Positions 1 through 64,000 of a DNA stretch of 64,000 nt are shown one piece after another. A model generated the notes under the pieces. It did no database searches and had not been told where the DNA came from. It was given only the letters and a program-made list of their open reading frames with translations. The stretch is from an uncultured Rhodospirillaceae bacterium (GTDB lineage: Bacteria > Pseudomonadota > Alphaproteobacteria > GCA-2731375). Positions within the stretch are counted from its first letter, which is position 1. Every line of letters begins with the position of its first letter. The stretch covers positions 1,391,533 to 1,455,532 of the forward strand of contig CAYFPL010000001.1 in the NCBI GenBank assembly GCA_964344935.1, written 5' to 3'. The translations under genes were made by a program, and so were the position numbers.

Positions 1-859
1 CCAGCACCACCTGTTTCGCACGCACTTGCCAAAGGCGCTGACGCGGCCGATGCGGCTCAGGCTCGGCTAGGTGGTCGGCAACCCGTTGCAGCATTGTAAG
101 GGCATTGTGGTCGTAGTAGCCGGCAACTGTGGTACGGGGGAGAAGCCGCACATTGTCCGCCTTTTCCAGTTCGGCGATGATCGACCCGGCCCAGTCCATG
201 CCCGGCGCGCCGTCAATGTGCTGGCCGTTGCCGAGTAGGGCGCCGCCCAATTCCAGGCCTTCGTCAGCCAGGATCACCCTGGCGCCGGTGCGGGCCGCCA
301 TCCGCGCCGCCGATAGACCAGCGGGGCCGCCGCCCACCACCAGCACATCGCAATGGGCGTATTGCTTTTCGTACCGGTCGGGGTCCGCTTCCATAGCGGC
401 GCGGCCTAGCCCCGCCATGCGCCGGATCACGGTCTCATAGGCCGGCCACATGTTCGCCGGCCACATAAATGTCTTGTAATAGAAGCCGGCGGGAAACAGC
501 GGCGAAAGACGGTCGTTGATCGCGCCCACATCGAACCGCAGATTGGGCCAACGGTTCTGGCTTTCCGACACCAGACCATCAAACAGCGCTGCCTCCGTCG
601 CGCGCACGTTGGGTTCCGCCCGGCCGCCGGTGCGCAGACGCACCAGGCCATTAGGTTCTTCCCCCCCGGCCGCCATCAGGCTACGGGGTCGATGGTATTT
701 GAAGCTGCGCCCGACCAGGCGGACGCCATTGGCAATCAGGGCGGAGGCCAAAGTGTCCCCATGAAAACCCTTCATGGTCTCCCCATCGAAGCGAAAACTT
801 AGAGGTTTCGCGCGGTCAATGCGGCCACCTTCGGGCAGGCGGTTGATCTGCTCCCTCAT
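1..859 (-). CDS. soxA: sarcosine oxidase alpha subunit, N-terminal part (gene continues beyond the left edge)
   Basis: Not in the ORF track because it is open at the window edge. My minus-strand translation from ATG (859-857) reads MREQINRLPEGGRIDRAKPLSFRFDGETMKGFHGDTLASALIANGVRLVGRSFKYHRPRS... and later ...YAHCDVLVVGGGPAGLSAARMAARTGARVILADE (GxGxxG FAD fold), with no stop down to position 1. The ATG overlaps the soxD stop (ATGA). Order is the canonical soxB-soxD-soxA. Confidence 0.85.
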   Translation of the reverse strand, partial: MREQINRLPEGGRIDRAKPLSFRFDGETMKGFHGDTLASALIANGVRLVGRSFKYHRPRSLMAAGGEEPNGLVRLRTGGRAEPNVRATEAALFDGLVSESQNRWPNLRFDVGAINDRLSPLFPAGFYYKTFMWPANMWPAYETVIRRMAGLGRAAMEADPDRYEKQYAHCDVLVVGGGPAGLSAARMAARTGARVILADEGLELGGALLGNGQHIDGAPGMDWAGSIIAELEKADNVRLLPRTTVAGYYDHNALTMLQRVADHLAEPEPHRPRQRLWQVRAKQVVL

Positions 860-1137
860 CCGCCCAGCTCCGGCTTGTCTTCGCCAACCCGATAGATTGC
901 TAGGATTTCATGGCTGACCGTATCGCGGACCACGTTGAACCAGCGGCCGCAACCATGACCATGGCGCCAGCGTTCGTAGTAGACACCCTTCTGGTTCGAA
1001 CGCATAAAGACGTAGTCACCCCAGGCCAGATCATCCATGTCCTCGGAATTCAAGGGCCGGACGATGTGGCCTTCGCCGCCACAGGAGAACTCCTCCTCGG
1101 AACGGGGGCCGCACCAGGGACAGGCCAACAACAGCAT
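856..1137 (-). CDS. soxD: sarcosine oxidase delta subunit
   Basis: 93 aa, [28 protein letters not shown]..., with the Cys-rich zinc-ribbon-like N-terminus typical of SoxD. Sits between soxB and soxA, and its start overlaps the soxB stop by 1 nt. Confidence 0.85.
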   Translation of the reverse strand: MLLLACPWCGPRSEEEFSCGGEGHIVRPLNSEDMDDLAWGDYVFMRSNQKGVYYERWRHGHGCGRWFNVVRDTVSHEILAIYRVGEDKPELGG

Positions 1138-2387
1138 CAGTGAGCCACCGCCGCCGCGCCGTGCTCGGCCACCAGGGCGCCGGAATAGAAGCGATCCAAG
1201 GCAAACGGGGCATTAATGGGGTGCGGTTCCCCCTTGGCCAGAGTATGGGCGAACAGGTGGCCGGAGCCTGGCGTCGCCTTGAATCCGCCCGTGCCCCAAC
1301 CACAGTTGAAATACAAACCTTCAACAGGGGTCGCGGATAGGATCGGGCTGGCGTCTGGGCAAATATCCACGATGCCCGCCCATTGCCGCATCATTTTCAG
1401 GCGGGATGTGATGGGGAACAGCTCCACCACGGCCCGGATGGTCTCCTCGATCACCGGCATGCTGCCGCGCTGGGCATAGGAATTATACGGATCGATGCCG
1501 GCGCCAATCACCAATTCGCCCTTATCGGACTGGCTCATATAGGCATGCACCTTGTTCGACATGACCACCGTGGGCATGACCGGCTTTATGGGTTCCGAGA
1601 CCAGGGCCTGAAGGGGGTGGCTGTCCAGCGGCAGGCGGATGCCGGCCATGGCCGCCAAGACCGAGGAATGGCCGGCGGCGACAACGCCCACCCGCGGCGT
1701 GCTGATATCGCCCTGGCTGGTTTTTACGCCTTCGATACGGCCGTCCTTGATGTCGAAACCCGTGACCTCGCAGTTCTGGATGATGTCCGCGCCATGTTTG
1801 TCGGCGCCCCTGGCATAACCCCAAGCCACCGCGTCATGGCGGGCGACGCCGGCCCGGCGTTGTAGCGTGCCGCCCAGGACCGGATAGCGGATGTCGGGAT
1901 CAAGATTGAGGATGGGGCAGATTTCCGATAATTGCGTCGGCCCGACCCATTCCGCGTCCACGCCGGCCAACTGGTTGGCATAGATGCGCCGGCGCAGTTC
2001 CCGCTCCTCGTGCGGGTCGTGGGCCAGATTGATGACACCGCGGGGCGAGAACATGACATTGAAGTTCAGTTCCTGGCTCAGCCCCTCCCACAGTTTCAGG
2101 GCATGGTCGTAGATTGCCGCGCTTTCCGGGTTCAGATAGTTGGAGCGGACGATGGTGGTATTGCGCCCTGTATTGCCACCTCCGATCCAGCCCTTTTCCA
2201 ACACCGCGATGTCGTGCATGCCGTGGCGCTTGGCCAGATAATAGGCGGTGGCGAGGCCATGGCCGCCACCGCCAACAATCACTGCATCATACGAAGGCTT
2301 CGGTTTTGGACTGCGCCAAGCCTGCGGCCAATCGCGATGGCGCCGCAATGCATTGCGCGCAAGGGCGAAGATCGAATATTTTGCCAT
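1137..2387 (-). CDS. soxB: sarcosine oxidase beta subunit (FAD)
   Basis: 416 aa. N-terminus [56 protein letters not shown] is the characteristic SoxB leader plus GxGxxG. Confidence 0.95.
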
Positions 2388-2450
2388 GCCTTTGCCGAAT
2401 ACCCCCGGTACAAATCAAGGGCATCTTACAGCGCTTTGGAAAGGCCCACC

Positions 2451-3236
2451 ATGAGTAACGATCCGATCTATATGACCAAGAATGGCGAAATCGCCGAAAT
2501 CGTCCTGAACCGGCCGGACAAGCTGAACGCCCTCAATGCCGAGGTTTGGCAGGGCATCATCGATCTGTTCGGCGAGGCCGGCGCGGACGAAGCGGTCAAG
2601 GTAGTGATCCTGCGCTCCAGCGCGCCCAGGGCCTTTGCAGCCGGCGCGGATATCTCGGAATTTCCGGTTGTGCACGCAACGCCAGAAAGCGCGGCGGCGT
2701 ATCATGACAAAATCCGCACCGCTTATGACGCCATTGCCTCCCTGAACAAGCCGACCATCGCCATGGTGCGGGGGGTCTGTTTCGGCGGCGGTTGTGCCAT
2801 CGCGCTGAACTGCGATCTGCGCTATGCGGATACCACATCGAGATTTTGCATCCCGCCGGCCCGCCTGGGCATCGCCTATAGCCTTTCGGAAACCAAACGC
2901 CTGGCCGACCTGATCGGGCCGTCCCGGGCCAAGGAGATGCTGATGGGGGCCAAGGTTATCGAGGCGCCGGAAGCGCTGTCCATCGGCCTGGCCACGCGCC
3001 TGTTCGAGCCTGAGGAGCTGGAGGCGGAAACCTTTGCCTTCGCCGAGAACCTCTGCAATCTGTCCCAATTCACCATCCGCGCCGTAAAGACCATGGTGGG
3101 TGAGATTCTAGACGGCGCGGTGGATGAGACCGAAACCTCCCGCCGTCTTCGCGCGGAGGGCTTCCAGGGCGCCGACTACATCGAAGGCCGCGATGCCTTT
3201 CTGGAGAAACGTAAGGCGACCTTCACGTACCGCTAG
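2451..3236 (+). CDS. enoyl-CoA hydratase/isomerase (crotonase) family protein
   Basis: Track ORF 1932..3236 starts antisense inside soxB. The first ATG clear of soxB is at 2451 (MSNDPIYMTKNGEIAEIVLNRPDKLNALN). Crotonase motifs: FAAGADISEF, MVRGVCFGGGCAIAL. Confidence 0.8.
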   Translation: MSNDPIYMTKNGEIAEIVLNRPDKLNALNAEVWQGIIDLFGEAGADEAVKVVILRSSAPRAFAAGADISEFPVVHATPESAAAYHDKIRTAYDAIASLNKPTIAMVRGVCFGGGCAIALNCDLRYADTTSRFCIPPARLGIAYSLSETKRLADLIGPSRAKEMLMGAKVIEAPEALSIGLATRLFEPEELEAETFAFAENLCNLSQFTIRAVKTMVGEILDGAVDETETSRRLRAEGFQGADYIEGRDAFLEKRKATFTYR

Positions 3237-3370
3237 AGTAACCCGCGTCCTATCGGACGCGCCGTGCGCTAGTCGTTGCCAGGCGGCAGTTGGAAGTCCT
3301 GGATCTGTTCAGAGACCTGACGGCTGAATTCGATCGCAGCTATGCCGTCTGCGACTTTGCTGCAGGGCTG

Positions 3371-4276
3371 TTAGGAGTTCTGGCGGTAGCGGGCGGAAAC
3401 ACGCTCTAAGCCGGCACCCAAATAATCAAACACCCGGCGGACTCGGCGGGAGGTTCTTAACTCGGCGTGGGCGGCCAGCCAGACGGGTATGGTTGGCAAT
3501 ATCAGATCCGGGAACAGGCGTTGCACCGCCAGTTCGTTTTCGCCGATCGAGAGTTGGTTGAAACCAATGCCCCAGCCCGCCAAGACCATGCGCCAAGCTG
3601 CGACCTGATTGTCGGTTCGGAAAGAAAAGAAGTCCCGGCTGACATTGACGCCAGCCTCGCGGAAACCCCGGATGATCTGCTCGCCACGGTCATAACCCAC
3701 CACATCATGATCCAATATGTCATTGAGTTTTTCAGGCCTACCGGTCCTGGCCAGGTATTCATTGGCGGCATAGATTCCAACCCCCAGATCGGCGACCTTG
3801 CGGGCGATGATATCCGCCTGAGTGGGTTGAAACATACGCACGGCAATATCGGCGTCCCGGCGCAGCAGGTTTTCCGTCCGGTCCGAGGCCACTAGTTCTA
3901 TCTGGATCTCCGGCTCCGCCAGGTGCAATTCGGCGAGAATATCCGGCAGAACGTATGTCGCCATGATCTCGGAGGCTGTGATGCGAATGGTGCCCGCAAT
4001 GGCCTCCGCCCGGCCCTGAGCGGCCAGGGCGAGCTGGTTGGCTGCCGCCGTCATGGGCTGGGCCCTCTCTAACAGATCCGCGCCTGTAGGGGTCAGTTCC
4101 AACCCGCCGGGAACGCGGTCGAACAGGCGCACGCCCAAATCGGATTCCAAAGCGCCGATATGCCGGCCCATGGTCGGCTGACTGCCGCCCAAGACCCGCG
4201 CTGCGCCAGATAGTGATCCCGCATCGGCGACGGCCAGGAATGATTGTAAATGTGTCCAATCGAGCGGTTTTGCCAT
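3371..4276 (-). CDS. LysR-family transcriptional regulator
   Basis: 301 aa. N-terminal wHTH LQSFLAVADAGSLSGAARVLGGSQPTMGRHIGALE followed by a LysR substrate-binding region. Divergent from the 4384 gene. Confidence 0.9.
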   Translation of the reverse strand: MAKPLDWTHLQSFLAVADAGSLSGAARVLGGSQPTMGRHIGALESDLGVRLFDRVPGGLELTPTGADLLERAQPMTAAANQLALAAQGRAEAIAGTIRITASEIMATYVLPDILAELHLAEPEIQIELVASDRTENLLRRDADIAVRMFQPTQADIIARKVADLGVGIYAANEYLARTGRPEKLNDILDHDVVGYDRGEQIIRGFREAGVNVSRDFFSFRTDNQVAAWRMVLAGWGIGFNQLSIGENELAVQRLFPDLILPTIPVWLAAHAELRTSRRVRRVFDYLGAGLERVSARYRQNS

Positions 4277-4383
4277 GTCTATACAAAAATGAATATCAAA
4301 GTGTCATTTTTTCACAGTTCTCATTCAAATATTGATCTCTAAGTTTTCCTCATGCAAGGACAATCATTTGGAGATGAAAAAAA
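4277..4383. promoter_or_regulatory. AT-rich divergent control region (LysR regulator <> NAD(P)-binding protein) with a TCAA-N3-TTGA dyad
   Basis: 107 nt, clearly AT-rich against GC-rich flanks. Dyad tcaaatattga at 4325-4335. SD-like GGAG at 4370-4373 followed by an A8 run before ATG 4384. The function is inferred only from position between a LysR gene and its divergent neighbour. Confidence 0.4.
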
Positions 4384-5301
4384 ATGTCAGGCGAAGTAAT
4401 CGTTCTCGGCGCCAATGGGCGGTTCGGGCGTGCGGCGGTCGAGGCATTCCATCGATCCGGCTGGCGGGTGCGTACGTTCTCGCGCGGCCCAATAGAGTCT
4501 CTGGCCGTCCATCAGATCATCGGTGACGCTTTCGATCCGGATGCGGTCAGCAAAGCGGCGAGCGGTTGCGATGTCATCATCAATGCCCTCAACCCACCCT
4601 ATCCACGCTGGCAGCGGGACCTTCCTCGGCTCACCCATGCCGTTGTCCGGGCGGCGATGCACACAGGCGCGGCCGTCATGCTGCCCGGCAACGTTTATAA
4701 CTATGGCGCTCATATGCCCCCGGTTCTGACCGAGATCACGGTGCAGCGCCCTACCACGCGCAAAGGCTTTTTGCGGGTCGAGATGGAGGCAGCCTATCGG
4801 GACGCTGCCGTGCCCACCATCGTTCTGCGCGGGGGGGATTTCATTGAGCGGCAGGTGACCGGCAACTGGTTCGACAGCCAGATCACCAAGAACGTGGAGA
4901 AGGGTATGGTGATGTATCCTGGCCCCCTAGACCAAACCCATGCCTGGGCCTATCTACCCGACATGGCCCGTGCCATGGCCGGTCTGGCAGCGAAACGTGA
5001 GGCTTTCGGCATTTTCGAGGAATTTGGCTTTCCGGGCTACAGCCTGACCGGCCGGGAGCTGGTGGACGCAATATCCCGAGCCATGGACCTTCCCATGAAA
5101 ACCAAAGACCTGCCCTGGCCCCTTATTCGCCTTCTGGGCCTGGCCTGGCCGCAAATGCGGGAGGTGGCGGAAATGGCCTATCTTTGGCACACCCCACACG
5201 CCATAGACGGCGCCAAACTGGCTGCCGCCTTGCCCGAATTCCAGGCGACACCCGCGTCCGAAGCAATCCTGAAAGCCCTAGATCAACATGGTTCAGATTG
5301 A
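4384..5301 (+). CDS. NAD(P)-binding epimerase/NmrA-like (atypical SDR) protein
   Basis: 305 aa. N-terminal Rossmann motif VIVLGANGRFGRAAV. Length and pattern fit extended/atypical SDRs. Confidence 0.7.
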   Translation: MSGEVIVLGANGRFGRAAVEAFHRSGWRVRTFSRGPIESLAVHQIIGDAFDPDAVSKAASGCDVIINALNPPYPRWQRDLPRLTHAVVRAAMHTGAAVMLPGNVYNYGAHMPPVLTEITVQRPTTRKGFLRVEMEAAYRDAAVPTIVLRGGDFIERQVTGNWFDSQITKNVEKGMVMYPGPLDQTHAWAYLPDMARAMAGLAAKREAFGIFEEFGFPGYSLTGRELVDAISRAMDLPMKTKDLPWPLIRLLGLAWPQMREVAEMAYLWHTPHAIDGAKLAAALPEFQATPASEAILKALDQHGSD

Positions 5302-5326
5302 ATCAATCTGCACTCATAAAGTTGAT

Positions 5327-6781
5327 CTAGTCAAAGCCCGGCGGCGGCTGGAAACCCTGGATCTGTTCAGAAACCAGGCGGCAGAATTCGATCGCCGTCT
5401 TGTCCTCGCCTTCCGCGGCGACGGCCTGCAGGCCGAGGGGCAGGCCTTCGGGGCTGAAACCGGCCGGTGAGACGGTGGAGGGCAAAAACACCATGTTCGG
5501 GAACCCGGCCCAGAAGAGCTGGGTGGTGGTGGGCTGTTCCTTGCCGTTCACGGTGATGGTGCGGTCGTGACGTTCGCCTTCCTGGTCGTGGGGCCAGGCA
5601 GCAGAGGCGGCGGCGGGGCATAGCAATATGTCCCAGTCCTCAAAAAACGCGGCCCAGGCCCGGCGCATGAAATGGCGTTCATTATCCCAGGCCAGCCATT
5701 CCCGATGCGGCATCAGCACGCCCCGAGCCATCCAGGCAAGATAGCTGTCAGGGTCCACGTTCTGATCCGCTTTAACATCTTCGAAGAAACCCAGTTGGGC
5801 CTCGGGCACCCCTTGTGAAGTGGCGGAGCGCAACAGCGCCACATAGACTTCAAAGGCACGGGCCGTATCCACCGCTGGGCGGGCCGTGTCGCAAACCGTG
5901 GCCTCCGCCTTGGCCAGGGCATCGGCCATATTAGCCAGGCAATCCTGGTAGGGTTGATCCACCTCGGCTACCGGATCGCTCAACATCACAGCTACCTTGA
6001 AATCCTTCAGGGCGGTCTTGCGGGGGCCCGGCAGATCCAATCGCCAGGCCGTGGCCTCGTAACGGCCAGGTCCCGCCATGATGTCCAATGAAAGTGCCAG
6101 ATCCTCGGCACTGCGCGCCATGGGGCCAACCACAGCGATATCTGCGTGGTTGTAGACCTCCGGTAATGTATGGCCGTCACCGGGTACGATGCCGTAGGTA
6201 GGTTTGTGCCCGAACACCCCGCAATAATGAGCCGGGTTGCGGATAGAGGCACCTATGTCGCTGCCCGCCTCTAGCCCCGTCAGGCCGGCCGCCAAGGCCG
6301 CCGCCGAGCCGCCGGAGGAGCCGCCGGGTGTACGCTCTAGGCTCCAGGGGTTGTTGGTGGTGCCATAGATGGCGTTGAAAGACTGCCAGTCGGCCAGATT
6401 CAGGGGCACGTTCGTCTTGCCGAAGATATTGGCGCCCGCCGCCAGCAGGCGTTCCACCACTACCGAGTGGCTGTCCGCGATGTTGTCCTTGAGATCGGGG
6501 ATGCCCCAGGTGTTTGGGCTGCCGATCAAATCATAGGCTTCCTTCACGGTCATGGGCACGCCGTGTAAGGGGCCGGCCTCTTCCCCCCTGGCCAGGGCCT
6601 CGTCAGCCGCCTTGGCCCGCGCGCGGGCCCCTTCTGGGTCCATCCAGATGATGGCGTTGAGGGCGGGGTTGTAACGCTCCACCCGGTCCAGGAAATGTTC
6701 CAGAAGTTCAAGCGCGCCGATCTCCCGCGCCTTGATCTTGGCCGCCAATTCGATGGCGGTAGCGAAATGCAGTTCCGACAT
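5327..6781 (-). CDS. amidase-signature family amidase
   Basis: 484 aa. Amidase-signature stretch GGSSGGSAAALAAGLTGLEAGSDIGASIRNPA with the Ser-cisSer-Lys context. Confidence 0.9.
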   Translation of the reverse strand: MSELHFATAIELAAKIKAREIGALELLEHFLDRVERYNPALNAIIWMDPEGARARAKAADEALARGEEAGPLHGVPMTVKEAYDLIGSPNTWGIPDLKDNIADSHSVVVERLLAAGANIFGKTNVPLNLADWQSFNAIYGTTNNPWSLERTPGGSSGGSAAALAAGLTGLEAGSDIGASIRNPAHYCGVFGHKPTYGIVPGDGHTLPEVYNHADIAVVGPMARSAEDLALSLDIMAGPGRYEATAWRLDLPGPRKTALKDFKVAVMLSDPVAEVDQPYQDCLANMADALAKAEATVCDTARPAVDTARAFEVYVALLRSATSQGVPEAQLGFFEDVKADQNVDPDSYLAWMARGVLMPHREWLAWDNERHFMRRAWAAFFEDWDILLCPAAASAAWPHDQEGERHDRTITVNGKEQPTTTQLFWAGFPNMVFLPSTVSPAGFSPEGLPLGLQAVAAEGEDKTAIEFCRLVSEQIQGFQPPPGFD

Positions 6782-6787
6782 GGCGGT

Positions 6788-7111
6788 CTAGTCCTCGCGC
6801 GCGGCAAATACGTCCTTGGCGATGGTCGCCGCGGTCATGGCGGTGGGCCAGCCGGCATAGAAAGCCATGTGGGTGATCACTTCGATCAATTCTTCCTGTG
6901 TAACGCCGTTATCCAGGGCCCGGCCCAGATGGCCGACCAGTTGCCGGTCCCGGTGCATGGCCACCAAGGCTGCAACGGTAATAAGGCTGCGGTCCCGCTT
7001 GGACAGCCCTTCCCGTTCCCAGACATCGCCGAACAGAACCTCGCGGGTCAGTTCAACCAGCTTCGGCGCGGTCTCCGCCAAGGCGTCCGCGGCGGTAGGT
7101 TTCTGGCTCAT
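6788..7111 (-). CDS. carboxymuconolactone decarboxylase (CMD/AhpD-like) family protein
   Basis: 107 aa with the typical CMD core: LSKRDRSLITVAALVAMHRDRQLVGHLGRALDNGVTQEELIEVITHMAFYAGWP. Six-nt gaps to guaA upstream and to the amidase downstream. Confidence 0.8.
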   Translation of the reverse strand: MSQKPTAADALAETAPKLVELTREVLFGDVWEREGLSKRDRSLITVAALVAMHRDRQLVGHLGRALDNGVTQEELIEVITHMAFYAGWPTAMTAATIAKDVFAARED

Positions 7112-7117
7112 GGTGCT

Positions 7118-8689
7118 TCACTCCAATTCGATGGTTCCCGGTGGTTTTGAAGTGACATCGTAGACCACTCGGTTAATGCCGCGCACCTCGTTAATGATGC
7201 GGGTGGCGGTGCGGCCCAGGAACTCATGATCGAAGGGGTAGTAGTCCGCTGTCATGCCGTCGGTGGAGGTCACCGCGCGCAGAGTGCAGATATAGTCATA
7301 GGTACGTTGATCGCCCATGACGCCGACGGTGCGCACCGGCAACAATGCAGCGAAGGCCTGCCAGATGGCGTCGTACAAACCCGCCTTGCGAATCTCGTCC
7401 AGATAGATCGCATCCGCCTGGCGCAGGATGTCCAGTTTGTCCGAGGTGACCTCGCCGGGACAGCGGATCGCCAGGCCGGGGCCTGGGAAGGGGTGGCGTC
7501 CCACCAGGCGTTCTGGCAGGCCCAATGTCCTGCCCAGATCGCGCACCTCGTCCTTGAACAATTCGCGCAAGGGCTCCACCAATTCCATGTTCATGCGTTC
7601 CGGCAGACCGCCCACATTGTGGTGGGATTTGATGGTGGCCGACGGCCCGCCCGAGGGCGAGACGGATTCGATCACATCTGGGTACAAGGTGCCTTGGGCC
7701 AGGAAGTCGGCGCCCCCAACTTTGTTGGCTTCTTCTTCAAAGACGTCGATGAAGGTGGCGCCGATGATCTTACGTTTCTGCTCGGGATCGCTGACGCCGT
7801 CCAATTTCTTGAGGAACAGGTCGGACGCGTCCCGATGCACGAGAGAGAGGTTGTAGTGCTCCCGGAACAGGCTGACCACTTCCTCCGCCTCGCCCTGGCG
7901 CAACAGGCCGTGGTCTACGAAAACGCAAGTTAACTGCTCACCAATGGCCTCGTGCAGCAGGATCGCAACGACGGATGAATCCACGCCCCCCGAAAGGCCG
8001 CAAATGACCCGGCCCGACCCCACCTGTTCCCGCACCCTGGCCTCCGCCTCTTGGCGGAACGTGGCCATGTTCCAACTGCCCGTACAGCCAGCAACGTTGT
8101 GGGTGAAGTTGCGCAACAGCGCGGTGCCATCGGGGGTGTGAATGACCTCTGGATGGAACTGTACGCCGTAGAACCTTCGCTCGTCGTCAGCGATCACCGC
8201 ATAGGGACAGTTGTCGGAGGTGCCTACGACACGGAAACCCGGCGGAAGATCCGTTACCCGGTCGCCGTGACTCATCCAGACCTGATGCCGCTGGCCCTGC
8301 TGCCACAGGCCATCCAGCAGGGCGCAATCGCCGCTGACATCGACGAAGGCGCGGCCGAATTCCTGGTGATCCGAAGCTTCGACGCGACCACCCAATTGGG
8401 CGCACATTGTCTGCTGGCCGTAACAGATTCCCAACACCGGCAGGCCCATCTCGAACAATGCCTGCGGCGCCCGGGGCGTGCCCGCTTCCATGGCCGATGA
8501 CGGCCCGCCGGAGAGAATCACGGCGTTGGGCCGTGACTCTCGCAACGCCGCCTCGCCTTTCGAGTATGGGACGATCTCGCAGTAGACGTTGCTTTCGCGC
8601 AGGCGCCTGGCGATCAATTGGGTCACCTGACTGCCAAAGTCGAGAATGAGAATTTTCTCGACTAATTGCTCACTCGAATTGTCGCTCAT
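7118..8689 (-). CDS. guaA: GMP synthase (glutamine-hydrolysing)
   Basis: 523 aa. GATase domain (GICYGQQ, HPEV) plus ATP-PPase P-loop SGGVDSSV, and the C-terminal end ...KPPGTIELE typical of GuaA. Confidence 0.97.
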
Positions 8690-8755
8690 GGAGGAAGCCT
8701 TACGATGGCTCCCTCACCTGCGCAAGGAACTTTCAGCCGGCTGCTGCAAAGCCCG

Positions 8756-9202
8756 CTATTTCGGGCGATAGGCGACGACAGCGGCCTTCAGATCATCGTA
8801 TTCCTCACAGCCGAAAAAGCAGATTCGATCCAGGGCGTCGAGGTGCTTTTTCGCCATCTCAAGATTGCCTACTTCCAAATAAGTTTGGCCCGCATATTCA
8901 TGGGCACCGCGGTGTTCCGGGTCCAGCTTCAGGGCAATGGCGTAATGTTTGAAGGCATTGTCGAAATCGCCCAGCTTGCGGTAGGCAAAGCCTAGGTAGT
9001 TATGTGTGCTGGCGGTGGCTTTGTTTGCCGCAACATCCCCTTGCAACAGAGTAATGGCGCCAGCCCAATTCTGCTCCTTGATGGCTTTGACTGCCGCCGA
9101 GACAGTGCCGCCACTGGCGCCATCGTCCTCGCCGGCCGCTGCGAGGGCACCGGATATGCCGAGCGACATGGCGATCAACCAGGCAAAGACAAGTTTCATC
9201 AT
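8756..9202 (-). CDS. secreted TPR-repeat protein
   Basis: 148 aa. Signal peptide MMKLVFAWLIAMSLGISGALA, then TPR-like repeats (YLGFAYRKLGDFDNAFKHYAIALKLDPEH...). C-terminal CFFGCEEY motif. Confidence 0.7.
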   Translation of the reverse strand: MMKLVFAWLIAMSLGISGALAAAGEDDGASGGTVSAAVKAIKEQNWAGAITLLQGDVAANKATASTHNYLGFAYRKLGDFDNAFKHYAIALKLDPEHRGAHEYAGQTYLEVGNLEMAKKHLDALDRICFFGCEEYDDLKAAVVAYRPK

Positions 9203-9262
9203 TCGTCCCCATATTTATCGGCGCTGATGCGCAGTTTAGCCCCCTTGGGGCTCACCTGCCTA

Positions 9263-10555
9263 TCAAGTTTCCTTGCGCTGCAACAGCGCGACAAAAAAAC
9301 CATCCGTGCCGTGCTGTGCCGGCGTCAGTCGCAGATAGGGGCCACCACAGGGACATTCGCTGCCCAGAACCTCGCGCCAGACGTCAGCAATGGGAAGAAC
9401 CTGAAAACCGCGGTCATTCCCAAGAAATTTTTCGAGCCGGTCTTCGTTTTCTTCCGTCAGGATGGAGCAAGTGACATAGATCAGGCGGCCGCCAGGCGCG
9501 ACCAAAGATGCGGCACGGTCCAGGATCAACGTCTGCTCCTCCGTATGTGCGCGCAACATTTCAGGGCTCAGGCGCCATTTTGCCTCCGGATTGCGCCGCC
9601 AGGCACCAGAGCCGCTGCACGGCACATCCAACAGCACCCTATCGGCCTTGCCCGCCAGGGCGGCAATAGCCCCTTCCGCTGCCGGATCGGCGAGGGCATG
9701 GACCTGGATATTCCTTGCACCGGCCCGCTGAAGTCGATCCCGCAGGGGCCGCAGGCGACGAGGGTTTTTATCGAAGGCGAAGATCTGACCCTTGTTTAGC
9801 ATCCGCGCGGCAAGAGCCAGGCTCTTGCCGCCGGCACCGGCGCAATAGTCGACCACTTGCATGCCAGGCCGCGCATCACACAACAGGGCCGCCAGTTGAG
9901 AGCCTTCATCCTGTATTTCGATGCAGCCGTCCCGATAGAGCGCATGGGCGGCCAGGGAACGGCGGTCCATCAACCGAAGAGCATCCGGCGCGAAGGTTCC
10001 CGGCTCGGTCGCAATTCCATCCGCCGCCAACCCATCGCATACAGCCGCGACATCCGCCTTCAATCTGTTGACACGCAAATCAACCGGAGCCCGGTCTTGC
10101 ATAGCGGCTAGTTCCGAGGCGATTTCCACGCCAAATCGTCGTTCAAGACTTGGTTGCAGCCATTCGGGGTAGTTGCCTCTGACCCAGGCCGGCGCATGAT
10201 CGGGCAATGCCGACGGCATCGTTGCCAGCGCGGCCGTCTCCTCTTCATCGAGGACCATCGGGCCATATTGTGATCCGTCGAACAGGCCGGAAACAGTGTC
10301 GGTGTCACGCGCCCCCGAAATCATCAGATGGGCCATGGCAAGCCGCCGGCCATCGTCGCCACCGGCAGCCCAGGCATATTCGCCCCGGCGCCGAACAACC
10401 TCATAGACCATTTCGGAAACGTTGCGCCGATCTTTCGAGCCGGCATATCGGCGGCTGCGGAAATAGTTGCCCACCAGGCGGTCGGCCGGCACCGCGGATG
10501 CGGCGATGGCATCGATCAGTTCGATGGCCGCTTGTAGACGCGCCGCCGGCGTCAA
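9263..10555 (-). CDS. rsmB: RsmB/NOP-family SAM-dependent RNA (cytosine-C5) methyltransferase
   Basis: 430 aa. SAM-binding VVDYCAGAGGKSLALA and catalytic Cys motifs VLLDVPCSGSG and LIYVTCSI. Confidence 0.85.
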   Translation of the reverse strand: MTPAARLQAAIELIDAIAASAVPADRLVGNYFRSRRYAGSKDRRNVSEMVYEVVRRRGEYAWAAGGDDGRRLAMAHLMISGARDTDTVSGLFDGSQYGPMVLDEEETAALATMPSALPDHAPAWVRGNYPEWLQPSLERRFGVEIASELAAMQDRAPVDLRVNRLKADVAAVCDGLAADGIATEPGTFAPDALRLMDRRSLAAHALYRDGCIEIQDEGSQLAALLCDARPGMQVVDYCAGAGGKSLALAARMLNKGQIFAFDKNPRRLRPLRDRLQRAGARNIQVHALADPAAEGAIAALAGKADRVLLDVPCSGSGAWRRNPEAKWRLSPEMLRAHTEEQTLILDRAASLVAPGGRLIYVTCSILTEENEDRLEKFLGNDRGFQVLPIADVWREVLGSECPCGGPYLRLTPAQHGTDGFFVALLQRKET

Positions 10556-10565
10556 ATTCCGTCCC

Positions 10566-12200
<1,635 letters not shown>

Positions 12201-12902
12201 TTAAGTGGCACTCCTGTCCGCAATGGCCTCGGCTTCCATATCGCCAGCGACCCCCTGTTGGGTCTCATCCGAGTACATGGCGGGATAATGTTTGATGAAC
12301 GAGGCCTTGATATCCGCCAGCGGCGTATCGGCAAAGGTGCCGTGTTCGGTGATGTATTCCATGTGCTTGTTGCCAGCCGCGTCATAGGGATGGAACACGG
12401 AGTCGTTCCGGCCGTCAAATTCCAGAGGCAATGTGCCGAACTTTTCGCAAAGGCTAAGGTTGAAGGCCGGCGTCGCCTTGACCCATTTGCCTTCGAGAAA
12501 CACTTCCACATAACCGTGATAGACGAACAGATCCGTCTGCATCAGTTCGACCATGCGTTTGGACGCCAGATGATTGCGCACGTCCGCGAAGCCCAGGCGG
12601 GCCGGAATGCCCACCGCCCGGCAGGCGGCAGCCATCAGGGCACCCTTGGTGATGCAGAATCCGCTGCCCCGTTCCAGCACCGTGGAACCCTTCATGCCGA
12701 ATTCCGTCATCTCGACGCCATAAGGGTCATATCGAAATTCGTCGCGCACGGCGTAATAGATCCGCACGGCCTTTTCCAGGTCAGTACCGTCATCGCCTGC
12801 GGCGCGGCGGGCGAATTCGATGACCGCCGGATGATCGCTGTCGACGCAAATTCCGGGTTGCAGATAGGGTTTGAAATCCTCGATGGACGCGGCTTCACTC
12901 AT
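12201..12902 (-). CDS. transglutaminase-like cysteine protease superfamily protein
   Basis: Core motif SGFCITKGALMAAACRAVGIPARLGFADVRNH (Cys nucleophile context) with downstream His/Asp (YHGYVEVFLEGKWVKATP). I prefer the start at MSEAASIEDFK (12902) over the track start at 12947. Confidence 0.7.
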   Translation of the reverse strand: MSEAASIEDFKPYLQPGICVDSDHPAVIEFARRAAGDDGTDLEKAVRIYYAVRDEFRYDPYGVEMTEFGMKGSTVLERGSGFCITKGALMAAACRAVGIPARLGFADVRNHLASKRMVELMQTDLFVYHGYVEVFLEGKWVKATPAFNLSLCEKFGTLPLEFDGRNDSVFHPYDAAGNKHMEYITEHGTFADTPLADIKASFIKHYPAMYSDETQQGVAGDMEAEAIADRSAT

Positions 12903-12961
12903 GGCACAGCTTCTGTTCTTTTTGATTCGTGCCTCCATATAGACCAAAACGCTGCCCGCGC

Positions 12962-13696
12962 CTATCCCTCCTCTTTGCCCTCTTTTTCGCCACGATAACC
13001 CGTCGCGACCACATACATCTCCGCCGAGCCGGCCCTTGAGGCCTCGGGCTTGGCGTGACGCACCTGGGCGAAATCCCGCTTCAAATCAGCCAGCAGCGAC
13101 TGTTCCGAGCCGCCCTGCCAGACCTTGGCAACGAACCCGCCGCCGGGCGCCAGAATAGAACGGGCAAGATCAAGCGCCGCCTCGGCCAGGGCGATAATGC
13201 GCAGATGGTCCGTGGCCCGGTGCCCGGTGGCGGGCGGCGCCATATCGCTCAAGACCAGATCGACGGGCCCGCCCACGGCTTCGCGTATCGCCGCCTCCGT
13301 CTCAAGATCCATCACGTCGCCGACTAGTGTGCGGCAGCCGCCGATGGGTTCCATTTCAGTGACATCGACGGCCAGGACCGTGCCATCCGGGCCCAGGGCA
13401 CGCACCAGCACCTGGGTCCACCCCCCGGGTGCCGCACCCAGGTCGACCACCACCTGGCCCTTTTTCAGGAGATCGAATTTCTCATCCAACTGCAGCAGTT
13501 TATAGGCGGCACGCGACCGGTAACCATCCTTCTTGGCGGCGATCACATACGGATCATTCAGTTGCCGTTGCAGCCAGCGGGTGGAGGATGTCTTGCGCCG
13601 CCGCGCCGTGCGTACGCGGACCGCCAGATTGCGTCCCGATGGCCGCGAAGCGCTGCCACCCCCGCGTCCGCGCCGCCCCCCGCCACGGGCGGTCAC
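12962..13696 (-). CDS. rlmE: 23S rRNA (uridine-2'-O)-methyltransferase RlmE/FtsJ
   Basis: 244 aa. Arg-rich N-terminus then WLQRQLNDPYV...YRSRAAYKLLQLDEKF and SAM motif VVDLGAAPGGWTQV. Start overlaps the ppx stop by 4 nt. Confidence 0.92.
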   Translation of the reverse strand: MTARGGGRRGRGGGSASRPSGRNLAVRVRTARRRKTSSTRWLQRQLNDPYVIAAKKDGYRSRAAYKLLQLDEKFDLLKKGQVVVDLGAAPGGWTQVLVRALGPDGTVLAVDVTEMEPIGGCRTLVGDVMDLETEAAIREAVGGPVDLVLSDMAPPATGHRATDHLRIIALAEAALDLARSILAPGGGFVAKVWQGGSEQSLLADLKRDFAQVRHAKPEASRAGSAEMYVVATGYRGEKEGKEEG

Positions 13697-14757
13697 GGGT
13701 TCGCGCCACGCTGCGCGGCGGCGCCCGGGTTGTCGTTGCCCCGGACGATGTCGGCGGGCCTATCCCATTTCATCAGCGACAACAGCAGCCCTTCCCGCAC
13801 ACCCCGATCGGCCACGCGCAGACGTTGGCATGGCCAAGTGCGGTGGATCGCCTCCAAGATGGCGCAACCGGCGACAACCAGATCTGCCCGTCCTCGACCG
13901 ATGCAGGGATGGGCCGCCCGTTGCTCCAACCGCATCGCGCGCAGTCGCTCGGCCGCCGCCCGGGCATCGGCAAAGGTCAGCCACAAACCGTCAACCCGTT
14001 GGCGGTCATAACGTTCCAGCCCCAGGTGAACACCGGACAGGGTCGTTACCGTGCCCGACGTGCCGATCATCTGGACGATGCCCTGACGGATCTTCTCGTT
14101 GATGCCGTGGTCTTCTTCGAATTCACGAAGTTCCGTAATGATGCGGCAGACCAGGCCCTCGTATTCCGCCGGGGAGAATTCGCTGCTGCCGTGGCGCTCG
14201 GCGATGCTGACGACGCCATGGGGCAGAGAGGTGGTGGCGAGGGGCTCGAGACCGGTTTCAGCGTCGTGTCCGGTCCAACTCAACTCCGTACTGCCGCCGC
14301 CAATATCGAAGACCAGGGCAAATCGGGCCCCATCCGCCAGCAACGGCCGACAGGCGGCGACGGCCAGCTTAGCTTCTTCCTCGGCCGTGATGGTTTCAAG
14401 ATACAATCCGGCTTCCCGGTTCACCCGTTCGAGGAATTCTTCACAATTGCGGGCTTTTCTGCAGGCGGCGGTGGCGACGCAACGGGCCCGGGTGACCCGG
14501 CGTCGGCGCATCTTGTCGGCGCAGACTTTTAGCGCCGCAACAGTGCGGTCCATGGCGGCATCGGACAAGCGGTGGCTGCCCTCGACACCCTCGCCCAGAC
14601 GCACGATGCGGGAGAAGGCATCGACCACGCGGAAGCCATCCTCTACCGGACGTGCTACCAGCAGCCGGCAATTATTGGTGCCCAGATCTATGGCGGCATA
14701 AGTATGCTGGCCGCCATTGCCAAGCCGCCCCCCGTTCTTTTCGTTCCTTTTCGCCAC
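13693..14757 (-). CDS. ppx: Ppx/GppA-family exopolyphosphatase/phosphohydrolase
   Basis: 354 aa. ASKHA-fold motifs AAIDLGTNNCRLLVA and VFDIGGGSTEL. The short single-module form is typical for alphaproteobacteria. Confidence 0.85.
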   Translation of the reverse strand: MAKRNEKNGGRLGNGGQHTYAAIDLGTNNCRLLVARPVEDGFRVVDAFSRIVRLGEGVEGSHRLSDAAMDRTVAALKVCADKMRRRRVTRARCVATAACRKARNCEEFLERVNREAGLYLETITAEEEAKLAVAACRPLLADGARFALVFDIGGGSTELSWTGHDAETGLEPLATTSLPHGVVSIAERHGSSEFSPAEYEGLVCRIITELREFEEDHGINEKIRQGIVQMIGTSGTVTTLSGVHLGLERYDRQRVDGLWLTFADARAAAERLRAMRLEQRAAHPCIGRGRADLVVAGCAILEAIHRTWPCQRLRVADRGVREGLLLSLMKWDRPADIVRGNDNPGAAAQRGANP

Positions 14758-14851
14758 CGCCCCGTTAGGTCCCGGTTGGAATCATTGTTATTTTGCCACA
14801 CCTTGACCCTTTGGCGCGGTCCTGGCAATAGCGGTTTTGCGATCACCTTGG

Positions 14852-14878
14852 TTGACATCCCGGTGGCTGCTTCATAAT
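14852..14878 (+). promoter_or_regulatory. candidate sigma70-type promoter for tRNA-Gln
   Basis: TTGACA (14852-14857) and CATAAT (14873-14878), ending 19 nt before the tRNA 5' end. The spacer is only 15 nt, which is short, so the call is tentative. Confidence 0.45.
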
Positions 14879-14897
14879 TTGCGCCAAAGACCGCCGT

Positions 14898-14971
14898 TGG
14901 GGACTCGTCTAATGGTAGGACAGCGGACTCTGACTCCGTAAGTCCAGGTTCGAATCCTGGGTCCCCAGCCA
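14898..14971 (+). tRNA. tRNA-Gln (anticodon CUG), CCA encoded
   Basis: Folded by hand. Acceptor TGGGGAC/GTCCCCA, D arm GTCT-AATGGTA-GGAC, anticodon arm GCGGA-CTCTGAC-TCCGT (anticodon CTG), variable loop AAGT, T arm CCAGG-TTCGAAT-CCTGG, discriminator G, then CCA. U1-A72 is typical of tRNA-Gln. Confidence 0.95.
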
Positions 14972-15201
14972 ACCCCATCCATTTTTTCTCGACAACGAAA
15001 CGGGCTACGCTGGATGTTTGCGTCTGAATGCCCACGGCGCCGGTCGAGACGATCTCCATCGATCAAGGATCGCGCGCAGTTGCGCCGAGAATCGCCGCAT
15101 GCCAAGTATGTGACAGAAAGATTGCGCTTCTCGTAGCGAGGTGTTGAACGTCAGATGCATGACGAAACGAGCTACACACATCGCGGCGAGCGGCGCGGTA
15201 T

Positions 15202-15217
15202 TTGATACAATAATCAA
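15202..15217. promoter_or_regulatory. inverted repeat TTGAT-N6-ATCAA upstream of the first gene of the FdrA locus (candidate operator)
   Basis: ttgat acaata atcaa at 15202-15217, 20 nt upstream of ATG 15238, in a locally AT-richer stretch. No binding protein is known, so the role is a positional inference. Confidence 0.3.
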
Positions 15218-15237
15218 GAAAAGCGGGACAAAATGCG

Positions 15238-15618
15238 ATGGCGTTCGAACTGTTTGTGAATGGTACCTTGATGCGGGGATTGGCGCTGCACGAGAATTTG
15301 GAGGGCGCGGAGTTTCTTGGTGAGTTCACCACGAAACCCTGTTACCGCCTCTATTCCATCGACGACATCCATCCCGGCATGTTCGAGGTCGCTGAAGGCG
15401 GCGTGGCGGTGAAGGGCGAGATGTATCGTATGAGCGACGAGGTCTGGCGCCGCGTGGAAGATGGGGAACCGCCGCATCTTTATTGCGGTCCCGTTCACCT
15501 GGACAACGGCGAGACCGTCAATGGTATTCTTTTTCCCCAGGAGATCGCGGAAGCAAATTACAAGGACATCTCTCAATTCGGTGATTGGCGGAAGTACATG
15601 GAGTCCAAAGGCTCCTAA
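15238..15618 (+). CDS. stand-alone GGCT-fold protein resembling the C-terminal domain of allophanate hydrolase
   Basis: 126 aa. FVNGTLMRGLALHENLEGAEFLGEFTTKPCYRLYSIDDIHPGMFEVAEGGVAVKGEMYRMSDEVW...PHLYCGPVHLDNGETVNGILF matches my memory of the AH C-domain / gamma-glutamylcyclotransferase-like pattern (T-x-P-x-YRLY ... PG[ML] ... G-x-V-x-GE[VM][WY]). Needs HMM confirmation. Confidence 0.6.
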   Translation: MAFELFVNGTLMRGLALHENLEGAEFLGEFTTKPCYRLYSIDDIHPGMFEVAEGGVAVKGEMYRMSDEVWRRVEDGEPPHLYCGPVHLDNGETVNGILFPQEIAEANYKDISQFGDWRKYMESKGS

Positions 15619-15653
15619 ACCGCCCTCCCCAATACCGACAGCCGCGAGCGGGC

Positions 15654-16334
15654 ATGATCATGAACAATTCCCACGTCATCGAGGCCGAACCCTATCCCCT
15701 GTCGTTCGACGCCGCCAGCACGGCACTGTTGATCATCGATATGCAAAGGGATTTCCTTGAACCGGGCGGCTTTGGAGACATGTTGGGCAATGACGTTTCC
15801 CTGCTGCGCAGAACCATCGAGCCCTGTGCAAGGGTGCTAGACGCGGCCCGGCGGGCAGGTCTGTCGGTGATCCATACCCGCGAAGGCCACAGGCCCGATC
15901 TCACCGACGCACCGCCTACGAAATTGAGCCGGGGCAATCTGCAGACCGGCATCGGCGATGACGGCCCCATGGGCCGCATTTTAGTCCGCGGAGAGCCGGG
16001 CCACGAAATCATCCCGGAACTTGCTCCCAAGGCGGAAGAGCCCGTCATAGACAAACCGGGCAAGGGGGCCTTTTACGAAACGGATCTGGACCTGATTCTG
16101 AAGAATCAGTCGATTAGGACCATCGTCGTCTGCGGTGTCACGACAGAAGTCTGTGTTCACACCACGGTCCGCGAGGCCAATGACCGGGGCTATGAATGTG
16201 TCGTATTGGCCGACTGCGTTGGCTCATATTTCCCTGAATTCCAACGCATAGGCCTTGAAATGATCAAAGCGCAGGGCGGCATATTCGGCTGGGTTGCAAA
16301 TTCGGAATCGCTCATCGCCGCTTTGGCGTCCTAG
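15654..16334 (+). CDS. isochorismatase-family cysteine hydrolase (amidohydrolase)
   Basis: Start taken at ATG 15654 (MIMNNSHVIEAEPYPL). Family motifs: ALLIIDMQRDFLEPGG (catalytic Asp), a conserved Lys region, and VVCGVTTEVCVHTTVREA (nucleophile Cys). Same fold family as BiuH, RutB, N-carbamoylsarcosine amidase and nicotinamidase. Confidence 0.85.
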   Translation: MIMNNSHVIEAEPYPLSFDAASTALLIIDMQRDFLEPGGFGDMLGNDVSLLRRTIEPCARVLDAARRAGLSVIHTREGHRPDLTDAPPTKLSRGNLQTGIGDDGPMGRILVRGEPGHEIIPELAPKAEEPVIDKPGKGAFYETDLDLILKNQSIRTIVVCGVTTEVCVHTTVREANDRGYECVVLADCVGSYFPEFQRIGLEMIKAQGGIFGWVANSESLIAALAS

Positions 16335-16408
16335 CTCACAACTTTGTCATAACAAGCACCTGTGGTCTTATTGACGAACCTGCAATTGCCTAAGGGGAGT
16401 CAATTGTT

Positions 16409-17947
16409 ATGGCGGCAAGAACGCAATACTGGGTGGCCGGCGACCTGAACGCATTTTTTGGCCTCGGCACCAACGTCCTCGTAAATTTGCTGGTCCTTAC
16501 GGGCCTTTTGAAATTTGTCATTCAAATTCCCGACGCCATTCTGTTCGGGCATATCCTGCCGGCGGTCGGCCTGATGCTGTTCCTGGGCAATATCTACTAT
16601 GCCTGGATGGCCAAGAAGCTGGCGGATCAAACCGGGCGCGACGATGTCACTGCACTGCCATCGGGGCCCAGTGTCCCGCATATGTTTATCGTCGTGTTCG
16701 TCATCATGTTGCCGATCACGATTCAGACCAAGGATCCCATCAAGGGTTGGGAAGCCGGGTTGGCCTGGGTCTTTATCGAAGGCCTGGTCCTGTTCGCAGG
16801 CGCATTTATCGCACCGACGATCAGGCGGTTGACCCCGCGCGCCGCACTGCTGGGTACTTTGGCCGGGATTTCCATCACCTTCATTTCCCTACGCCCGGCC
16901 ATGGAGATATTCGAAACGCCGATCATCGGCCTGGTCTCCCTGGTCATCATCCTAGGCGCCTGGTTCGGCGGCGTGCGATATCCGGGCAAGCTTCCCGGCG
17001 GCCTGGTGGCGATCGCGGTCGGCACCATACTGGCGTGGCTCAGCTACATCTTCGGCTGGGGTTTCGGCGGTATGGACCCTGCGGCGGTGCAGAATTCCCT
17101 GGGCAACATCGGTTTCTCCGTGCCCCTGCCCGCCTTCGGCCACGTCTTTTCGGGCTTTGAGTTCCTCGCCTTCATCATCGTCACGGCCATTCCCTTTGGC
17201 GTCTATGACTTCATCGAGGCCATGGACAATGTGGAAAGCGCGGCCGCTGCCGGCGATGAATACAGTGTCAAGGAAACACTGATCGCCGAGGGCGGCATCA
17301 GCCTGGTCGGCACCCTGCTGGGCAGCCCCTTCGCCAACGCCGTATACATTGGCCATCCGGGTTGGAAGTCCATTGGCGGCAAAATCGGCTATTCCATCGC
17401 CACCGGCGCCATGGTCCTGATCCTCACCTGGCTGGGCATCGTTTCGCTGTTGCTTGATCTGATCCCAGTGGTGGCGATCATCCCCATCCTGCTCTACATC
17501 GGCGCCCTGATCGGCGCCCAGGCTTTCCAGGCAACACCGGGCAATCATGCCCCGGCGGTTGTCTTTGCCTTCGTTCCCCATCTGGCAGCCTGGGCGAAAA
17601 CGCTGATCGATGGTTCCCTGGGCGCGGCAGGCACCAACGCAGCGGCCGTCGGCCTGGATAAATTGGCGCAGAACGGCGTTCTCTATAAGGGCCTGGAGGC
17701 GTTGGGGGGCGGTGCCATCATCACCGGCCTGATCTTCGGCGGCATCGTGGTCATGCTGATCGACCGTAACCAGGTTGGCGCCGCCGTGTTCTGCCTGATC
17801 GGGGCGGTCCTGGCGTTCTTCGGCTTCATTCATGGCCCGGCAGTGGGCTTTGCCGTCTCGCCGATGATCGCGCTGAGTTATGTGTTCATGGCGGTCATTT
17901 GCGCCGGTTTCTCGCGCATGGAGGTCGAACAGGAAGCGAGCCAATAG
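16409..17947 (+). CDS. NCS2/AzgA-type (AGZA family) nucleobase-like permease
   Basis: 512 aa, polytopic. N-terminal GDLNAFFGLGTNVLVNLLVL...GNIYYAWMAKKLADQTGRDDVTALPSGPSVPHMF resembles the AzgA/xanthine-uracil permease-like family. SD-like GGGGAG lies 9 nt upstream of the ATG. Confidence 0.75.
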   Translation: MAARTQYWVAGDLNAFFGLGTNVLVNLLVLTGLLKFVIQIPDAILFGHILPAVGLMLFLGNIYYAWMAKKLADQTGRDDVTALPSGPSVPHMFIVVFVIMLPITIQTKDPIKGWEAGLAWVFIEGLVLFAGAFIAPTIRRLTPRAALLGTLAGISITFISLRPAMEIFETPIIGLVSLVIILGAWFGGVRYPGKLPGGLVAIAVGTILAWLSYIFGWGFGGMDPAAVQNSLGNIGFSVPLPAFGHVFSGFEFLAFIIVTAIPFGVYDFIEAMDNVESAAAAGDEYSVKETLIAEGGISLVGTLLGSPFANAVYIGHPGWKSIGGKIGYSIATGAMVLILTWLGIVSLLLDLIPVVAIIPILLYIGALIGAQAFQATPGNHAPAVVFAFVPHLAAWAKTLIDGSLGAAGTNAAAVGLDKLAQNGVLYKGLEALGGGAIITGLIFGGIVVMLIDRNQVGAAVFCLIGAVLAFFGFIHGPAVGFAVSPMIALSYVFMAVICAGFSRMEVEQEASQ

Positions 17948-18024
17948 GGCGTCCTTCCAGGTATCATTGTCCGGGCCGGCCGCGACGGCTGGCCCGGACA
18001 GCGCTGTTTGCTTAGAGCCATGGG

Positions 18025-18885
18025 ATGACACCACTACCCGCCATCAGCCTTGGAATAAATGCACCGCGCGGTGACTTTGCAGGCATCGTCCACAGTGTCT
18101 TTGCACGGGCGGCCAACCTGCGCCTGGAGGATGGCCGGCTGGCGACTTGCACCAACGGCGACTATTTCGAGATGCCGTTGGGCATCCGCATCGAAACGCC
18201 CCGCGCGTTCGATTTTCAAGCGTTCCTGAGGGAAGGCGAGAGTGCCCATTGCCGTGGCGGTATCCTTCGGTTCAACGGCGGCGGATTGAAAGTCGATCTA
18301 CGCACCGCGCGGGTTTGGAACGGTGGCGTTCATATTGTCTCCCCGCCCCAAAGCCGGCCATTGGATGAATTATGGCATATCGCAGAGAAAGGCATTAATG
18401 GCGATGCCACGTTTCCTTTGGCACCGATGGTCTCCCATCTGGCCAATCTGGGCCGCAAAGGTAACCAGGGAGATATGAAATCCTTGCAAGGCCTGATCGG
18501 TACCGGCCCTGGCCTGACCCCGGCGGGCGACGATATGGTCAACGGCTATCTGGCGGCCGCAAAATCATTGGCGCCGAACGAGAATTGGAGCCGGACGTTG
18601 GCATTGCTGACCTTGCAGCATTTATCGTCAACCAATGACGTTAGCCGGCAGATGCTATCTGACGCTGCTGCCGGGCATTTCATCGAGCCATTGCTGAACA
18701 TGCTCTCCGCGATCTACGGTGCCCGGCCTGTCAATCCAGCTGCAGGGCAACTCATGTCCATCGGGGCGACCTCTGGGCCGGCCATGCTGTTGGGTCTATT
18801 GACTGGAATCATGCGGGTCGAAGACAGCCGGCTGCCCGCGTTCGGCCGACCGGCGGCACCCACCGTGGCCCAGGGCAGGTCATAA
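18025..18885 (+). CDS. DUF2877-family protein (E. coli YlbF-like)
   Basis: 286 aa, directly upstream of fdrA (2-nt gap). Size, position in an fdrA/DUF1116/carbamate kinase cluster and the GTGPGLTPAGDDMVNGYL motif fit the YlbF/DUF2877 family. This assignment comes from memory plus context. Confidence 0.6.
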   Translation: MTPLPAISLGINAPRGDFAGIVHSVFARAANLRLEDGRLATCTNGDYFEMPLGIRIETPRAFDFQAFLREGESAHCRGGILRFNGGGLKVDLRTARVWNGGVHIVSPPQSRPLDELWHIAEKGINGDATFPLAPMVSHLANLGRKGNQGDMKSLQGLIGTGPGLTPAGDDMVNGYLAAAKSLAPNENWSRTLALLTLQHLSSTNDVSRQMLSDAAAGHFIEPLLNMLSAIYGARPVNPAAGQLMSIGATSGPAMLLGLLTGIMRVEDSRLPAFGRPAAPTVAQGRS

Positions 18886-18887
18886 CG

Positions 18888-20444
18888 ATGCCGTTCGCGC
18901 AAAAAATCCTGTCCGATACCTACCGGGATTCCGTCGCCTTGATGCGGCTTTCAGCAACCTTGAGCGAACATCCCGAAATCCGTCAGGCCTCCGCCGTTAT
19001 GGCAACGGAGGCGAACATGCAGTTGCTGTTGGAAGCGGGCCTGTTGCAAGAGCCGGTTGAGGCCGCACCCGGAAATCTGATGATCGCCATTGAGGCAGTC
19101 GACGACAACGCGGTCGCAACAGCGTTCGAACAGGCCGAAGCGCTTTTGAACAGCGGGCCGCAACCGGCGGCCAGTGATGGGAACGAAACCGGCGCACCGC
19201 ATAGTCTTGAAATGGCGCTGGATGATTTCCCGGATGCGGATCTGGCGTTGATATCCTGCCCCGGCGAATATGCCGGCGCGGAGGCCATGAAGGCCCTGCG
19301 CCTGGGTCTGGACGTGATGATTTTCTCCGACAATGTGCCGCTTGACGAAGAAATGGCGCTCAAACGTCTGGCCGGAGAACAGGGCAAGCTGGTCATGGGA
19401 CCCGATTGCGGCACGGCGATCATCAACTGCGTCCCCCTTGGTTTTGCCAATGCTGTCGCGCCGGGTGACATAGGCATCGTTGCCGCATCCGGTACCGGCC
19501 TGCAGCAGGTCGCCTGCCTGATCGACGGCCTCGGCGGCGGTATCTCTCAAGCCATCGGCACGGGCGGCCGGGACTTGCACGCGGAAATTGGCGGCATTTC
19601 CATGCTCAACGGTCTGGATATCCTGACGGATGATGCCGCTACCTCTGTCATTGTCCTCATATCCAAGCCGCCCGCGCTGGAGGTTGCCGCCAAGATCCGG
19701 GCTGAGGCGAAGCGATGCGGTAAGCCAGTGGTGGTCAATTTCCTTGGTGCTGAGGCCGGATTGCACAACGACGACAACCTGTTCGCCGCCGAAACATTGG
19801 AACAGGCAGCCTTCGCGGCCTTCGATCTGTCGCGAGGTGATGATCCTTCAATTCGGAAACTGCAACGGCACCCACTGGATGGCGATGCGATCGACGAACT
19901 GCGATCTAGTCTGGAAAGCAGCCAAAAGTTCGCAAGGTGCCTCTACAGCGGCGGCACTTTCAGTTACGAAGCGATGTTACTCCTCGACAAAGACATCGCC
20001 GCCATTCATTCCCCTTCCCCGCTCGATCCCAAATTCAAACTCAATGATGTCTGGTCCAGCACCGGCAATACGGTCCTTGATCTCGGCGACGATCATTTCA
20101 CCAGGGGACGGCCGCATCCCATGATCGATCAGGGCTTGCGATTGGAACGGCTGCGGCAGGAAGCCAACGACCCGGAGACGGCTGTTATTCTGCTGGATGT
20201 GGTCATCGGCCATGGCGCCCATGACTCACCAGCCGACGAGCTGGCGAAATCGATTGCGGAAGTCCGCGCATCTGCGAAGGAGCGCGGCTATTGCCCCCTA
20301 TTCATCGCCTTTGTATGCGGCACGGATAAAGACCCACAGAACCGCACGAAACAATCGGAAATCCTGCGCCATGCCGGCGTCGTATTGACGGATAGCAATG
20401 CCCAGGCGGCGCGCCTGGTTTGCGACCTGCTATCGGGGCGTTAG
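18888..20444 (+). CDS. fdrA: FdrA-family protein (succinyl-CoA-synthetase-alpha-like fold)
   Basis: 518 aa. N-terminus MPFAQKILSDTYRDSVALMRLS, CoA-ligase-like GPDCGTAIIN and GIVAASGTGLQQV motifs as in E. coli FdrA. Confidence 0.85.
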   Translation: MPFAQKILSDTYRDSVALMRLSATLSEHPEIRQASAVMATEANMQLLLEAGLLQEPVEAAPGNLMIAIEAVDDNAVATAFEQAEALLNSGPQPAASDGNETGAPHSLEMALDDFPDADLALISCPGEYAGAEAMKALRLGLDVMIFSDNVPLDEEMALKRLAGEQGKLVMGPDCGTAIINCVPLGFANAVAPGDIGIVAASGTGLQQVACLIDGLGGGISQAIGTGGRDLHAEIGGISMLNGLDILTDDAATSVIVLISKPPALEVAAKIRAEAKRCGKPVVVNFLGAEAGLHNDDNLFAAETLEQAAFAAFDLSRGDDPSIRKLQRHPLDGDAIDELRSSLESSQKFARCLYSGGTFSYEAMLLLDKDIAAIHSPSPLDPKFKLNDVWSSTGNTVLDLGDDHFTRGRPHPMIDQGLRLERLRQEANDPETAVILLDVVIGHGAHDSPADELAKSIAEVRASAKERGYCPLFIAFVCGTDKDPQNRTKQSEILRHAGVVLTDSNAQAARLVCDLLSGR

Positions 20445-20452
20445 AGGCGGAT

Positions 20453-21865
20453 ATGTACGATAAACCGCCAGGATCCCTAAACGTCATCAATGTGGGTATC
20501 GCCTCCTTCGCCGAGGTGGTTGAAGATGCCGGCGGCAAGGCATCGAATGTTGACTGGCGGCCGCCTGCGGGTGGTGATGCCCAGGCGGCATTGGCGCTCG
20601 CCCGGTTGGTTAATGACCCGGCCGTTGATCAGGCGAACAGAGAAGCGTTTCAAAAATACCTCGACGCCAAGCCGATGTTGCAGGGTATCGGACGGGCCGG
20701 AGATGTCATCGCGGGGATGGGCGAACGCACCATTTTGCATTCCGGCCCGCCCATAGACTGGCGGGATGTTTGTGGCCCCGTCCGCGGCGCCCTCGTCGGC
20801 GCTATCTTGTTCGAGGGCTGGGCCGGTGATGAGGAGGGTGCCCTCAGGCTCCTGCGCGACGGCGAGGTGCAAATCGAACCCTGCCACCATTATGGCGCCG
20901 TGGGCCCGATGGCAGGTGTCACCAGCCCAAGCATGCCGGTGTGGATCGTTTGCAATACGACGCACGGAAACACGGCTTTTGCCAATCTGAACGAAGGCCT
21001 GGGCAAGGTGCTGCGTTTCGGCGCCAACAGCGAAGAGGTGATCGACCGCTTGCGCTGGATGGCGTCCACCCTTCGGGAGGTTCTCTCCGCTGCGCTGGCG
21101 GGCGGCGGCATCGATATCAAGACCATCATGGCCCAAGCTCTTTATATGGGCGATGAGGTGCATAACCGAAACGCCGCCGCGACGGGACTGTTGTTGAAGC
21201 AACTGACACCGCCGGCCCTGCGTTCTGGTCTTCCGGCTGACGATGTAGCCGGGGCGTTGGAATTTATTGCAGGCAACGACCATTTCTTTCTGAACGTCTC
21301 CATGGCGGCATGCAAGGCCATGCTCGACGCGGCCCACGGCATCGCCAACAGCACCATGGTGACCGCCATGGCCCGGAACGGCGTTGAATTCGGTATTCGT
21401 GTCAGCGGCACCGGCGATCAATGGTTCACGACGCCGGCGCCGTTGGTCGATGGGCTCTACTTCCCGTCCTATTCCATGGCCGATGCCGCACCGGATTTGG
21501 GCGACAGTGCGATCACGGAAACCGCCGGATTGGGTGGCTTCGCCATGGCGGCCGCGCCAGCCATTGTTCAATTCGTCGGCGGCACGCCGGCAGACGCCAT
21601 CGCCCGCAGCCGGGAAATGCAGTCGATTGCCATAGGGCGAAACAATGCATTGACCATACCAGCCCTGGATTTCGCCGGCACCGCGGCGGGCATCGATGCC
21701 CGGAAGGTTGTCGACACCAGCATTCTGCCCGTCATCAACACCGGCATCGCCCACAAGGATGCCGGCATTGGCCAGATCGGCGCTGGCATTACCCGTGCAC
21801 CCATGGCCTGTTTTTCGAAAGCGTTGTTGGCGTTGAGTTCGTCGGATACCCGTTCTGCGGATTGA
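20453..21865 (+). CDS. DUF1116-family protein (E. coli YlbE-like)
   Basis: Start chosen at ATG 20453 (MYDKPPGSLNVINVG), 8 nt after the fdrA stop and preceded by GAGGCGG. About 470 aa, at the conserved position between fdrA and carbamate kinase. Confidence 0.65.
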   Translation: MYDKPPGSLNVINVGIASFAEVVEDAGGKASNVDWRPPAGGDAQAALALARLVNDPAVDQANREAFQKYLDAKPMLQGIGRAGDVIAGMGERTILHSGPPIDWRDVCGPVRGALVGAILFEGWAGDEEGALRLLRDGEVQIEPCHHYGAVGPMAGVTSPSMPVWIVCNTTHGNTAFANLNEGLGKVLRFGANSEEVIDRLRWMASTLREVLSAALAGGGIDIKTIMAQALYMGDEVHNRNAAATGLLLKQLTPPALRSGLPADDVAGALEFIAGNDHFFLNVSMAACKAMLDAAHGIANSTMVTAMARNGVEFGIRVSGTGDQWFTTPAPLVDGLYFPSYSMADAAPDLGDSAITETAGLGGFAMAAAPAIVQFVGGTPADAIARSREMQSIAIGRNNALTIPALDFAGTAAGIDARKVVDTSILPVINTGIAHKDAGIGQIGAGITRAPMACFSKALLALSSSDTRSAD

Positions 21866-21879
21866 ACCGGGGCTTGGAG

Positions 21880-22839
21880 ATGACAAGCGGAAAGAAAACA
21901 GCCGTTGTCGCCGTCGGCGGCAATTCCCTGATCGTGGATGAGAACCATCAGGCCATACCGGACCAGTACGAAGCCGCCGTCACGACGGTCAAATGCATCG
22001 TTGATATGATGGAGGACGGGTGGAATATCGTTCTGACCCATGGCAGCGGCCCGCAGGTGGGCTATATCCTGCGACGATCGGAGTTGGCGATCGAAGAAGT
22101 CGCACCCGTGCCCATGGACTATGCCGATGCCGACATACAGGGCGCCGTGGGGTACATGTTCCAGCGTGCCTTTCGCAACGAATTCGTCAAGCGGGGGATC
22201 AAAAAGGACGCCGTCGCCGTGGTCTCCCAGGTGTTGGTTGATCGCGCCGACCCCGCCTTCGGCAACCCTACGAAACCGATCGGGCCGCAGTTGGACGAAG
22301 CGACGGCCAAGGCGCGGGCGGCGGAACTTGGTTGGGTCGTGAAGGACGATGCCGGGCGCGGCTGGCGAAGAGTGGTACCGTCACCGTCGCCTAGAAAAAT
22401 CCTTGAGCTGGCGCAGATAAATCTTCTGGCCGAGGGCGGATACGTGGTCATCGCCTGCGGCGGCGGCGGCATCCCGGTCGTCGAAAATGAAAAGGGTTAT
22501 CTGGTTGGTGTCGAAGCCGTCGTGGACAAGGACCTCGCCTCAAGCCTGCTTGCAAGCGACCTCAAGGCAGATCTTTTTGTTATCACCACCGCAGTGGACC
22601 GGGTCGCCGTCGACTATGGCACGGCGGAAGAGGAATGGCTGGATACCCTTGAACTGGCACGGGCCAAGGAACTTTACCAGGCCGGCCAATTCGATCCTGG
22701 CAGCATGGGCCCGAAAGTTCTCGCCATGATCCAATTTCTCGAACACGGCGGCGCCAAGGGCATTATCACAAGCCCTGAAAACCTGACCAAATCGATCAAG
22801 AATGCTTCGGGTACTATGTTCGTTCGGTCGGCTCCTTGA
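21880..22839 (+). CDS. arcC: carbamate kinase
   Basis: Track ORF is over-extended. True start at ATG 21880 (MTSGKKTAVVAVGGNSLI), 319 aa. Motifs VLTHGSGPQVG, PTKPIGP, VIACGGGGIPVV and VVDKDLASSLLA are canonical carbamate kinase. Confidence 0.92.
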   Translation: MTSGKKTAVVAVGGNSLIVDENHQAIPDQYEAAVTTVKCIVDMMEDGWNIVLTHGSGPQVGYILRRSELAIEEVAPVPMDYADADIQGAVGYMFQRAFRNEFVKRGIKKDAVAVVSQVLVDRADPAFGNPTKPIGPQLDEATAKARAAELGWVVKDDAGRGWRRVVPSPSPRKILELAQINLLAEGGYVVIACGGGGIPVVENEKGYLVGVEAVVDKDLASSLLASDLKADLFVITTAVDRVAVDYGTAEEEWLDTLELARAKELYQAGQFDPGSMGPKVLAMIQFLEHGGAKGIITSPENLTKSIKNASGTMFVRSAP

Positions 22840-22868
22840 AGCAGCTGTTGTCGGCAACAATTGCTTTT
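22839..22868 (+). terminator. weak hairpin/terminator candidate after carbamate kinase
   Basis: AAGCAGCTGTTG-TCGG-CAACAATTGCTT (12-bp stem with one G-U pair and one mismatch), then TTCA. The U-tract is poor. Confidence 0.3.
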
Positions 22869-23270
22869 CAAGAAGGCATGGAATGAACGATCTCTTTAGA
22901 GCTCAAAACAAGGCAATTTTGTATGGCGCTCCGCCGAGAGCACCATTTACGCCAGTTGTGTTGGCTTGCTGTCGAGAGTAAGCGAGTTATTCGGGAGCCG
23001 ATTGCTCGGCCGGCGCTGCCATGTGGGAATGGGATTCCTGAGCGGCCAGGACCGTTGCGCCCAACAGCAGCAGGAAGGCGAGGACAACACGCGTCCAACG
23101 GCGGTCGGATTGCTTGTCGTAACTGACGGCGCGGATAATCGGCACTGGCTGTCCCCGGCTGTTTTGTGTTTTTCGCGTTCATCCGCGAAGGCGCAGCTAT
23201 CTTGGCGCCTGGCCGTAAATATCCCCTTAAGGGAAAAGGTTAATTTGCCGAATTCAACGCGGTTTAGCGT

Positions 23271-25025
23271 TCAGGCTTCGAGGAGAACGTTCCCCGAAAC
23301 CGGGACCGGGCTTTGCGCTTCCAGTTTCGCAATGACATCGAAGACGTCCTTGCCTGGCAGCGGCGGGCTGAAATAGTAGCCTTGGGCATATCGGCAACTG
23401 TTTGCGCGCAGGAAATTGAGCTGTTCCAGGGTTTCCACCCCTTCCGCGACCACGTCCAGCCTTAGATGCTGGGCCAGGGCGATGACCGTGCGCACGATGG
23501 CGCCGTCGGAGGCATCGCTGGTCACGTCCTGCACGAAGGAACGGTCGATCTTGAGCGCATCCAGCGGGAACCGTTTCAAATAAGCCAGGGATGAATAGCC
23601 GGTGCCGAAGTCGTCAATGGCGACCCGCATGCCAGCCTTGCTCAAACGGCCCAGAATATCGGCTGCTGATTCAGGGTCATGCATGATCGAGCTTTCCGTC
23701 AACTCGATCTCCAGGATCGAAGAATCCAGACCCGCCCGGGCGATCCAGTGCTCCACATGTTCCAAAAGGTCGTCGTGATTGAACTGCTGGGCGGAAAGAT
23801 TCACGGCCACCCGCATGTCCGGATAATTTTGCCGACGCCATTCGGCGATTTGGTCGCAAGCCAGTCCTAGGATCAGATCACCCAGGGCCGGCATCAGCCC
23901 CAGCTCCTCAGCCAATGGAATGAACTGATCCGGCAGGATCAGGCCTCGTTCGGAATGGCGCCAACGGACCAGAGCCTCCAGCCCGATGACCATGCCGCTC
24001 TCGATGTCCACCTGCGGCTGATAATGCAGTTCGAATTCGTTATCCCGGATCGCCCGCTGCAAGGCGACACCAAGGCCGATCCGGCGCAGCGCGGCGCTGT
24101 TCATGTCGGGGCGGTAGAACTGGTAGCCTTCGCCCCCCATCTGCTTGGCCTGGTACATGGCCGCGTCCGCATAGCGCAACAGCTCGTCCGCGTCCTCGGC
24201 ATCTTCCGGGAATAGGGCGATACCGATACTTGGTGATACGTTCGCCGCATTGCCGCCGATCATCACCGGTTTGGATACGCTTTCGACAATCTTGCTGGCA
24301 ACCGGCGCGGCGGAAACCGCATGATCAAGATTGGTAACCAGGGCGATGAATTCATCGCCGCCAAGGCGTGCCACAGTGTCACTATCGCGCAGGCATTCCC
24401 GGATACGGCTGGCCACCGTCTTCAACAGGGTATCGCCGGCCTCGTGCCCCATGGTGTCGTTGACGAACTTGAAGCGGTCCAGATCTATGAACAGGACCGC
24501 AAGCTCATGGTTATAGCGACGGGCCTGGTTGATGGCATGGGTCAATCGGTCGAACAAAAGGGCCCGGTTGGGCAGGCCGGTCAACGTGTCGTAATGAGCC
24601 ATGCGGGCCCGGCTGATGGCGCAATCGATGCTGACGCCAAGACGCTTCTTGTCCAGCTCCGATTTCGCCAGGCTGTCCTGGGCACCGAATTGGACCAACT
24701 GCACGGCCACTTCGCCGTTGAAATCCTGCTGCAGGGCGATGGTCGGGACAAAGAGAAACAGGCCCAGGAGCTGCGCCAGGTCGAAACCGGGACCGCTGGA
24801 AGCGTCGTCGAAATCGATGATCAAGGCGTTGAAGCGCCGCTCGGACAGCAAATTGTGGGCTTCAGCAACAGTGCGGACGCGGAACAGGACATGCCGCTCC
24901 TCATCCAGGGCTGCAAGCACCATCCGCTCGGCTGCGTCGTCGCGTCCTATGAACAGGATTTCAATCAAAACGCATAATTCCCTGCCGCACCCAGGCACGG
25001 GCGCTGTTACGGCGCCTTTAGACAC
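23271..25025 (-). CDS. REC-GGDEF-EAL protein (diguanylate cyclase/phosphodiesterase)
   Basis: 584 aa. Receiver-like N-terminus (ILFIGRDD...ALIIDFDD). GGDEF intact with an RxxD I-site (RDSDTVARLGGDEF). EAL motifs all canonical (EALVRW, NLS, ELTES, DDFGTGYSSL, KIDRSF, AEGVE, QGYYFSPP). Confidence 0.92.
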   Translation of the reverse strand: MSKGAVTAPVPGCGRELCVLIEILFIGRDDAAERMVLAALDEERHVLFRVRTVAEAHNLLSERRFNALIIDFDDASSGPGFDLAQLLGLFLFVPTIALQQDFNGEVAVQLVQFGAQDSLAKSELDKKRLGVSIDCAISRARMAHYDTLTGLPNRALLFDRLTHAINQARRYNHELAVLFIDLDRFKFVNDTMGHEAGDTLLKTVASRIRECLRDSDTVARLGGDEFIALVTNLDHAVSAAPVASKIVESVSKPVMIGGNAANVSPSIGIALFPEDAEDADELLRYADAAMYQAKQMGGEGYQFYRPDMNSAALRRIGLGVALQRAIRDNEFELHYQPQVDIESGMVIGLEALVRWRHSERGLILPDQFIPLAEELGLMPALGDLILGLACDQIAEWRRQNYPDMRVAVNLSAQQFNHDDLLEHVEHWIARAGLDSSILEIELTESSIMHDPESAADILGRLSKAGMRVAIDDFGTGYSSLAYLKRFPLDALKIDRSFVQDVTSDASDGAIVRTVIALAQHLRLDVVAEGVETLEQLNFLRANSCRYAQGYYFSPPLPGKDVFDVIAKLEAQSPVPVSGNVLLEA

Positions 25026-25168
25026 CGCAGACGAACCTAGCGGATGCAGGGTTAATGTTCGGTTTACACGGATTTTCCGCTTGGTTTCATTTGAGACGAA
25101 GAAAAACCATTGTGCGCAGTGTGGTTATTCGCAACCAACGTCCAGTAATGAACGCCGTGCGCATCTGC

Positions 25169-26359
25169 CTAGGTTCCGGCCAGTCTACTGTATCCATCCC
25201 TGGTCTGCGGCGTCTTCATCCCCAGAATCCTTCCCGCGACCAGGGTGCGCAGCACTTGCGCCGTGCCGCCGCCGATGGTGAACATGCGCGCGTCCCTGAC
25301 CATGCGTTCCAGGGGATTGTCGCGGGAATAACCGGCGGCGCCAAATACCTGCAAGGCGTCGTTGGTCACCTTGATGGCCATTTCCGAGGTAAAGACCTTG
25401 GCCTGAGCCGCCGCAAGGGGTTCGGGGAAACCGTCCACCAGATTGTCGGCTGCGCCATGGATCAGGTGCCGGGCGGCGGATAGCTGGATGGACATATCCG
25501 CAAGCATCCATTGCAGGCCCTGGAATTCTGCGATCGGGCGGCCGAACTGCTCGCGCTCCTTGGCATAGGCGAGGGCTTTTTCATACGCCCCCTGAGCCAC
25601 CCCAAGGGCAACGGTGGCCGCACCCACCCGTTGCGAATTATAGGCGTTCATCAAATCGGCAAAGCCCTTGCGCAAGCCACGTGGCGGGATCACCAGGCTG
25701 GAAGGGGGGACCGCCATATCCTCGAACATCACTTCCGCCTCGGGGATGCCGCGCAGGCCCATGGTTGGCGCACGGCTGCCAATGACCAGCCCATCCGTCT
25801 CGTCGCGGATCGCGATAAAGCCGCCGATGCCCTCTTCTGTGCCGTCCTCGTCAAAGACGCGGGCGAATATCAGATGCAGGCGCGATACGCCGCCTCCGGT
25901 GATCCAGTGTTTCTTGCCGTTCAGGATGTACTGGTTGCCCTTCTTATCGGCGCGGGTCGTCATTTCCGTCGCGGCACTGCCCGCGTCCGGTTCGGTAATG
26001 CAGATCGCCGGTTTGTCGCCCGAGAGCACCAGGTCGGTGGCCAGGCGCTTCTGCTCTTCCGTGCCATAGGCCATAATAGCGCCGATGGCGCCCATATTGG
26101 CCTCCACCGCAATGCGGCCCGAGACGCCGCAAACCCGGGCCATCTCCTCCACAACCAGGGACGCTTCCAGGTAGCCCAAGCCGCGCCCGCCGTAATCCTC
26201 CGGAATGGTCATGCCGAAGAATCCGGCATCCTTCAGGTCATTGACGTTGTCCCAGGGGTATTGCTCGGTGCGATCCACCTCCGCCGCCCGGGCTGCGATC
26301 TGCCCTTCCGCCAATTCCTTGGCCGATTGGCGCAATGCCTCCTGGTCTCTATCGAGCAT
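25169..26359 (-). CDS. acyl-CoA dehydrogenase
   Basis: Start at ATG 26359 ([19 protein letters not shown]), preceded by GGAAGGA. ACAD motifs (WITGGG, catalytic-base region [11 protein letters not shown]). Overlaps the upstream LLM gene by 11 nt. Confidence 0.88.
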
Positions 26360-27356
26360 CGCCTTGTCCTTCCAGTTTTTGCCACGCTTGGGCCAGTATT
26401 TCGTAGGAATGCACCCGGGCGCCATGGTCATAGATGGAACCCGCAACCATCAATTCATCCGCCCCGGTTTGTTCAATAAAGGCGGCAAGACGGTGCGGCA
26501 AACTTTCCGCCGTGCCTACGAAGGCGCAGGAAAGCATCGACGAGACCCGCATCTTCTCGGCCGGCGTCCAATAGTCCTCGATATTGTCGATAGGCGGGCG
26601 CATGCGGCCCCGTGTGCCGCGGAACATATTGACGAACTGCTGCTGCGGCGTGGTGAAGAGGCGCCTGGCGTCGTCTTCCGTGTCCGCCGCAACGACACTG
26701 ACGCCGACCATGGCGTAAGGTTCCGCCAACTGTTCCGATGGCTTGAAGGTTTCCCGATAGACCTGCAAGGCCTGGAACAGGGCTTCCGGCGCGAAGTGAG
26801 AGGCAAAGGCGTAGGGTAACCCTAGCATCGCAGCCAATTGCGCACCGAACAGGGACGAACCCAGGATCCAAAGGGGCACATTGGTATCAGTGCCCGGCAC
26901 TGCCTGGATGTGCTGGCCTTCCTGCAACGGCCCCAGCAGGGCCTGGAGCTCTAGGACGTCTTGGGGGAAATGCTCCGCGTCCATGGGATTGCGGCGCAAG
27001 GCCCGCAGGGTCATCTGGTCCGTGCCGGGCGCCCGTCCCAGGCCCAGGTCGATACGGCCGGGATAGAGCGAGGCCAGGGTGCCGAATTGTTCCGCTATGA
27101 CCAGGGGCGAATGGTTGGGCAACATGATACCGCCCGCGCCGACGCGAATGCTCTCGGTCCCTTCGGCCACATAGCCGATGGCCACTGAGGTGGCAGCTGA
27201 GGCTATTCCCACCATGTTGTGATGCTCCGCCAGCCAATAGCGGTGATAGCCCAGTTTCTCCGCATGCTGAGCCAGATCGCGGCTGTTGCGCAAGGATTCC
27301 CCTGGACTGCCGCCTTCGCGGACAGGAGCGAGGTCGAGGATCGATAACTTGGTCAT
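26349..27356 (-). CDS. luciferase-like (LLM) flavin-dependent oxidoreductase, YhbW/MsnO8-like
   Basis: Start at ATG 27356 ([48 protein letters not shown]), which is the hallmark N-terminus of this LLM subgroup. The track extension upstream has no support. Confidence 0.85.
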
Positions 27357-27565
27357 GAATACGACAGAACCTGGTGCGCCGGGCGAAACATCAATACCAC
27401 GACACCAGGCCCGAATGCTGTCAAGCGCCGCTGTACCTTCGCCACTGGCATCGTCCTCTATGATTTGGTTTTGCGGGCAAACTAGCATCGTTGCTGCCTT
27501 AGTCCAATTGCCTCGCCACCCCCGCTGGCCTAGTTTGAGGCCAAGAAATTTCGGAGGACGCCTCA

Positions 27566-28912
27566 ATGATCACCGACTACCAGGGTTTGGAACTGACCAC
27601 CGATAGCGCCGAAGCAGCGGAGGCCTATAGCCGCACAGTGCGCAGCTATCTGGCCTTTGGCCTGGATGCCGGCGTGCATATGAAATCGGCCCTGGCTGCC
27701 GATCCCGAATTGCCCATGGCGCTGATTACGCGGGGTTATTTCTTCCACCTCTTCGCCATTCCGGCCCTGGTGCGGAAGGCGGTCGAGGCGGCGGCGGCGG
27801 CGGAAGCGGCAATAGCCCAGCGCGGGGCCAATCAACGGGAGCGATGGCATTTGGCTGCTCTGGGCGCCTGGAACCAGGGTCAACTGCGCCAGTGCGCCGA
27901 TATCTGGGAACGCATCTTGATGCATCATCCCCACGACGGGCTGACCATCCGTCTGGTCAATTTCGTACATTTCTATATGAACGGCGGGGCGGCGATGCGC
28001 CAATCCATCGCCCGCATCATTGGCGCCTGGGATGAAGGGCGGCCTGACTATGGCTACATTCTCGGGGTCGCCGCATTCTCCCACGAGGAAGCCGGCGACT
28101 ACGAGACAGCGGAGGCGATGGGCAAGCATGCGGTCGAAATCAACGCCAAGGACATCTGGGCCACTCACGCCGTCGCCCATGTTTTCGAAATGCAGGGACG
28201 GCAGGACGAAGGCATCGCCTGGCTGGACCGCCTGAGCCCGGAATGGTCGGACCTGAACAATTTCCGCTTCCACACCTGGTGGCACAAGGCCATGTATCAC
28301 CTGGAAAAGGGCCAGTTCGACACGGTCCTGGACCTCTATGACAACAATTTCTGGCCCGAACCCAGCGACGAGTATCTGGATTTCACCAATGCCGCTGCCA
28401 TGCTCTGGCGCCTTGAACATAACGGTATCGATGTGGGCGACCGCTGGAGCGGCCTCGCCGACGTGGCCGAGAGGCACAGCAAGGATGCCATTCTGGCCTT
28501 CGCAGACGCCCATTACATGATGGCCCTGGCCAAGGATGGCCGGGTGGAGGCCCAGAACGCCATGCTGGAAAATCTGGAACGATCGGCCCAGGGGGATGGC
28601 GATCAGGCCAAAGTTACGGCCGAAGTGGGCCTGCCCGTTTGCCGCGCCACCATCGCGCTGTGTCAAGACCGGTCAGGCGAGGCGGCGGAGATACTCCTGC
28701 CTTTGCGCGACCATATTGCCAGACTCGGCGGCAGCCATGCGCAACGGGATATCTGGGCACAGATGACCTGCCGTGCCCTCTTGGATGCCGGCCGCTTTGA
28801 CGACGCCCGTGGCATTCTGGCTCAGCGCAGCAGGACCAAGATCAATTCGCCCCTGACCCAGCGCTGGTACGACGAGGCAGTGGCCGGCAACGCCGGGGGC
28901 TCAGACGCTTAA
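27566..28912 (+). CDS. TPR-like protein, TTC38-family-like
   Basis: 448 aa, strong SD (GGAGGA) 7 nt upstream. All-helical repeat protein. The N-terminal region ([19 protein letters not shown]...[14 protein letters not shown]) resembles the bacterial/eukaryotic TTC38 family. Confidence 0.6.
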
Positions 28913-29539
28913 GTTGAAGGCAATTGAGATGCGTTGCCTGGTGCCCCGATAGGGGCGCACGGCATGACTGAGCCAAGCCGGAAACAGTAGCATGGTGCCG
29001 GATTTGGGCGAAATGGTCTCGCTGCTTCCTGCAGCCAGGCCGCCCGGCACGTTAAAGGCCAATACAGGTGCGTACATGGCCGGGGCGATCCCCCGCGGAT
29101 CCTGGATTTCAAATTCGCCGCCCAAGCCGGGATCATCGCCAATGCCGCCGTCGTCCACGTAATAGGTGCCCGACCAGAAGCTGCCCGGATGGGTATGGAA
29201 TTCGTTACCGTGGCCCGGCCCATTGACGTTGGCCCAGGCGTTGAGGCGCCATTCCACCTGCACGGCCTTGCCCTGGCGATCGCAGGTCATCTGCGTCGCC
29301 ACAGCCTTGGCCAATTCCAGCACCTGGTGCGCAGCCGGGCCACCCCATTCCGCCAAATCCCAGGTGGATTGCCAGCCGCCCAAATTGGAATGGGCGGTCG
29401 ATGGATGGTTTGCCATGCGTGTCTCGATCGCGGCCCGCAAGGCATCGTTCAGCGGCTCGGCATCGGGCAATTCCACCTGCACAACGGGCGTGGGAAACAG
29501 GCCGTGGCCCTGGATTTTCGGTTCCTTGACTTGGTTCAT
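28901..29539 (-). CDS. putative 2OG-Fe(II) oxygenase-superfamily protein (TIGR02466-like)
   Basis: 212 aa. GNEFHTHPGSFWSGTYYV ... MLLFPAWLSHAV pattern (His-rich metal site plus distal His) as in the conserved hypothetical family common in marine bacteria. Starts 2 nt after the tsaD stop. Confidence 0.55.
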   Translation of the reverse strand: MNQVKEPKIQGHGLFPTPVVQVELPDAEPLNDALRAAIETRMANHPSTAHSNLGGWQSTWDLAEWGGPAAHQVLELAKAVATQMTCDRQGKAVQVEWRLNAWANVNGPGHGNEFHTHPGSFWSGTYYVDDGGIGDDPGLGGEFEIQDPRGIAPAMYAPVLAFNVPGGLAAGSSETISPKSGTMLLFPAWLSHAVRPYRGTRQRISIAFNLSV

Positions 29540-29541
29540 GA

Positions 29542-30585
29542 TCAGGCTTTCTTGCCGGCAAAGGGCATAGGCTTGGCGTCCGGATCCAGGGGCCAGCGAG
29601 CCCGGGCCGGAAAGTCGAGGTCGTCGTACAAGCCGGCCTGGAGACGTTCAACGCCGGCCCAGGCGATCATGGCGGCGTTGTCGGTACAAAGTGCGGGCGG
29701 CGGCGCCACCAGGGTCATATTCTGCGACCGGCAGAGATTATCCAGCCGCTGGCGCAGATGCCCATTGGCGGCAACGCCACCGGCAATCACCAGGTTGCGA
29801 AGACCGGGGCTGATTGCCCGGCTTATCTCAAGGGCGTTTTGCGCCCGGTCCACAACCACATCGCCGACCGCTTCTTGGAATGCGGCCGCGATGTCGGGCG
29901 GTGGCAGGTCCGGTTCATGGTCCAACAGGCGGCGCACGGCGGTCTTCAACCCTGAGAACGAGAAATCGCAGCCTTCCCGTCCAAGCATGGGCCGGGGCAG
30001 GTTCACCGCACCGGCTTCGCCCACTTTTGCGGCTGCCTCGATGGCCGGGCCACCTGGATAGCCCAGGCCCAGCATCTTACCCACCTTGTCAAAGGCCTCA
30101 CCCACCGCATCGTCGATGGTGGTGCCCAAACGGCGGTAGCTGCCCAAGCCTTCCACCAGGACAAACTGGCAATGGCCGCCCGAGACCAGAAGTAACAGAT
30201 ATGGGAAGGCCAGGTCGTCGGTCAGCCGCGCGGTCAGGGCATGACCTTCCAAGTGATTGACCGCTAGCAGCGGCTTGCCGATGGCCGCGGCGATGGCCTT
30301 GCCCGTGACCAGGCCGACCATGACACCTCCGATCAGGCCTGGCCCGGCGGTGGCCGCGACCCCGTCCAATTGCGGGAACCTGATATCTGCCACATCCATG
30401 GCCCTGGCGATCAAACCATCGATCTGCTCCACATGGGCGCGGGCAGCGATTTCGGGCACCACGCCGCCATAGGGGCGGTGTTCCTCCAGCTGGCTCAGCA
30501 CGATGTTGGCGCGGATGCGCCGTTCGCCGTCCACCACGGCGGCGGCGGTTTCATCACACGAGGTTTCAATCCCCAATACGATCAT
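29542..30585 (-). CDS. tsaD: tRNA N6-adenosine threonylcarbamoyltransferase
   Basis: Start at ATG 30585 ([18 protein letters not shown]). HxxxH metal motif VNHLEGHAL. 347 aa. The track N-terminal extension is rejected. Confidence 0.95.
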
Positions 30586-30676
30586 GGCCAATCCGCAATT
30601 ACCCCGCGCCGATTTGTCGCGCGGAAACGTCACTAAAAGCTTGCGCCGAACACTCAGAGGCCTTAGCACCGCGCCT

Positions 30677-31609
30677 ATGAACTCGCAAGCCAACATCCGC
30701 ATCGGCACCCGCGGTTCGCCCTTGGCCTTGGCCCAGGCGGAAGAGGTCAAGAGCCGTCTGTTGGCGGCTCATGGGGACCTGGGCGATGACGAGGTGGAGA
30801 TCGTGGTCATCGCCACCACCGGCGACCGCATCCAAAGCAAACCGCTCCGCGAGTTCGGTGGCAAAGGCCTGTTCACCAAGGAGATCGAGGAGGCCCTGCT
30901 GGCCGGCGAGATCCACATGGCGGTGCATTCAATGAAGGACGTCCCCACGGAACTGCCCCCGGGCCTGGGCATTGCCTGCCTGCTGCCCCGGGAAGATCCG
31001 CGCGATGGCTTCCTTTCGCCCATAGCCGATAGCCTGGACGCGTTGCCTCAAGGCGCCACCGTTGGTTCGTCGTCCCTGCGCCGGGTGGCCCAAGTTCGCC
31101 ACACCCGCCCGGATCTGAAGGTGGTGGATTTTCGCGGCAACGTGAATACGCGCATGCGCAAGCTGGCGGATGGCGTGGCCCAGGCCACGTTTCTGGCCTG
31201 CGCCGGCCTCAACCGTTTGAACATGGCCGACCGTATCACCGCTCCTGTTCCGGTGGAGGTTATGCTGCCGGCGGTAGCCCAGGCGGTGATCGGTTGTGAA
31301 ATTCGCCTCGATGACGAGCCGACGACGAGCCGATTGGCGCCTTTGCATCATGACGAAACCGCACATTGTGTGGCCGCGGAGCGGGCACTATTGGCGGCCC
31401 TGGACGGTTCCTGCCGCACGCCGATCGCGGCCCTGGCGGAATTGCAAGGCGACAGACTGTCTCTGCGGGCGCAAATCCTACGGGTCGACGGCAGCGAAAG
31501 CTTGGAAACCCAACGCCAGGGTCCCATTTCGGATGCGGCAGCAATGGGGCAGGATGCTGGCGCCGAATTGCTGGGCCGTGCGGGTCCGGACTTTTTCGCT
31601 GGCACGTGA
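30677..31609 (+). CDS. hemC: hydroxymethylbilane synthase (porphobilinogen deaminase)
   Basis: Start at ATG 30677 ([24 protein letters not shown]). Also [20 protein letters not shown] and the cofactor Cys context [11 protein letters not shown]. Confidence 0.95.
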
Positions 31610-31613
31610 TCGG

Positions 31614-32312
31614 ATGCATCTGATCGTCACCCGCCCGCAAGCCGAATCGGAAGCCCTCGCCGAGCGCCTGCGGGAAAAGGGCCATCAGGTCCTGATCGAA
31701 CCTATGTTGAGCATTCACGATTTGCCCGATGCGTCGCCGCACTTGAGCGATGCTGCCGCGGTCTTGCTGACATCCGCCAACGGCGCCCGCGCCTTGGCGC
31801 GGCATACGGCGCTGCGTGATCTCCCGGTGTTGGCGGTAGGTGATGCCACGGCCAGGGCGGCACGGTCAGCCGGCTTCGATGATGTGGCATCGGCGGACGG
31901 CGATGTCACCGCCCTTGCCATGCTTGTGCGGCAACGCTTCCAGCCTGATGACGGGGCCTTGGTGCACGTAGCGGGCAGTGCCGTCGCTGGTGATTTGGCC
32001 GGCGATCTAGGAGCGGACGGCTATCAGGTTCGGCGAGCAGTATTGTACAAGGCCGAACGGGCCGAACGCTTGAGCAAGCAAAGCCGCGAAGCCCTGGCCG
32101 CCGGGGAAATCGACGGCATTCTGTTTTTCTCCCCGCGCAGCGCCGCCACATTTGTTAAGCTATTGCAGCGGGATGGCCTGGTGAACATATGTGGTGGTGT
32201 CACCCTATACGCCCTCAGCCCGGCGGTGGCGAAGGCCGCCGCCGAAGTGCCCTGGAAAGGCCAAAAAATCGCCCCAATGCCGCGCCAGGATGACTTTCTG
32301 GCATTGTTATGA
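31614..32312 (+). CDS. hemD: uroporphyrinogen-III synthase
   Basis: Start at ATG 31614 (MHLIVTRPQAESEALAERLREKGHQV), 4 nt after the hemC stop. 232 aa. HemD-like pattern (LLTSANGARA...LFFSPRSA). Confidence 0.85.
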   Translation: MHLIVTRPQAESEALAERLREKGHQVLIEPMLSIHDLPDASPHLSDAAAVLLTSANGARALARHTALRDLPVLAVGDATARAARSAGFDDVASADGDVTALAMLVRQRFQPDDGALVHVAGSAVAGDLAGDLGADGYQVRRAVLYKAERAERLSKQSREALAAGEIDGILFFSPRSAATFVKLLQRDGLVNICGGVTLYALSPAVAKAAAEVPWKGQKIAPMPRQDDFLALL

Positions 32313-32327
32313 TCTGACGGAACCCAA

Positions 32328-33533
32328 ATGGTAGAGAAAGACGAATCACCGCTCCGCGAAGAGGACGAGAACCGGGATTTGGCCGCCCAAGCGGATGAGA
32401 TAGAGGCTTCAGAAGAAACCCGGACGGGCAGTAGCGGCCGTGGCCCCCTCGTAGCACTTGCTATCCTGGCCGTGATCATCGTCGGCGGCTATCTAAGCTG
32501 GCCCGCGTTGCAGCCGCTCATCTTGGCCCAGTTCCAACAGGAAGCACCGGAAACCATGGCGGCGATCAAGGCATTGGACCGCCGCATGGCCCAACTGGAA
32601 GCGGCCAACAACCGCTATGACCAGGCCATTGCCGCTGTCAACGACACAATAGCGGAATTTTCCAAACGGATGGACGGCCTGGCGGCTTCCATCCCTGATG
32701 GCGATGTCCTATCCGGCTTGGGCGGGAAATTAAGTGCCCTGGAGGACACGATCGCGGAATTGGGCGAGAGCGCGGGTGAGAATGGTACCGCGGCCCTGGC
32801 GCTTTTGAACCGTGAACTGGAAGGATTGAAGGCGCGCCTGAGCGAAATGACGGCGGTGGTCCCGGACAGTGGCGATGCCGGCGCAGCGGAACGCTCGGCG
32901 GCACTGGAAGCGGAAAACAAACAACTGCGCCGGACCGTGGAAGCCATGCAAGCTCGCCTCGAGCAATTGGAACAGGCCGTACTGGACGAGGTCAAGGCGC
33001 GCCGGCAGGGCGGCAAGGGCGAAGGGCTGGTCGTCGCCGTGGGGCAGTTGCGCCAGACGGTGCTGGCCGGACGGCCCTATGCCGATCCCCTGGCCGCCGT
33101 CGCCGCGCTGGCAGAGGACGATGCCTCCGTCAAGGCGGCCATAGGGGCGCTGAGCCCCGGTGCAAAACAGGGCGTCGCCACCCACCAGGCCCTGACGGCA
33201 CAATTCCCCTCGGTCGCCCGGGCGGTGTTGCAGGCAGATAGCAGCGGCAATGACGGCTTTCTGCAACGAACCTGGGATCGCCTGAGTGACCTGGTCACGG
33301 TACGCCGGGTGGGCGAGGTCGAGGGCGCCGAAACGGATGCGGTTCTGGCCCGGGCTGAGCGGCGGCTCGCATCCGGTGACCTGGGCGCCGCGGTGAAATT
33401 GATGCAGAGCCTGACGGGGCCTGCCAAGGGCGCCGCGGGCGCCTGGCTGGAGCGGGCCAGCGGACGACTAGGCGCCGAAGTGGCCCTGGCGCAATTGCAG
33501 AGCCGTGCCATCGCCGGCCTGGCGGGCGGCTAA
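32328..33533 (+). CDS. mitofilin-domain protein (alphaproteobacterial Mic60 homolog)
   Basis: 401 aa. Acidic N-terminus, one TM segment (LVALAILAVIIVGGYLSW), a long coiled-coil, and a C-terminal mitofilin-like block (LSDLVTVRRVGEVEG...AERRLASGDLGAAVKLMQSL...WLERASGRL). Conserved position after hemC-hemD. Confidence 0.75.
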   Translation: MVEKDESPLREEDENRDLAAQADEIEASEETRTGSSGRGPLVALAILAVIIVGGYLSWPALQPLILAQFQQEAPETMAAIKALDRRMAQLEAANNRYDQAIAAVNDTIAEFSKRMDGLAASIPDGDVLSGLGGKLSALEDTIAELGESAGENGTAALALLNRELEGLKARLSEMTAVVPDSGDAGAAERSAALEAENKQLRRTVEAMQARLEQLEQAVLDEVKARRQGGKGEGLVVAVGQLRQTVLAGRPYADPLAAVAALAEDDASVKAAIGALSPGAKQGVATHQALTAQFPSVARAVLQADSSGNDGFLQRTWDRLSDLVTVRRVGEVEGAETDAVLARAERRLASGDLGAAVKLMQSLTGPAKGAAGAWLERASGRLGAEVALAQLQSRAIAGLAGG

Positions 33534-34930
33534 TGCTGCGGTCGGTTCTCATTTTCCTCGGCCTGGCGGCGCTGGGTGTCGCCGGGGCTTGGCTGGCGGA
33601 TCATCCGGGCACCATCTCCATGCAGTGGGGTGGCCGGCTGATCGAAACCTCCACCGCCGTCGCGGTCACGGCAATGGCAGTTCTGCTGATCCTGGTTGCC
33701 GCCATCTATCGGTTTTGGCGCTGGCTGGTGACATCGCCGGTGGCGCTCAGCAATCTTCGTGCTGAGGGCCGGCGCCGCCGCGGCTATCAAAGCCTCTCTT
33801 CCGGCCTGGTCGCCGTCGCCGCTGGCGACGTGGGACAGGCCAAAAAGCTTGCACGGCGTACGGCGCAACTATTGGACGAGCCAGCCCTGACGTTGCTGTT
33901 ATCGGCCCAGGCGGCGCAATTGGAAGGCGACGAAACGGCCGCCAAGGAGTATTTCGAGGCCATGGCGGCGGAGCCGGAAACGGAATTCCTCGGGCTTCGC
34001 GGCCTGTTGGTCCAGGCCCGCAGGGACGGCGATCGCGCCAAGGCCTTGTCCCTGGCGCGCCGGGCTTTCGCCTTGCGCCCCGATACCCCTTGGGTCGGCC
34101 AGGAACTGTTCGCCCTGGAAGCCGCTGAAGGCGATTGGCAGTCAGCGGAAAAGACACTGGGCCATAGCGTGAAACGGAAACTGCTGTCTGGCGATGTGGC
34201 GTCCCGGCGTCAGGCCATCGTGCTGTTCGCCCAGGCGCTGGACGCCGAAGCCCTGGGCGAAAGCAAGCAGGCTCTCGATCTGGCGCGCAAAGCCCATGCC
34301 CAGCTACCTGATTTCAGCCCCGCCACCGCCTTGGCCGGGCGGTTGCACGGCGCCGCCGGCGAAGCCCGCAAGGCACGGCGCTTGTTGCAAACCGGTTGGC
34401 GCACGACGCCGCATCCGGATCTTTTAGCGGCCTGGCTGGATCTGCACCCCGCAGACGAGGCGGAAGAACGTCTGGAAGCGGTACGCACATTGATCGCGGA
34501 AACGGAAGAGGCGCCTGAAAGCCGCAAAGCCCTGGCCCAGGCGGCGCTGGAGGCCGGGGAATACGATGACGCCCGCATACAGTTGAAAAGCCTGATGGAC
34601 ACCGCACCCAGCGCCCAGGTGGCCCGCCTGATCGCCGATTTAGAAGAAGCCGAGCGCGGCGACGGCGCCGCCGCCCGGCAATGGCTGCGCCAAGCCGCAA
34701 ACCTGCCCGCCGACCCCACCTGGGTCTGCAACGATTGTGGTCGCCAGAATGGCGACTGGGCGCCGCACTGCCCCGATTGCGGCAGTTTCGATGCCTTCGC
34801 ATGGCGCGCGCCGGCGGTTGCCGGCTCGGTTTTACCGTATGCTGCTGGACTAACCGAAGAGATCGAGGAAGACGCCGAGGTCGAAATCCTGCCTCCCGAC
34901 GTGGAGCCGGCGCCCGCGGCCACATCCTAG
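33533..34930 (+). CDS. HemY-N-domain/TPR protein with C-terminal zinc ribbon (Orf52-like partner of alphaMic60)
   Basis: 465 aa. Start overlaps the upstream stop (TAATG). Two N-terminal TM helices, TPR-like body, C-terminal CNDCGRQNGDWAPHCPDCGS (CxxC-x10-CxxC). Confidence 0.75.
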   Translation: MLRSVLIFLGLAALGVAGAWLADHPGTISMQWGGRLIETSTAVAVTAMAVLLILVAAIYRFWRWLVTSPVALSNLRAEGRRRRGYQSLSSGLVAVAAGDVGQAKKLARRTAQLLDEPALTLLLSAQAAQLEGDETAAKEYFEAMAAEPETEFLGLRGLLVQARRDGDRAKALSLARRAFALRPDTPWVGQELFALEAAEGDWQSAEKTLGHSVKRKLLSGDVASRRQAIVLFAQALDAEALGESKQALDLARKAHAQLPDFSPATALAGRLHGAAGEARKARRLLQTGWRTTPHPDLLAAWLDLHPADEAEERLEAVRTLIAETEEAPESRKALAQAALEAGEYDDARIQLKSLMDTAPSAQVARLIADLEEAERGDGAAARQWLRQAANLPADPTWVCNDCGRQNGDWAPHCPDCGSFDAFAWRAPAVAGSVLPYAAGLTEEIEEDAEVEILPPDVEPAPAATS

Positions 34931-35024
34931 AGCATATCGCCATCCAAACGCCCTTTCGCCCCTTGACCCTCGAGCGGCAAGATGGTGTGTTCCGCCCGCA
35001 AATCCCGGCGAGGAGTGAGTAACA

Positions 35025-35771
35025 ATGTCAGGCGTACTCGTGGTCACTGGCGCGAGCCGAGGCATCGGCGCGGCCTGTGCGGTTCTGGGCGCGGCCGAAG
35101 GCTTCAAGGTCTGCGTCAACTATCATTCCAGTCCCGAGAGGGCCGAAGACGTTGTCGGCCAGATCACCGCCCAAGGCGGCGAGGCGATCGCCGTGGGCGG
35201 CCATATGGGGCGCGAGGCCGACATCATCGCCATGTTCAATCGGGTCGATAGGGAACTGGGCCCGGTTACCGCCTTGATCAACAATGCGGGTATGACCGGC
35301 GACACCGGGCGGTTGGACGGGATGACCGCCGAAGATATACGCCAGGTCTTCGATTTGAATTTGACGGGTCCATTCCTCTGTGCCCGCGAGGCGGTCAAGC
35401 GCATGTCCAGCAAACACGGCGGCGCGGGTGGGGTGATCGTCAATATCTCCTCTGCCGCCGCGCGTTTTGGCGGGGCGGGACAATACCTGCACTACGCCGC
35501 CTCGAAAGGCGGCCTGGAAACCTTCACCAAGGGTCTCGGCTTGGAAGTAGCGGCGGAGGGCATCCGCGTTGTCGGTATCCAACCGGGCGTCATCGATACC
35601 GAGATCCATGCCCGCATGGGACTGCCAGACCGGGCCGCCGAACTGGCCCCGACCGTGCCCATGCAAAGAGCCGGCACAGCGGAAGAAATGGCCAGGACCG
35701 CCCTATGGTTGATCAGCGATGGGGCCTCCTACATCACCGGCACGACGATCCTGGCGACGGGTGGGCGCTGA
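35025..35771 (+). CDS. SDR-family oxidoreductase
   Basis: 248 aa. TGASRGIGAA cofactor motif, NNAG, and catalytic YAASKGG. Confidence 0.88.
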   Translation: MSGVLVVTGASRGIGAACAVLGAAEGFKVCVNYHSSPERAEDVVGQITAQGGEAIAVGGHMGREADIIAMFNRVDRELGPVTALINNAGMTGDTGRLDGMTAEDIRQVFDLNLTGPFLCAREAVKRMSSKHGGAGGVIVNISSAAARFGGAGQYLHYAASKGGLETFTKGLGLEVAAEGIRVVGIQPGVIDTEIHARMGLPDRAAELAPTVPMQRAGTAEEMARTALWLISDGASYITGTTILATGGR

Positions 35772-35772
35772 A

Positions 35773-36558
35773 ATGGCAGAGAACACAATGACCGATATCG
35801 AATTGGCAACCGCCATCGAGGCAATCGCCCTGCGCGCCGGGGCGGCGATCCTGGAGATTTATGGCCGCGATTTCGAGGTGGAAACCAAATCCGATCAGTC
35901 CCCGGTGACCGAGGCCGACCAGGCGGCGGAAGTCATCATCGTCGAGGCCCTGCGCGCCTTGACCCCGGAGATCCCCGTGGTGGCGGAGGAAGAGGTGGCT
36001 GCCGGCAAGCAAACAGATGTCGGCGCTGGTCCGTTCTGGTTGGTGGACCCCCTGGATGGCACCCGGGAATTTATCTCCCGCAACGGCGAATTCACAGTCA
36101 ACATCGCCTTGATCCGCGGCGGCCAGCCGGTTCTGGGTACCGTGCATGTGCCTGCGCGGGAAGAAACCTACACCGCCGCCGGCCCTGGACAAGTGAGCCG
36201 GCGCCGGGCGGACGGCAAACCAGAAGCGATCAGCGCCAAGTTTCCAGCAGCCGACGGCCTGGTGGCCATGGTCAGCCGCTCCCACGCCTCGCCTGAGACC
36301 GACGAGTTCCTTGCCGAATTCACCATAACCGAGCGCGTGGACGCGGGCAGCAGTCTGAAATTCTGCCGCCTGGCCGAGGGTGCGGCGGATCTGTATCCCC
36401 GCCTGGGCCGCACCATGGAGTGGGACACCGCCGCGGGCCATGCGGTGCTGGCCTGCGCCGGCGGCACGGTCACCCGGCTAGACGGCTCGCCCCTGCTCTA
36501 TGGCAAGGATGGTTTCGAGAACCCCCATTTTGTCGCCCGAGGGGCTAAAGCTGAATGA
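35773..36558 (+). CDS. cysQ: 3'(2'),5'-bisphosphate nucleotidase
   Basis: Start at ATG 35773 (MAENTMTDIELATAIEAI), 1 nt after the SDR stop. Inositol-monophosphatase-fold motifs SPVTEADQ, WLVDPLDGTREF and WDTAAGHAV. Confidence 0.85.
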   Translation: MAENTMTDIELATAIEAIALRAGAAILEIYGRDFEVETKSDQSPVTEADQAAEVIIVEALRALTPEIPVVAEEEVAAGKQTDVGAGPFWLVDPLDGTREFISRNGEFTVNIALIRGGQPVLGTVHVPAREETYTAAGPGQVSRRRADGKPEAISAKFPAADGLVAMVSRSHASPETDEFLAEFTITERVDAGSSLKFCRLAEGAADLYPRLGRTMEWDTAAGHAVLACAGGTVTRLDGSPLLYGKDGFENPHFVARGAKAE

Positions 36559-38362
36559 CATCTTCATCCGGCGTATCGGCATATAGGCGCGACACTTCGG
36601 CCGTTCTGTGCTCCAAAACCGCACGTTGGTTGATATAGCCCTTGTCGGTGATTTCGTTGGCATCGATGGCGGCCGGCGCCGTCAGCAGCAATAACCGTGC
36701 AATGCGCGTGGACGAGCCGGGATTGGCCTTGTTATAGGCCTCCAGGGTCTCTCGGATGTGCTCACGCACCTTGGCTGAGGCCGCCACCGCTTCAAGATCG
36801 AGGCTTTCGTCTTCGAGGAAGGCGCGACAACCGTTCAGATTGGGCCATGCCAACAGGCTGACGAATTCGCGGTCATGGCCGGCGACCACAACGTCCTGCA
36901 GGACGGGCGAAGCGGCACTGAGGGCGGCCAGGCGCAACCCCCCGCTGTTGACCCAGGTGCCGGTGGTCAGCTTGAAGTCCTCCGCCACCCGGCCGTCGAA
37001 GACCAGTCCTTTCACTGGCGCATCTTCGTCGGCAAATCGGCCCGCATCGCCGATACGGTAAAAACCTTCATCGTCGAACGCTTCCGCCGTCAAGTCAGGC
37101 CGTTTCAAATAGCCCGGCGTCACGTTCGGGCCACGCACCCGCAGTTCCATCTTGCCGCCATTTGGCACCATCTTGATTTCCGTGCCCGGCACTGGCAGAC
37201 CGATCACGCCAGCCCGGTCGATGGCCCAATGCACCGACGTTGCCATGGGCGCGGTTTCCGTGGAGCCCCAGGCTGAAACCATGGGCACGGCGTGCCCGAT
37301 GGTCTTGATCGAGACCGCCTCCAGCCTCTGCCATAGGTCCTGGGGCAGGGCGGCACCGGCGTAGAAAATTAAGCCCAACCGGCGGAAGAAGCTTTCCCGC
37401 AACTGGGCATCTTCCTCCAGGAATGGCAGCAGCGCCGCGAAACCAGCGGGGACGTTGTAATAGAGTGTCGGTGAGGCGCGGCGGATATTGTCTACGGTAA
37501 CCTCAATCAGGCCCGGCGCCGGTTTTCCGCCGTCGATATGCAATGTGCCGCCGTTGGAGAGCGCATTGTTGATGACGACGTTGCCGCCGAAGGTATGGTT
37601 CCAGGGCAACCAGTCCAGCAGTATGGGCGGACTATGGGTCAGGAAGGGCCAGACCTGCTGCAACTGCTGCATGTTGGCGCAAAGCATGCCTTGGGTGTTG
37701 ATCACCCCCTTGGGCATACCGGTTGAGCCAGAGGTGAAGAGATACTTCGCCACCGAGTCCGGTCCCACTTTGGCAAAGGCCTCTTCCACGGCCTGGCCCG
37801 GAGAGGTGGTGATCAATTCATCGAAGCCAGCCCCATCAATCAACTCAACGCCGTCCAGATTTAGGCTGGCCAGGGCGCCGTCGAACGGTGCGGTATTCTC
37901 CACGAAAATTACAGCTGGGCGCACCAAATCGAAAATATGGTGCAACTTGGAATAGTCCTGGCTCATCAGGCAATAGGCGGGTGACACCGGGGCCACGGGG
38001 ATGCCCACCTGCATTGCGCCATAGGTCAAGGCACCGTGGCGCAGGGAATTGGGCGAGAGGATCATCACCGGACGCTCCGGCCCGAGGCCCCGATCCAAAA
38101 GTGCTTGTGAGATGGCATCGGCCTGCGCGCGGGCGGCGCCAAATGTCAGTTCCCGCCAACCTTGGCCCGGCACCTGGTCGTCCCGTTCCGCCAGGAATGG
38201 ATTGTTGGGAGTTGCCTCGGCCCAGCGCCGCATGTAGTGGCCCAATTGCGCCACGCCGGTTTCGAGGGGGTGGGGCGAAGACAGGAGAAGGGATCCGTCG
38301 TCGCGGCGCACCACGTCCACTTTCGGCTCCAAATAGACGATTTCGGGGGCTTGTTCGGCCAA
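36545..38362 (-). CDS. AMP-dependent acyl-CoA synthetase (feruloyl-CoA-synthase-like)
   Basis: 605 aa. AMP-binding motif LFTSGSTGMPKGV, YRIGDAGRF. The N-terminal region resembles Fcs-type hydroxycinnamoyl-CoA synthases, but no ech or vdh partners are nearby. Confidence 0.8.
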   Translation of the reverse strand: MAEQAPEIVYLEPKVDVVRRDDGSLLLSSPHPLETGVAQLGHYMRRWAEATPNNPFLAERDDQVPGQGWRELTFGAARAQADAISQALLDRGLGPERPVMILSPNSLRHGALTYGAMQVGIPVAPVSPAYCLMSQDYSKLHHIFDLVRPAVIFVENTAPFDGALASLNLDGVELIDGAGFDELITTSPGQAVEEAFAKVGPDSVAKYLFTSGSTGMPKGVINTQGMLCANMQQLQQVWPFLTHSPPILLDWLPWNHTFGGNVVINNALSNGGTLHIDGGKPAPGLIEVTVDNIRRASPTLYYNVPAGFAALLPFLEEDAQLRESFFRRLGLIFYAGAALPQDLWQRLEAVSIKTIGHAVPMVSAWGSTETAPMATSVHWAIDRAGVIGLPVPGTEIKMVPNGGKMELRVRGPNVTPGYLKRPDLTAEAFDDEGFYRIGDAGRFADEDAPVKGLVFDGRVAEDFKLTTGTWVNSGGLRLAALSAASPVLQDVVVAGHDREFVSLLAWPNLNGCRAFLEDESLDLEAVAASAKVREHIRETLEAYNKANPGSSTRIARLLLLTAPAAIDANEITDKGYINQRAVLEHRTAEVSRLYADTPDEDVIQL

Positions 38363-38429
38363 ATCACTCTCCCGCGCTTCTCGCTTTTGTTTGACTTCCC
38401 GTTAACCAGGATTGTTCCATAATAGCGTC

Positions 38430-38897
38430 ATGAGATTAATCCTGCTCGTCATACTAGGTCATATGTTCGCCTTCCCGGCCCTGGCGGAAACCCTTTCGGG
38501 GCCCGTCAAGGTGATCGACGCCGCCAACATGGAAATCGGCGGTAACCTGGTTCGCCTCAACGGCATCGCCGCGCCCAAACCGGGCGACCGCTGCCCCCTG
38601 CGAAGCGTCACGATAAAATGCGGCCGCATCGCCACCACCGCGCTTATGGACATGACTGCCGGCGCCAAGGTCCTTTGTGAAACCCATGGCGATCCGAACG
38701 ACAAGGGTATTTACCGCGCTACGTGCAAGGCAAACGGCTACGATCTCTCGGAAGGGATGATCTATACCGGCTGGGCCCGGCCGGCCAAGGGTGCGCCAGC
38801 CCATTACCGGCGCGTCGAGGCGGGCGCGAAAGAGCGGGGGCGGGGACTGTGGCGCGGCGAGTTCCCCGACGCCGTGAACAAGGCCGCTAGGCGTTGA
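38430..38897 (+). CDS. secreted thermonuclease (SNase)-fold protein, active-site motif degenerate
   Basis: The ATG at 38430 gives signal peptide MRLILLVILGHMFAFPALA. SNase-like body (VRLNGIAAPK ... YRATCKANGYDLSEGMIYTGWA ... RGLWRGEF). The usual GIDAPE motif reads GIAAPK here. Confidence 0.65.
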   Translation: MRLILLVILGHMFAFPALAETLSGPVKVIDAANMEIGGNLVRLNGIAAPKPGDRCPLRSVTIKCGRIATTALMDMTAGAKVLCETHGDPNDKGIYRATCKANGYDLSEGMIYTGWARPAKGAPAHYRRVEAGAKERGRGLWRGEFPDAVNKAARR

Positions 38898-39876
38898 TCT
38901 GAACCACCACCTTGCCCACCGCCTGGCCTGATTCGAGGCGGGCATGGGCCGCGCCCACCTCTTCCAAGGCATAGGGTTCCCCATCCAAGACGGGACGTAA
39001 CTGACCGGCTTCAGCCAGGGCGGTGCATTCAGCCATGATCTGGCCGTGCCGGGCCCGGCCTTGCCCGTTCAGCAAGGGAAGCAGCATCAAGACCCCGATA
39101 TGATGCAGTCCTTTAAGATGCACCGGGGTCAAATCCTGGGTCGAATTGGTCTGGGAACTAATCACCGTGCCACGCGGCTTCGCGGCCTCCCAGGACTTCG
39201 GTATGTTGTCGCCGCCAACGGTGTCATAGATGACATCGAAGCCGCCGCCACCCGTAAACGCAGTAACATAATCTTCGACGCTCATCTCCTTGTAATTGAT
39301 GGGAATGGCGCCGAATTCCTTGACCATGTTCGCTTTTTCCGGACCCGAAACGGTCGCATAGACCTTGGCGCCCTTGGCAATGGCGATCTGGACCGCCACA
39401 TGGCCGACACCCCCCGTGCCGGCATGCACAAGTACGGTTTGCCCCCAGCCCACGTCAGCGCCGTCCACCAAACCTTCCCAGGCCGTGAGGCAGACCAGCG
39501 GCAGGGCGGCGGCTTCGGCCATAGAGAGATTGCCTGGCTTTCGCGCCAAGAAAGCAGCATCACAAGCCATGAATTCTGCTAAGGCGCCGCCGCTGCCCCT
39601 CACCCCGCCGGCACAGCCATAGACCTCGTCGCCAACGGCAAAGCCACTCACATCGGCGCCAACCGCCTCCACCACACCGGCCACATCGCCATGCAGGACG
39701 GCCGGATAGTCGGGACCAAACGGCAGGCCCAGCTTGCGAATCTTCCAATCCACCGGGTTTACGGATGTCGCCGCGACCCTGACCAGGACCTGGCCCGCCC
39801 CGATTTCCGGCATGGGCAGGTCCGCCATTTCGAATACATCCGGCTCGCCGGCCTGGCGAATGATCACTGCTTTCAT
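38887..39876 (-). CDS. zinc-type alcohol dehydrogenase/quinone oxidoreductase (MDR family)
   Basis: Start at ATG 39876 (MKAVIIRQAGEPDVFEM), preceded by AAGGGAAG. Rossmann motif VLVHAGTGGVGHVAVQIA. The track start at 39906 is a GTG abutting the upstream gene. Confidence 0.85.
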   Translation of the reverse strand: MKAVIIRQAGEPDVFEMADLPMPEIGAGQVLVRVAATSVNPVDWKIRKLGLPFGPDYPAVLHGDVAGVVEAVGADVSGFAVGDEVYGCAGGVRGSGGALAEFMACDAAFLARKPGNLSMAEAAALPLVCLTAWEGLVDGADVGWGQTVLVHAGTGGVGHVAVQIAIAKGAKVYATVSGPEKANMVKEFGAIPINYKEMSVEDYVTAFTGGGGFDVIYDTVGGDNIPKSWEAAKPRGTVISSQTNSTQDLTPVHLKGLHHIGVLMLLPLLNGQGRARHGQIMAECTALAEAGQLRPVLDGEPYALEEVGAAHARLESGQAVGKVVVQINA

Positions 39877-39906
39877 GGTCGCTTCCCTTATTGGCCTGGT
39901 CGCCAC

Positions 39907-41121
39907 TTACATGCCCAATTGCGCCTTGGCCAGGATATTGTGCTGGATTTCGTTGGAGCCGGAATAGATCGACACTTTCCGGAAATGCAGATAGTTGGGC
40001 GTGCAGCCGTTGGCGTATTCCGCGCCAACGGGAGGTTCGTTCCAGCCATGCTTAAGGGCCGCAATTTGATAAGGCATGGCGTAGTTGCCAATGGCCTCCA
40101 TCTTTAATTCATAGAGGCGCTGCATGATCTCCGAATTGCGAATCTTAAAGATGTTCGCCTCGGCGCCCAGGGCCTTGCCGCCCAGTTCACCATCGCGGGA
40201 GAACTTGTCGATGGCACGCATGTTGTAGGCTTCCAAGCTGCGCAGTTCCATCTCCACCGCAGCAATCTTGGCACCGAAAGCAGCTTGTTTTGCCAGGGGC
40301 AGGCCGTCGTCGACCTCGTCCTGGGCCGCAATGTCCTTCAACTGCCGCAGAAGGGTCTTGTGCTGCCCCAGGGAACCGCCGGACATACGTTCATGGGCCA
40401 AAAGATACTTGCCGATGGACCAACCCTTGTGAATTTCGCCGACCGTATTCGCCACAGGCACGCGCACATCAGTGTAGTGCACCATGTTGGTCTCGTGCAG
40501 GCCGTCCATGAGGATGATGGGCCGGATCTCTATGCCAGGCGTTTTCAAATCAACCAGAATGAAGGTAATGCCTTCCTGCTTCTTGCCTTCGGAACTTGTC
40601 CGCGCCAGCAGGAAACACCAATCGGCCCAATGGGCCTTGGTGGTCCACGTCTTGGTGCCGTTGATCACCCATTCATCGCCATCGCGCACCGCCGTGGTGC
40701 GTAGTGACGCGAGATCAGAGCCCGAGTCCGGTTCGGAATATCCCTGGCACCAGATTTCGTCCCCCGACAGCATGGGCGGTAGGAACCGTTGCCGTTGTTC
40801 GTCCGTTCCAAAACCAATCAACACCGGGCCGCACATGTTGATGCCGAATACGACGAGCCTGGGCGCGCCAGCCAGACCCAGTTCTTCATCGAAGATGTAC
40901 TTTTGCGTCAGACTCCACCCAGGGCCGCCATATTGCTCGGGCCAATTGGGCGCCACCCAGCCTTTTTCGAAGAGGATCCTGTGCCAGCCGACCACATCTT
41001 CGCGGGTCATCTCGATGCCGTTTTCGACTTTGTATTTCAATTCCGGCGGCGTCGCCGCCGCCAAAAACGCCCGCACCTCGGTCCTAAAATCCGCGTCTTC
41101 CGCGCTGAAGGATAAATCCAT
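39907..41121 (-). CDS. acyl-CoA dehydrogenase
   Basis: 404 aa. MDLSFSAEDADFRTEVRAFL..., WCQGYSEPDSGSDLASL, and C-terminal IYSGSNEIQHNILA (catalytic-base region). Confidence 0.9.
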   Translation of the reverse strand: MDLSFSAEDADFRTEVRAFLAAATPPELKYKVENGIEMTREDVVGWHRILFEKGWVAPNWPEQYGGPGWSLTQKYIFDEELGLAGAPRLVVFGINMCGPVLIGFGTDEQRQRFLPPMLSGDEIWCQGYSEPDSGSDLASLRTTAVRDGDEWVINGTKTWTTKAHWADWCFLLARTSSEGKKQEGITFILVDLKTPGIEIRPIILMDGLHETNMVHYTDVRVPVANTVGEIHKGWSIGKYLLAHERMSGGSLGQHKTLLRQLKDIAAQDEVDDGLPLAKQAAFGAKIAAVEMELRSLEAYNMRAIDKFSRDGELGGKALGAEANIFKIRNSEIMQRLYELKMEAIGNYAMPYQIAALKHGWNEPPVGAEYANGCTPNYLHFRKVSIYSGSNEIQHNILAKAQLGM

Positions 41122-41225
41122 TGCCCTCTCCGCTCACCCAGGAGCTGCCTAGCCTAGAACACAATGACCACCACGCGGAAGGTGGTATATGCTGGACGCT
41201 AGATTCGCACTTGAGGAAATGGAAC

Positions 41226-43538
41226 ATGGCGGATGCTATCCTAGGCCAATCCGTACCGCGCCGGGAGGATGAGCGGTTCCTGACGGGCGCGGCAAAATTT
41301 ACAGCCGATTTCAACGACGCTGGTCAGCTATATGGCGCTGTCCTGCGTTCGCCCTTCGCCCACGCCGATATTACATCCATCAATGTTTCAGCGGCAGCGG
41401 CGGCTGATGGCGTTATCGGAGTCTACACCCACCGCGAACTGGCGGCCGACGGTATCGGCCCCCTGCCCTGCGCCGCCGTCGGCGCCGTACAAACCGTGGA
41501 ACCCATCAATGTGCCGCCGCGTCCCGCGCTGGCGGACGGCCGGGTGCGCCATGTGGGGGACCCGGTGGCATTCGTGGTCGCGGAATCCCAGACAGCGGCG
41601 TTGGATGCCCTGGAGTTGATTGAAGTCGACTATGACGAATTACCCGCCCTGGCCAACGCCCGGGCCGCCTTGGCGGACGGCGCACCGCAGGTTTGGGACA
41701 CAGCGCCAGGAAATTTCGCCTTCCGCTTCGAAAGGGGCGATCAGGCGGCGGCCGAAGCGGCCATCGCGGTGGCGCCCCACGTAGTCGAATTGGATATCGT
41801 CAATAACCGGGTCTCACCCGCGCCCACCGAACCCCGCGCCGCCATCGGCCGTTACGAGGCCGACGACGATCGCCTGCACCTTTTCGTCACCGGCCAGGGT
41901 GTCCACGGCATTCGCGGGCAGTTGGCCAATGCGGTGTTCAAGCTGGCGGAGGACAAGGTGCGGGTCTCGGCACCAGATGTGGGCGGCGGCTTCGGCCTGA
42001 AGAACTTCCTCTATCCCGAATACGTTCTACTGCTATGGGCCGCGCGGAAGTTGGGCCGCCCCATCAAATGGGTGGCAGAGCGCAACGAGGACTTCTTGAG
42101 CAGTATTCAAGGCCGCGACGTGCTCGCAACGGCGCGCCTGGCCTTCGATGATGACGGGCAATTCCTCGGCCTCGCGGTGGAAGTGACTTCGAACATGGGC
42201 GCCTATCTGTCTTCGTTCGGTCCCGGCATTTCGACAAATTCGTTGTCGACGGCGATCAGCGGCATCTATGACATCCCAGCCGTGTTTCTGGGTGTCACAG
42301 GCGCCTTCACCAATACGGTACCCATCGATGCCTATCGCGGCGCCGGCAAGCCCGAGGCCAACTACATTGTCGAACGGCTGATCATGGCGGCGGCGCAAAA
42401 ACTTGGCGTGGACGCGATGGAATTGCGGCTGCAGAACGCCGTTTCTACCTTTCCCCATACCAACGCTCTCGGCATGGTCATCGACACCGGCGATTTCAGG
42501 GGCAATATGGAACAGGCCATGCAACTGGCCGACCGGGGGGATTTCGAGTCCAGGCGCAAGGCGGCAGCCGGCGATGGCCTGCTGCTGGGCCAGGGCCTGG
42601 CCTGTTTCATCGAAACCTCGCGGGGCGCCGATACGGAAGGGGCGGAAGTAAACTTCCGTGACGATGGCAGCGTGGAACTGCGTCTGGGCACGGAGTCCAA
42701 TGGCCAGGGCCACGAGACCGCGTTCAGCCAGATCGCTGCCGCCAAGTTCGGTCTACCCATTGAAAGCTTCCGTTACATCCAGGCAGACACCGCCCAGGTA
42801 CGCGCCGGCAACGGCCATGGCGGGGCCCGCTCCATGCATATGGGCGGCAGCGCCCTGGACGCGGCGATGGAGGCGGCCCTGGCCAAGGGCAGACCTATCG
42901 CGGCGCAAATGCTGCAGGCCGACGAAGCTGCCTTGAGATTTACGGATGGCGCCTATCGGGTCGCCGAGACCGGGCAATCGGTGCCGCTGATGGATGTGGC
43001 TGCGGCGGCGCGGGATCCGAAAATGGCCGGCGGCGAAGGCCTGGACAGCTATGCGCGGCGAGACAATGCGCCCTTTACCTTTCCCAGCGGCTGTCACGTT
43101 GCGGAAGTCGCGATCGACCGCGACACCGGCGTCCTGCGTCTTACCCGATATGTCATGGTGGATGACTATGGCAGCCAGATCAATCCACCCCTGACGGCTG
43201 GTCAGGTGCATGGCGGCGTCGTCCAGGGCATCGGCCAGGCCCTGTTCGAGGAAGTCGCCTATGATCCTGGGTCAGTGCAACTGCTAAGCGGCACCTGGAT
43301 GGATTACACCATGCCGCATGCGGCGCAATTGCCGTCGTTCGAACTGCATTTCCGTGAAACGCCGACCCAGGCCAATCCCTTGGGCGTGAAGGGCTCGGGT
43401 CAGGCCGGCTGCATGGCGGCACCGCAAACCATTATGGCCGCCGTCCTAGACGCCCTCGCCCCCCTGGGCATCACCGACCTCGACATGCCGGCCACCCCGG
43501 AACGACTGTGGCGGGCAATCAGGGATGCATCCGGCTGA
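41226..43538 (+). CDS. molybdopterin-binding large subunit of the xanthine dehydrogenase/CoxL family (form-II-like loop AYRGAGK)
   Basis: Start at ATG 41226 (MADAILGQSVPRREDERFLTG), GAGGAA 7 nt upstream. 770 aa. Active-site loop PIDAYRGAGKPEANY. No small or medium subunit genes are adjacent. Confidence 0.85.
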   Translation: MADAILGQSVPRREDERFLTGAAKFTADFNDAGQLYGAVLRSPFAHADITSINVSAAAAADGVIGVYTHRELAADGIGPLPCAAVGAVQTVEPINVPPRPALADGRVRHVGDPVAFVVAESQTAALDALELIEVDYDELPALANARAALADGAPQVWDTAPGNFAFRFERGDQAAAEAAIAVAPHVVELDIVNNRVSPAPTEPRAAIGRYEADDDRLHLFVTGQGVHGIRGQLANAVFKLAEDKVRVSAPDVGGGFGLKNFLYPEYVLLLWAARKLGRPIKWVAERNEDFLSSIQGRDVLATARLAFDDDGQFLGLAVEVTSNMGAYLSSFGPGISTNSLSTAISGIYDIPAVFLGVTGAFTNTVPIDAYRGAGKPEANYIVERLIMAAAQKLGVDAMELRLQNAVSTFPHTNALGMVIDTGDFRGNMEQAMQLADRGDFESRRKAAAGDGLLLGQGLACFIETSRGADTEGAEVNFRDDGSVELRLGTESNGQGHETAFSQIAAAKFGLPIESFRYIQADTAQVRAGNGHGGARSMHMGGSALDAAMEAALAKGRPIAAQMLQADEAALRFTDGAYRVAETGQSVPLMDVAAAARDPKMAGGEGLDSYARRDNAPFTFPSGCHVAEVAIDRDTGVLRLTRYVMVDDYGSQINPPLTAGQVHGGVVQGIGQALFEEVAYDPGSVQLLSGTWMDYTMPHAAQLPSFELHFRETPTQANPLGVKGSGQAGCMAAPQTIMAAVLDALAPLGITDLDMPATPERLWRAIRDASG

Positions 43539-43551
43539 TGGTAAAGGGGTA

Positions 43552-44817
43552 TTAAGCCGCGTTGGCTTCTTCGCGGCTGGGTTTTGGGGCACCGAACAGG
43601 TAGCCCTGGCCGTAGTCGAAGCCGTATTCGAGCACTTCGATGACGTCCACTTCCTTCTCGATGCGCTCCACCACGAGGGAGATTTCAGAGACTCCTGACT
43701 TGGCCTTCAAGGTGCGCGGGTGCACCCAGTCGGCACTATCCTCGGGCAGGGTCAGGATCAGGTTGATGGGCACCTTGATGAAGCGGAACTGGTTCTGGGC
43801 CAGGCTCTGGAAATCGATTTCCAAGTCGTCGACCTGATCCATGGAGAAGCGGAAGCCTAATTCTCCAAGCCGTCCCAACTGTTCCCAAACCGTATCCGAG
43901 AGGGCCATGACGTCCCGTTGCGTGATCTCGAAGATCAGGCGGGTGGCAAGGGATGGGTTGTGTGACATGAAGTCGATGAATTGCTGCATGAATTCCCCGT
44001 CATTCAGGGTATGCAGCGAAATATTGACGAAGAAGTTCACATGGCTCTGCCGTTTTTCGGTGCGCCGGAGGAGTTGCACACAGCGCATCAAGAGCAGGTT
44101 GTCGATGGTGCCGATCAGGTCTTGCTCCTTGGCCACCTCCAGGTATTGCGCCGGCGTGACCAAGCGGCCGTCATGGGTGCGAATACGGGAGAAGACCTCA
44201 TAGTGGCGTACGCGCCGTTGGGGCAGGCTGACGATAGGCTGCAGGTAAAGATCAATGCGGTTGGTTTCCAGCGCTTCGCGGATATGAGCCAGGATTTCTT
44301 CCTTTGCCACGGGCGTTTCGGGTGCCGGCGTCCCGCGACCTTCGCCGCGCGCGACACGCTTGGGCGCTTCCGGTTCCGGAACTTCCGTCGCCGCCCGCAA
44401 TTGGCTGTTCGCATGCTTTTGTTCCTGCGGGTTGCCGAACTGGCCCAATTGCGATTGCAGCACCTTCATTTCGCGCACCATAGCCTTGTTGCTTTCGCCG
44501 GCGGCGTTCTCCACCACCTCGCACAGCACGGCCATTTCCTCGCGAGAGCGCACCACATCGGCGATCAAACCACGGTTCACCTCGCGCAATTCATCGATCT
44601 CGTCGAAGGCCTGGTCCAATTGCGCCAGGTTATCCCGCTGTTCCAAGCGTCGGGCAATAAAATCATGCAAAAATGCCGATAGCGCGAAGCCACCTCCCGC
44701 CAGGGCATAACAATAGATGGGCTCCCAATGGGGCATGAATTGGGGCAAAAGGAACCCCGCCGCCGCCGCGAACGTGCCATAGGAAGCAACAATCAGAAAA
44801 TGCGTAATAAACGACAT
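43552..44817 (-). CDS. membrane-anchored coiled-coil protein with a degenerate EAL domain
   Basis: 421 aa. Two N-terminal TM helices, a coiled-coil, then an EAL-like domain with altered motifs (EVFSRI, NIS, EITQ, FSMDQV, FIKVP, VVERIE, QGYLFGAP). Confidence 0.8.
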   Translation of the reverse strand: MSFITHFLIVASYGTFAAAAGFLLPQFMPHWEPIYCYALAGGGFALSAFLHDFIARRLEQRDNLAQLDQAFDEIDELREVNRGLIADVVRSREEMAVLCEVVENAAGESNKAMVREMKVLQSQLGQFGNPQEQKHANSQLRAATEVPEPEAPKRVARGEGRGTPAPETPVAKEEILAHIREALETNRIDLYLQPIVSLPQRRVRHYEVFSRIRTHDGRLVTPAQYLEVAKEQDLIGTIDNLLLMRCVQLLRRTEKRQSHVNFFVNISLHTLNDGEFMQQFIDFMSHNPSLATRLIFEITQRDVMALSDTVWEQLGRLGELGFRFSMDQVDDLEIDFQSLAQNQFRFIKVPINLILTLPEDSADWVHPRTLKAKSGVSEISLVVERIEKEVDVIEVLEYGFDYGQGYLFGAPKPSREEANAA

Positions 44818-44875
44818 ACGACCTCGTTATGTTCCAGGCCGCAGTCTGCCCGCCAGCGGTTTCAATATGGTTAAC

Positions 44876-44900
44876 GAAAAATTGCCCGCACCGGGGCGAT
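44876..44900 (-). terminator. candidate intrinsic terminator after the DUF1971 gene
   Basis: Minus strand reads ATCGCCC-CGGTGC-GGGCAAT followed by TTTTCG. Four G-C pairs, one C-A mismatch, two A-U pairs. Starts 6 nt after the stop at 44906. Confidence 0.4.
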
Positions 44901-44905
44901 TGCAA

Positions 44906-45184
44906 TTATTTGCAGAATTCGACGAAAAACGACACTTGACCAACGGGCGTGACGAAATGAAGAGACTCCGGTTTGATGATCCCGGGCCTGTCGGGTGTCA
45001 GAAGTTCGCTCCAGCCATCATCGACCAAAGTGTATTCCAACGTGCCGGATTGGACATGTATGACGCCCCAGACACCTGGTTTGGTTCTGTGTTCAGACAG
45101 CAAAGCGGCCGGGGTCGTCGTTTCCGTGAAACTGGGTGTACGGCGATAGGGCCGGACGGACGGCGGCAGCGTCTGCAAGATCAA
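44906..45184 (-). CDS. DUF1971-domain protein (tellurite-resistance TehB-associated domain)
   Basis: 92 aa, TTG start overlapping the CDF stop (TTGA). LPPSVRPYRRTPSFTETTTPAALLSEHRTKPGVWGVIHVQSGTLEY matches the DUF1971 pattern as I remember it. Confidence 0.65.
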   Translation of the reverse strand: MILQTLPPSVRPYRRTPSFTETTTPAALLSEHRTKPGVWGVIHVQSGTLEYTLVDDGWSELLTPDRPGIIKPESLHFVTPVGQVSFFVEFCK

Positions 45185-46095
45185 TCGCCGATCAAGTTGC
45201 GCGCTTCCAGATAGATGCGGCGCATTTCTGGAAAGTTCTCGCGAACCTTGAGTTCCAACTCCGCCGTCGCCGCTTCAATCTCTTCCGACGCCAGGCCGTC
45301 GGCGAAATCCAGATCGGCAGCCAGCAGAACTTCATCCGGGCCCAGGTGCATGGTGCGCACGGCGGCAACCCGCACCACGCGGCGATCGCCGTTCAGCAGC
45401 GCCCGGCAACCCTCCACCACTTCCGGCTCTGCCGCCTCGCCAATGAGCAGCGCCTTGCACTCATAGGCCAGGAACATGGCCACCCCGGCTAGAACGCCGC
45501 CGATGGCGATCGCCGCCGCCCCATCGAGCCAGGGCAATCCCAACTGCTGGCCTAGGAATATACCCGCCATGGCAATCATTAGACCCAAGAGGGCGGCGCC
45601 ATCCTCGAACAGCACGGTGAATAGAGCCGGGTCCTTGCCCCGGCGCACCGCCTCGAAAAAGCCCATTTCGCCCTTTTGGGCCAAGAACTGCTTTAGGGCG
45701 ATGAAGCTGGCCGCGCCCTCGAATATCATCGCCAGGCCGAGAACGATGTAGCTGACGAATGCGTTCTCAATTGGCGTCGGATCCATGACACCGTGGATGC
45801 CTTCGTAGATGGAAAAGCCGGCACCGAGACCGAAGATGATGATGGCGACCACGAAGCTCCAGAAATACAGCTCCTTGCCGTAGCCGAAAGGGTGGCGCTC
45901 ATCCGCCGGCAGGCTGCCACGGTGCATGCCGTAGAGAAGCAGCACCTGATTGCCTGTATCCACCAGGCTGTGGATCGCTTCCGACAGCATGGCGGAGGAG
46001 CCGGTATAGACGGCCGCGCCGAATTTGGTCACCGCGATGGCCAAATTACCCACCAAAGCGGCCATGACCGCAACTTTCGAGGACCCACTTGCCAT
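45181..46095 (-). CDS. cation diffusion facilitator (CDF) family metal efflux transporter
   Basis: 304 aa. TM helices with SAMLSEAIHSLVDTGNQ (the HxxxD-type metal site of CDF TM2) and a C-terminal cytoplasmic domain. Confidence 0.88.
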   Translation of the reverse strand: MASGSSKVAVMAALVGNLAIAVTKFGAAVYTGSSAMLSEAIHSLVDTGNQVLLLYGMHRGSLPADERHPFGYGKELYFWSFVVAIIIFGLGAGFSIYEGIHGVMDPTPIENAFVSYIVLGLAMIFEGAASFIALKQFLAQKGEMGFFEAVRRGKDPALFTVLFEDGAALLGLMIAMAGIFLGQQLGLPWLDGAAAIAIGGVLAGVAMFLAYECKALLIGEAAEPEVVEGCRALLNGDRRVVRVAAVRTMHLGPDEVLLAADLDFADGLASEEIEAATAELELKVRENFPEMRRIYLEARNLIGD

Positions 46096-46135
46096 GGGGT
46101 CATGCTATACCATGCCGTCAATTTTGGGGAAGCAT

Positions 46136-47308
46136 ATGAATGGACTTGTGAAAGGCCCGGCCGGGGCCCGTGTGACGACCGAAAATCTGCCGGTCTCATT
46201 GATCCGTGAAGTGGGTAACGCGGGCATGGGCATGGAGGATGTCATTGCCCTGTGGTACGGCGAGCCTGACCTGCCGACGCCGCAATATATCTGTGATGCC
46301 GCCGCCGCTTCTCTGGCCAGGGGTGAAACCTTTTATACCGAGAATTTCGGCATTCCCGAATTACGGGAGACCTTGAGCAGCTACATGTCCGAGCTCTATG
46401 GCCGGGAGATCGAGACGGACCGTATCGCCGTCACCGCCTCGGGCATGAGCGCCACGAACCTGATGCAGCAGGTCCTGACAGATCCTGGCGACAATGTCAT
46501 CATCACCGCGCCCATCTGGCCGAACCTGATCGAGACCATCCGCATCATGGGGGGCGAGCCGCGTTTCGCCTGGCTGCAATTCGGCAATCAGGGCTGGAGC
46601 CTGGATCTGGACAAGATGTTCGCCATGGTGAACGACCGCACCCGGGCGATCATGATCAATTCGCCTTCCAACCCCACGGGCTGGGTCATGAATCATGACG
46701 ACATGCGCGCGGTCATGGAATTTTGCCGCCAGCGTGGCATCTGGGTAATCTCCGACGAAGTCTATGCGCGCATGTACTTCCACGGCCGGGCCGCGCCGTC
46801 GTTCCTGGAGGTCGCCGAGCCCGAGGACCGTATGGTGGTGGTCAACAGCTTTTCCAAATCCTGGTGCATGACCGGCTGGCGCCTGGGCTGGCTGACAGCA
46901 CCGGTGGACTTGATGCCCACCTTGGAAAAGATGATCGAGTTCCACTATTCCTGCCCGGCCCATTTCAGCCAGGTCGCCGCCGTCACCGCCGTGCGCGATG
47001 GCGAAGACTTCGTCCAGGAGACGGTCGACCGTTATCACAAGGCCCGGGACCTGGTGATAGACCGGCTGCAGGCCATGCCCAAGGTGCGGGTGCATCGTCC
47101 GGACGGTGCCTTTTATGCCTTTTTCGCGGTCGAGGGCATGGACGATTCGCTGGCCAAGTGCAAGGACATCCTGCGCAAGACCCATGTGGGCCTGGCCCCC
47201 GGCGCCGCCTTCGGCGATGAAGGCGAGGGTTTCATCCGACTTTGCTTTGCCTCCACCCTGGAGCGCCTGGATGATGCCATGGACCGGATCGAGCCCCATT
47301 TCCGTTGA
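46136..47308 (+). CDS. class I/II PLP-dependent aminotransferase
   Basis: Start at ATG 46136 (MNGLVKGPAGARV...), 390 aa. Motifs YGEPDLPTP, NSPSNPTGW, and PLP-lysine context NSFSKSWCMTGWRLG. Confidence 0.88.
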   Translation: MNGLVKGPAGARVTTENLPVSLIREVGNAGMGMEDVIALWYGEPDLPTPQYICDAAAASLARGETFYTENFGIPELRETLSSYMSELYGREIETDRIAVTASGMSATNLMQQVLTDPGDNVIITAPIWPNLIETIRIMGGEPRFAWLQFGNQGWSLDLDKMFAMVNDRTRAIMINSPSNPTGWVMNHDDMRAVMEFCRQRGIWVISDEVYARMYFHGRAAPSFLEVAEPEDRMVVVNSFSKSWCMTGWRLGWLTAPVDLMPTLEKMIEFHYSCPAHFSQVAAVTAVRDGEDFVQETVDRYHKARDLVIDRLQAMPKVRVHRPDGAFYAFFAVEGMDDSLAKCKDILRKTHVGLAPGAAFGDEGEGFIRLCFASTLERLDDAMDRIEPHFR

Positions 47309-47326
47309 GATTGAGGAGTTGACCTT

Positions 47327-48304
47327 ATGAAGATCGTGATTACGGGCGGCGGCGGCTTTATCGGCCGCCAGTTGGCACACCGGATCTTGGCCCTGGGCAA
47401 ACTCACGGGCGGCTCGGGTCAAGCGGAATCGGTGGATAAAATGGTGTTGTTCGATGCGGTTTCGCCGCCCGATGGGGAATTCACCGACGAACGTGTAGAA
47501 GTGGTGACGGGGGACATCACCGACGGGGATCTTGTCGCATCTGTCATCGACAAGGACACCAACAGTATTTTTCATCTGGCCGCCGTGGTCAGCGCCGGGG
47601 CGGAAGCGGATTTCGACCTGGGCTACAGGGTCAACCTGGACGGCACCCGCAACGTGTTGGAAGCAGCGAGAGCAGCGGACGGCACCCCACGGGTCGTCTT
47701 CGCCTCGTCCCTGGCGGCCTATGGCGGAGATGTGCCCGAGACCGTTCTAGATGCCACGCCCATTACGCCGGAAACCTCCTACGGGGCGCAAAAGGTGATC
47801 GGGGAGTACCTGATCACTGACTACAGCCGCAAGGGTTTCATCGACGGCCGTGCCATGCGCCTGCCCACCATTGTGGTGCGGCCGGGCAAGCCGAACCTGG
47901 CCGCCTCGGGCTTTGCCTCTGGCATTATCCGGGAGCCATTGAACGGCATCGATATGGTCTGCCCCGTAACGCCGGAAAGCCGCATGGCGATCATGTCGCC
48001 CAGAACGGTAGTGCAGTGCTTCATCCACATGCACGAACTTGACGCAGCCAAGTTGGGCGCGAGCCGGGCCCTCTTGCTGTCGGGCTTCAGCGTTTCCATG
48101 GGCGATACGGCCAAGGCGGTCAGGGAGATCCCCAGCAACCGGCCCAAGGGCGCGATCAGTTTCGACGTCGACCCGGCGATCCAGGCCATTGTCGACGGCT
48201 GGCCCAAGACTACACTATCGGACAAGGCCGCCGGCCTTGGCTTTCCCGCCGACGACAATATCGAGGACGTGATCGCGGCCTATATCGAAGACGAGCTGGA
48301 TTGA
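47327..48304 (+). CDS. NAD-dependent epimerase/dehydratase-family (extended SDR) protein, D-erythronate-dehydrogenase (DenD)-like
   Basis: 325 aa. ITGGGGFIGRQL, catalytic YGAQK, and RLPTIVVRPGKPNLAASGFASGIIREPL, which I associate with DenD-type enzymes (not verified). Confidence 0.75.
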   Translation: MKIVITGGGGFIGRQLAHRILALGKLTGGSGQAESVDKMVLFDAVSPPDGEFTDERVEVVTGDITDGDLVASVIDKDTNSIFHLAAVVSAGAEADFDLGYRVNLDGTRNVLEAARAADGTPRVVFASSLAAYGGDVPETVLDATPITPETSYGAQKVIGEYLITDYSRKGFIDGRAMRLPTIVVRPGKPNLAASGFASGIIREPLNGIDMVCPVTPESRMAIMSPRTVVQCFIHMHELDAAKLGASRALLLSGFSVSMGDTAKAVREIPSNRPKGAISFDVDPAIQAIVDGWPKTTLSDKAAGLGFPADDNIEDVIAAYIEDELD

Positions 48305-48314
48305 GGAGCAGAGC

Positions 48315-49049
48315 ATGAGCGGACGTCTGGCCGGCAAACGGGCCTTTATCACCGCCGCCGCCCAGGGCATTGGCCGGGCCACGGCGGAAACCTTCCTGGC
48401 CGAGGGCGCCCAGGTCATCGCCACGGATATCAACATGGATATTCTGGGCGCGTTGCAGGGCGATGTGATCACCGAACATCTAGACGCCACCGACGGGGAC
48501 GCCATCAGGGCGGCGGCGGAACGCCACGGCGCCGTAGATATCCTGTTCAACTGCGCCGGCTTTGTACATAACGGCACCCTGCTTGAATCCACCGAGGACG
48601 AATGGGACTTCGCCTTCGATCTGAACGCCAAGTCCATGTACCGGGTGACCAAAGCCTTCCTGCCCGCCATGCTGGCCAACGGCGGCGGCAGTATCGTCAA
48701 CATCTGTTCCGTTGCCTCTCACGTCAAGGGCATAGTCAACCGCTGTGTCTACAGCGCCACCAAGGCCGCGGTCATGGGGCTGACCAAATCCGTTGCCGCC
48801 GATTATGTCGGCCAGGGTATCCGCTGCAACGCCATCGCGCCGGGAACCGTCGACACCCCGTCCCTGGGCGACCGTATCAACGCCGCCCCAGACCCGGAAC
48901 AACAGCGCCGAGACTTCATCGCCCGCCAGCCCATGGGGCGCTTGGGCACAGCGCAAGAAGTGGCCAATCTGGTCCTCTATCTGGCCTCGGACGAAAGTGC
49001 CTTTTGCACCGGGCAGCTCTATGTGGTCGATGGCGGCGTGGTGATGTAA
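48315..49049 (+). CDS. SDR-family oxidoreductase
   Basis: 244 aa. ITAAAQGIGRA, NCAG, and catalytic YSATKAAV. Confidence 0.88.
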   Translation: MSGRLAGKRAFITAAAQGIGRATAETFLAEGAQVIATDINMDILGALQGDVITEHLDATDGDAIRAAAERHGAVDILFNCAGFVHNGTLLESTEDEWDFAFDLNAKSMYRVTKAFLPAMLANGGGSIVNICSVASHVKGIVNRCVYSATKAAVMGLTKSVAADYVGQGIRCNAIAPGTVDTPSLGDRINAAPDPEQQRRDFIARQPMGRLGTAQEVANLVLYLASDESAFCTGQLYVVDGGVVM

Positions 49050-49063
49050 CGGCCGGGGGCGCT

Positions 49064-49609
49064 GTGGCCCTCTTCACCTCGTCCCGCGAGCGGCGCCTGT
49101 GGCTGTGGACGGGTGCGGCTGTCGCCACCATCTACCTCAGCCTCGGGCTGACCAGGGACCTATCAGATGTCCTCCGGGCGCACGGCCTGCTGGAGATATC
49201 CTTCGCGACCGGCATGATCCTTATCGCCGGCGCAATCGCTGCCCATGGCCTGCGCCTGCGGCCAGGCGGAGCCGAGATTGCCGTGGCCCTGGGTATTGCC
49301 GCAGCCTACCTGCTGGTGCTTGTTCGCATCGAAGCACCGGAGGAACGCACCCACCTGATCGAATATAGTGTCGTCGCCATTCTCCTCCTCGAAGCCTTGA
49401 ACGAACGGACAAGTAACGGCGGCGCCGTCCCCCTGCCGCCTTTGACAGCCCTATTGGCGACGGCATTTGTCGGGACGTTGGACGAAATCATCCAAGCCCT
49501 GATACCTACACGCATTTTTGACCCCATCGACATTCTGTTCAATCTGTTGGCGGGCACCATGGCCGTCGCCGGCAGCACACTATTGTCCTGGGTGCGGCGG
49601 CGAATTTGA
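49064..49609 (+). CDS. VanZ-like family membrane protein (start uncertain)
   Basis: This is the tail of track ORF 48602..49609, which upstream merely overlaps the SDR gene out of frame. GTG 49064 gives about 181 aa with 4-5 hydrophobic helices and the ERTHLIEYSVVA motif typical of VanZ. Confidence 0.55.
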   Translation: MALFTSSRERRLWLWTGAAVATIYLSLGLTRDLSDVLRAHGLLEISFATGMILIAGAIAAHGLRLRPGGAEIAVALGIAAAYLLVLVRIEAPEERTHLIEYSVVAILLLEALNERTSNGGAVPLPPLTALLATAFVGTLDEIIQALIPTRIFDPIDILFNLLAGTMAVAGSTLLSWVRRRI

Positions 49610-49729
49610 GAATTCTGCTCACCAGTAGCATTTGCACTTCGGACGGATGTCGTTAGATATAACAAGGGATTGCAGCATGCCGGATTCATTGCCGCGCCCT
49701 ACATTTGGATGTTTGAAGCTACGGACTGA

Positions 49730-50365
49730 ATGGAAGACAAGGCCTACATATACGACGATGTGATGCGGATGCGGATCGCCGCCAACCTGGAAGAGTTCGA
49801 TCGGGCACCGTCACCGCCCGGGGATTTGAAACACGCCGCCGTGGCAATCACCTTGGTGGCCGACGACAGGGGCGAAGGCGCCTATGTGCTGACCCGCCGT
49901 GCCGCCGGCCTGAACAGCCATGCCAGCCAGTTCGCCCTACCTGGCGGTCGCATCGACGCAGGTGAAAGCCCGGTTCAGGCAGCGTTGCGGGAGTTGCGGG
50001 AGGAGGTGAACCTGCACTTGGGCGAAGAGGCGGTGCTAGGCACGTTGGATGACTACCACACGCAATCGGGTTACTTGATCACGCCGATCGTGGTCTGGGC
50101 CGGCCAGGGTGCCCGTATGCGGGCTAATCCGGACGAAGTCGCCCGCATTCACCGCATCACCTTCCGGGAACTGAACCGGCCCGGCTCACCCACCTTTGAA
50201 GACATTCCCGAAAGTGAACGTCCGGTCATCCGCCTACTATTGGGCGACGACGATGCCTTGCATGCGCCTACAGCGGCCATGGTCTATCAATTCCGCGAAG
50301 TCGGCCTGCACGGCCGCCAAACCCGGGTGGCGCATTTAGGCGAACCGGTCTGGGCCTGGCGCTAG
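49730..50365 (+). CDS. NUDIX hydrolase, CoA-pyrophosphatase-like
   Basis: 211 aa. NUDIX box GGRIDAGESPVQAALRELREEVNL preceded by VLTRRAAGLNSHASQFALPGG (NudL/CoA pyrophosphatase-type upstream motif). Confidence 0.8.
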   Translation: MEDKAYIYDDVMRMRIAANLEEFDRAPSPPGDLKHAAVAITLVADDRGEGAYVLTRRAAGLNSHASQFALPGGRIDAGESPVQAALRELREEVNLHLGEEAVLGTLDDYHTQSGYLITPIVVWAGQGARMRANPDEVARIHRITFRELNRPGSPTFEDIPESERPVIRLLLGDDDALHAPTAAMVYQFREVGLHGRQTRVAHLGEPVWAWR

Positions 50366-50393
50366 GGAATATCTCGTTTGATCTGACTATCTA

Positions 50394-50945
50394 TCAGCGC
50401 GGTGTCAGGTGCCGGGCATCGGGGGACGCCTGGTGGTCCATCACCCGCAGTATGGCGGCGTTCATCTGGTAAACACCCATCACCGCCGTCAGTTCCATTA
50501 GTCCCTTTTCGCCATAACGGGCCTGAACGGCGGCGAAAGTCTCATCACTGACCTTCTGCGTTTCCAGAAGCTCCCGCCCGAAACCGATGATCAGGGCCTC
50601 GTCCGCCGTCAACCCATCCAACGGACCTAAGGTGTCGATCGCCTGCAAAGCCTCTTCCCGCACGCCGGCCTTCAGCCCCAGCCGCACGTGGGCGTTCCAG
50701 ATAAAATCCGCATTGGCTGCCCGGGCCGCCGTACAGATCGCCAGTTCCGTTTCCGCATCATTCAGGGCAGTGTGATAGCGCAGATGCTCCACCAGATCCG
50801 ATAGCCGGGCGCCGGCCTGCCCGGCATATGTAAGATAACTGCTGGGCGGCGGTAGGCTGCCCCGGGTCCGCTGCACATGACGTATGGCGGCCCGGGTTTC
50901 GGGACCAAATTCATCGCTGTCAGCGGGAATCGGTAGTCGCGGCAT
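50394..50945 (-). CDS. carboxymuconolactone decarboxylase (CMD/AhpD-like) family protein
   Basis: 183 aa, helical. Double-length CMD-type pattern (ELAICTAARAANADFIWNAHVRLGLKAG...ELTAVMGVYQM). Confidence 0.65.
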   Translation of the reverse strand: MPRLPIPADSDEFGPETRAAIRHVQRTRGSLPPPSSYLTYAGQAGARLSDLVEHLRYHTALNDAETELAICTAARAANADFIWNAHVRLGLKAGVREEALQAIDTLGPLDGLTADEALIIGFGRELLETQKVSDETFAAVQARYGEKGLMELTAVMGVYQMNAAILRVMDHQASPDARHLTPR

Positions 50946-51000
50946 TGTCAGTTTCCTCTCTCGGCCAAGGCCAGTTCGGTCATTAGAAGATTCTTAGAAT

Positions 51001-52692
51001 TCAACCGTCTATCCGGCGCACATCAACCTGGTAAAGATCCTGATTGGAACCGTCGCCGCGGATCACTTGGTTATATGTCCAATCGTCATCCAGTCCGGGA
51101 TAATCCTCGCGTTGATGGGCGCCACGGCTCTCTGTCCGCGAAAAAGCGGCCGTGGTGATGGCACGCGCCACCTCAAGCATATTGCGCAGACTGAACCAGT
51201 CCGCCAGTTCTTGATTGAAGGGCTTGGCACCGCCCGTAGACATCCCCGGCAAGGCCTCGGCCATCTCTTCAATCATCACCAGAGCCCTTGCCAGACCATC
51301 TGCCGTGCGAAACGGACCCACATCCCGCTGCATCAAAGCCTGAAGGTTTGCGATAGCAGCTGTGGGACTAGGCTCACCGCCTGCTCGGGCCCGGGCCTGA
51401 TCAATGACATCCAGGCCCGGCCTGGCCAATTCCGCAATGCCATCGACGGAACCACGCACCGCGGCAGCCGCCGAGCGGCCGGCCAGCTCGCCGAATACAA
51501 AGGCCTCGGTGATGGCATTGCCCGAGAGGCGGTTGGCCCCGTTCGCACCACCAACTGCCTCGCCGGCGGCAAAAAGATTCTCAACGTTCGTAGCCAGGCT
51601 GTCGCCCACTCTTAGTCCACCCATGTGGTAGTGGGCGATAGGGGAGACCTCGATGGGCGCCCGGGTCAGGTCGATGCCGTTCTGGGCAAGACGGTCGATC
51701 ACCGGGCCGAAGGCAGCGCGCAATTCAGCCTCCGGCACGTGCTCAAACGACAGCCAGGCGCCGCCGTGGGGCGAGCCCCGCCCCGCCTCCACCTCCTTGA
51801 AAATGGCGTAAGTGGCCGTATCGCGGGTGATGACATATTTGCCATCCTCGACAGTGCCGTAATTTTGCGTGAATTCCTCGCCGTCACCATTCAATAGCCG
51901 ACCGCCCAACTTATAGCGGAAGGGATCCCACATGATCGGGTCCATTCCGATCAAGCGCGGCGCCAGATGGCCGATGGGAAAGAACTGCACGAACTCCATA
52001 TCGATCAATTCGGCACCGGCCCTGAGCGCGATGGCGAATCCGTCACCGCCCATGTTGGCGGAGGCGGAATTACGCTGATAGAGCCCGGTCAAACCGCCTG
52101 TAGCAATCACCGTAGCGCCGGCGGAGATGGTCACCGCAGAACCACTTTCAAGATGCAAGGCAACGGCACCCACGGCACGGCGGCCATCGACTACCAGATC
52201 CGTTACCATCAAGTCGGAAATACGGCGAATGCCGTCATATTGGCGGACCTTATTGCGCAGTGTCCGCGCCGTCGCCGGACCGGTATTCAAAAAATCGACG
52301 TACACACATCGCTTGCGGTCATGACCGGGGGCATGCACTTGAGTCAAATGGTTGCCCCGTTCCTGGTTTCGCGCCCAGCCAATGCCCCAATCTTCCATCT
52401 GCCAAATACGGTCGGGTGCGGCTTCGCACAGGATGCGGGCCAGAGGTTCGTCCACTAGGCCACGCCCGGCGGCGATTGTATCGGCCAGATGATGGCGCCA
52501 ATGATCGGGCTCTTGCTCGCCTACGGCCGCTGCAACGGTCATCTGCGCCATGATGGTAGCGCCCGAACGGCCAACGACACTGCGGTCCAGCAGCAGAACA
52601 TTCGCGCCAGCCTCGGCAGCGGCGATGGCGGCATACATTCCGGCGCCACCGGCCCCTATGATCAGCACATCCGCTTGCAGGGTTTGGCCCAT
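51001..52692 (-). CDS. FAD-binding flavoprotein of the succinate dehydrogenase/fumarate reductase/L-aspartate oxidase family (no Fe-S partner)
   Basis: 563 aa. ADVLIIGAGGAGMYAAIAAAEAG, ATGG, HYHMGG, and ESRGAHQRED motifs of the SdhA/FrdA/NadB fold. Confidence 0.85.
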   Translation of the reverse strand: MGQTLQADVLIIGAGGAGMYAAIAAAEAGANVLLLDRSVVGRSGATIMAQMTVAAAVGEQEPDHWRHHLADTIAAGRGLVDEPLARILCEAAPDRIWQMEDWGIGWARNQERGNHLTQVHAPGHDRKRCVYVDFLNTGPATARTLRNKVRQYDGIRRISDLMVTDLVVDGRRAVGAVALHLESGSAVTISAGATVIATGGLTGLYQRNSASANMGGDGFAIALRAGAELIDMEFVQFFPIGHLAPRLIGMDPIMWDPFRYKLGGRLLNGDGEEFTQNYGTVEDGKYVITRDTATYAIFKEVEAGRGSPHGGAWLSFEHVPEAELRAAFGPVIDRLAQNGIDLTRAPIEVSPIAHYHMGGLRVGDSLATNVENLFAAGEAVGGANGANRLSGNAITEAFVFGELAGRSAAAAVRGSVDGIAELARPGLDVIDQARARAGGEPSPTAAIANLQALMQRDVGPFRTADGLARALVMIEEMAEALPGMSTGGAKPFNQELADWFSLRNMLEVARAITTAAFSRTESRGAHQREDYPGLDDDWTYNQVIRGDGSNQDLYQVDVRRIDG

Positions 52693-52695
52693 GGT

Positions 52696-53598
52696 TCAGA
52701 GCAGGTCCGCGACGGCGGCGTGGTATTGTTCGATGCCTTGGATGTGGTCGGCTAGGGTATGGCCGGGGATGCGCTGGTGATGAAAGCGGTCGTAGCAGTT
52801 GTTGACCGTTATGTGGCTGACGCCGGCATCACGCCAGAATTCGAACTCCCGGCGCCAGTCATCGGGCCCGCCGGCGCCGGTGGAGACCCAGACCTCCAGG
52901 CCCATCTTTTCCGGGTCACGACCCTCGGCCTCGGTATAGGCGCGCAGTTTGTCGAATTCCTGGACGGCGATATCCTGGGGATGGTTCAGCATGATCCAGC
53001 CGTCACCCCACTTGGCGCAACGGCGCAGGGTTTCGTCCACATGACCGCCGAACCATAGGGGTATGCGCCCGTCCTTGGGCAGGGGATTGATACCGGCGTC
53101 ATTGATCTTGTGCCATTTGCCATCGAAGGTGACATGTGGCTGGGCCCACAGCGCCTGCATGAATTGCACTTGTTCCTCCGACCGGCGGCCCCGGTTACCG
53201 AAGTCCTCGCCCAAGGCGACGAATTCCTCAGCGTTCCAGCCGACACCAATGCCTAGCCGAAAACGGTGGCCGCACAGGATGTCCAGGCAAGCCGCCTGCT
53301 TCGCCACTAGGGCCGCCTGACGCTGGGCCAGGATCAGCACCTGGGTGGAGAACTCGATCGAATTGGTACAGGCGCTCAGGAAACCGAACAGAACGAAGGG
53401 GTCATGGAACAGATCGGCAGAGGTGTTGCGATCGCCCCAGGCCTCCTTGCCGCCGCGGCTGTCCACGTTTACGCCAATCACGTGATCGGCGGCGCCGAGG
53501 AAATGATAGCCAAGATCTTCCGCGCGCTGGGCGAAATCCCGCACCACTGAGGGTTCACCACCGATATCCCACAGGGGCAGATTGGCACCGATTTTCAT
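52696..53598 (-). CDS. luciferase-like (LLM) oxidoreductase, resembling the F420-dependent Rv2161c-type subgroup
   Basis: 300 aa. FRLGIGVGWNAEEFVALGEDFGNRGRRSEEQVQFMQALW fits LLM TIM-barrel proteins. The subgroup and cofactor are not determinable by eye. Confidence 0.75.
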   Translation of the reverse strand: MKIGANLPLWDIGGEPSVVRDFAQRAEDLGYHFLGAADHVIGVNVDSRGGKEAWGDRNTSADLFHDPFVLFGFLSACTNSIEFSTQVLILAQRQAALVAKQAACLDILCGHRFRLGIGVGWNAEEFVALGEDFGNRGRRSEEQVQFMQALWAQPHVTFDGKWHKINDAGINPLPKDGRIPLWFGGHVDETLRRCAKWGDGWIMLNHPQDIAVQEFDKLRAYTEAEGRDPEKMGLEVWVSTGAGGPDDWRREFEFWRDAGVSHITVNNCYDRFHHQRIPGHTLADHIQGIEQYHAAVADLL

Positions 53599-53610
53599 TG
53601 TCCGTCCTCC

Positions 53611-54408
53611 CTAGCGCGCCTTCCAGACCGGGTCGCGCTTTTCCTTGAAGGCCAAGGGACCTTCCTGGGCGTCCTCGCTCAGATAGACATGCTCGTAAGC
53701 CGCATCGCCCAGCTTCAGGGCCTCGCTCCAGCCCACTTCCGCCGCCGCATAGACCATATGCTTGCCGGCGCGGACCGAGAGCGGCGCATTCTTGGCGATA
53801 GTGGTGGCCATATCCCGGGCCGTATCCATCAAATCGGCCAGAGGCACCACCTGGTTAACCAGGCCTACCTGATAGGCCCGTTCGGCCGAGATGGGCCTGG
53901 CGGTGACGAGCAGTTCCATGGCGATGCGCGGCGGTATCAGCCAGGGCAGAGGTGCGGCCCATGGGGCGCCGCGGCTCCATTTCGGTTCCGTGATGGCAAA
54001 GCGGGCATTGTCGGCGGCGATGCACAAATCGCACATCTGCGAGAGATAGAAGCCGCCGGCATAGGCCAGGCCGTTGACGGCAGCGATGACCGGTTTGTCG
54101 GTGTGGATGTTCTTGTTCAGATAGGGCAGGAAATCGGGGGGCGGGACTTTCAGGCCGGTATCCGACATCTCCTTTAGATCGGCACCGGCGCAAAAAACCT
54201 TCTCCCCCGTCGCCGTCAGGATCGCCACCAACGCCTCATCCTCGGCCACAAAGCGGCGGAAGGCGGCCCAAAGGCCCTCCCGCACGGCGCTGTTGATGGC
54301 GTTCATGGCGTCGGGTCGGTCGATGGTAATGGTGGCTACGCCATCCGAGAGATCGTAGCTGATGGGCCCATCGCTTAAGGTATTACCGCTCAATATTTGT
54401 TCCTCCAT
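53611..54408 (-). CDS. enoyl-CoA hydratase/isomerase (crotonase) family protein
   Basis: 265 aa. ITIDRPDAMNAI, FCAGADLKE, AAVNGLAYAGGFYL. Confidence 0.88.
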   Translation of the reverse strand: MEEQILSGNTLSDGPISYDLSDGVATITIDRPDAMNAINSAVREGLWAAFRRFVAEDEALVAILTATGEKVFCAGADLKEMSDTGLKVPPPDFLPYLNKNIHTDKPVIAAVNGLAYAGGFYLSQMCDLCIAADNARFAITEPKWSRGAPWAAPLPWLIPPRIAMELLVTARPISAERAYQVGLVNQVVPLADLMDTARDMATTIAKNAPLSVRAGKHMVYAAAEVGWSEALKLGDAAYEHVYLSEDAQEGPLAFKEKRDPVWKAR

Positions 54409-54417
54409 TATGCTGCT

Positions 54418-55227
54418 TCAGCCCTGGCCTGAGGTGAAGCGGTGCTGCAGGCCGCCGTCCACATGCAGCAGCATGCCGTTGATATAGCGGGCTTCGTCCG
54501 AGGCCAGGAATACCGCCGCGCCGGCCACATCCCAGGCTTCGCCCATGCGCCCCGTGGGCGAGAGAGCATCGCGGGCGGCGACCATGGCCTCGATACCGCC
54601 GGGGCCGTAATTGTCGGCCAGGGCGCCGGCCACCATGGGTGTATTGATCAGGCCTGGGACAATGGCGTTGCAGCGGATGTTGCGGTCCGCGAATTCCATG
54701 GCGATGTTGATGGTCAAGGCGTTCACGGCGCCCTTTGATGTGGCATAGGCCAACTCGGGCCGCGCCGCCTTCACGGCGGAGAGAGACGATACATTGACGA
54801 TGGCGCCGCCGCCCTGCTCCAGAAATATCGGCAATACCGCCTGGCAGGTGAGGAACTGCGAGGTGACGTTGATGCGCATCACCCGCTCCCACTGTTCCAG
54901 GCTGGTTTCCAGCGGCCCGCCCAGGGAGGCGATGCCAACGTTGTTGTGCAAGATATCGATGCGGCCATAGGCCTCCCGGCAGGCTGCTACCATGGCCGCC
55001 ACGGCGCCCGGGTCCGAGACGTCGGCCGTATGGGCCGTTGCTTCATGACCTTCTTCACCGATGATCCGGACGGTTTCCGCCGCGGCATCGGCGTTCAGAT
55101 CCACCGCCAGAACCTTGGCGCCCTCACGCGCGAAGGCCACGGCGGTGGCCTTGCCGTTGCTCCAGCCAGGCCCGGAGGAGCCGGCGCCGCAGACCAGCGC
55201 CACCTTGCCCGCCAGCCGGCTGGTCAT
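54418..55227 (-). CDS. SDR-family oxidoreductase
   Basis: Start at ATG 55227 (MTSRLAGKVALVCGAGSS...), overlapping the upstream synthetase stop (ATGA). NNVG, catalytic YATSKGAV. 269 aa. Confidence 0.88.
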   Translation of the reverse strand: MTSRLAGKVALVCGAGSSGPGWSNGKATAVAFAREGAKVLAVDLNADAAAETVRIIGEEGHEATAHTADVSDPGAVAAMVAACREAYGRIDILHNNVGIASLGGPLETSLEQWERVMRINVTSQFLTCQAVLPIFLEQGGGAIVNVSSLSAVKAARPELAYATSKGAVNALTINIAMEFADRNIRCNAIVPGLINTPMVAGALADNYGPGGIEAMVAARDALSPTGRMGEAWDVAGAAVFLASDEARYINGMLLHVDGGLQHRFTSGQG

Positions 55228-56762
55228 TGTGCCGCCTCCGCCGCCAATTGCGCCCGCAACTCGGTCTTCAGCACCTTGCCGTAATTGTTTTTCGGCAGGG
55301 CAGCGACGAAGCGGTAATCCTTGGGCCGTTTGAAGCGGGCGATATGCTCGAGACACAAGCCATCCAATTCACCTGGCTCCACTTCCTGCGCCGGGGCCCG
55401 GACCACGAAGGCGACCACTTCCTCGCCCCAGTCGTCGTGATGCCGGCCGACCACGGAACATTCGGCCACGCCCGGATGGCGCAGCAGCACCTCTTCCACC
55501 TCCCTGGGATAGATATTGCTGCCGCCAGAGATGATCATGTCCTTGGCCCGGTCCATAAGGGTCAGGAAACCGTACTCGTCGAATGCGCCCACATCGCCGG
55601 TATGCAGCCAGCCGCCGCGCAAGGCCTCCGCGGTGGCGTCCGGGTTGTTCCAATAGCCCGCCATGATCACGTCGCCCCGGCAGAGCACTTCGCCCATCTC
55701 GCCCACGGGAAGATCATTGTCATCCGCGTCTACCACCCGCACGTCCACATCCGTCCGCGCGATCCCCACGGAACCCAGGCGTTTGAGATATTCAGGGTGT
55801 TCGGTATCCATATGCATGGCCCGGGACAGGCCGGTGATGGTCATGGGGCTTTCCCCCTGGCCGAACAGTTGCACCAGCTTTGGGCCCAAGAATTCCAGCG
55901 CCTTCAGGGTATCCTCCACATACATCGGGCCGCCGCCATAGACGATGGTCTTGATGTTGGTGGTATCCCGCTCTTCGATACCTGGCAGATTGATCAGCCG
56001 GGTCAACATGGTGGGCGCGAAGAAGAAGCTGGCGCCGGGAAAATGCGACAGCAGGTCCAGGGTTTCCTCCGGGTCGAAACCACCCGAAAGAGGAATGATG
56101 TTGTTCGCCGCCTTCGCCAAATGCGGCAGCGCGAACAGGCCAGAACCGTGGCTCAGGGGTGCGCCGTGGATCATGCAGTCCTCGGGCGCGATCGTGTCCA
56201 TATCGGCAAAGTAGTTCATCACCATGGCCATCAGGTTGCGCTGGGTCAGCATGGCACCCTTTGGCCGGCCCGTGGTGCCGGAGGTATAGAACAGCCAGGC
56301 AAGGTCGTCCGGCGCGCCGTCGGTCATGGCGCCGGGTTGAACATCGAAAAGTGCGTCATAGTCAGTGCCGGAGGTCACGACAACCGCCTCCAGGTTGTCG
56401 ATCTCGTCTCGCAGGGCCGCAATGGTCCCTGCCAGATCGTCGGTTATGAAACACACCCGGGCGCCGCAATTCTCCAGAATATAGGCGGCCTCACGGGGGT
56501 GCAGTTTGGCATTGATGGGGACCGCCGCCAGGCCGGCATGCCAGGCGCCGTAAAGGACCTCGAAGAACGCCGGCGCGTTCTTCATCATGATGGCGACCCG
56601 GTCGCCTGTCTCCAGGTCAAATTGCTGCCGCAAAGCCGTGCCCAGGCGGGCGGCACGCTCGGAAAGTTGTCGATAGGTGTGGAGACAGACGGTACCTTCG
56701 GTGACCGCCGGACGATCACCAAAACTCAATGCCGCCTTGTGCAAAAGCGATGCTTGGTTCAT
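55224..56762 (-). CDS. AMP-binding acyl-CoA synthetase
   Basis: 512 aa. FYTSGTTGRPKGAM, GYWNNP, LHTGDVG, and the C-terminal lysine motif region PKNNYGKVLK. Confidence 0.9.
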   Translation of the reverse strand: MNQASLLHKAALSFGDRPAVTEGTVCLHTYRQLSERAARLGTALRQQFDLETGDRVAIMMKNAPAFFEVLYGAWHAGLAAVPINAKLHPREAAYILENCGARVCFITDDLAGTIAALRDEIDNLEAVVVTSGTDYDALFDVQPGAMTDGAPDDLAWLFYTSGTTGRPKGAMLTQRNLMAMVMNYFADMDTIAPEDCMIHGAPLSHGSGLFALPHLAKAANNIIPLSGGFDPEETLDLLSHFPGASFFFAPTMLTRLINLPGIEERDTTNIKTIVYGGGPMYVEDTLKALEFLGPKLVQLFGQGESPMTITGLSRAMHMDTEHPEYLKRLGSVGIARTDVDVRVVDADDNDLPVGEMGEVLCRGDVIMAGYWNNPDATAEALRGGWLHTGDVGAFDEYGFLTLMDRAKDMIISGGSNIYPREVEEVLLRHPGVAECSVVGRHHDDWGEEVVAFVVRAPAQEVEPGELDGLCLEHIARFKRPKDYRFVAALPKNNYGKVLKTELRAQLAAEAAQ

Positions 56763-56854
56763 GGGCCAAGCGACCTCCCCTCTTGTCGTACAGAGAAGTC
56801 TTTATGGCCCATTCCGAAGGGCCGCGCCAGCCGCGGCCCCGGGGTGGTGAATGT

Positions 56855-57025
56855 CTAGCCCTTGCTTTCGGGCTTGGTGACCGGTGTTTCGGCTGTCGTG
56901 GCTTCACCCGATGACGTGGTCGAAGCCGTCGTCGTGGCATGCTTGCCGCCGAAGCAGCCGCCGCCGGCAAGCGCGCCGGAGGAGAACAAAATGCCGCAAA
57001 CCGCCAAAATCAAAACCTTGCGCAT
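56855..57025 (-). CDS. small secreted Thr/Ser-rich peptide (hypothetical)
   Basis: An internal ATG of track ORF 56855..57118 gives 56 aa: MRKVLILAVCGILFSSGALAGGGCFGGKHATTTASTTSSGEATTAETPVTKPESKG. Clear signal peptide, GGGGA-type SD upstream, low-complexity mature part. Confidence 0.5.
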   Translation of the reverse strand: MRKVLILAVCGILFSSGALAGGGCFGGKHATTTASTTSSGEATTAETPVTKPESKG

Positions 57026-57089
57026 ATGGGAATCCCCAATTTTCTCTGCATTCACGAAAACGCTAACGAAACAAAGAGGCGCGATCAAT

Positions 57090-57617
57090 TCACGCTTCCG
57101 AGAGGAATATCCGATCATAGGCCGCCTTATAGGCCCCTGTCACCTCTTCACCGAAACAGCAAAACACGATACGCCGCAGACGACCTTGGGCCGAGGCATA
57201 GGCCTTCGCCTCAGAAACGGCAATCGCCGTCGCCTGTTCCAAGGGGTAGCCGAAGATTCCGGTGGAAATGGCCGGAAACGCGATGGATTGCAAATTGGCC
57301 TGATCCGCCAATCGATAGCAATGGCGATAGCAGCCGGCCAATAGCGCCGCCTCGCCCGCACCGCCGCCATGCCAGATGGGGCCCACCGCGTGAATGACAT
57401 GGCGGGCCGGCAGGCCATGCCCGGACGTAATGCGAGCCTCGCCTGTTGGGCAGCCACCAATTTTGGCGCATTCGTCCGCCAAACCGGGGCCGGCCGCGGC
57501 GTGGATGGCGCCACAAACGCCGCCACCGCGAAGCAATTGCTCGTTAGCGGCATTAACGATGGCGTCCACATCCAAGGCCGTAATATCCCTATCAATGATT
57601 TCGATGGCTATGCTCAT
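57090..57617 (-). CDS. macro-domain protein (YmdB/MacroD-type O-acetyl-ADP-ribose deacetylase-like)
   Basis: Start at ATG 57617 (MSIAIEIIDRDITALDVDAIVNAANEQLLRGGGVCGAIHAAAG). Later FPAISTGIFGYP. 175 aa. Start overlaps the ampG stop (ATGA). Confidence 0.88.
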   Translation of the reverse strand: MSIAIEIIDRDITALDVDAIVNAANEQLLRGGGVCGAIHAAAGPGLADECAKIGGCPTGEARITSGHGLPARHVIHAVGPIWHGGGAGEAALLAGCYRHCYRLADQANLQSIAFPAISTGIFGYPLEQATAIAVSEAKAYASAQGRLRRIVFCCFGEEVTGAYKAAYDRIFLSEA

Positions 57618-58951
57618 GGCACAGCTTCCTCCCGTTGCGATCGGGGAACGATGCGCCGCCGCATCAGCCACCATAGCAAAAACAGCCCCGGCAGAGCGGC
57701 AACGGTGGTGATGAGGAAGAATGTCACCCAGCTTGTTCCTTCCGCCAGAAAACCGGCGGGAGATGAGAGAAATGTGCGCGCCACCGCCATCAGGGAGGAA
57801 AGCAGGGCATATTGCGTTGCCGTGTAGGCGATGTTGCAAAGCGCCGAGAGGTAGGCGACGAAGGCTGCCGTACCCATGCCGCCTGCCACGTTCTCAACCC
57901 CGATGGTCACCGCCAGCATGGTAATGTCATGTCCCACCATGGCCTGAATGGCGAACATCAGGTTGGAGAACATCTGCAACAGGCCGCACCATAACAGGCT
58001 CTCCATAATGCCGCGGCGTGCCACCAGCAGGCCGCCGATAAAACCTCCCGCCAGGGTGGCGGCCAGGCCAAAGATTTTTGACACGGACGCGATTTCGGAC
58101 TTGGAGAAACCGATCTCCACATAAAACGGGTTAGCCATGACGCCGGCCAGGCTGTCGCCAAACTTGTAAAAGACCACGAAGGCCAGGATCAGCATCGCCG
58201 GCTGCCAGCCACCGCGGGCGATGAATTCGGCGAAGGGTTCGAACACCGCCTCGCGTATGACAGAAATTGCATTGCGGCGCTCTGGCGTTGTACCGATCGA
58301 GACCGCCCGCCCCGGCTCCGGGTTCAGCAGGATGGTCAGTATCCCCACACCCATGAGCCCGGCCATGGCCACATAGACCCAAAACCAACTCACCGCCTCG
58401 GCGAGATAGAGAGCGCCGGCGCCTGAGGCCAACATGCCGATGCGATAACCCGCCACGATCATGGCTGAGCCAGCGCCGTACTGCCGCTCTTCGAGGATTT
58501 CCACCCGGTAGGCATCGATCACAACGTCCTGGCTGGCGGAGGCGAAGGCGACAAAGACGGCCCAGCCGGCCATGGCCCAGGTCTCCGTTACCGGGTCATT
58601 GCTGCCCAGGCCCACGATGCCGACGATCAGGGCCAGCTGGCTGACAATGACCCAGGCACGGCGCCGGCCCAACCAACGGGTCAGGAATGGCAGGGGCATG
58701 TGGTCCATGAAAGGGGCCCAAAGGAACTTCAGGGAGTAGGGCGTGGCCAACAGAGCGAACAACCCGATGGAGCCTTTTGAAATCCCCTCCTCCGCCAGCC
58801 AGATGGATAGGGTGGAGAAGGTCAGGAGAAGGGGCAGGCCCGAGGAAAAGCCTAGGAACAGAATGGCCAAAACCCGGCGATCGCCATAGACCTTGAGCGC
58901 CGACAGCCAGCCGTCCCGCCTCTGGACGGCGCCCGGCACGGATTTGTTCAT
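57614..58951 (-). CDS. ampG: AmpG-family muropeptide MFS permease
   Basis: 445 aa, polytopic. N-terminal RVLAILFLGFSSGLPLLLTFSTLSIWLAEEG and PYSLKFLWAPFMD are characteristic of AmpG. Confidence 0.9.
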   Translation of the reverse strand: MNKSVPGAVQRRDGWLSALKVYGDRRVLAILFLGFSSGLPLLLTFSTLSIWLAEEGISKGSIGLFALLATPYSLKFLWAPFMDHMPLPFLTRWLGRRRAWVIVSQLALIVGIVGLGSNDPVTETWAMAGWAVFVAFASASQDVVIDAYRVEILEERQYGAGSAMIVAGYRIGMLASGAGALYLAEAVSWFWVYVAMAGLMGVGILTILLNPEPGRAVSIGTTPERRNAISVIREAVFEPFAEFIARGGWQPAMLILAFVVFYKFGDSLAGVMANPFYVEIGFSKSEIASVSKIFGLAATLAGGFIGGLLVARRGIMESLLWCGLLQMFSNLMFAIQAMVGHDITMLAVTIGVENVAGGMGTAAFVAYLSALCNIAYTATQYALLSSLMAVARTFLSSPAGFLAEGTSWVTFFLITTVAALPGLFLLWWLMRRRIVPRSQREEAVP

Positions 58952-58973
58952 GGATAGAATACCATCCGTGATT

Positions 58974-61268
58974 TCACGGCGTATTGCTCGCGGACGTTTG
59001 AATGTTGGTCCATTGCGCGATCAGGCGCTGCAATTCCTTTTCCTCAACCGGCTTGGCGATGTAGTCATTCATGCCTGCGGCGGCACAGCGCTGGCGATCC
59101 TCGTCCATCGCCGAGGCGGTCATGGCGATAATGGGGATGGCCGATTTGCCGGTTTCGAGCGCGCGGATTTCCCGAGTCGCCTGCAGTCCGTCGACCACTG
59201 GCATGTTGACATCCATCAAGACCAGGGAGAAATCACCCCGTTGCACGGCCTCCACGGCCTCGCGTCCATTTTCTACGCATTCCGTATCCAGACCCAATCG
59301 ATGCAACAAGGTCTCGGCCAACATCTGATTGATGCGGTTGTCTTCGGCCAACAACACACAGGCCGGCGCCTTCGCATCACCATCGCCGACGGCGGTATTC
59401 TCTGAAGGCATCCTGGGGTCGAGCCATTCCTGCTGGTCTTCGGCACTGGCGGTCAGAACCCGCACCAGTGTGCGGCGGCGGATCGGCCGCACCAGATAAT
59501 AGCCGTAGCCACTTTCGCGATAAGGCTCCAGGATGGTGTGCTGATCCACCTGCAGAAGGAGGACCAGACGGCAGTCCTTTCCGGCTGGGCTGTCTCCTAT
59601 GGTACTGCCCAAACCGGTGATGGCCCCCTCGTGCAGATTGCCGTCGACAAGCAGTGCGTCGATGGTTTCCCCCCGCGCCTCCGCGGCGGCAATCGCATTG
59701 CGGGTTTCATCCGCATTGGAATAGGCTTCGACCTTCGCGCCCAAGATGCGAAGGTTGCGTGCGATTATCTGACGCGAAATTTCGTTGCCGTCGCACAGCA
59801 ACATATTGCGCCCGGCCAGGGTCTCCGCGCTGATGGTATCCCCGGCGTCCTCTGTTTCGGGATCGGACAACATTCCCTGATCGACCATGAACCAGAAGGT
59901 GCTGCCCTCGTTGACGACGCTATCCACGCCGATCTGGCCCTTCATGGCCTCGACAATCCGGCGTGAGATGGCTAGGCCTAGCCCGGTTCCGCCATAGCGC
60001 CGGGTGCTGCCCGTATCGGCCTGGGAAAACTCCTCGAACATGGCTTCTTGAACATCTTCCGCGATGCCGATGCCGGTGTCCTTGACCTCGAACAAGAGGA
60101 CGGCGGCGGTTTCGCTTTTCGAGGTGACGGAGACCGATATCATGACGCCGCCGGCGTCGGTGAACTTGATGGCATTGCCGCCAAGATTCAGAATTACCTG
60201 GCGCAGGCGGCCGGCATCGCCGTGCAGGAATTCGGGCACATCCACGTCGAATGTGACACCGATGGCCACGTCCTTTTCCACCGCGCGGGCGGCCAGCAGC
60301 TCGCAGGCCTGTTCCACGGTCTCGATCAGGTTGAAGGGATGATCTTCGAGGGCCAGTTTTCCAGCTTCGACCTTGGAATAGTCCAGCAGATCATTGATGA
60401 TGGCCATTAAGGCCTCGCCGGAACGCGAAACCGCATCGGCATAACCATGCTGTTGGTCCGTCAGCTCGGTCTCCCGCAACAACTTGTTCATGCCCAGAAT
60501 GCCGTTCATGGGCGTGCGTATTTCGTGGCTGACCATGGCCAGGAAACTGGACTTTGCCTTGTTGGCGGCTTCCGCCTCGTCCCGTGCGATCTTCAACTGC
60601 TCCTCGGCCGCCCGGCGGTCGGTGACGTCGCGACCGATGGATTGGATCTCCCGCACGTCTCCTTTATCGTCGTGGATCGCGTAGTCGACCCAGGCAATCC
60701 AGCGCCAGCCATCCTGGGTCAGAACCCGCTGATCATAACGGATGCGGTAGGGCGGCATGGTTAAGCCGTCGCGTAGGGATTCGAATATACCCCGGTCCTC
60801 GGGGTGGATATTGGGATAGAACCGCCCTCCCTGCGCCTCTTGCGGATCAAGGGCGAAATGCTCACAGAAGGTATTGTTGACGAAAGTCAGGCGGCCATCG
60901 GTGTCGCGGCGGACGATCAGGGCATCCTGGTTCTCCACCAACTCCCGGTAGCGCTCCTCTGATTGACGCAGGTCCGCATTGGCATCGTTCAACGCCTCGA
61001 TGGCGTTGGACAGCCGATCGGCCATTTCGGAAACCCGTTCGGTTTGAAAATTCAGTCGGGTGAACCGGCGCTGCATTTCGTAATACAAAAGGCCGGAAAC
61101 AGCGGAAATGGTAAGGGCGGCAGCGGCCAGAGTTTTCGGCCCGATATCGTTTCGTGCCTCGCCCATGAAGATGTCGATGTTGAACAGCAGAACAACGACG
61201 ACGACGCCGAGACAGATCAACAGCGGCCCGAAGAAACGGTTCCTTCCCAGAATTCGCAATATCTCCAT
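58974..61268 (-). CDS. hybrid sensor histidine kinase (TM-PAS-HisKA-HATPase-pseudoREC-REC)
   Basis: 764 aa. H-box FLAMVSHEIRTPMNG, N/G boxes. First receiver has RP in place of the conserved KP (YLVRPI). Second receiver is canonical (LLAEDN, LVLMDVNMP, IIAMTA, YIAKP). Confidence 0.92.
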   Translation of the reverse strand: MEILRILGRNRFFGPLLICLGVVVVVLLFNIDIFMGEARNDIGPKTLAAAALTISAVSGLLYYEMQRRFTRLNFQTERVSEMADRLSNAIEALNDANADLRQSEERYRELVENQDALIVRRDTDGRLTFVNNTFCEHFALDPQEAQGGRFYPNIHPEDRGIFESLRDGLTMPPYRIRYDQRVLTQDGWRWIAWVDYAIHDDKGDVREIQSIGRDVTDRRAAEEQLKIARDEAEAANKAKSSFLAMVSHEIRTPMNGILGMNKLLRETELTDQQHGYADAVSRSGEALMAIINDLLDYSKVEAGKLALEDHPFNLIETVEQACELLAARAVEKDVAIGVTFDVDVPEFLHGDAGRLRQVILNLGGNAIKFTDAGGVMISVSVTSKSETAAVLLFEVKDTGIGIAEDVQEAMFEEFSQADTGSTRRYGGTGLGLAISRRIVEAMKGQIGVDSVVNEGSTFWFMVDQGMLSDPETEDAGDTISAETLAGRNMLLCDGNEISRQIIARNLRILGAKVEAYSNADETRNAIAAAEARGETIDALLVDGNLHEGAITGLGSTIGDSPAGKDCRLVLLLQVDQHTILEPYRESGYGYYLVRPIRRRTLVRVLTASAEDQQEWLDPRMPSENTAVGDGDAKAPACVLLAEDNRINQMLAETLLHRLGLDTECVENGREAVEAVQRGDFSLVLMDVNMPVVDGLQATREIRALETGKSAIPIIAMTASAMDEDRQRCAAAGMNDYIAKPVEEKELQRLIAQWTNIQTSASNTP

Positions 61269-61458
61269 TGCGCCCCGCCGATCCTAAAATTCGCAGTCTT
61301 CCGTCTATCACGGCTGCCCCTCCCGGAAGACGGGGCTCGACTGGCTATAATCATGCCATCTCAAGCCAGGTACGGCAACGCAACGGGCGGCGTGGCGCCG
61401 CCGAGCGGCGATTGGATCATGGCGGAATGGGGTTAAGCATTCCTTTCAACCCCTGCGA

Positions 61459-62979
61459 TCAGGCCACCGCCCGCAAGCGACGATAGCTGAGGGCTTCGGC
61501 AACGTGCACCCGCTGAACCTGCTCCCGCGCCTCCAGGTCCGCCAGGGTGCGGGCGACGCGCAGGACCCGATGGTAACCGCGGGCGGACAGATGCATGCGA
61601 TCGCTGGCCTGGCGCAACAGGGCCCGACCGTCGTCGTCCGGTGTGGCCACCGCTTCCAGCAGTTTGCCATCCGCCTGAGCGTTCAGGCGTATGGGCGTCT
61701 CGCCGCCGGCGTCTTCGTAACGGGCGCGTTGGCAGGCGCGGGCGTTTTCGATGCGCGCGGCCACATCCACAGACGACTCCGCTGCCGGGGGCAGGTCCAA
61801 ATCGGCGGGCGATACGTTGGGCACCTGGATGTGCATATCGATCCGGTCCAGAAGCGGGCCGGAAAGTTTGCGTTGGTAGTCTTCCGCGCATCGGGGCGCC
61901 CGGCTGCAGGCCAACTCCCCATCGCCCAAGTGGCCGCAGCGGCAGGGGTTCATCGCCGCGATGAACTGGAAACGGGCGGGATAGGTAATGTGAGCATTGG
62001 CGCGGGCCACCACGGCGCGACCGGATTCGATGGGCTGGCGCAGGGATTCGAGCACCTGCCGGCTGCATTCGGGCAATTCGTCCAGGAACAGCACACCGCC
62101 GTGAGCCAGACTGACTTCGCCCGGCCGAGCCCGGGTGCCGCCGCCGATCATCGCCGCCATGGAGGATGAATGGTGGGGGTTGCGAAATGGGCGACGACGG
62201 CGCAATCGGCCATCCCCCAATTGCCCGGCGATAGAAGCGATCATCGAGACTTCCAAGGCCTCGGCCGCATCCAGCGGCGGCAGGATGCCCGGCAAACGCT
62301 CCGCCAGCATGGACTTGCCGGCACCGGGCGGGCCGATCAATAACAGGTTGTGGCCGCCCGCAGCGGCCACTTCCAAGGCCCGCTTGGCACTTTCCTGGCC
62401 CTTGATGTCGGCGAGGTCCATGTGCGCGTCCATTTCGTCCGCCAGTTCCGGCACCGGCTGGGGCAGCACCTGGCTGCCCTTGAAATGGTTGATCAGCGCC
62501 AAAAGGTTGCCCGGTGCCAACACCCGCAGATCGCCGGCCCAGGCGCCTTCGCCGCCCTGCTCGCCGGGACAGATCAATCCCCGGCCTTGAGCCTTGGCGG
62601 CCATCGCCGCCGGCAGGACCCCGGCAATGGGCGTCAAGGCGCCGTCCAGGGACAGTTCGCCCACGGCGTTAAACTCCGAAAGTTCATCCGTGGGCAGCAC
62701 ATCCATGGCCAGGAGCAGTCCAATGGCGATGGGCAGATCGTAATGGCTGCCTTCCTTGGGCAGATCGGCCGGGGCAAGATTGACGGTGATGCGTTTGGGC
62801 GGCAAGGCCAAGCCGATGGCGCCGAGGGCGCCGCGCACCCTTTCGCGGCTTTCCGCCACGGCCTTGTCGGGCAGGCCGACCACAGTGAAGGCGGGCAGTC
62901 CGGAGGCCAGTTGCACCTGCACATCCACCGGTAGGGCCTCGATACCCTGAAACGCCACGGTCCCTACATGGGCCACCAT
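61459..62979 (-). CDS. comM: YifB/ComM-family Mg-chelatase-like AAA+ ATPase
   Basis: Start at ATG 62979 (MVAHVGTVAFQGIEALPVDVQV). Walker A LLIGPPGAGKSMLA, Walker B VLFLDELPE, and a Cys cluster (NPCRCGHLGDGELACSRAPRC). 506 aa. Confidence 0.92.
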   Translation of the reverse strand: MVAHVGTVAFQGIEALPVDVQVQLASGLPAFTVVGLPDKAVAESRERVRGALGAIGLALPPKRITVNLAPADLPKEGSHYDLPIAIGLLLAMDVLPTDELSEFNAVGELSLDGALTPIAGVLPAAMAAKAQGRGLICPGEQGGEGAWAGDLRVLAPGNLLALINHFKGSQVLPQPVPELADEMDAHMDLADIKGQESAKRALEVAAAGGHNLLLIGPPGAGKSMLAERLPGILPPLDAAEALEVSMIASIAGQLGDGRLRRRRPFRNPHHSSSMAAMIGGGTRARPGEVSLAHGGVLFLDELPECSRQVLESLRQPIESGRAVVARANAHITYPARFQFIAAMNPCRCGHLGDGELACSRAPRCAEDYQRKLSGPLLDRIDMHIQVPNVSPADLDLPPAAESSVDVAARIENARACQRARYEDAGGETPIRLNAQADGKLLEAVATPDDDGRALLRQASDRMHLSARGYHRVLRVARTLADLEAREQVQRVHVAEALSYRRLRAVA

Positions 62980-63118
62980 GCCTTGAACCTCACCTCGCGC
63001 ATTGAGCCACTGATAACAGAAGTTGCGGGAAACTATGACAGAACCCGCCTTAATCGTCGAGCGAAAAGAACAAAATGGAAACAAATTTGAGTTTGACGAG
63101 CGAATCGTCGATAGAGGT

Positions 63119-64000
63119 TTAGGTTACCGCGGCCGCTGTGCGCTCGGGGTAGTTGCTGTCCAGGCGTTCCTGGAAGTAGTCGCCATAGCGGATCGGGGCG
63201 TGGCGGGGCGGATTGTCGGCATCGGAAAATCGGTTCAGGGTACAAATTTGGGCGTCCACGTCCGGATCAAAGAACATGGCGACGGAATAGCGGCTTTCGC
63301 CGTCGGGAGGGCTGTTGACCCGGTGCGGTGTGGAATTGAAGGCATCGTTGGTCCATCGCGCCAGGGCATCGCCGATGTTGACGATCAAGGTTCCGGGCAG
63401 GGGTGGTGCCAGCAGCCAGGTGCCGTCGGGGCGCTGGATTTCCAGGCCACCGGTCTGATCCTGGGCCAGGATGGTCATGAAACCATAATCGGTATGGGGG
63501 TGGATACCGAAGGCGTCGGCGTCGGAGTCCCGGCCCGGGTAATGGATCAAGCGCAGGGCCGTCGAAGGTGTTTGGAAATAGGCATCGAAAAAATCCGGCG
63601 CTTCACCGACAGCATAGGCGAAGGCAGGCAGCAGTTTTGTTGCCAGACCGCGGACGGCCGTGTCGTAGCGGCTGACCACATCGCGGAATTCCGGATCAGC
63701 CGGCCATTGGTTCGGGCCTTTGAGGGGCTCGCGCTTAAAGCCCGGATCATCCGCGGGGACCTCGTGACGCAGGAAAAACGATTCCAATTGGTTGGCCGCC
63801 GCCGCCGCGGCGAAACGGGCCGATGAAACCAGTTTCGAGGTGGCATAGCCCTGATAGCCCCGGTGCCAATGGTTTAGCTTGATGTTTTCCTTCTCCGCCA
63901 GCGGTAGGCTGTGAAACCGCCGATTGGCATCGAAAACGGCGGCCAGCAGATCCTCATCAAGGCCATGGTTGAGCAAATAAAAGAAGCCGCTGTCCAGGCA
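63119..64000 (-). CDS. isopenicillin-N-synthase-like 2OG-Fe(II) oxygenase (N-terminus beyond the right edge)
   Basis: The reading frame stays open to position 64000 (my translation ...CLDSGFFYLLNHGLDEDLL precedes the track Met). HxD...H triad context IHPHTDYGFMTIL ... STPHRV. Confidence 0.8.
   Translation of the reverse strand, partial: CLDSGFFYLLNHGLDEDLLAAVFDANRRFHSLPLAEKENIKLNHWHRGYQGYATSKLVSSARFAAAAAANQLESFFLRHEVPADDPGFKREPLKGPNQWPADPEFRDVVSRYDTAVRGLATKLLPAFAYAVGEAPDFFDAYFQTPSTALRLIHYPGRDSDADAFGIHPHTDYGFMTILAQDQTGGLEIQRPDGTWLLAPPLPGTLIVNIGDALARWTNDAFNSTPHRVNSPPDGESRYSVAMFFDPDVDAQICTLNRFSDADNPPRHAPIRYGDYFQERLDSNYPERTAAAVT

Follow-up and report, generated by a model that had tools for sequence, protein, structure and literature searches.

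The window analysed here, a stretch of 64,000 nucleotides from the genome of an uncultured Rhodospirillaceae bacterium, contains an operon of seven genes, all encoded on the forward strand. The first gene (positions 15238–15618) encodes a stand-alone AH_C-family protein of 126 amino acids with the GGCT fold, which falls in the orthologue class of c4763 from E. coli (PDB id: 5C5Z). The second gene (15654–16334) encodes a cysteine hydrolase of the isochorismatase fold and the TrtA (triuret hydrolase) type, which starts at the ATG at either 15654 or 15660; with the former as the start, the two genes are separated by 35 nt. These are followed by a permease, the AllH-, FdrA-, and AllG-like genes, and a carbamate kinase, with intergenic gaps within the operon of 2–77 nt. 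On one side, the operon is bordered by tRNA-Gln, ppx, rlmE, and guaB, and on the other by a GGDEF-EAL gene; there are no flanking allantoin genes. A scan for promoters and terminators was uninformative (one promoter-like site versus 3.6 expected).

The permease (16409–17947) is of the 12-TM type and probably belongs to the AzgA/NCS2 (xanthine-uracil permease-like) group. It has no match in Pfam or NCBIfam, and its nearest named atlas clusters are Xan_ur_permease, with a score of 0.89 that serves as a lead only. It is a conserved member of the module and is kept in related loci with identities of 49–90%. The AllH-like (DUF2877) subunit (18025–18885), the synteny of which is conserved, matches Pfam AllH (PF11392) with an E value of 3e-23. 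The FdrA/AllF-like subunit (18888–20444) contains Ligase_CoA and CoA_binding domains and scores 480 bits against NCBIfam FdrA (NF004760, cut-off 433). The AllG-like (DUF1116) subunit (20453–21865, with the ATG at 20453 as the start) scores 320 bits against Pfam AllG (PF06545), and the carbamate kinase (21880–22839, start ATG at 21880) scores 353.8 bits against NCBIfam NF009007 (cut-off 266). The oxamic transcarbamylase AllFGH from E. coli K-12 (PMC11326118) represents the same three families, and AllK is its accompanying carbamate kinase. Unlike the E. coli system, the module in the window has no allantoin or oxalurate gene context, and its AllG belongs to a separate paralogue group. The window AllG is 61% identical to the paralogue from the CFT073 module, 51% identical to YlbE/AllG, and 50% identical to YahG; in the AllG tree, YlbE and YahG are found on long branches and the window protein lies within a module-specific group.

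A preliminary description, made from the sequence alone, had likened the small protein to the C-terminal domain of allophanate hydrolase and had assigned the following gene to the isochorismatase family. The positions of both reading frames, the quoted motifs, the length of the gap, and the contexts of the Asp/Lys/Cys triad were all borne out. The 126-residue protein, which begins MAFELFVNGTLMRG, scores 112.7 bits against Pfam AH_C (PF21986, E = 1.5e-32, positions 2–123 of 123), for which the curated cut-off is 27 bits; the second and weaker Pfam match is GGACT (PF06094, 46.3 bits). In NCBIfam, the protein aligns only to the final ~125 positions of two allophanate hydrolase models, and the scores against the allophanate hydrolase models, including TIGR02713, are 61–73 bits, which is below the cut-offs of 487–511 and restricted to C-terminal positions. 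A phmmer search of the PDB returned 5C5Z with 72 bits and the C-domain of the allophanate hydrolase from Granulibacter with 24 bits. The AF2 model (pLDDT 93.6) was compared with known structures using Foldseek, and the TM scores were 0.91 for 5C5Z, 0.88 for the C-domain of 4ISS/5I8I, 0.65 for GGACT, and 0.57 for GGCT. Profile and structure together support the assignment of this protein, which public annotations name as a gamma-glutamylcyclotransferase, as AH-C-like and not as a generic GGCT/AIG2 protein.

The free AH_C proteins constitute a separate and tightly conserved clade, with identities of 53–85% across phyla. In 35 orthologues from several phyla, 29 residues are invariant, among them R37, D43, H45, E61, E77, R118, and Y120. 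Judged by this conservation, the invariant residues look like a probable ligand-binding or catalytic site and not a mere spacer. The C-domain of allophanate hydrolase (AtzF/DUR1,2; 4ISS from K. lactis and 4GYR from Granulibacter) has the same Pfam family and fold. The window protein and the AtzF C-domains share V7, G9, M12, G14, Y36-R37, P46-G47, E61, W117-R118, and Y120, so that R37, E61, W117-R118, and Y120 of the free proteins are common to both. Unlike the AtzF C-domain, the window protein has no amidase-signature domain attached to it, and the identity is 29–37%. The free proteins have NGTL and HPGM where the AtzF C-domains have GAH and RPGL, and thus the two may not share a substrate.

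The closest characterized structure is that of c4763 from E. coli CFT073 (locus tag C_RS22505, named “allophanate hydrolase-related protein” in RefSeq), which likewise stands alone as an AH_C protein, matches the window protein in size, and is known from its crystal structure alone. It is 41% identical to the window protein and superposes on the model with a TM score of 0.91 and an rmsd of 1.3 Å, and both proteins contain the motifs NGTLMRGL, HPGM, and WRxY. The module around c4763 consists of a TrtA-type hydrolase (69% identical to that from the window), DUF2877, FdrA, DUF1116, carbamate kinase, AH_C, and a permease. It differs from that in the window in three respects: the AH_C gene follows a different order, lying between those for the carbamate kinase and the permease; there is an associated LysR regulator; and the permease belongs to the NCS1/cytosine-permease type.

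The hydrolase matches Pfam Isochorismatase (PF00857) with an E value of 2e-48, and its catalytic triad is contributed by D27 (IIDMQRD), K132 (DKPGK), and C165 (TTEVCV). The score against the BiuH equivalog NF050097 (NCBIfam) is 287.5 bits, which is under the cut-off of 370. The top match in the PDB, and the best solved relative, is TrtA from Herbaspirillum sp. BH-1 (6XIX/6XJE; PMC7948467), with 276 bits against 6XIX and a gapless alignment across 210 residues. The two proteins are identical at all 15 active-site and discriminator positions (residues as given in PMC7948467). The Asp/Lys/Cys triad, the V-T cis-peptide site, and the substrate-binding residues E72, K132, and Q202 are the same, and the six residues that discriminate TrtA from BiuH (F35, N41, A134, E160, Y187, and I205) are all TrtA-type. 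The hydrolases from related loci separate cleanly by the TrtA and BiuH signatures; the TrtA signature is complete in every one with an identity of at least 60%, and the BiuH signature is found in those second copies that occur. By its residue signature the window hydrolase is of the TrtA type and not of the BiuH type, and triuret activity is predicted. TrtA converts triuret to 1-carboxybiuret and has been described as ultraspecific for triuret (PMC7948467). The canonical trtA gene is accompanied by biuH and atzF, and sometimes trtB, whereas the hydrolase from the window is accompanied by AH_C, the permease, the AllFGH-like genes, and carbamate kinase.

The loci of 62 AH_C orthologues were used to determine how consistently the two genes are paired; 59 of these have flanks that are long enough to judge. 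The neighbors were obtained by tblastn, ORF calling, and 20 Pfam look-ups, and only Pfam-confirmed neighbors are cited here because greedy ORF calling took some antisense ORFs at high-GC loci. A TrtA/BiuH-family hydrolase is located within ~2.5 kb of the AH_C orthologue in 48 of the 59 loci, and the adjacency expected by chance in a genome of ~5000 genes is estimated to be well below 1%. The orthologues with no hydrolase nearby include those from L003, L030, and L035, among others. Fusions provide a second line of evidence. Thirteen protein clusters combine AH_C and a TrtA-type hydrolase in a single chain, with AH_C leading in 10 (AH_C-IHL) and the hydrolase leading in 3 (IHL-AH_C); a Cupriavidus isolate is the source of one of these proteins. 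In some 20 clusters or more, AH_C follows the C-terminus of the module permease, and these fusions are named AGZA-family permeases by JGI. Tandem AH_C-AH_C proteins also occur. Of 400 genomes sampled from the class, 3 have the free AH_C, too few for co-occurrence with the hydrolase to be evaluated at the genome level, and thus the evidence for linkage comes from the synteny of the AH_C-seeded loci and from the fusions. Synteny across phyla and fusions in both orders support a functional link between AH_C and the hydrolase, and the pairing exceeds chance, as the proposal in the preliminary description required. The complete module, with a permuted gene order, is found in Alphaproteobacteria, Nitrospirota, Spirochaetota, Chloroflexota, and Entotheonella. 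E. coli CFT073 has it as well, with c4763 as its AH_C protein, as do ~29% of the complete E. coli genomes, including Nissle 1917. Our search of the literature found no paper that characterizes the AH_C/hydrolase pairing, in agreement with the earlier description; the searches on N-carboxycarbamate and on the CFT073 locus tags returned nothing useful.

Between syntenic modules, what varies is whether a free AH_C or a whole AtzF is present. In the 400-genome sample, an AH_C domain was found in all eight of the genomes with a module-type AllG. It is free in two of them and in the other six is part of a bona fide AtzF (787–796 bits), which adjoins the module genes in five of the six. Two loci (L070 and L071) have the gene order of the window and, in addition, an AtzF gene that lies upstream of the hydrolase and is transcribed divergently. 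Modules of this type can thus contain the AtzF C-domain as well, next to a TrtA-type hydrolase; these sister-module hydrolases carry the full TrtA signature and are 66–74% identical to that from the window. Conversely, AtzF is absent from nine of the nine genomes with a free AH_C (that of the window, G000, together with CFT073, G263, G352, and G401–G405). In the genome of the window no AtzF is found anywhere, the best amidase scoring 223 bits, and a BiuH-type gene is likewise absent. Among the sister genomes with AtzF, G129, G161, G133, and G283 each have one TrtA/BiuH-family hydrolase, which is TrtA-type and not BiuH-type. A TrtB/AtzH-like decarboxylase was not found in four of the five AtzF-bearing sister genomes searched. 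With no BiuH-type gene in G000, a single hydrolase in the sister genomes, and mostly no TrtB/AtzH-like enzyme, carboxybiuret would need another route.

The operon probably functions in the breakdown of urea-chain compounds and may yield ATP from them. We propose, with about equal weight for and against, that AH_C and the TrtA-type hydrolase act together in a seven-gene module for triuret-type ureides in which AH_C handles an N-carboxylated intermediate. By homology, the hydrolase would remove a terminal amide as ammonia to leave an N-carboxylated ureide, which would be 1-carboxybiuret if the substrate is triuret. AH_C, present in place of a whole AtzF, would most likely bind and process an N-carboxylated intermediate (1-carboxybiuret, allophanate, or N-carboxycarbamate), either by catalyzing its decarboxylation or by a controlled hand-over to the AllH/FdrA/AllG-like enzyme. 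From the phosphorolysis of oxalurate by AllFGH, we infer that the latter enzyme would release carbamoyl phosphate, which carbamate kinase would then use to make ATP. The more specific reading, that AH_C is the catalytic handler of N-carboxy-ureides in a complete, energy-conserving triuret pathway that dispenses with biuret hydrolase and allophanate hydrolase, is put forward as a tentative and rather doubtful one.

The preliminary description had tied its proposal to a hydrolase that is not product-complete by itself. The published TrtA from Herbaspirillum needs no partner for full activity, and the compound that it forms undergoes spontaneous decarboxylation, with a half-life of ~20 min (PMC7948467). 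A role for the AH_C partner would thus be one of acceleration, control, or hand-over and not of necessity in vitro. A catalytic role is in dispute even for the C-domain of allophanate hydrolase, and truncated AtzF is reported to be fully active. The orthologues with no hydrolase nearby, the NGTL and HPGM differences from the AtzF C-domains, and an AtzH-like gene elsewhere in the genome of the window likewise count against the proposal. Since the published product of TrtA, 1-carboxybiuret, is itself an N-carboxy compound (PMC7948467), the hand-over of such an intermediate by the hydrolase to its AH_C partner remains a live model.

An alternative to a catalytic AH_C, which we consider unlikely, is that the protein is a noncatalytic docking or dimerization subunit that brings the hydrolase and the permease together with the carbamoyl-transfer enzymes and thereby channels unstable N-carboxy intermediates, which would otherwise be lost by decarboxylation to dead-end products. 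Fusions of AH_C to the permease and, in either order, to the hydrolase are as expected for such a subunit, and so are the tandem AH_C-AH_C proteins. In addition, biuret would be a dead end in G000 and in E. coli, as would urea in the genomes that lack urease. The crystallized c4763 is reportedly a homodimer, and the AtzF C-domain has reportedly been proposed to mediate complex formation. However, with no amidase domain remaining to be docked, the retention of 29 invariant residues, among them a charged and polar cluster that is common to the AtzF C-domains, would be surprising in a protein that served purely as an adaptor.

The reading favored by the preliminary description was that the pair is a nonfused analogue of allophanate hydrolase, in which the cysteine hydrolase replaces the amidase-signature domain and hands an N-carboxy intermediate to its C-domain-like partner. 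On such a reading, the hydrolase would deamidate allophanate, oxalurate, or a similar compound, AH_C would decarboxylate the product, and the rest of the operon would be separate. The functional link stands, and the IHL-AH_C and AH_C-IHL fusions do resemble the amidase-AH_C architecture of AtzF. AtzF is also missing from the genomes with a free AH_C, and loci with AH_C and only a BiuH-type hydrolase (L027, L043, and L055) are found in genomes without AtzF. The pair is not self-contained, however, since these are the first two of seven genes, and it is almost always embedded in the larger module. The substitution of the cysteine hydrolase for the amidase domain is at best partly supported. The hydrolase has the full signature of an enzyme reported as ultraspecific for triuret, and hydrolases with the same signature adjoin complete AtzF in the syntenic sister modules, so these are not replacements for the amidase. 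We regard this reading as quite unlikely.

It is improbable, in our estimation, that two independent pathways are merely co-located here, namely the hydrolysis of triuret and biuret by the hydrolase, perhaps with AH_C, and an oxalurate route that uses AllFGH and carbamate kinase. The co-location of biuH/trtA with allFGHK in nitrifier MAGs has been read as two pathways (PMC12625717), and the matches to the AllG, AllH, and FdrA families are strong. Against this, the genes are kept together across phyla and here form a tight operon, allantoin genes are not found in the flanks, and the module AllG is distinct from YlbE/AllG of E. coli. Moreover, G000, G129, G161, G133, and G283 have a TrtA-type and not a BiuH-type hydrolase, and G000 also lacks AtzF, so that a purely hydrolytic route from triuret would be incomplete in these genomes. 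The last alternative, that we are dealing with a conventional enzyme of the gamma-glutamyl(amine) cyclotransferase type that has no part in ureide metabolism and an incidental position, is highly improbable: it draws on the secondary GGACT match, the GGCT fold, the conserved Glu (E61), and the public annotations, but the AH_C score is far above that for GGACT, the structural neighbors are c4763 and the AH C-domains (TM 0.88–0.91) and not GGACT or GGCT (TM 0.57–0.65), and synteny and fusions link the protein to the hydrolase and the permease.

The role of the allophanate hydrolase C-domain has been disputed since the first structures, with a decarboxylase for N-carboxycarbamate and a piece for dimerization or docking as the two views. 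A free AH_C that is conserved, is fused elsewhere to the hydrolase or the permease, and takes the place of AtzF in otherwise syntenic operons makes it possible to assay the domain cleanly, free of its amidase, and a demonstration of what AH_C does alone would settle the disputed function. The question is directly testable, given that the module is present in E. coli and that a crystal structure of AH_C is available. Urea-chain compounds arise as products of uric acid oxidation and as impurities in fertilizer. If the proposal for the downstream enzymes holds, then marine Alphaproteobacteria, nitrifiers, Chloroflexota, and E. coli from the gut or urinary tract would possess an added phosphorolytic, ATP-yielding route for these compounds.

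Several simpler assignments for AH_C were considered and set aside. An AH_C that makes urea for urease was rejected, as urease is found in only two of the five genomes with BiuH and AH_C and CFT073 is not known to have urease activity. Three AH_C genomes show no urease that could use the urea from a decarboxylation of allophanate, which is an observation against that reaction. Similarly, the decarboxylation of carboxybiuret by AH_C would give biuret, for which the genome of the window has no BiuH-type enzyme. AH_C would not be the sole handler of N-carboxy compounds in this genome, since an AtzH-like gene is found elsewhere, on contig C12. TrtB was rejected as an AH_C protein because it groups with AtzH and HpxZ. 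These NTF2-like proteins (Pfam AtzH-like, PF11533) have a fold that is unrelated to that of AH_C, and they speed or steer the decarboxylation of carboxybiuret or 1,3-dicarboxyurea, a job that is akin to the one proposed for AH_C.

The 126-residue open reading frame at 15238-15618 (+) and the cysteine hydrolase that follows it at 15654/15660-16334 (+) are both present, as the preliminary description had placed them. The small protein is covered end to end by the Pfam family AH_C (PF21986; 112.7 bits, E 1.5e-32), with GGACT as a second and weaker match (46.3 bits), and it aligns to only the last ~125 positions of the NCBIfam models for allophanate hydrolase. The structure nearest to its AlphaFold2 model (pLDDT 93.6) is c4763 from E. 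coli (5C5Z; TM 0.91, rmsd 1.3 Å), followed by the C-domain of K. lactis allophanate hydrolase and urea amidolyase (TM 0.88). Generic GGACT/GGCT proteins rank behind the allophanate hydrolase C-domains (TM 0.57-0.74). The condition set for refuting the likeness first described, placement in an unrelated GGCT subgroup, is thus not borne out.

Across phyla, 29 residues of AH_C are invariant, and those that are charged or polar are R37, D43, H45, E61, E77, R118, and Y120. Conservation this strong speaks for binding or catalysis more than for a purely scaffolding role. The C-domains of AtzF, the whole allophanate hydrolase, have R37, E61, W117-R118, and Y120 in common with the free protein, but they carry GAH and RPGL where free AH_C has NGTL and HPGM. 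These replacements suggest that its substrate resembles that of AtzF without being the same.

The adjoining gene encodes an isochorismatase-fold cysteine hydrolase (PF00857, E 2e-48). Its score against the biuret hydrolase (BiuH) equivalog model is 287.5 bits, under the cut-off of 370. Its best solved relative is the triuret hydrolase TrtA from Herbaspirillum (6XIX; 276 bits, gapless over 210 residues), followed by BiuH from Rhodococcus (267 bits) and Rhizobium (249 bits), and RutB is distant (104 bits). TrtA and BiuH have been distinguished at six consensus positions (F35, N41, A134, E160, Y187, and I205 in TrtA; Y, Y, S, D, T, and V in BiuH), listed together with the catalytic triad and the substrate-binding residues (PMC7948467). 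At 15 of 15 active-site and discriminator positions, the window hydrolase matches TrtA, and by sequence it is of the TrtA type. The hydrolases of related loci split cleanly into the two signatures: every copy at least 60% identical to the window hydrolase is TrtA-like, and the BiuH signature belongs to second copies and to a few hydrolases that occur singly.

The AH_C-hydrolase pair opens a seven-gene module. It is followed on the same strand by genes for a permease, an AllH-like protein (DUF2877), FdrA, an AllG-like protein (DUF1116), and carbamate kinase, in this order, with gaps from the hydrolase through carbamate kinase of 74, 77, 2, 8, and 14 nt. The 5' flank of AH_C holds unrelated minus-strand genes and a tRNA-Gln (CTG) at 14898-14971 (+), 266 nt upstream of the AH_C start. 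A 123-residue open reading frame at 14688-15059 (-) overlaps this tRNA, matches no family, and is probably spurious.

When one genome from each species was scanned, an orthologue of the small protein turned up at 62 loci (53-85% identity). Searching the related loci by tblastn with the seven window proteins located the whole module, in permuted gene order, in Alphaproteobacteria/Rhodospirillales, Nitrospirota, Spirochaetota, Chloroflexota, Entotheonella, and others. Among the 59 loci whose flanks are long enough to judge, 48 have a TrtA/BiuH-family hydrolase that adjoins AH_C or is separated from it by a single gene, that of the permease. Several orthologues have no hydrolase nearby; one is 3' of an aminotransferase gene, and others are 3' of ABC-transporter ATPase genes or near an amidase and carbamate kinase. 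At locus L002, an IS-type integrase (rve_3) gene (5984-6943) is upstream of AH_C, and the module copy, which is missing the hydrolase, permease, and AllH, looks disrupted. A truncated orthologue (L057, 6426-6671; 76% identical) ends a contig of 6.7 kb whose bin is assigned to the archaeon Candidatus Nitrosopelagicus, and may reflect mis-binning or gene transfer. In six of six Chloroflexota loci (L047, L042, L051-L054), a lone DUF1116 gene from a divergent, long-branch clade is near AH_C, with no FdrA or carbamate kinase nearby. Both hydrolase types are found at L047, L051, and L054, only the TrtA type at L042 and L052, and neither at L053. L047 and L042 also have a BmpA/NupABC-type ABC transporter, and at L052 a xanthine-dehydrogenase-like Mo enzyme and an Amidohydro_1 protein are encoded directly upstream of AH_C.

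The c4763 gene of E. coli CFT073 is located in the same module, in the order cysteine hydrolase, DUF2877, FdrA, DUF1116, carbamate kinase, c4763, cytosine-type permease, LysR. The hydrolase is 69% identical to that of the window and has the full TrtA signature. Of 5426 complete E. coli genomes, 1555-1560 carry the c4763 stretch, Nissle 1917 among them, and the module also occurs at 127 plasmid places across complete E. coli genomes. CFT073 (NC_004431) has three DUF1116 paralogues: yahG (428911-430206), ylbE/allG (616975-618303), and the module copy (4530826-4532157), to which the window AllG is 50, 51, and 61% identical, respectively. In the AllG tree the module copy groups among module sequences; YlbE and YahG are on branches of 1.7-1.9, so long that their exact placement is unreliable. 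In the literature, this E. coli region is mentioned only in notes on homology (PMC12928451). From nitrifier MAGs, biuH/trtA adjoining allFGHK were reported in 2025 and interpreted as two pathways, with the small protein unmentioned (PMC12625717).

Among longer proteins, AH_C was found fused to a TrtA-signature hydrolase in 13 clusters, with AH_C first in 10 (including P0156 from a Cupriavidus isolate) and the hydrolase first in three (P0161, P0172, and P0182). Because the two are joined in both orders, the fusions are strong evidence for functional coupling. AH_C also forms the C-terminus of the module's permease in ~20 or more clusters (P0177, P0194, and P0197), and fusion to a transporter suggests that the pathway is physically organized. 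Tandem AH_C-AH_C proteins of ~265 residues make up 28 clusters (P0122-P0149). Rarer N-terminal partners are a ChrR-like cupin (P0150/P0151/P0153), a SnoaL-like domain (P0170/P0190), and a glyoxalase (P0184), and two clusters (P0158 and P0169) join AH_C to a different isochorismatase subfamily. P0186, an apparent garbled read-through, was left out of the counts. New here, for the pair, are the both-order and permease fusions, the residue comparison, and the alternation of free AH_C with AtzF in syntenic modules.

That alternation emerged when 400 genomes sampled from the class were searched for the hydrolase, AH_C, and AllG. Eight of them have a module-type AllG (at least 58% identity). Free AH_C is present in two of the eight, the window's genome and G263, whose module is interrupted by an IS element and has no hydrolase. 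The other six have a full-length, bona fide AtzF (787-796 bits in the four that were scored, with the cut-off at 511). AtzF adjoins module genes in five of the six, and in four of those it is next to a TrtA-type hydrolase and the permease (L068-L072); in G283, whose assembly is fragmented, AllG lies on a different contig from the AtzF-hydrolase pair. L070 and L071 have the window's order from hydrolase to carbamate kinase, but upstream of the hydrolase a divergently transcribed AtzF occupies the side held by AH_C in the window. None of the nine free-AH_C genomes that were examined (the window's genome, CFT073, G263, G352, and G401-G405) has AtzF. Among AtzF-bearing genomes, G129, G161, G133, and G283 each have one TrtA/BiuH-family hydrolase, G399 has an additional, weaker one, and in G049 the family is missing. 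A TrtB/AtzH-like decarboxylase was not found in four of the five AtzF-bearing sister genomes searched.

The pair had been proposed to be a split allophanate hydrolase in which the cysteine hydrolase replaces the amidase domain. Such a replacement is contradicted by the sister modules among L068-L072 in which a TrtA-type hydrolase is beside full-length AtzF, and a pair that heads seven genes is not self-contained. The likeness to the C-domain and the coupling are retained, as is the N-carboxy product predicted from the hydrolase sequence. A TrtA-type enzyme would yield 1-carboxybiuret. The search of the window's genome returned no BiuH-type gene, and the route through biuret would therefore be closed. 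In the AtzF-bearing modules, the AllFGH-like enzyme would be the only candidate for converting carboxybiuret to allophanate. AllFGH converts oxalurate and phosphate to carbamoyl phosphate and oxamate (PMC11326118). By analogy, the AllFGH-like enzyme would turn carboxybiuret into carbamoyl phosphate and allophanate, and ATP would then come from carbamate kinase. In the free-AH_C modules, which are without the AtzF amidase step, allophanate may undergo a second phosphorolysis; alternatively, AH_C may act on allophanate or another N-carboxy species.

Several observations fit poorly. Plain decarboxylation of carboxybiuret would give biuret, a dead end in the window's genome, and decarboxylation of allophanate would give urea. 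Three genomes with TrtA/BiuH and AH_C show no urease, and two of these have a urea-transporter gene beside AH_C. TrtA is active by itself in vitro (PMC7948467), several AH_C genes have no hydrolase, and the window's genome has an AtzH-like gene outside the window, on contig C12 (110006-110380 (-), 150 bits). It abuts an amidase gene (110377-111507 (-)) whose match contains one TGA. C12 also carries urease alpha (40952-42646 (-)) and an amidase domain (93686-94933 (+)) inside a 1577-residue open frame; these genes may constitute a second ureide route, AtzE/AtzH- or HpxY/HpxZ-like. Two Planctomycetota MAGs whose genomes show neither AtzF nor urease carry clusters (L046, 6468-11425; L059, 8324-13367) that combine both hydrolase types, TrtA and BiuH, with AH_C and a channel of the urea-transporter (UT) family, and each cluster is flanked on one side by a gene for an OprB-type porin.

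Follow-up and report, generated by a model that had tools for sequence, protein, structure and literature searches.

A TrtA-Type Cysteine Hydrolase Encoded with AllFGH-Like Proteins and Carbamate Kinase in a Candidate Poly-Ureide Catabolic Module of an Uncultured Rhodospirillaceae Bacterium

The window (the whole 64 kb stretch of DNA analyzed here) contains a block of seven genes in which a TrtA-type (triuret-hydrolase-like) cysteine hydrolase is encoded next to homologues of AllH, AllF and AllG (HFG) and a carbamate kinase (K). These genes may well work together, in operon-like fashion, in the catabolism of a small poly-ureide. The compound, most likely triuret (carbonyldiurea) or one very similar to it, would be used as a nitrogen source with recovery of ATP. 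The AllFGH oxamic transcarbamylase and the H-F-G-K order of the E. coli yah cluster were known beforehand; what is new is the pairing of a TrtA-type hydrolase with HFG-K, the spread of the module over many phyla and an E. coli island, the mutual exclusivity with BiuH and the existence of variants with allophanate hydrolase. A preliminary description of the window took the locus for its best candidate for an undescribed system; the locus is in fact widespread, forms part of the ExPEC tkt1 island, and three papers have commented on it at the level of annotation.

Organization of the Locus

All seven co-directional open reading frames of the preliminary description were found on the plus strand, separated by intergenic gaps of 35, 74, 77, 2, 8 and 14 nt, and the tRNA-Gln (CTG) gene is indeed located 266 nt upstream of the first of them. 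The features are as follows.

14898..14971, plus strand: tRNA-Gln (CTG), found by ARAGORN; upstream boundary of the module, outside the module
15238..15618, plus strand: D, standalone AH_C-like/GGCT-fold protein, 126 aa
15654..16334, plus strand: Hyd, TrtA-type (triuret-hydrolase-like) isochorismatase-family cysteine hydrolase, 226 aa
16409..17947, plus strand: Perm, permease of an unmodelled family, predicted 7+7-TM UraA/NCS2-SLC26-type fold, 512 aa
18025..18885, plus strand: H, AllH/DUF2877 subunit, 286 aa
18888..20444, plus strand: F, AllF/FdrA subunit, relative of succinyl-CoA-synthetase alpha, 518 aa
20453..21865, plus strand: G, AllG/DUF1116 subunit with an N-terminal extension, 470 aa
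21880..22839, plus strand: K, carbamate kinase, 319 aa; alternative start at 21862
22838..22867, plus strand: weak hairpin followed by UUUUC, just 3′ of the kinase stop; possible terminator

At the corresponding upstream position, the two loci nearest to the window in synteny carry no tRNA. Genes predicted independently on an identical metagenome contig are the same for the first six; the kinase begins there 18 nt further upstream, at the equivalent of 21862. The hairpin at which the locus had been said to end does exist (−11.3 kcal/mol); shuffled sequence folds about as well (z = −0.6), and a terminator scan did not call it. As had been reported, genes of the allantoin route are missing: no match to E. 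coli allA/B/C/D/E/S/R, gcl, hyi, glxR, glxK, allW or ybbY was retrieved by tblastn from the 64 kb at E ≤ 1e-4, and no regulator gene lies within the seven-gene block or adjoins it.

The Hydrolase Is of the TrtA Type

The hydrolase matches the Pfam Isochorismatase family (2.2e-48, 165 bits) and scores 287 bits against the BiuH equivalog, under the cut-off of 370. Its top PDB matches are the TrtA entries 6XIX, 6XJ4 and 6XJE (276 bits, gapless, ~60–63% identity). The triad D24/K129/C162 and the substrate contacts F29, E72, K132 and Q202 are present. At the positions whose role in discriminating TrtA from BiuH was described previously (PMC7948467), the protein has the TrtA-specific F35, N41, E160, Y187 and I205 and not the residues of biuret hydrolases. 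The same five residues, together with all triuret contacts, are found in 48–49 of 55 module-linked hydrolases, among which BiuH-type proteins occur only as second copies in Nitrospira.

The hydrolases linked to HFG-K lie beside canonical TrtA as its sister clade and not within it (bootstrap 74 and 95 of 100). They are 57% identical to characterized TrtA and differ from it consistently by M167V, L179V, T184V and V206F, located beside the Q202 loop. It is therefore conceivable that they act on a compound other than triuret.

The association with BiuH was analyzed in 80 metagenome loci picked by similarity to the characterized Herbaspirillum TrtA. A BiuH-type gene is located directly upstream of the TrtA-type gene in 41–45 of the 80, many of the contigs being too short for it to be seen, and allophanate hydrolase often accompanies the pair. 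AllF, AllG and the kinase are absent from all BiuH + TrtA loci of this set. The four loci with a window-type permease encode hydrolases 67–72% identical to that of the window, and one of them has the order Perm-D-Hyd-F-G-K. The HFG-K-linked clade is, Nitrospira excepted, without BiuH. Given this exclusivity at the level of loci and the separate sister clade, BiuH and HFG-K appear to be alternative partners of TrtA-type hydrolases. In Nitrospira loci BiuH, TrtA and HFG-K are all present together, which is compatible with two independent pathways.

AllH, AllF and AllG Homologues and Carbamate Kinase

The assignment of region 18025–21865 to the DUF2877, FdrA and DUF1116 families was borne out by profile HMMs, with matches of AllH to PF11392 (3.2e-23, 83 bits), of FdrA to PRK06091 (480 bits, cut-off 433) and of AllG to PF06545 (8.4e-96, 320 bits). 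The labels AH_C, isochorismatase and carbamate kinase were likewise placed by HMMs; only that of the permease was left without a match. AllH is 30% identical to its E. coli namesake over 174 aa, and the motif G-x-G-x-G-L-T-P-x-G-D-D is invariant; its AF2 model (pLDDT 91) has no significant structural neighbour in the PDB. FdrA shares 39% identity with its E. coli counterpart and 41% with YahF, and matches PDB entry 3DMY (FdrA) with 261 bits. Over its full length AllG shares 52% identity with AllG of E. coli and 49% with YahG (3CLQ, 437 bits), and its residues 10–52 align with the tail at the C-terminus of E. coli FdrA. The kinase scores 356 bits against PRK12352 (cut-off 266) and 350.5 bits against TIGR00746 (versus 358), with 44% identity to YahI and 36% to AllK.

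The statement that the enzymology and structure of this assembly are essentially unexplored is outdated. E. coli AllFGH has been purified and assayed as an oxamic transcarbamylase (oxalurate + Pi <-> carbamoyl phosphate + oxamate) coupled to AllK (Kim & Kim 2024, PMC11326118), the carbamate kinase AllK was characterized in 2022 (PMC9843812), and crystal structures of FdrA (3DMY) and of a DUF1116 protein (3CLQ) are available. At 52% identity to the oxalurate enzyme of E. coli, the AllG of the window could have retained oxalurate specificity. Since the hydrolase, the AH_C-like protein and the permease stand in place of allECD and allB, the substrate is probably not allantoin-derived oxalurate.

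Recurrence of the Gene Set

Comparison was made with the 80 genome loci closest to the window AllG, taken with 10-kb flanks, so that BiuH, AtzF or urease could be encoded farther off. The hydrolase is present in 50 of these loci (32 of 42 among those with full 10-kb flanks) and the kinase in 49 of the 50. An AH_C-like sequence occurs in 39 module loci, as standalone D in 33 and as the C-domain of full-length allophanate hydrolase in the rest; a window-type permease occurs in 30–34. No allB, allC, allD or allE was found in any of the 80. The carriers belong to Alpha-, Beta- and Gammaproteobacteria, Nitrospira, Chloroflexota, Actinomycetota, Bacteroidota, Spirochaetota, Verrucomicrobiota and Bacillota. 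In E. coli, the module is part of the ExPEC tkt1 genomic island, or GR29 (Li et al. 2012, PMC3349570; PMC12928451); 1,556 of the 5,426 complete genomes carry the island, against no more than 3 with a detectable atzF. Each module has one transporter and, where present, at most one regulator.

Recurrence in dozens of unrelated genomes places the gene set far beyond chance, and the retention of the set across phyla while its order is shuffled argues for functional coupling. The location of DUF2877 before fdrA, thought unusual at first, is the norm: H-F-G-K is the usual order in this AllG clade, and E. coli yahE-yahF-yahG-yahI has it too. Bootstrap support for the AllG crown group as a monophyletic clade is low (41 of 100). 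Other HFG clades have other upstream enzymes: in E. coli this is the amidohydrolase YahJ, and in anaerobes there are molybdoenzymes resembling XDH.

The Permease and the AH_C-Like Protein

No Pfam, NCBIfam or PDB sequence match to the permease was found, even at E = 10. It has >8,000 homologues, labelled AGZA-like permease by JGI and "regulator" by NCBI. The best Foldseek matches of its AF2 model (pLDDT 64, pTM 0.63) are UraA, SVCT1, SLC26Dg and BicA, with E about 5e-6; the model thus matches the general UraA/SLC26/SLC4 fold. The earlier label of AzgA-type permease was not confirmed, with AZG1 only at rank 48 and E = 0.057 against E. coli AdeQ in BLASTP.

Protein D matches Pfam AH_C (PF21986; 1.5e-32, 113 bits) and GGACT (7.7e-12). 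Its top PDB match, 5C5Z (72 bits), is a standalone protein of 137 aa with the very sequence (100% identity) of the "allophanate hydrolase-related protein" encoded in the E. coli island (c4763). The C-terminal domain of allophanate hydrolase was reportedly proposed by Fan et al. in 2013 to be an N-carboxycarbamate decarboxylase. D and this domain have a common core (G9, G14, Y36, R37, P46, E61, G84, G91, W117 and R118); however, D is standalone, whereas the AH_C domain of allophanate hydrolase is fused to an amidase domain. In the C-domains of nine full-length allophanate hydrolases one His never varies; the window protein has Leu there, as do 93% of standalone D proteins, and S13R, R45H and I77E are further consistent replacements.

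Full-length allophanate hydrolase (TIGR02713, ~800 bits) is encoded in 9–11 module loci. BiuH is missing there, which points to a non-BiuH route to allophanate. These loci are also without standalone D, and 33 loci show the reverse, D and no full-length enzyme. Since the enzyme-bearing loci come from few related lineages, this complementarity rests on few independent events.

Proposed Pathway and Alternatives

From these data, we infer a substrate, an order of steps and a reaction of the HFG complex. The UraA-fold permease would import the compound and the TrtA-type hydrolase would deamidate it, triuret giving carboxybiuret and NH3. The HFG complex, a paralogue of E. coli oxamic transcarbamylase, would then move the terminal carbamoyl group from the N-carbamoyl carboxylate to phosphate (carboxybiuret + Pi -> carbamoyl phosphate + allophanate), and might do so again with allophanate, yielding carbamoyl phosphate and carbamate; both carboxybiuret and allophanate closely resemble oxalurate. 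Carbamate kinase would convert carbamoyl phosphate and ADP to ATP, NH3 and CO2. The N-carboxylated remainder may be handled by the small AH_C-like protein, or by full-length allophanate hydrolase in some variants. The preliminary view of a compact, self-contained module that takes up its substrate, hydrolyses an amide, transfers a carbamoyl group and employs a carbamate kinase, separately from the allantoin route of E. coli, is supported; of the candidate substrates offered with it, the evidence points to the biuret/allophanate type, now refined to triuret-type.

Could the locus instead house two independent functions, the hydrolase and the AH_C protein acting on triuret or biuret, and HFG with the kinase being an ordinary oxamic transcarbamylase for imported oxalurate? 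Nitrifier genomes have been read as carrying separate functions, and Nitrospira loci have a complete BiuH/TrtA set plus HFG-K (PMC12625717). Triuret/biuret and oxalurate are both products of urate or purine oxidation, and AllF, AllG and AllH show homology (39%, 52% and 30% identity) to the enzyme proven to act on oxalurate. However, a single transporter and at most one regulator serve each module, and in most carriers, nearly all E. coli with the island among them, the product of the hydrolase would go no further for want of BiuH/AtzF. That canonical TrtA loci are never found with HFG-K, and that the linked hydrolases form a clade of their own, is not expected from random co-location, and the oxalurate-producing allD, allE and allC are found in 0 of 80 loci. 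We regard co-located functions as unlikely.

It is decidedly unlikely, in our estimate, that a single linear pathway serves another substrate, the hydrolase deamidating a different acyl-ureide amide (e.g., oxalurate amide or a urate/pyrimidine oxidation product) to oxalurate or another N-carbamoyl acid that HFG would phosphorolyse. The sister-clade position of the linked hydrolases with changes by the specificity loop (V206F), the remodelled putative active site of D and the HFG clades with YahJ or XDH-like molybdoenzymes, from which the family evidently accepts varied N-carbamoyl donors, agree with such a pathway. Against it, all triuret contacts of the TrtA crystal structure and the five TrtA-versus-BiuH discriminators are kept, the full-length allophanate hydrolase of some variants suggests chemistry of the allophanate kind, and no natural substrate candidate is known. 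A pyrimidine/cytosine nitrogen-scavenging island, proposed for E. coli GR29 (PMC12928451), in which a RutB-like hydrolase frees carbamate from ureidoacrylate-type intermediates for processing by the kinase and FdrA, is highly improbable. The E. coli version does have an NCS1 "cytosine permease"-like transporter and a distantly RutB-like hydrolase; however, the 126 bits that the window hydrolase scores for the RutB equivalog are far under the cut-off of 378 and also under its BiuH and TrtA scores. A survey of the recurring locus families, as distinct from a direct Rut search, showed no homologues of rutA, rutC, rutD, rutE or rutF, and a catabolic carbamate kinase starts from carbamoyl phosphate and not from free carbamate.

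Comparison with Known Systems

The tkt1 island of E. coli has orthologues of the hydrolase, DUF2877, FdrA, DUF1116, carbamate kinase and AH-related proteins (68%, 30%, 47%, 60%, 56% and 41% identity to the window, respectively). It differs by its NCS1 "cytosine permease"-type transporter, a LysR regulator and the order Hyd-H-F-G-K-D, and also bears tkt1 and PTS genes.

With E. coli AllFGH-AllK the window shares the three families, an adjoining catabolic carbamate kinase and, presumably, N-carbamoyl phosphorolysis to carbamoyl phosphate and substrate-level ATP formation. Identity of AllF, AllG, AllH and AllK is, however, only 39%, 52%, 30% and 36%, the order is H-F-G-K instead of F-G-H-K, the ~45-aa C-tail of E. 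coli FdrA is the N-terminus of AllG in the window, and the TrtA-type hydrolase, AH_C-like protein and permease replace allECD and allB. The E. coli K-12 yahE-yahF-yahG-yahI cluster has the same H-F-G-K order, almost the same protein sizes (287/515/472/316 aa versus 286/518/470/319 aa in the window) and the same N-terminal extension of YahG. F and K are slightly nearer to Yah (41% and 44%) than to All proteins; G is nearer to Yah by bit score (442 versus 411), yet not by identity (49% versus 52%). The yah cluster is flanked by the ankyrin protein YahD and the metal-dependent amidohydrolase YahJ, in place of the cysteine hydrolase, AH_C protein and permease of the window.

The triuret pathway of Herbaspirillum sp. 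BH-1, TrtA-(TrtB)-BiuH-AtzF (Tassoulas et al. 2020, PMC7948467), shares with the window the hydrolase triad, the triuret contacts and the five TrtA-specific second-shell residues. The window has no BiuH partner, no TrtB (AtzH/HpxZ-family) and no AtzF, and its hydrolase clade is always linked to HFG-K, whereas Herbaspirillum-type TrtA is not. The downstream chemistry, purely hydrolytic in Herbaspirillum BH-1, is proposed to be phosphorolytic and ATP-yielding in the window.

Organization and Boundaries of the Module

The module consists of seven plus-strand genes, and a listing of open reading frames reproduced the block together with the coordinates, gaps and tRNA distance given in the preliminary description. 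The products of H, F and G (hereafter HFG) are predicted to form a three-subunit carbamoyl-transfer complex.

Features of the module and its upstream border (positions, strand, product, profile score)
14898-14971, tRNA-Gln, 266 nt upstream of the module
15238-15618, +, D, small standalone AH_C/GGACT protein, 113 bits
15654-16334, +, isochorismatase-family hydrolase, 165 bits
16409-17947, +, 512-aa membrane protein (permease), without Pfam or NCBIfam match
18025-18885, +, H, AllH (DUF2877), PF11392, 83 bits
18888-20444, +, F, FdrA, PRK06091, 480 bits, over the cut-off
20453-21865, +, G, AllG (DUF1116), PF06545, 320 bits
21880-22839, +, K, carbamate kinase, PRK12352, 355.7 bits (cut-off 266)

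The intergenic gaps are 35, 74, 77, 2, 8 and 14 nt, those between H and F and between F and G being 2 and 8 nt, with K starting 14 nt 3′ of AllG. Independent gene calls on an identical metagenome contig gave the first six genes the same sizes and placed the kinase start 18 nt earlier. Profile HMMs placed six of the seven products, including all three encoded by positions 18025-21865 (DUF2877, FdrA and DUF1116), but the permease was left without any match.

Both flanks are unrelated to the module: housekeeping and neighboring genes (guaB, a transglutaminase-like gene, rlmE and ppx) lie upstream, and a small ORF and genes for a GGDEF-EAL protein, an acyl-CoA dehydrogenase and a luciferase-like oxygenase lie downstream. 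The GC content is unremarkable. The weak hairpin previously described at its end does exist 3′ of the last stop codon but is no better than those of shuffled sequence. A promoter search detected no σ70-like site upstream of the module, and the upstream region showed no conservation in L058 and L060, the syntenic loci nearest to it. A short inverted repeat, TTGAT-ACAATA-ATCAA, is located at 15202-15217, 20 nt before the start codon of D. An operator function is possible, although a repeat with arms of 5 bp may also have arisen by chance. The idea of a tRNA-linked island was discarded, since an integrase is absent and the border lacks a tRNA in relatives that share the gene order.

The interval from the module to the GGDEF-EAL gene holds a 104-aa ORF without a Pfam match (22868-23182, minus strand), which may not be genuine. 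An amidase-signature protein (5327-6781, minus strand; PRK06170, 602 bits) is encoded 8.5 kb upstream amid housekeeping genes. It is the sole amidase in the window and is not an allophanate hydrolase (AH). No second hydrolase, biuret hydrolase (BiuH) or full-length AH was found in the 64-kb window.

The Hydrolase Is TrtA-Type by Its Residues

The best PDB matches of the hydrolase are the triuret hydrolase (TrtA) entries 6XIX, 6XJ4 and 6XJE, to which it aligns without gaps. Residue roles in TrtA and BiuH and the definition of their second-shell positions were taken from PMC7948467, where TrtA is described as converting triuret to carboxybiuret and NH3. The window protein belongs to the isochorismatase-like fold family and carries the D24/K129/C162 triad and the triuret contacts F29, E72, K132 and Q202, and the same residues recur in no fewer than 52 of the 55 hydrolases adjoining AllG. 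At the second-shell positions that separate the two enzymes (F35, N41, E160, Y187 and I205) it reads FNEYI, whereas BiuH has Y, Y, D, T and V. The full TrtA signature is present in 48-49 of the 55 AllG-adjoining hydrolases, and BiuH-type proteins among them are second copies in Nitrospira only. Biuret hydrolase identity was rejected, with a score of 287 bits against NF050097 (cut-off 370) and all discriminating residues being TrtA-type. Judged by these residues, the window hydrolase is TrtA-type.

In a quick neighbor-joining tree (100 bootstraps), all TrtA-type hydrolases form one clade (100/100), and further clades unite the canonical BiuH-linked enzymes, to which Herbaspirillum TrtA and the TrtA copies of Nitrospira belong (95/100), and the HFG-K-linked ones (74/100). 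The window hydrolase falls in the latter, a sister clade outside that of the characterised TrtA. Identity is 71% inside the HFG-K-linked clade and 57% between it and the canonical one. Consistent differences between the clades are M167V, L179V, T184V and V206F, the last of which lies beside the Q202/I205 specificity loop.

The Transcarbamylase Subunits and Carbamate Kinase

Two marks of the AllFGH system of E. coli are present in the module: the FdrA, DUF1116 and DUF2877 families are encoded together, and a catabolic carbamate kinase gene adjoins AllG. The kinase scores slightly under the cut-off of the arcC equivalog TIGR00746 (350.5 versus 358.25 bits) and is recognized as a carbamate kinase through PRK12352. 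Linkage to allB, allC, allD or allE was found neither in the 64-kb window, where tblastn detected no homologues of the E. coli allantoin regulon besides the module's own AllFGHK-like genes, nor in any of 80 related loci (the best 80 of at least 594), which agrees with the absence of allantoin genes reported initially.

The renaming to allFGH/allK, mentioned in the preliminary description, is correct. Its statement that the enzymology is essentially unexplored is outdated, because AllF-AllG-AllH was purified and assayed in 2024 and shown to be the oxamic transcarbamylase (oxalurate + Pi <-> carbamoyl phosphate + oxamate; PMC11326118), after AllK had been established as a catabolic carbamate kinase in 2022 (PMC9843812). 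Oxalurate activity has so far been assayed with the E. coli enzyme only (PMC11326118). As to structures, said to be equally unexplored, structural-genomics entries exist in the PDB for FdrA (3DMY) and a DUF1116 protein (3CLQ), but none was found there for DUF2877. The predicted model of the window DUF2877 protein (pLDDT 91) has an N-terminal OB-like β-barrel and a helical domain, the latter housing the invariant GxGxGLTPxGDD motif, which reads GTGPGLTPAGDD in the window protein. A fold search of the PDB with this model returned no significant neighbor; what it gave were weak matches between the N-terminal barrel and OB-folds (best E 0.01). The third subunit of the enzyme family is therefore structurally uncharted.

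The D Protein and Variants with Allophanate Hydrolase

D belongs to the AH_C family (PF21986, 112.7 bits, cut-off 27). At 126 aa, without an amidase-signature N-domain, it scores 61 bits against the allophanate hydrolase profile TIGR02713 (cut-off 511). The His of the GAH-M-SG motif, found in 9/9 C-domains of full-length AH, is Leu in D and in 93% of its standalone homologues, and further consistent swaps accompany this change. With the invariant His missing, carrying the function of the AH C-domain straight over to D is unjustified; a 2013 study by Fan et al. reportedly proposed that this domain is an N-carboxycarbamate decarboxylase. An identity of D with TrtB, the carboxybiuret decarboxylase, was rejected as well, TrtB being of the AtzH/HpxZ family.

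ORF clustering without overlap filtering, combined with motif checks, brought out AH genes in GC-rich loci. A bona fide full-length AH (TIGR02713 ~800 bits, cut-off 511) stands beside F-G-K and a TrtA-type hydrolase in 9-11 module loci, which stem from few lineages. These loci have no standalone D, and 33 loci show the reverse (D, no AH). Since the AH-bearing variants have no BiuH within their 10-kb flanks, allophanate must arise in them by another way.

The Permease

Searches with the 512-aa permease gave no Pfam, NCBIfam or PDB sequence match, even at E = 10 or by profile. Its family, which includes homologues P0001-P0120 and has more than 8,000 hits, lacks a Pfam or NCBIfam model; it is labeled "regulator" by NCBI and "AGZA-like permease" by JGI, and the former name, carried by many NCBI records, looks like a propagated misannotation. 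The AlphaFold model of the protein is of moderate confidence (pLDDT 64) and matches UraA, SVCT1, SLC26Dg and BicA (E ~1e-5, TM 0.46-0.60), which points to a putative transporter of the general UraA-type fold with 7+7 TM segments. The original label "AzgA-type" could not be upheld: a Pfam Xan_ur_permease match is absent, the BLASTP match to E. coli AdeQ is not significant (E = 0.057), and AZG1 is only at rank 48 among the fold matches.

Distribution of the Gene Set

An AllG-alignment scan with one genome per species yielded at least 594 relatives, the best 80 of which were kept and their 10-kb flanks inspected. Among these best 80, a hydrolase 53-81% identical to that of the window is present at 50 loci (32 of the 42 with full 10-kb flanks). 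Of the 50, 49 have the kinase, 39 an AH_C-like sequence (a standalone D in 33, the C-domain of AH in the rest) and 30 the window-type permease. The gene set recurs across many phyla and was found in Rhodospirillales, Burkholderia, Caballeronia, Serratia, Vibrio, Aeromonas, Dyella, Pseudomonas and Nitrospira, as well as Chloroflexota, Mycobacterium, Chryseobacterium, Spirochaetota, Verrucomicrobiota and Lysinibacillus.

The order of the genes differs between carriers and the set itself is retained. The order D-Hyd-Perm-H-F-G-K (Hyd, hydrolase; Perm, permease) is that of Rhodospirillales, including the window, and Hyd-H-F-G-K-D-NCS1-LysR that of many Beta- and Gammaproteobacteria. Transporters are swapped (UraA-fold family, NCS1 type or BmpA-NupABC), and GntR or LysR regulators are frequent. 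A clean monophyletic clade of hydrolase-linked AllG is not robust in a quick neighbor-joining tree (bootstrap 41/100); Chloroflexota and Verrucomicrobiota members float.

Distant H-F-G clusters, with AllG relatives 53-57% identical, were found in anaerobes (L061, L070, L074, L075, L076, L079 and L081) belonging to Bacillota, Halanaerobiales, Spirochaetes and Anaeromyxobacter. Their neighbors are subunits of XDH-like molybdoenzymes, a uracil/xanthine permease and PucR- or GntR-type regulators, and carbamate kinase was detected in L075 and L079 only. These clusters probably represent the purine-fermentation form of the system. At six other loci (L016, L021, L022, L023, L040 and L059), AllG, 62-67% identical to that of the window and mostly accompanied by AllF, has no hydrolase within 10 kb; L016 alone has the kinase. 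The neighbors of hydrolase-less AllG genes may point to further substrates of the enzyme family.

Among 5,426 complete E. coli genomes, 1,556 (~29%) carry the module, between ysgA/udp and metE. In strain 2014C-3338 (locus L083, 3807-12003) it has the order Hyd-H-F-G-K-D-NCS1-LysR and makes up half of the tkt1 island associated with ExPEC. The AH_C protein of the island is the one crystallised as c4763 (PDB 5C5Z). By blastn, whose sensitivity limits the comparison, atzF (AH) is detectable in 3 E. coli genomes versus the 1,556 with the island. Within phylogroup B2, the reported frequency of the tkt1 genomic island is 80.6% for uropathogenic and 94.1% for meningitis-associated isolates (PMC3349570).

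BiuH and HFG-K Are Alternative Partners of TrtA-Type Hydrolases

A scan led by the characterised Herbaspirillum TrtA provided 80 metagenome loci. In 41-45 of them, the TrtA-type gene is immediately preceded by a BiuH-type gene (many contigs end too early for an upstream gene to be visible), and a full-length AH often accompanies the pair. Genes for AllF, AllG and the kinase were found in none of the BiuH-linked loci. The hydrolases of the four loci with the window-type permease are 67-72% identical to that of the window, and one of these loci has the order Perm-D-Hyd-F-G-K. Conversely, no BiuH was found in the window or in the 10-kb flanks of module loci outside Nitrospira. BiuH and HFG-K are alternative, mutually exclusive partners of TrtA-type hydrolases.

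Two loci of comammox-type Nitrospira (L008 and L009, ~10-18.5 kb) encode BiuH-type and TrtA-type hydrolases, H-F-G-K, BmpA-NupABC and an AH_C-like protein. Nitrospira is the only lineage with both partner sets among the loci compared.

A Proposed Route from Triuret to ATP

Triuret is a product of urate oxidation and a fertiliser impurity and is reported in human urine; its canonical hydrolytic route yields no ATP. Carbamate kinase forms ATP from carbamoyl phosphate. In the proposed pathway, the TrtA-type hydrolase would convert triuret to carboxybiuret and NH3, and HFG would, most plausibly, convert carboxybiuret and Pi to carbamoyl phosphate and allophanate. We infer the latter step because carboxybiuret (H2N-CO-NH-CO-NH-COO−) and allophanate (H2N-CO-NH-COO−) are close analogues of oxalurate (H2N-CO-NH-CO-COO−), all three being N-carbamoyl carboxylates. 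The kinase would then make ATP from carbamoyl phosphate. Allophanate would be removed by allophanate hydrolase in the AH-bearing variants and, in modules of the window type, by D (the AH_C-like protein) and/or another round of phosphorolysis, for a net conversion of triuret to 4 NH3 and 3 CO2 with 1-2 ATP.

The model builds on what the comparisons show, namely the families of the proteins, the signature residues of the hydrolase, the conserved linkage of the gene set and its mutual exclusivity with BiuH, and as a whole we give it an even chance of being right. More tentative, and somewhat short of that, is the full claim that HFG of this clade phosphorolyses carboxybiuret, and possibly allophanate, rather than oxalurate, that it replaces BiuH in taking triuret to 1-2 ATP, and that this also holds for the tkt1 island, comammox bacteria and archaeal nitrifiers.

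The reading in PMC12625717, by which independent triuret and oxalurate functions are merely co-located, would suit Nitrospira, which carries every component. It appears unlikely, however, for a module that has a single transporter and lacks BiuH and AtzF, and whose linkage is clade-specific. A somewhat lower probability attaches to a single pathway acting on a different TrtA-like substrate, with oxalurate or another N-carbamoyl acid as the product. The island has also been listed as GR29, with a loosely guessed role in pyrimidine metabolism (PMC12928451); we consider a pyrimidine or RutB-type role highly improbable.

If the triuret pathway is correct, the family of three-subunit catabolic transcarbamylases would gain a second substrate class, and there would be a reason why a large TrtA-like clade has no BiuH, a partner required in the triuret pathway as published. 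It would add an energy-conserving branch to the catabolism of urea oligomers and urate-oxidation products, with a bearing on fertiliser impurities, marine and soil nitrogen cycling and nitrifiers. It would also provide a testable function for half of an island that ~29% of complete E. coli genomes carry and that is overrepresented among uropathogenic, meningitis-associated and avian pathogenic strains. The hosts of these strains are rich in urate.

Comparison with Known Systems

The module was initially proposed as the best candidate in the window for an undescribed system, but the gene set was annotated earlier in the tkt1 island (2012; PMC3349570), in nitrifier MAGs (2025; PMC12625717) and as GR29 (2026; PMC12928451). 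In the literature searched, we found no experimental work on the module, and neither TrtA-like typing of its hydrolase nor the view that HFG-K stands in for BiuH. What is new here is the inferred substrate for a catabolic transcarbamylase/carbamate kinase system.

Compared with the E. coli All proteins, the window F, G, H and K are 39%, 52%, 30% and 36% identical. They are about as close to YahF, YahG and YahI (41%, 49% and 44%), products of the paralogous yahE-yahF-yahG-yahI cluster of E. coli K-12, which a confirmed triuret pathway would help to assign. The window and Yah clusters have in common the H-F-G-K order, protein sizes and an N-terminal extension of G; the DUF2877-first order, regarded at first as unusual, is therefore not so. 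In E. coli FdrA, the counterpart of the first ~50 residues of the window AllG (20453-20620; compared with L001, 17200-17348) and of YahG is the C-terminal tail (PRK06091 positions 512-554). It follows that the F/G gene boundary is shifted between the All type and the type shared by Yah and this clade, and this shift hints that the segment is an F-G interface element.
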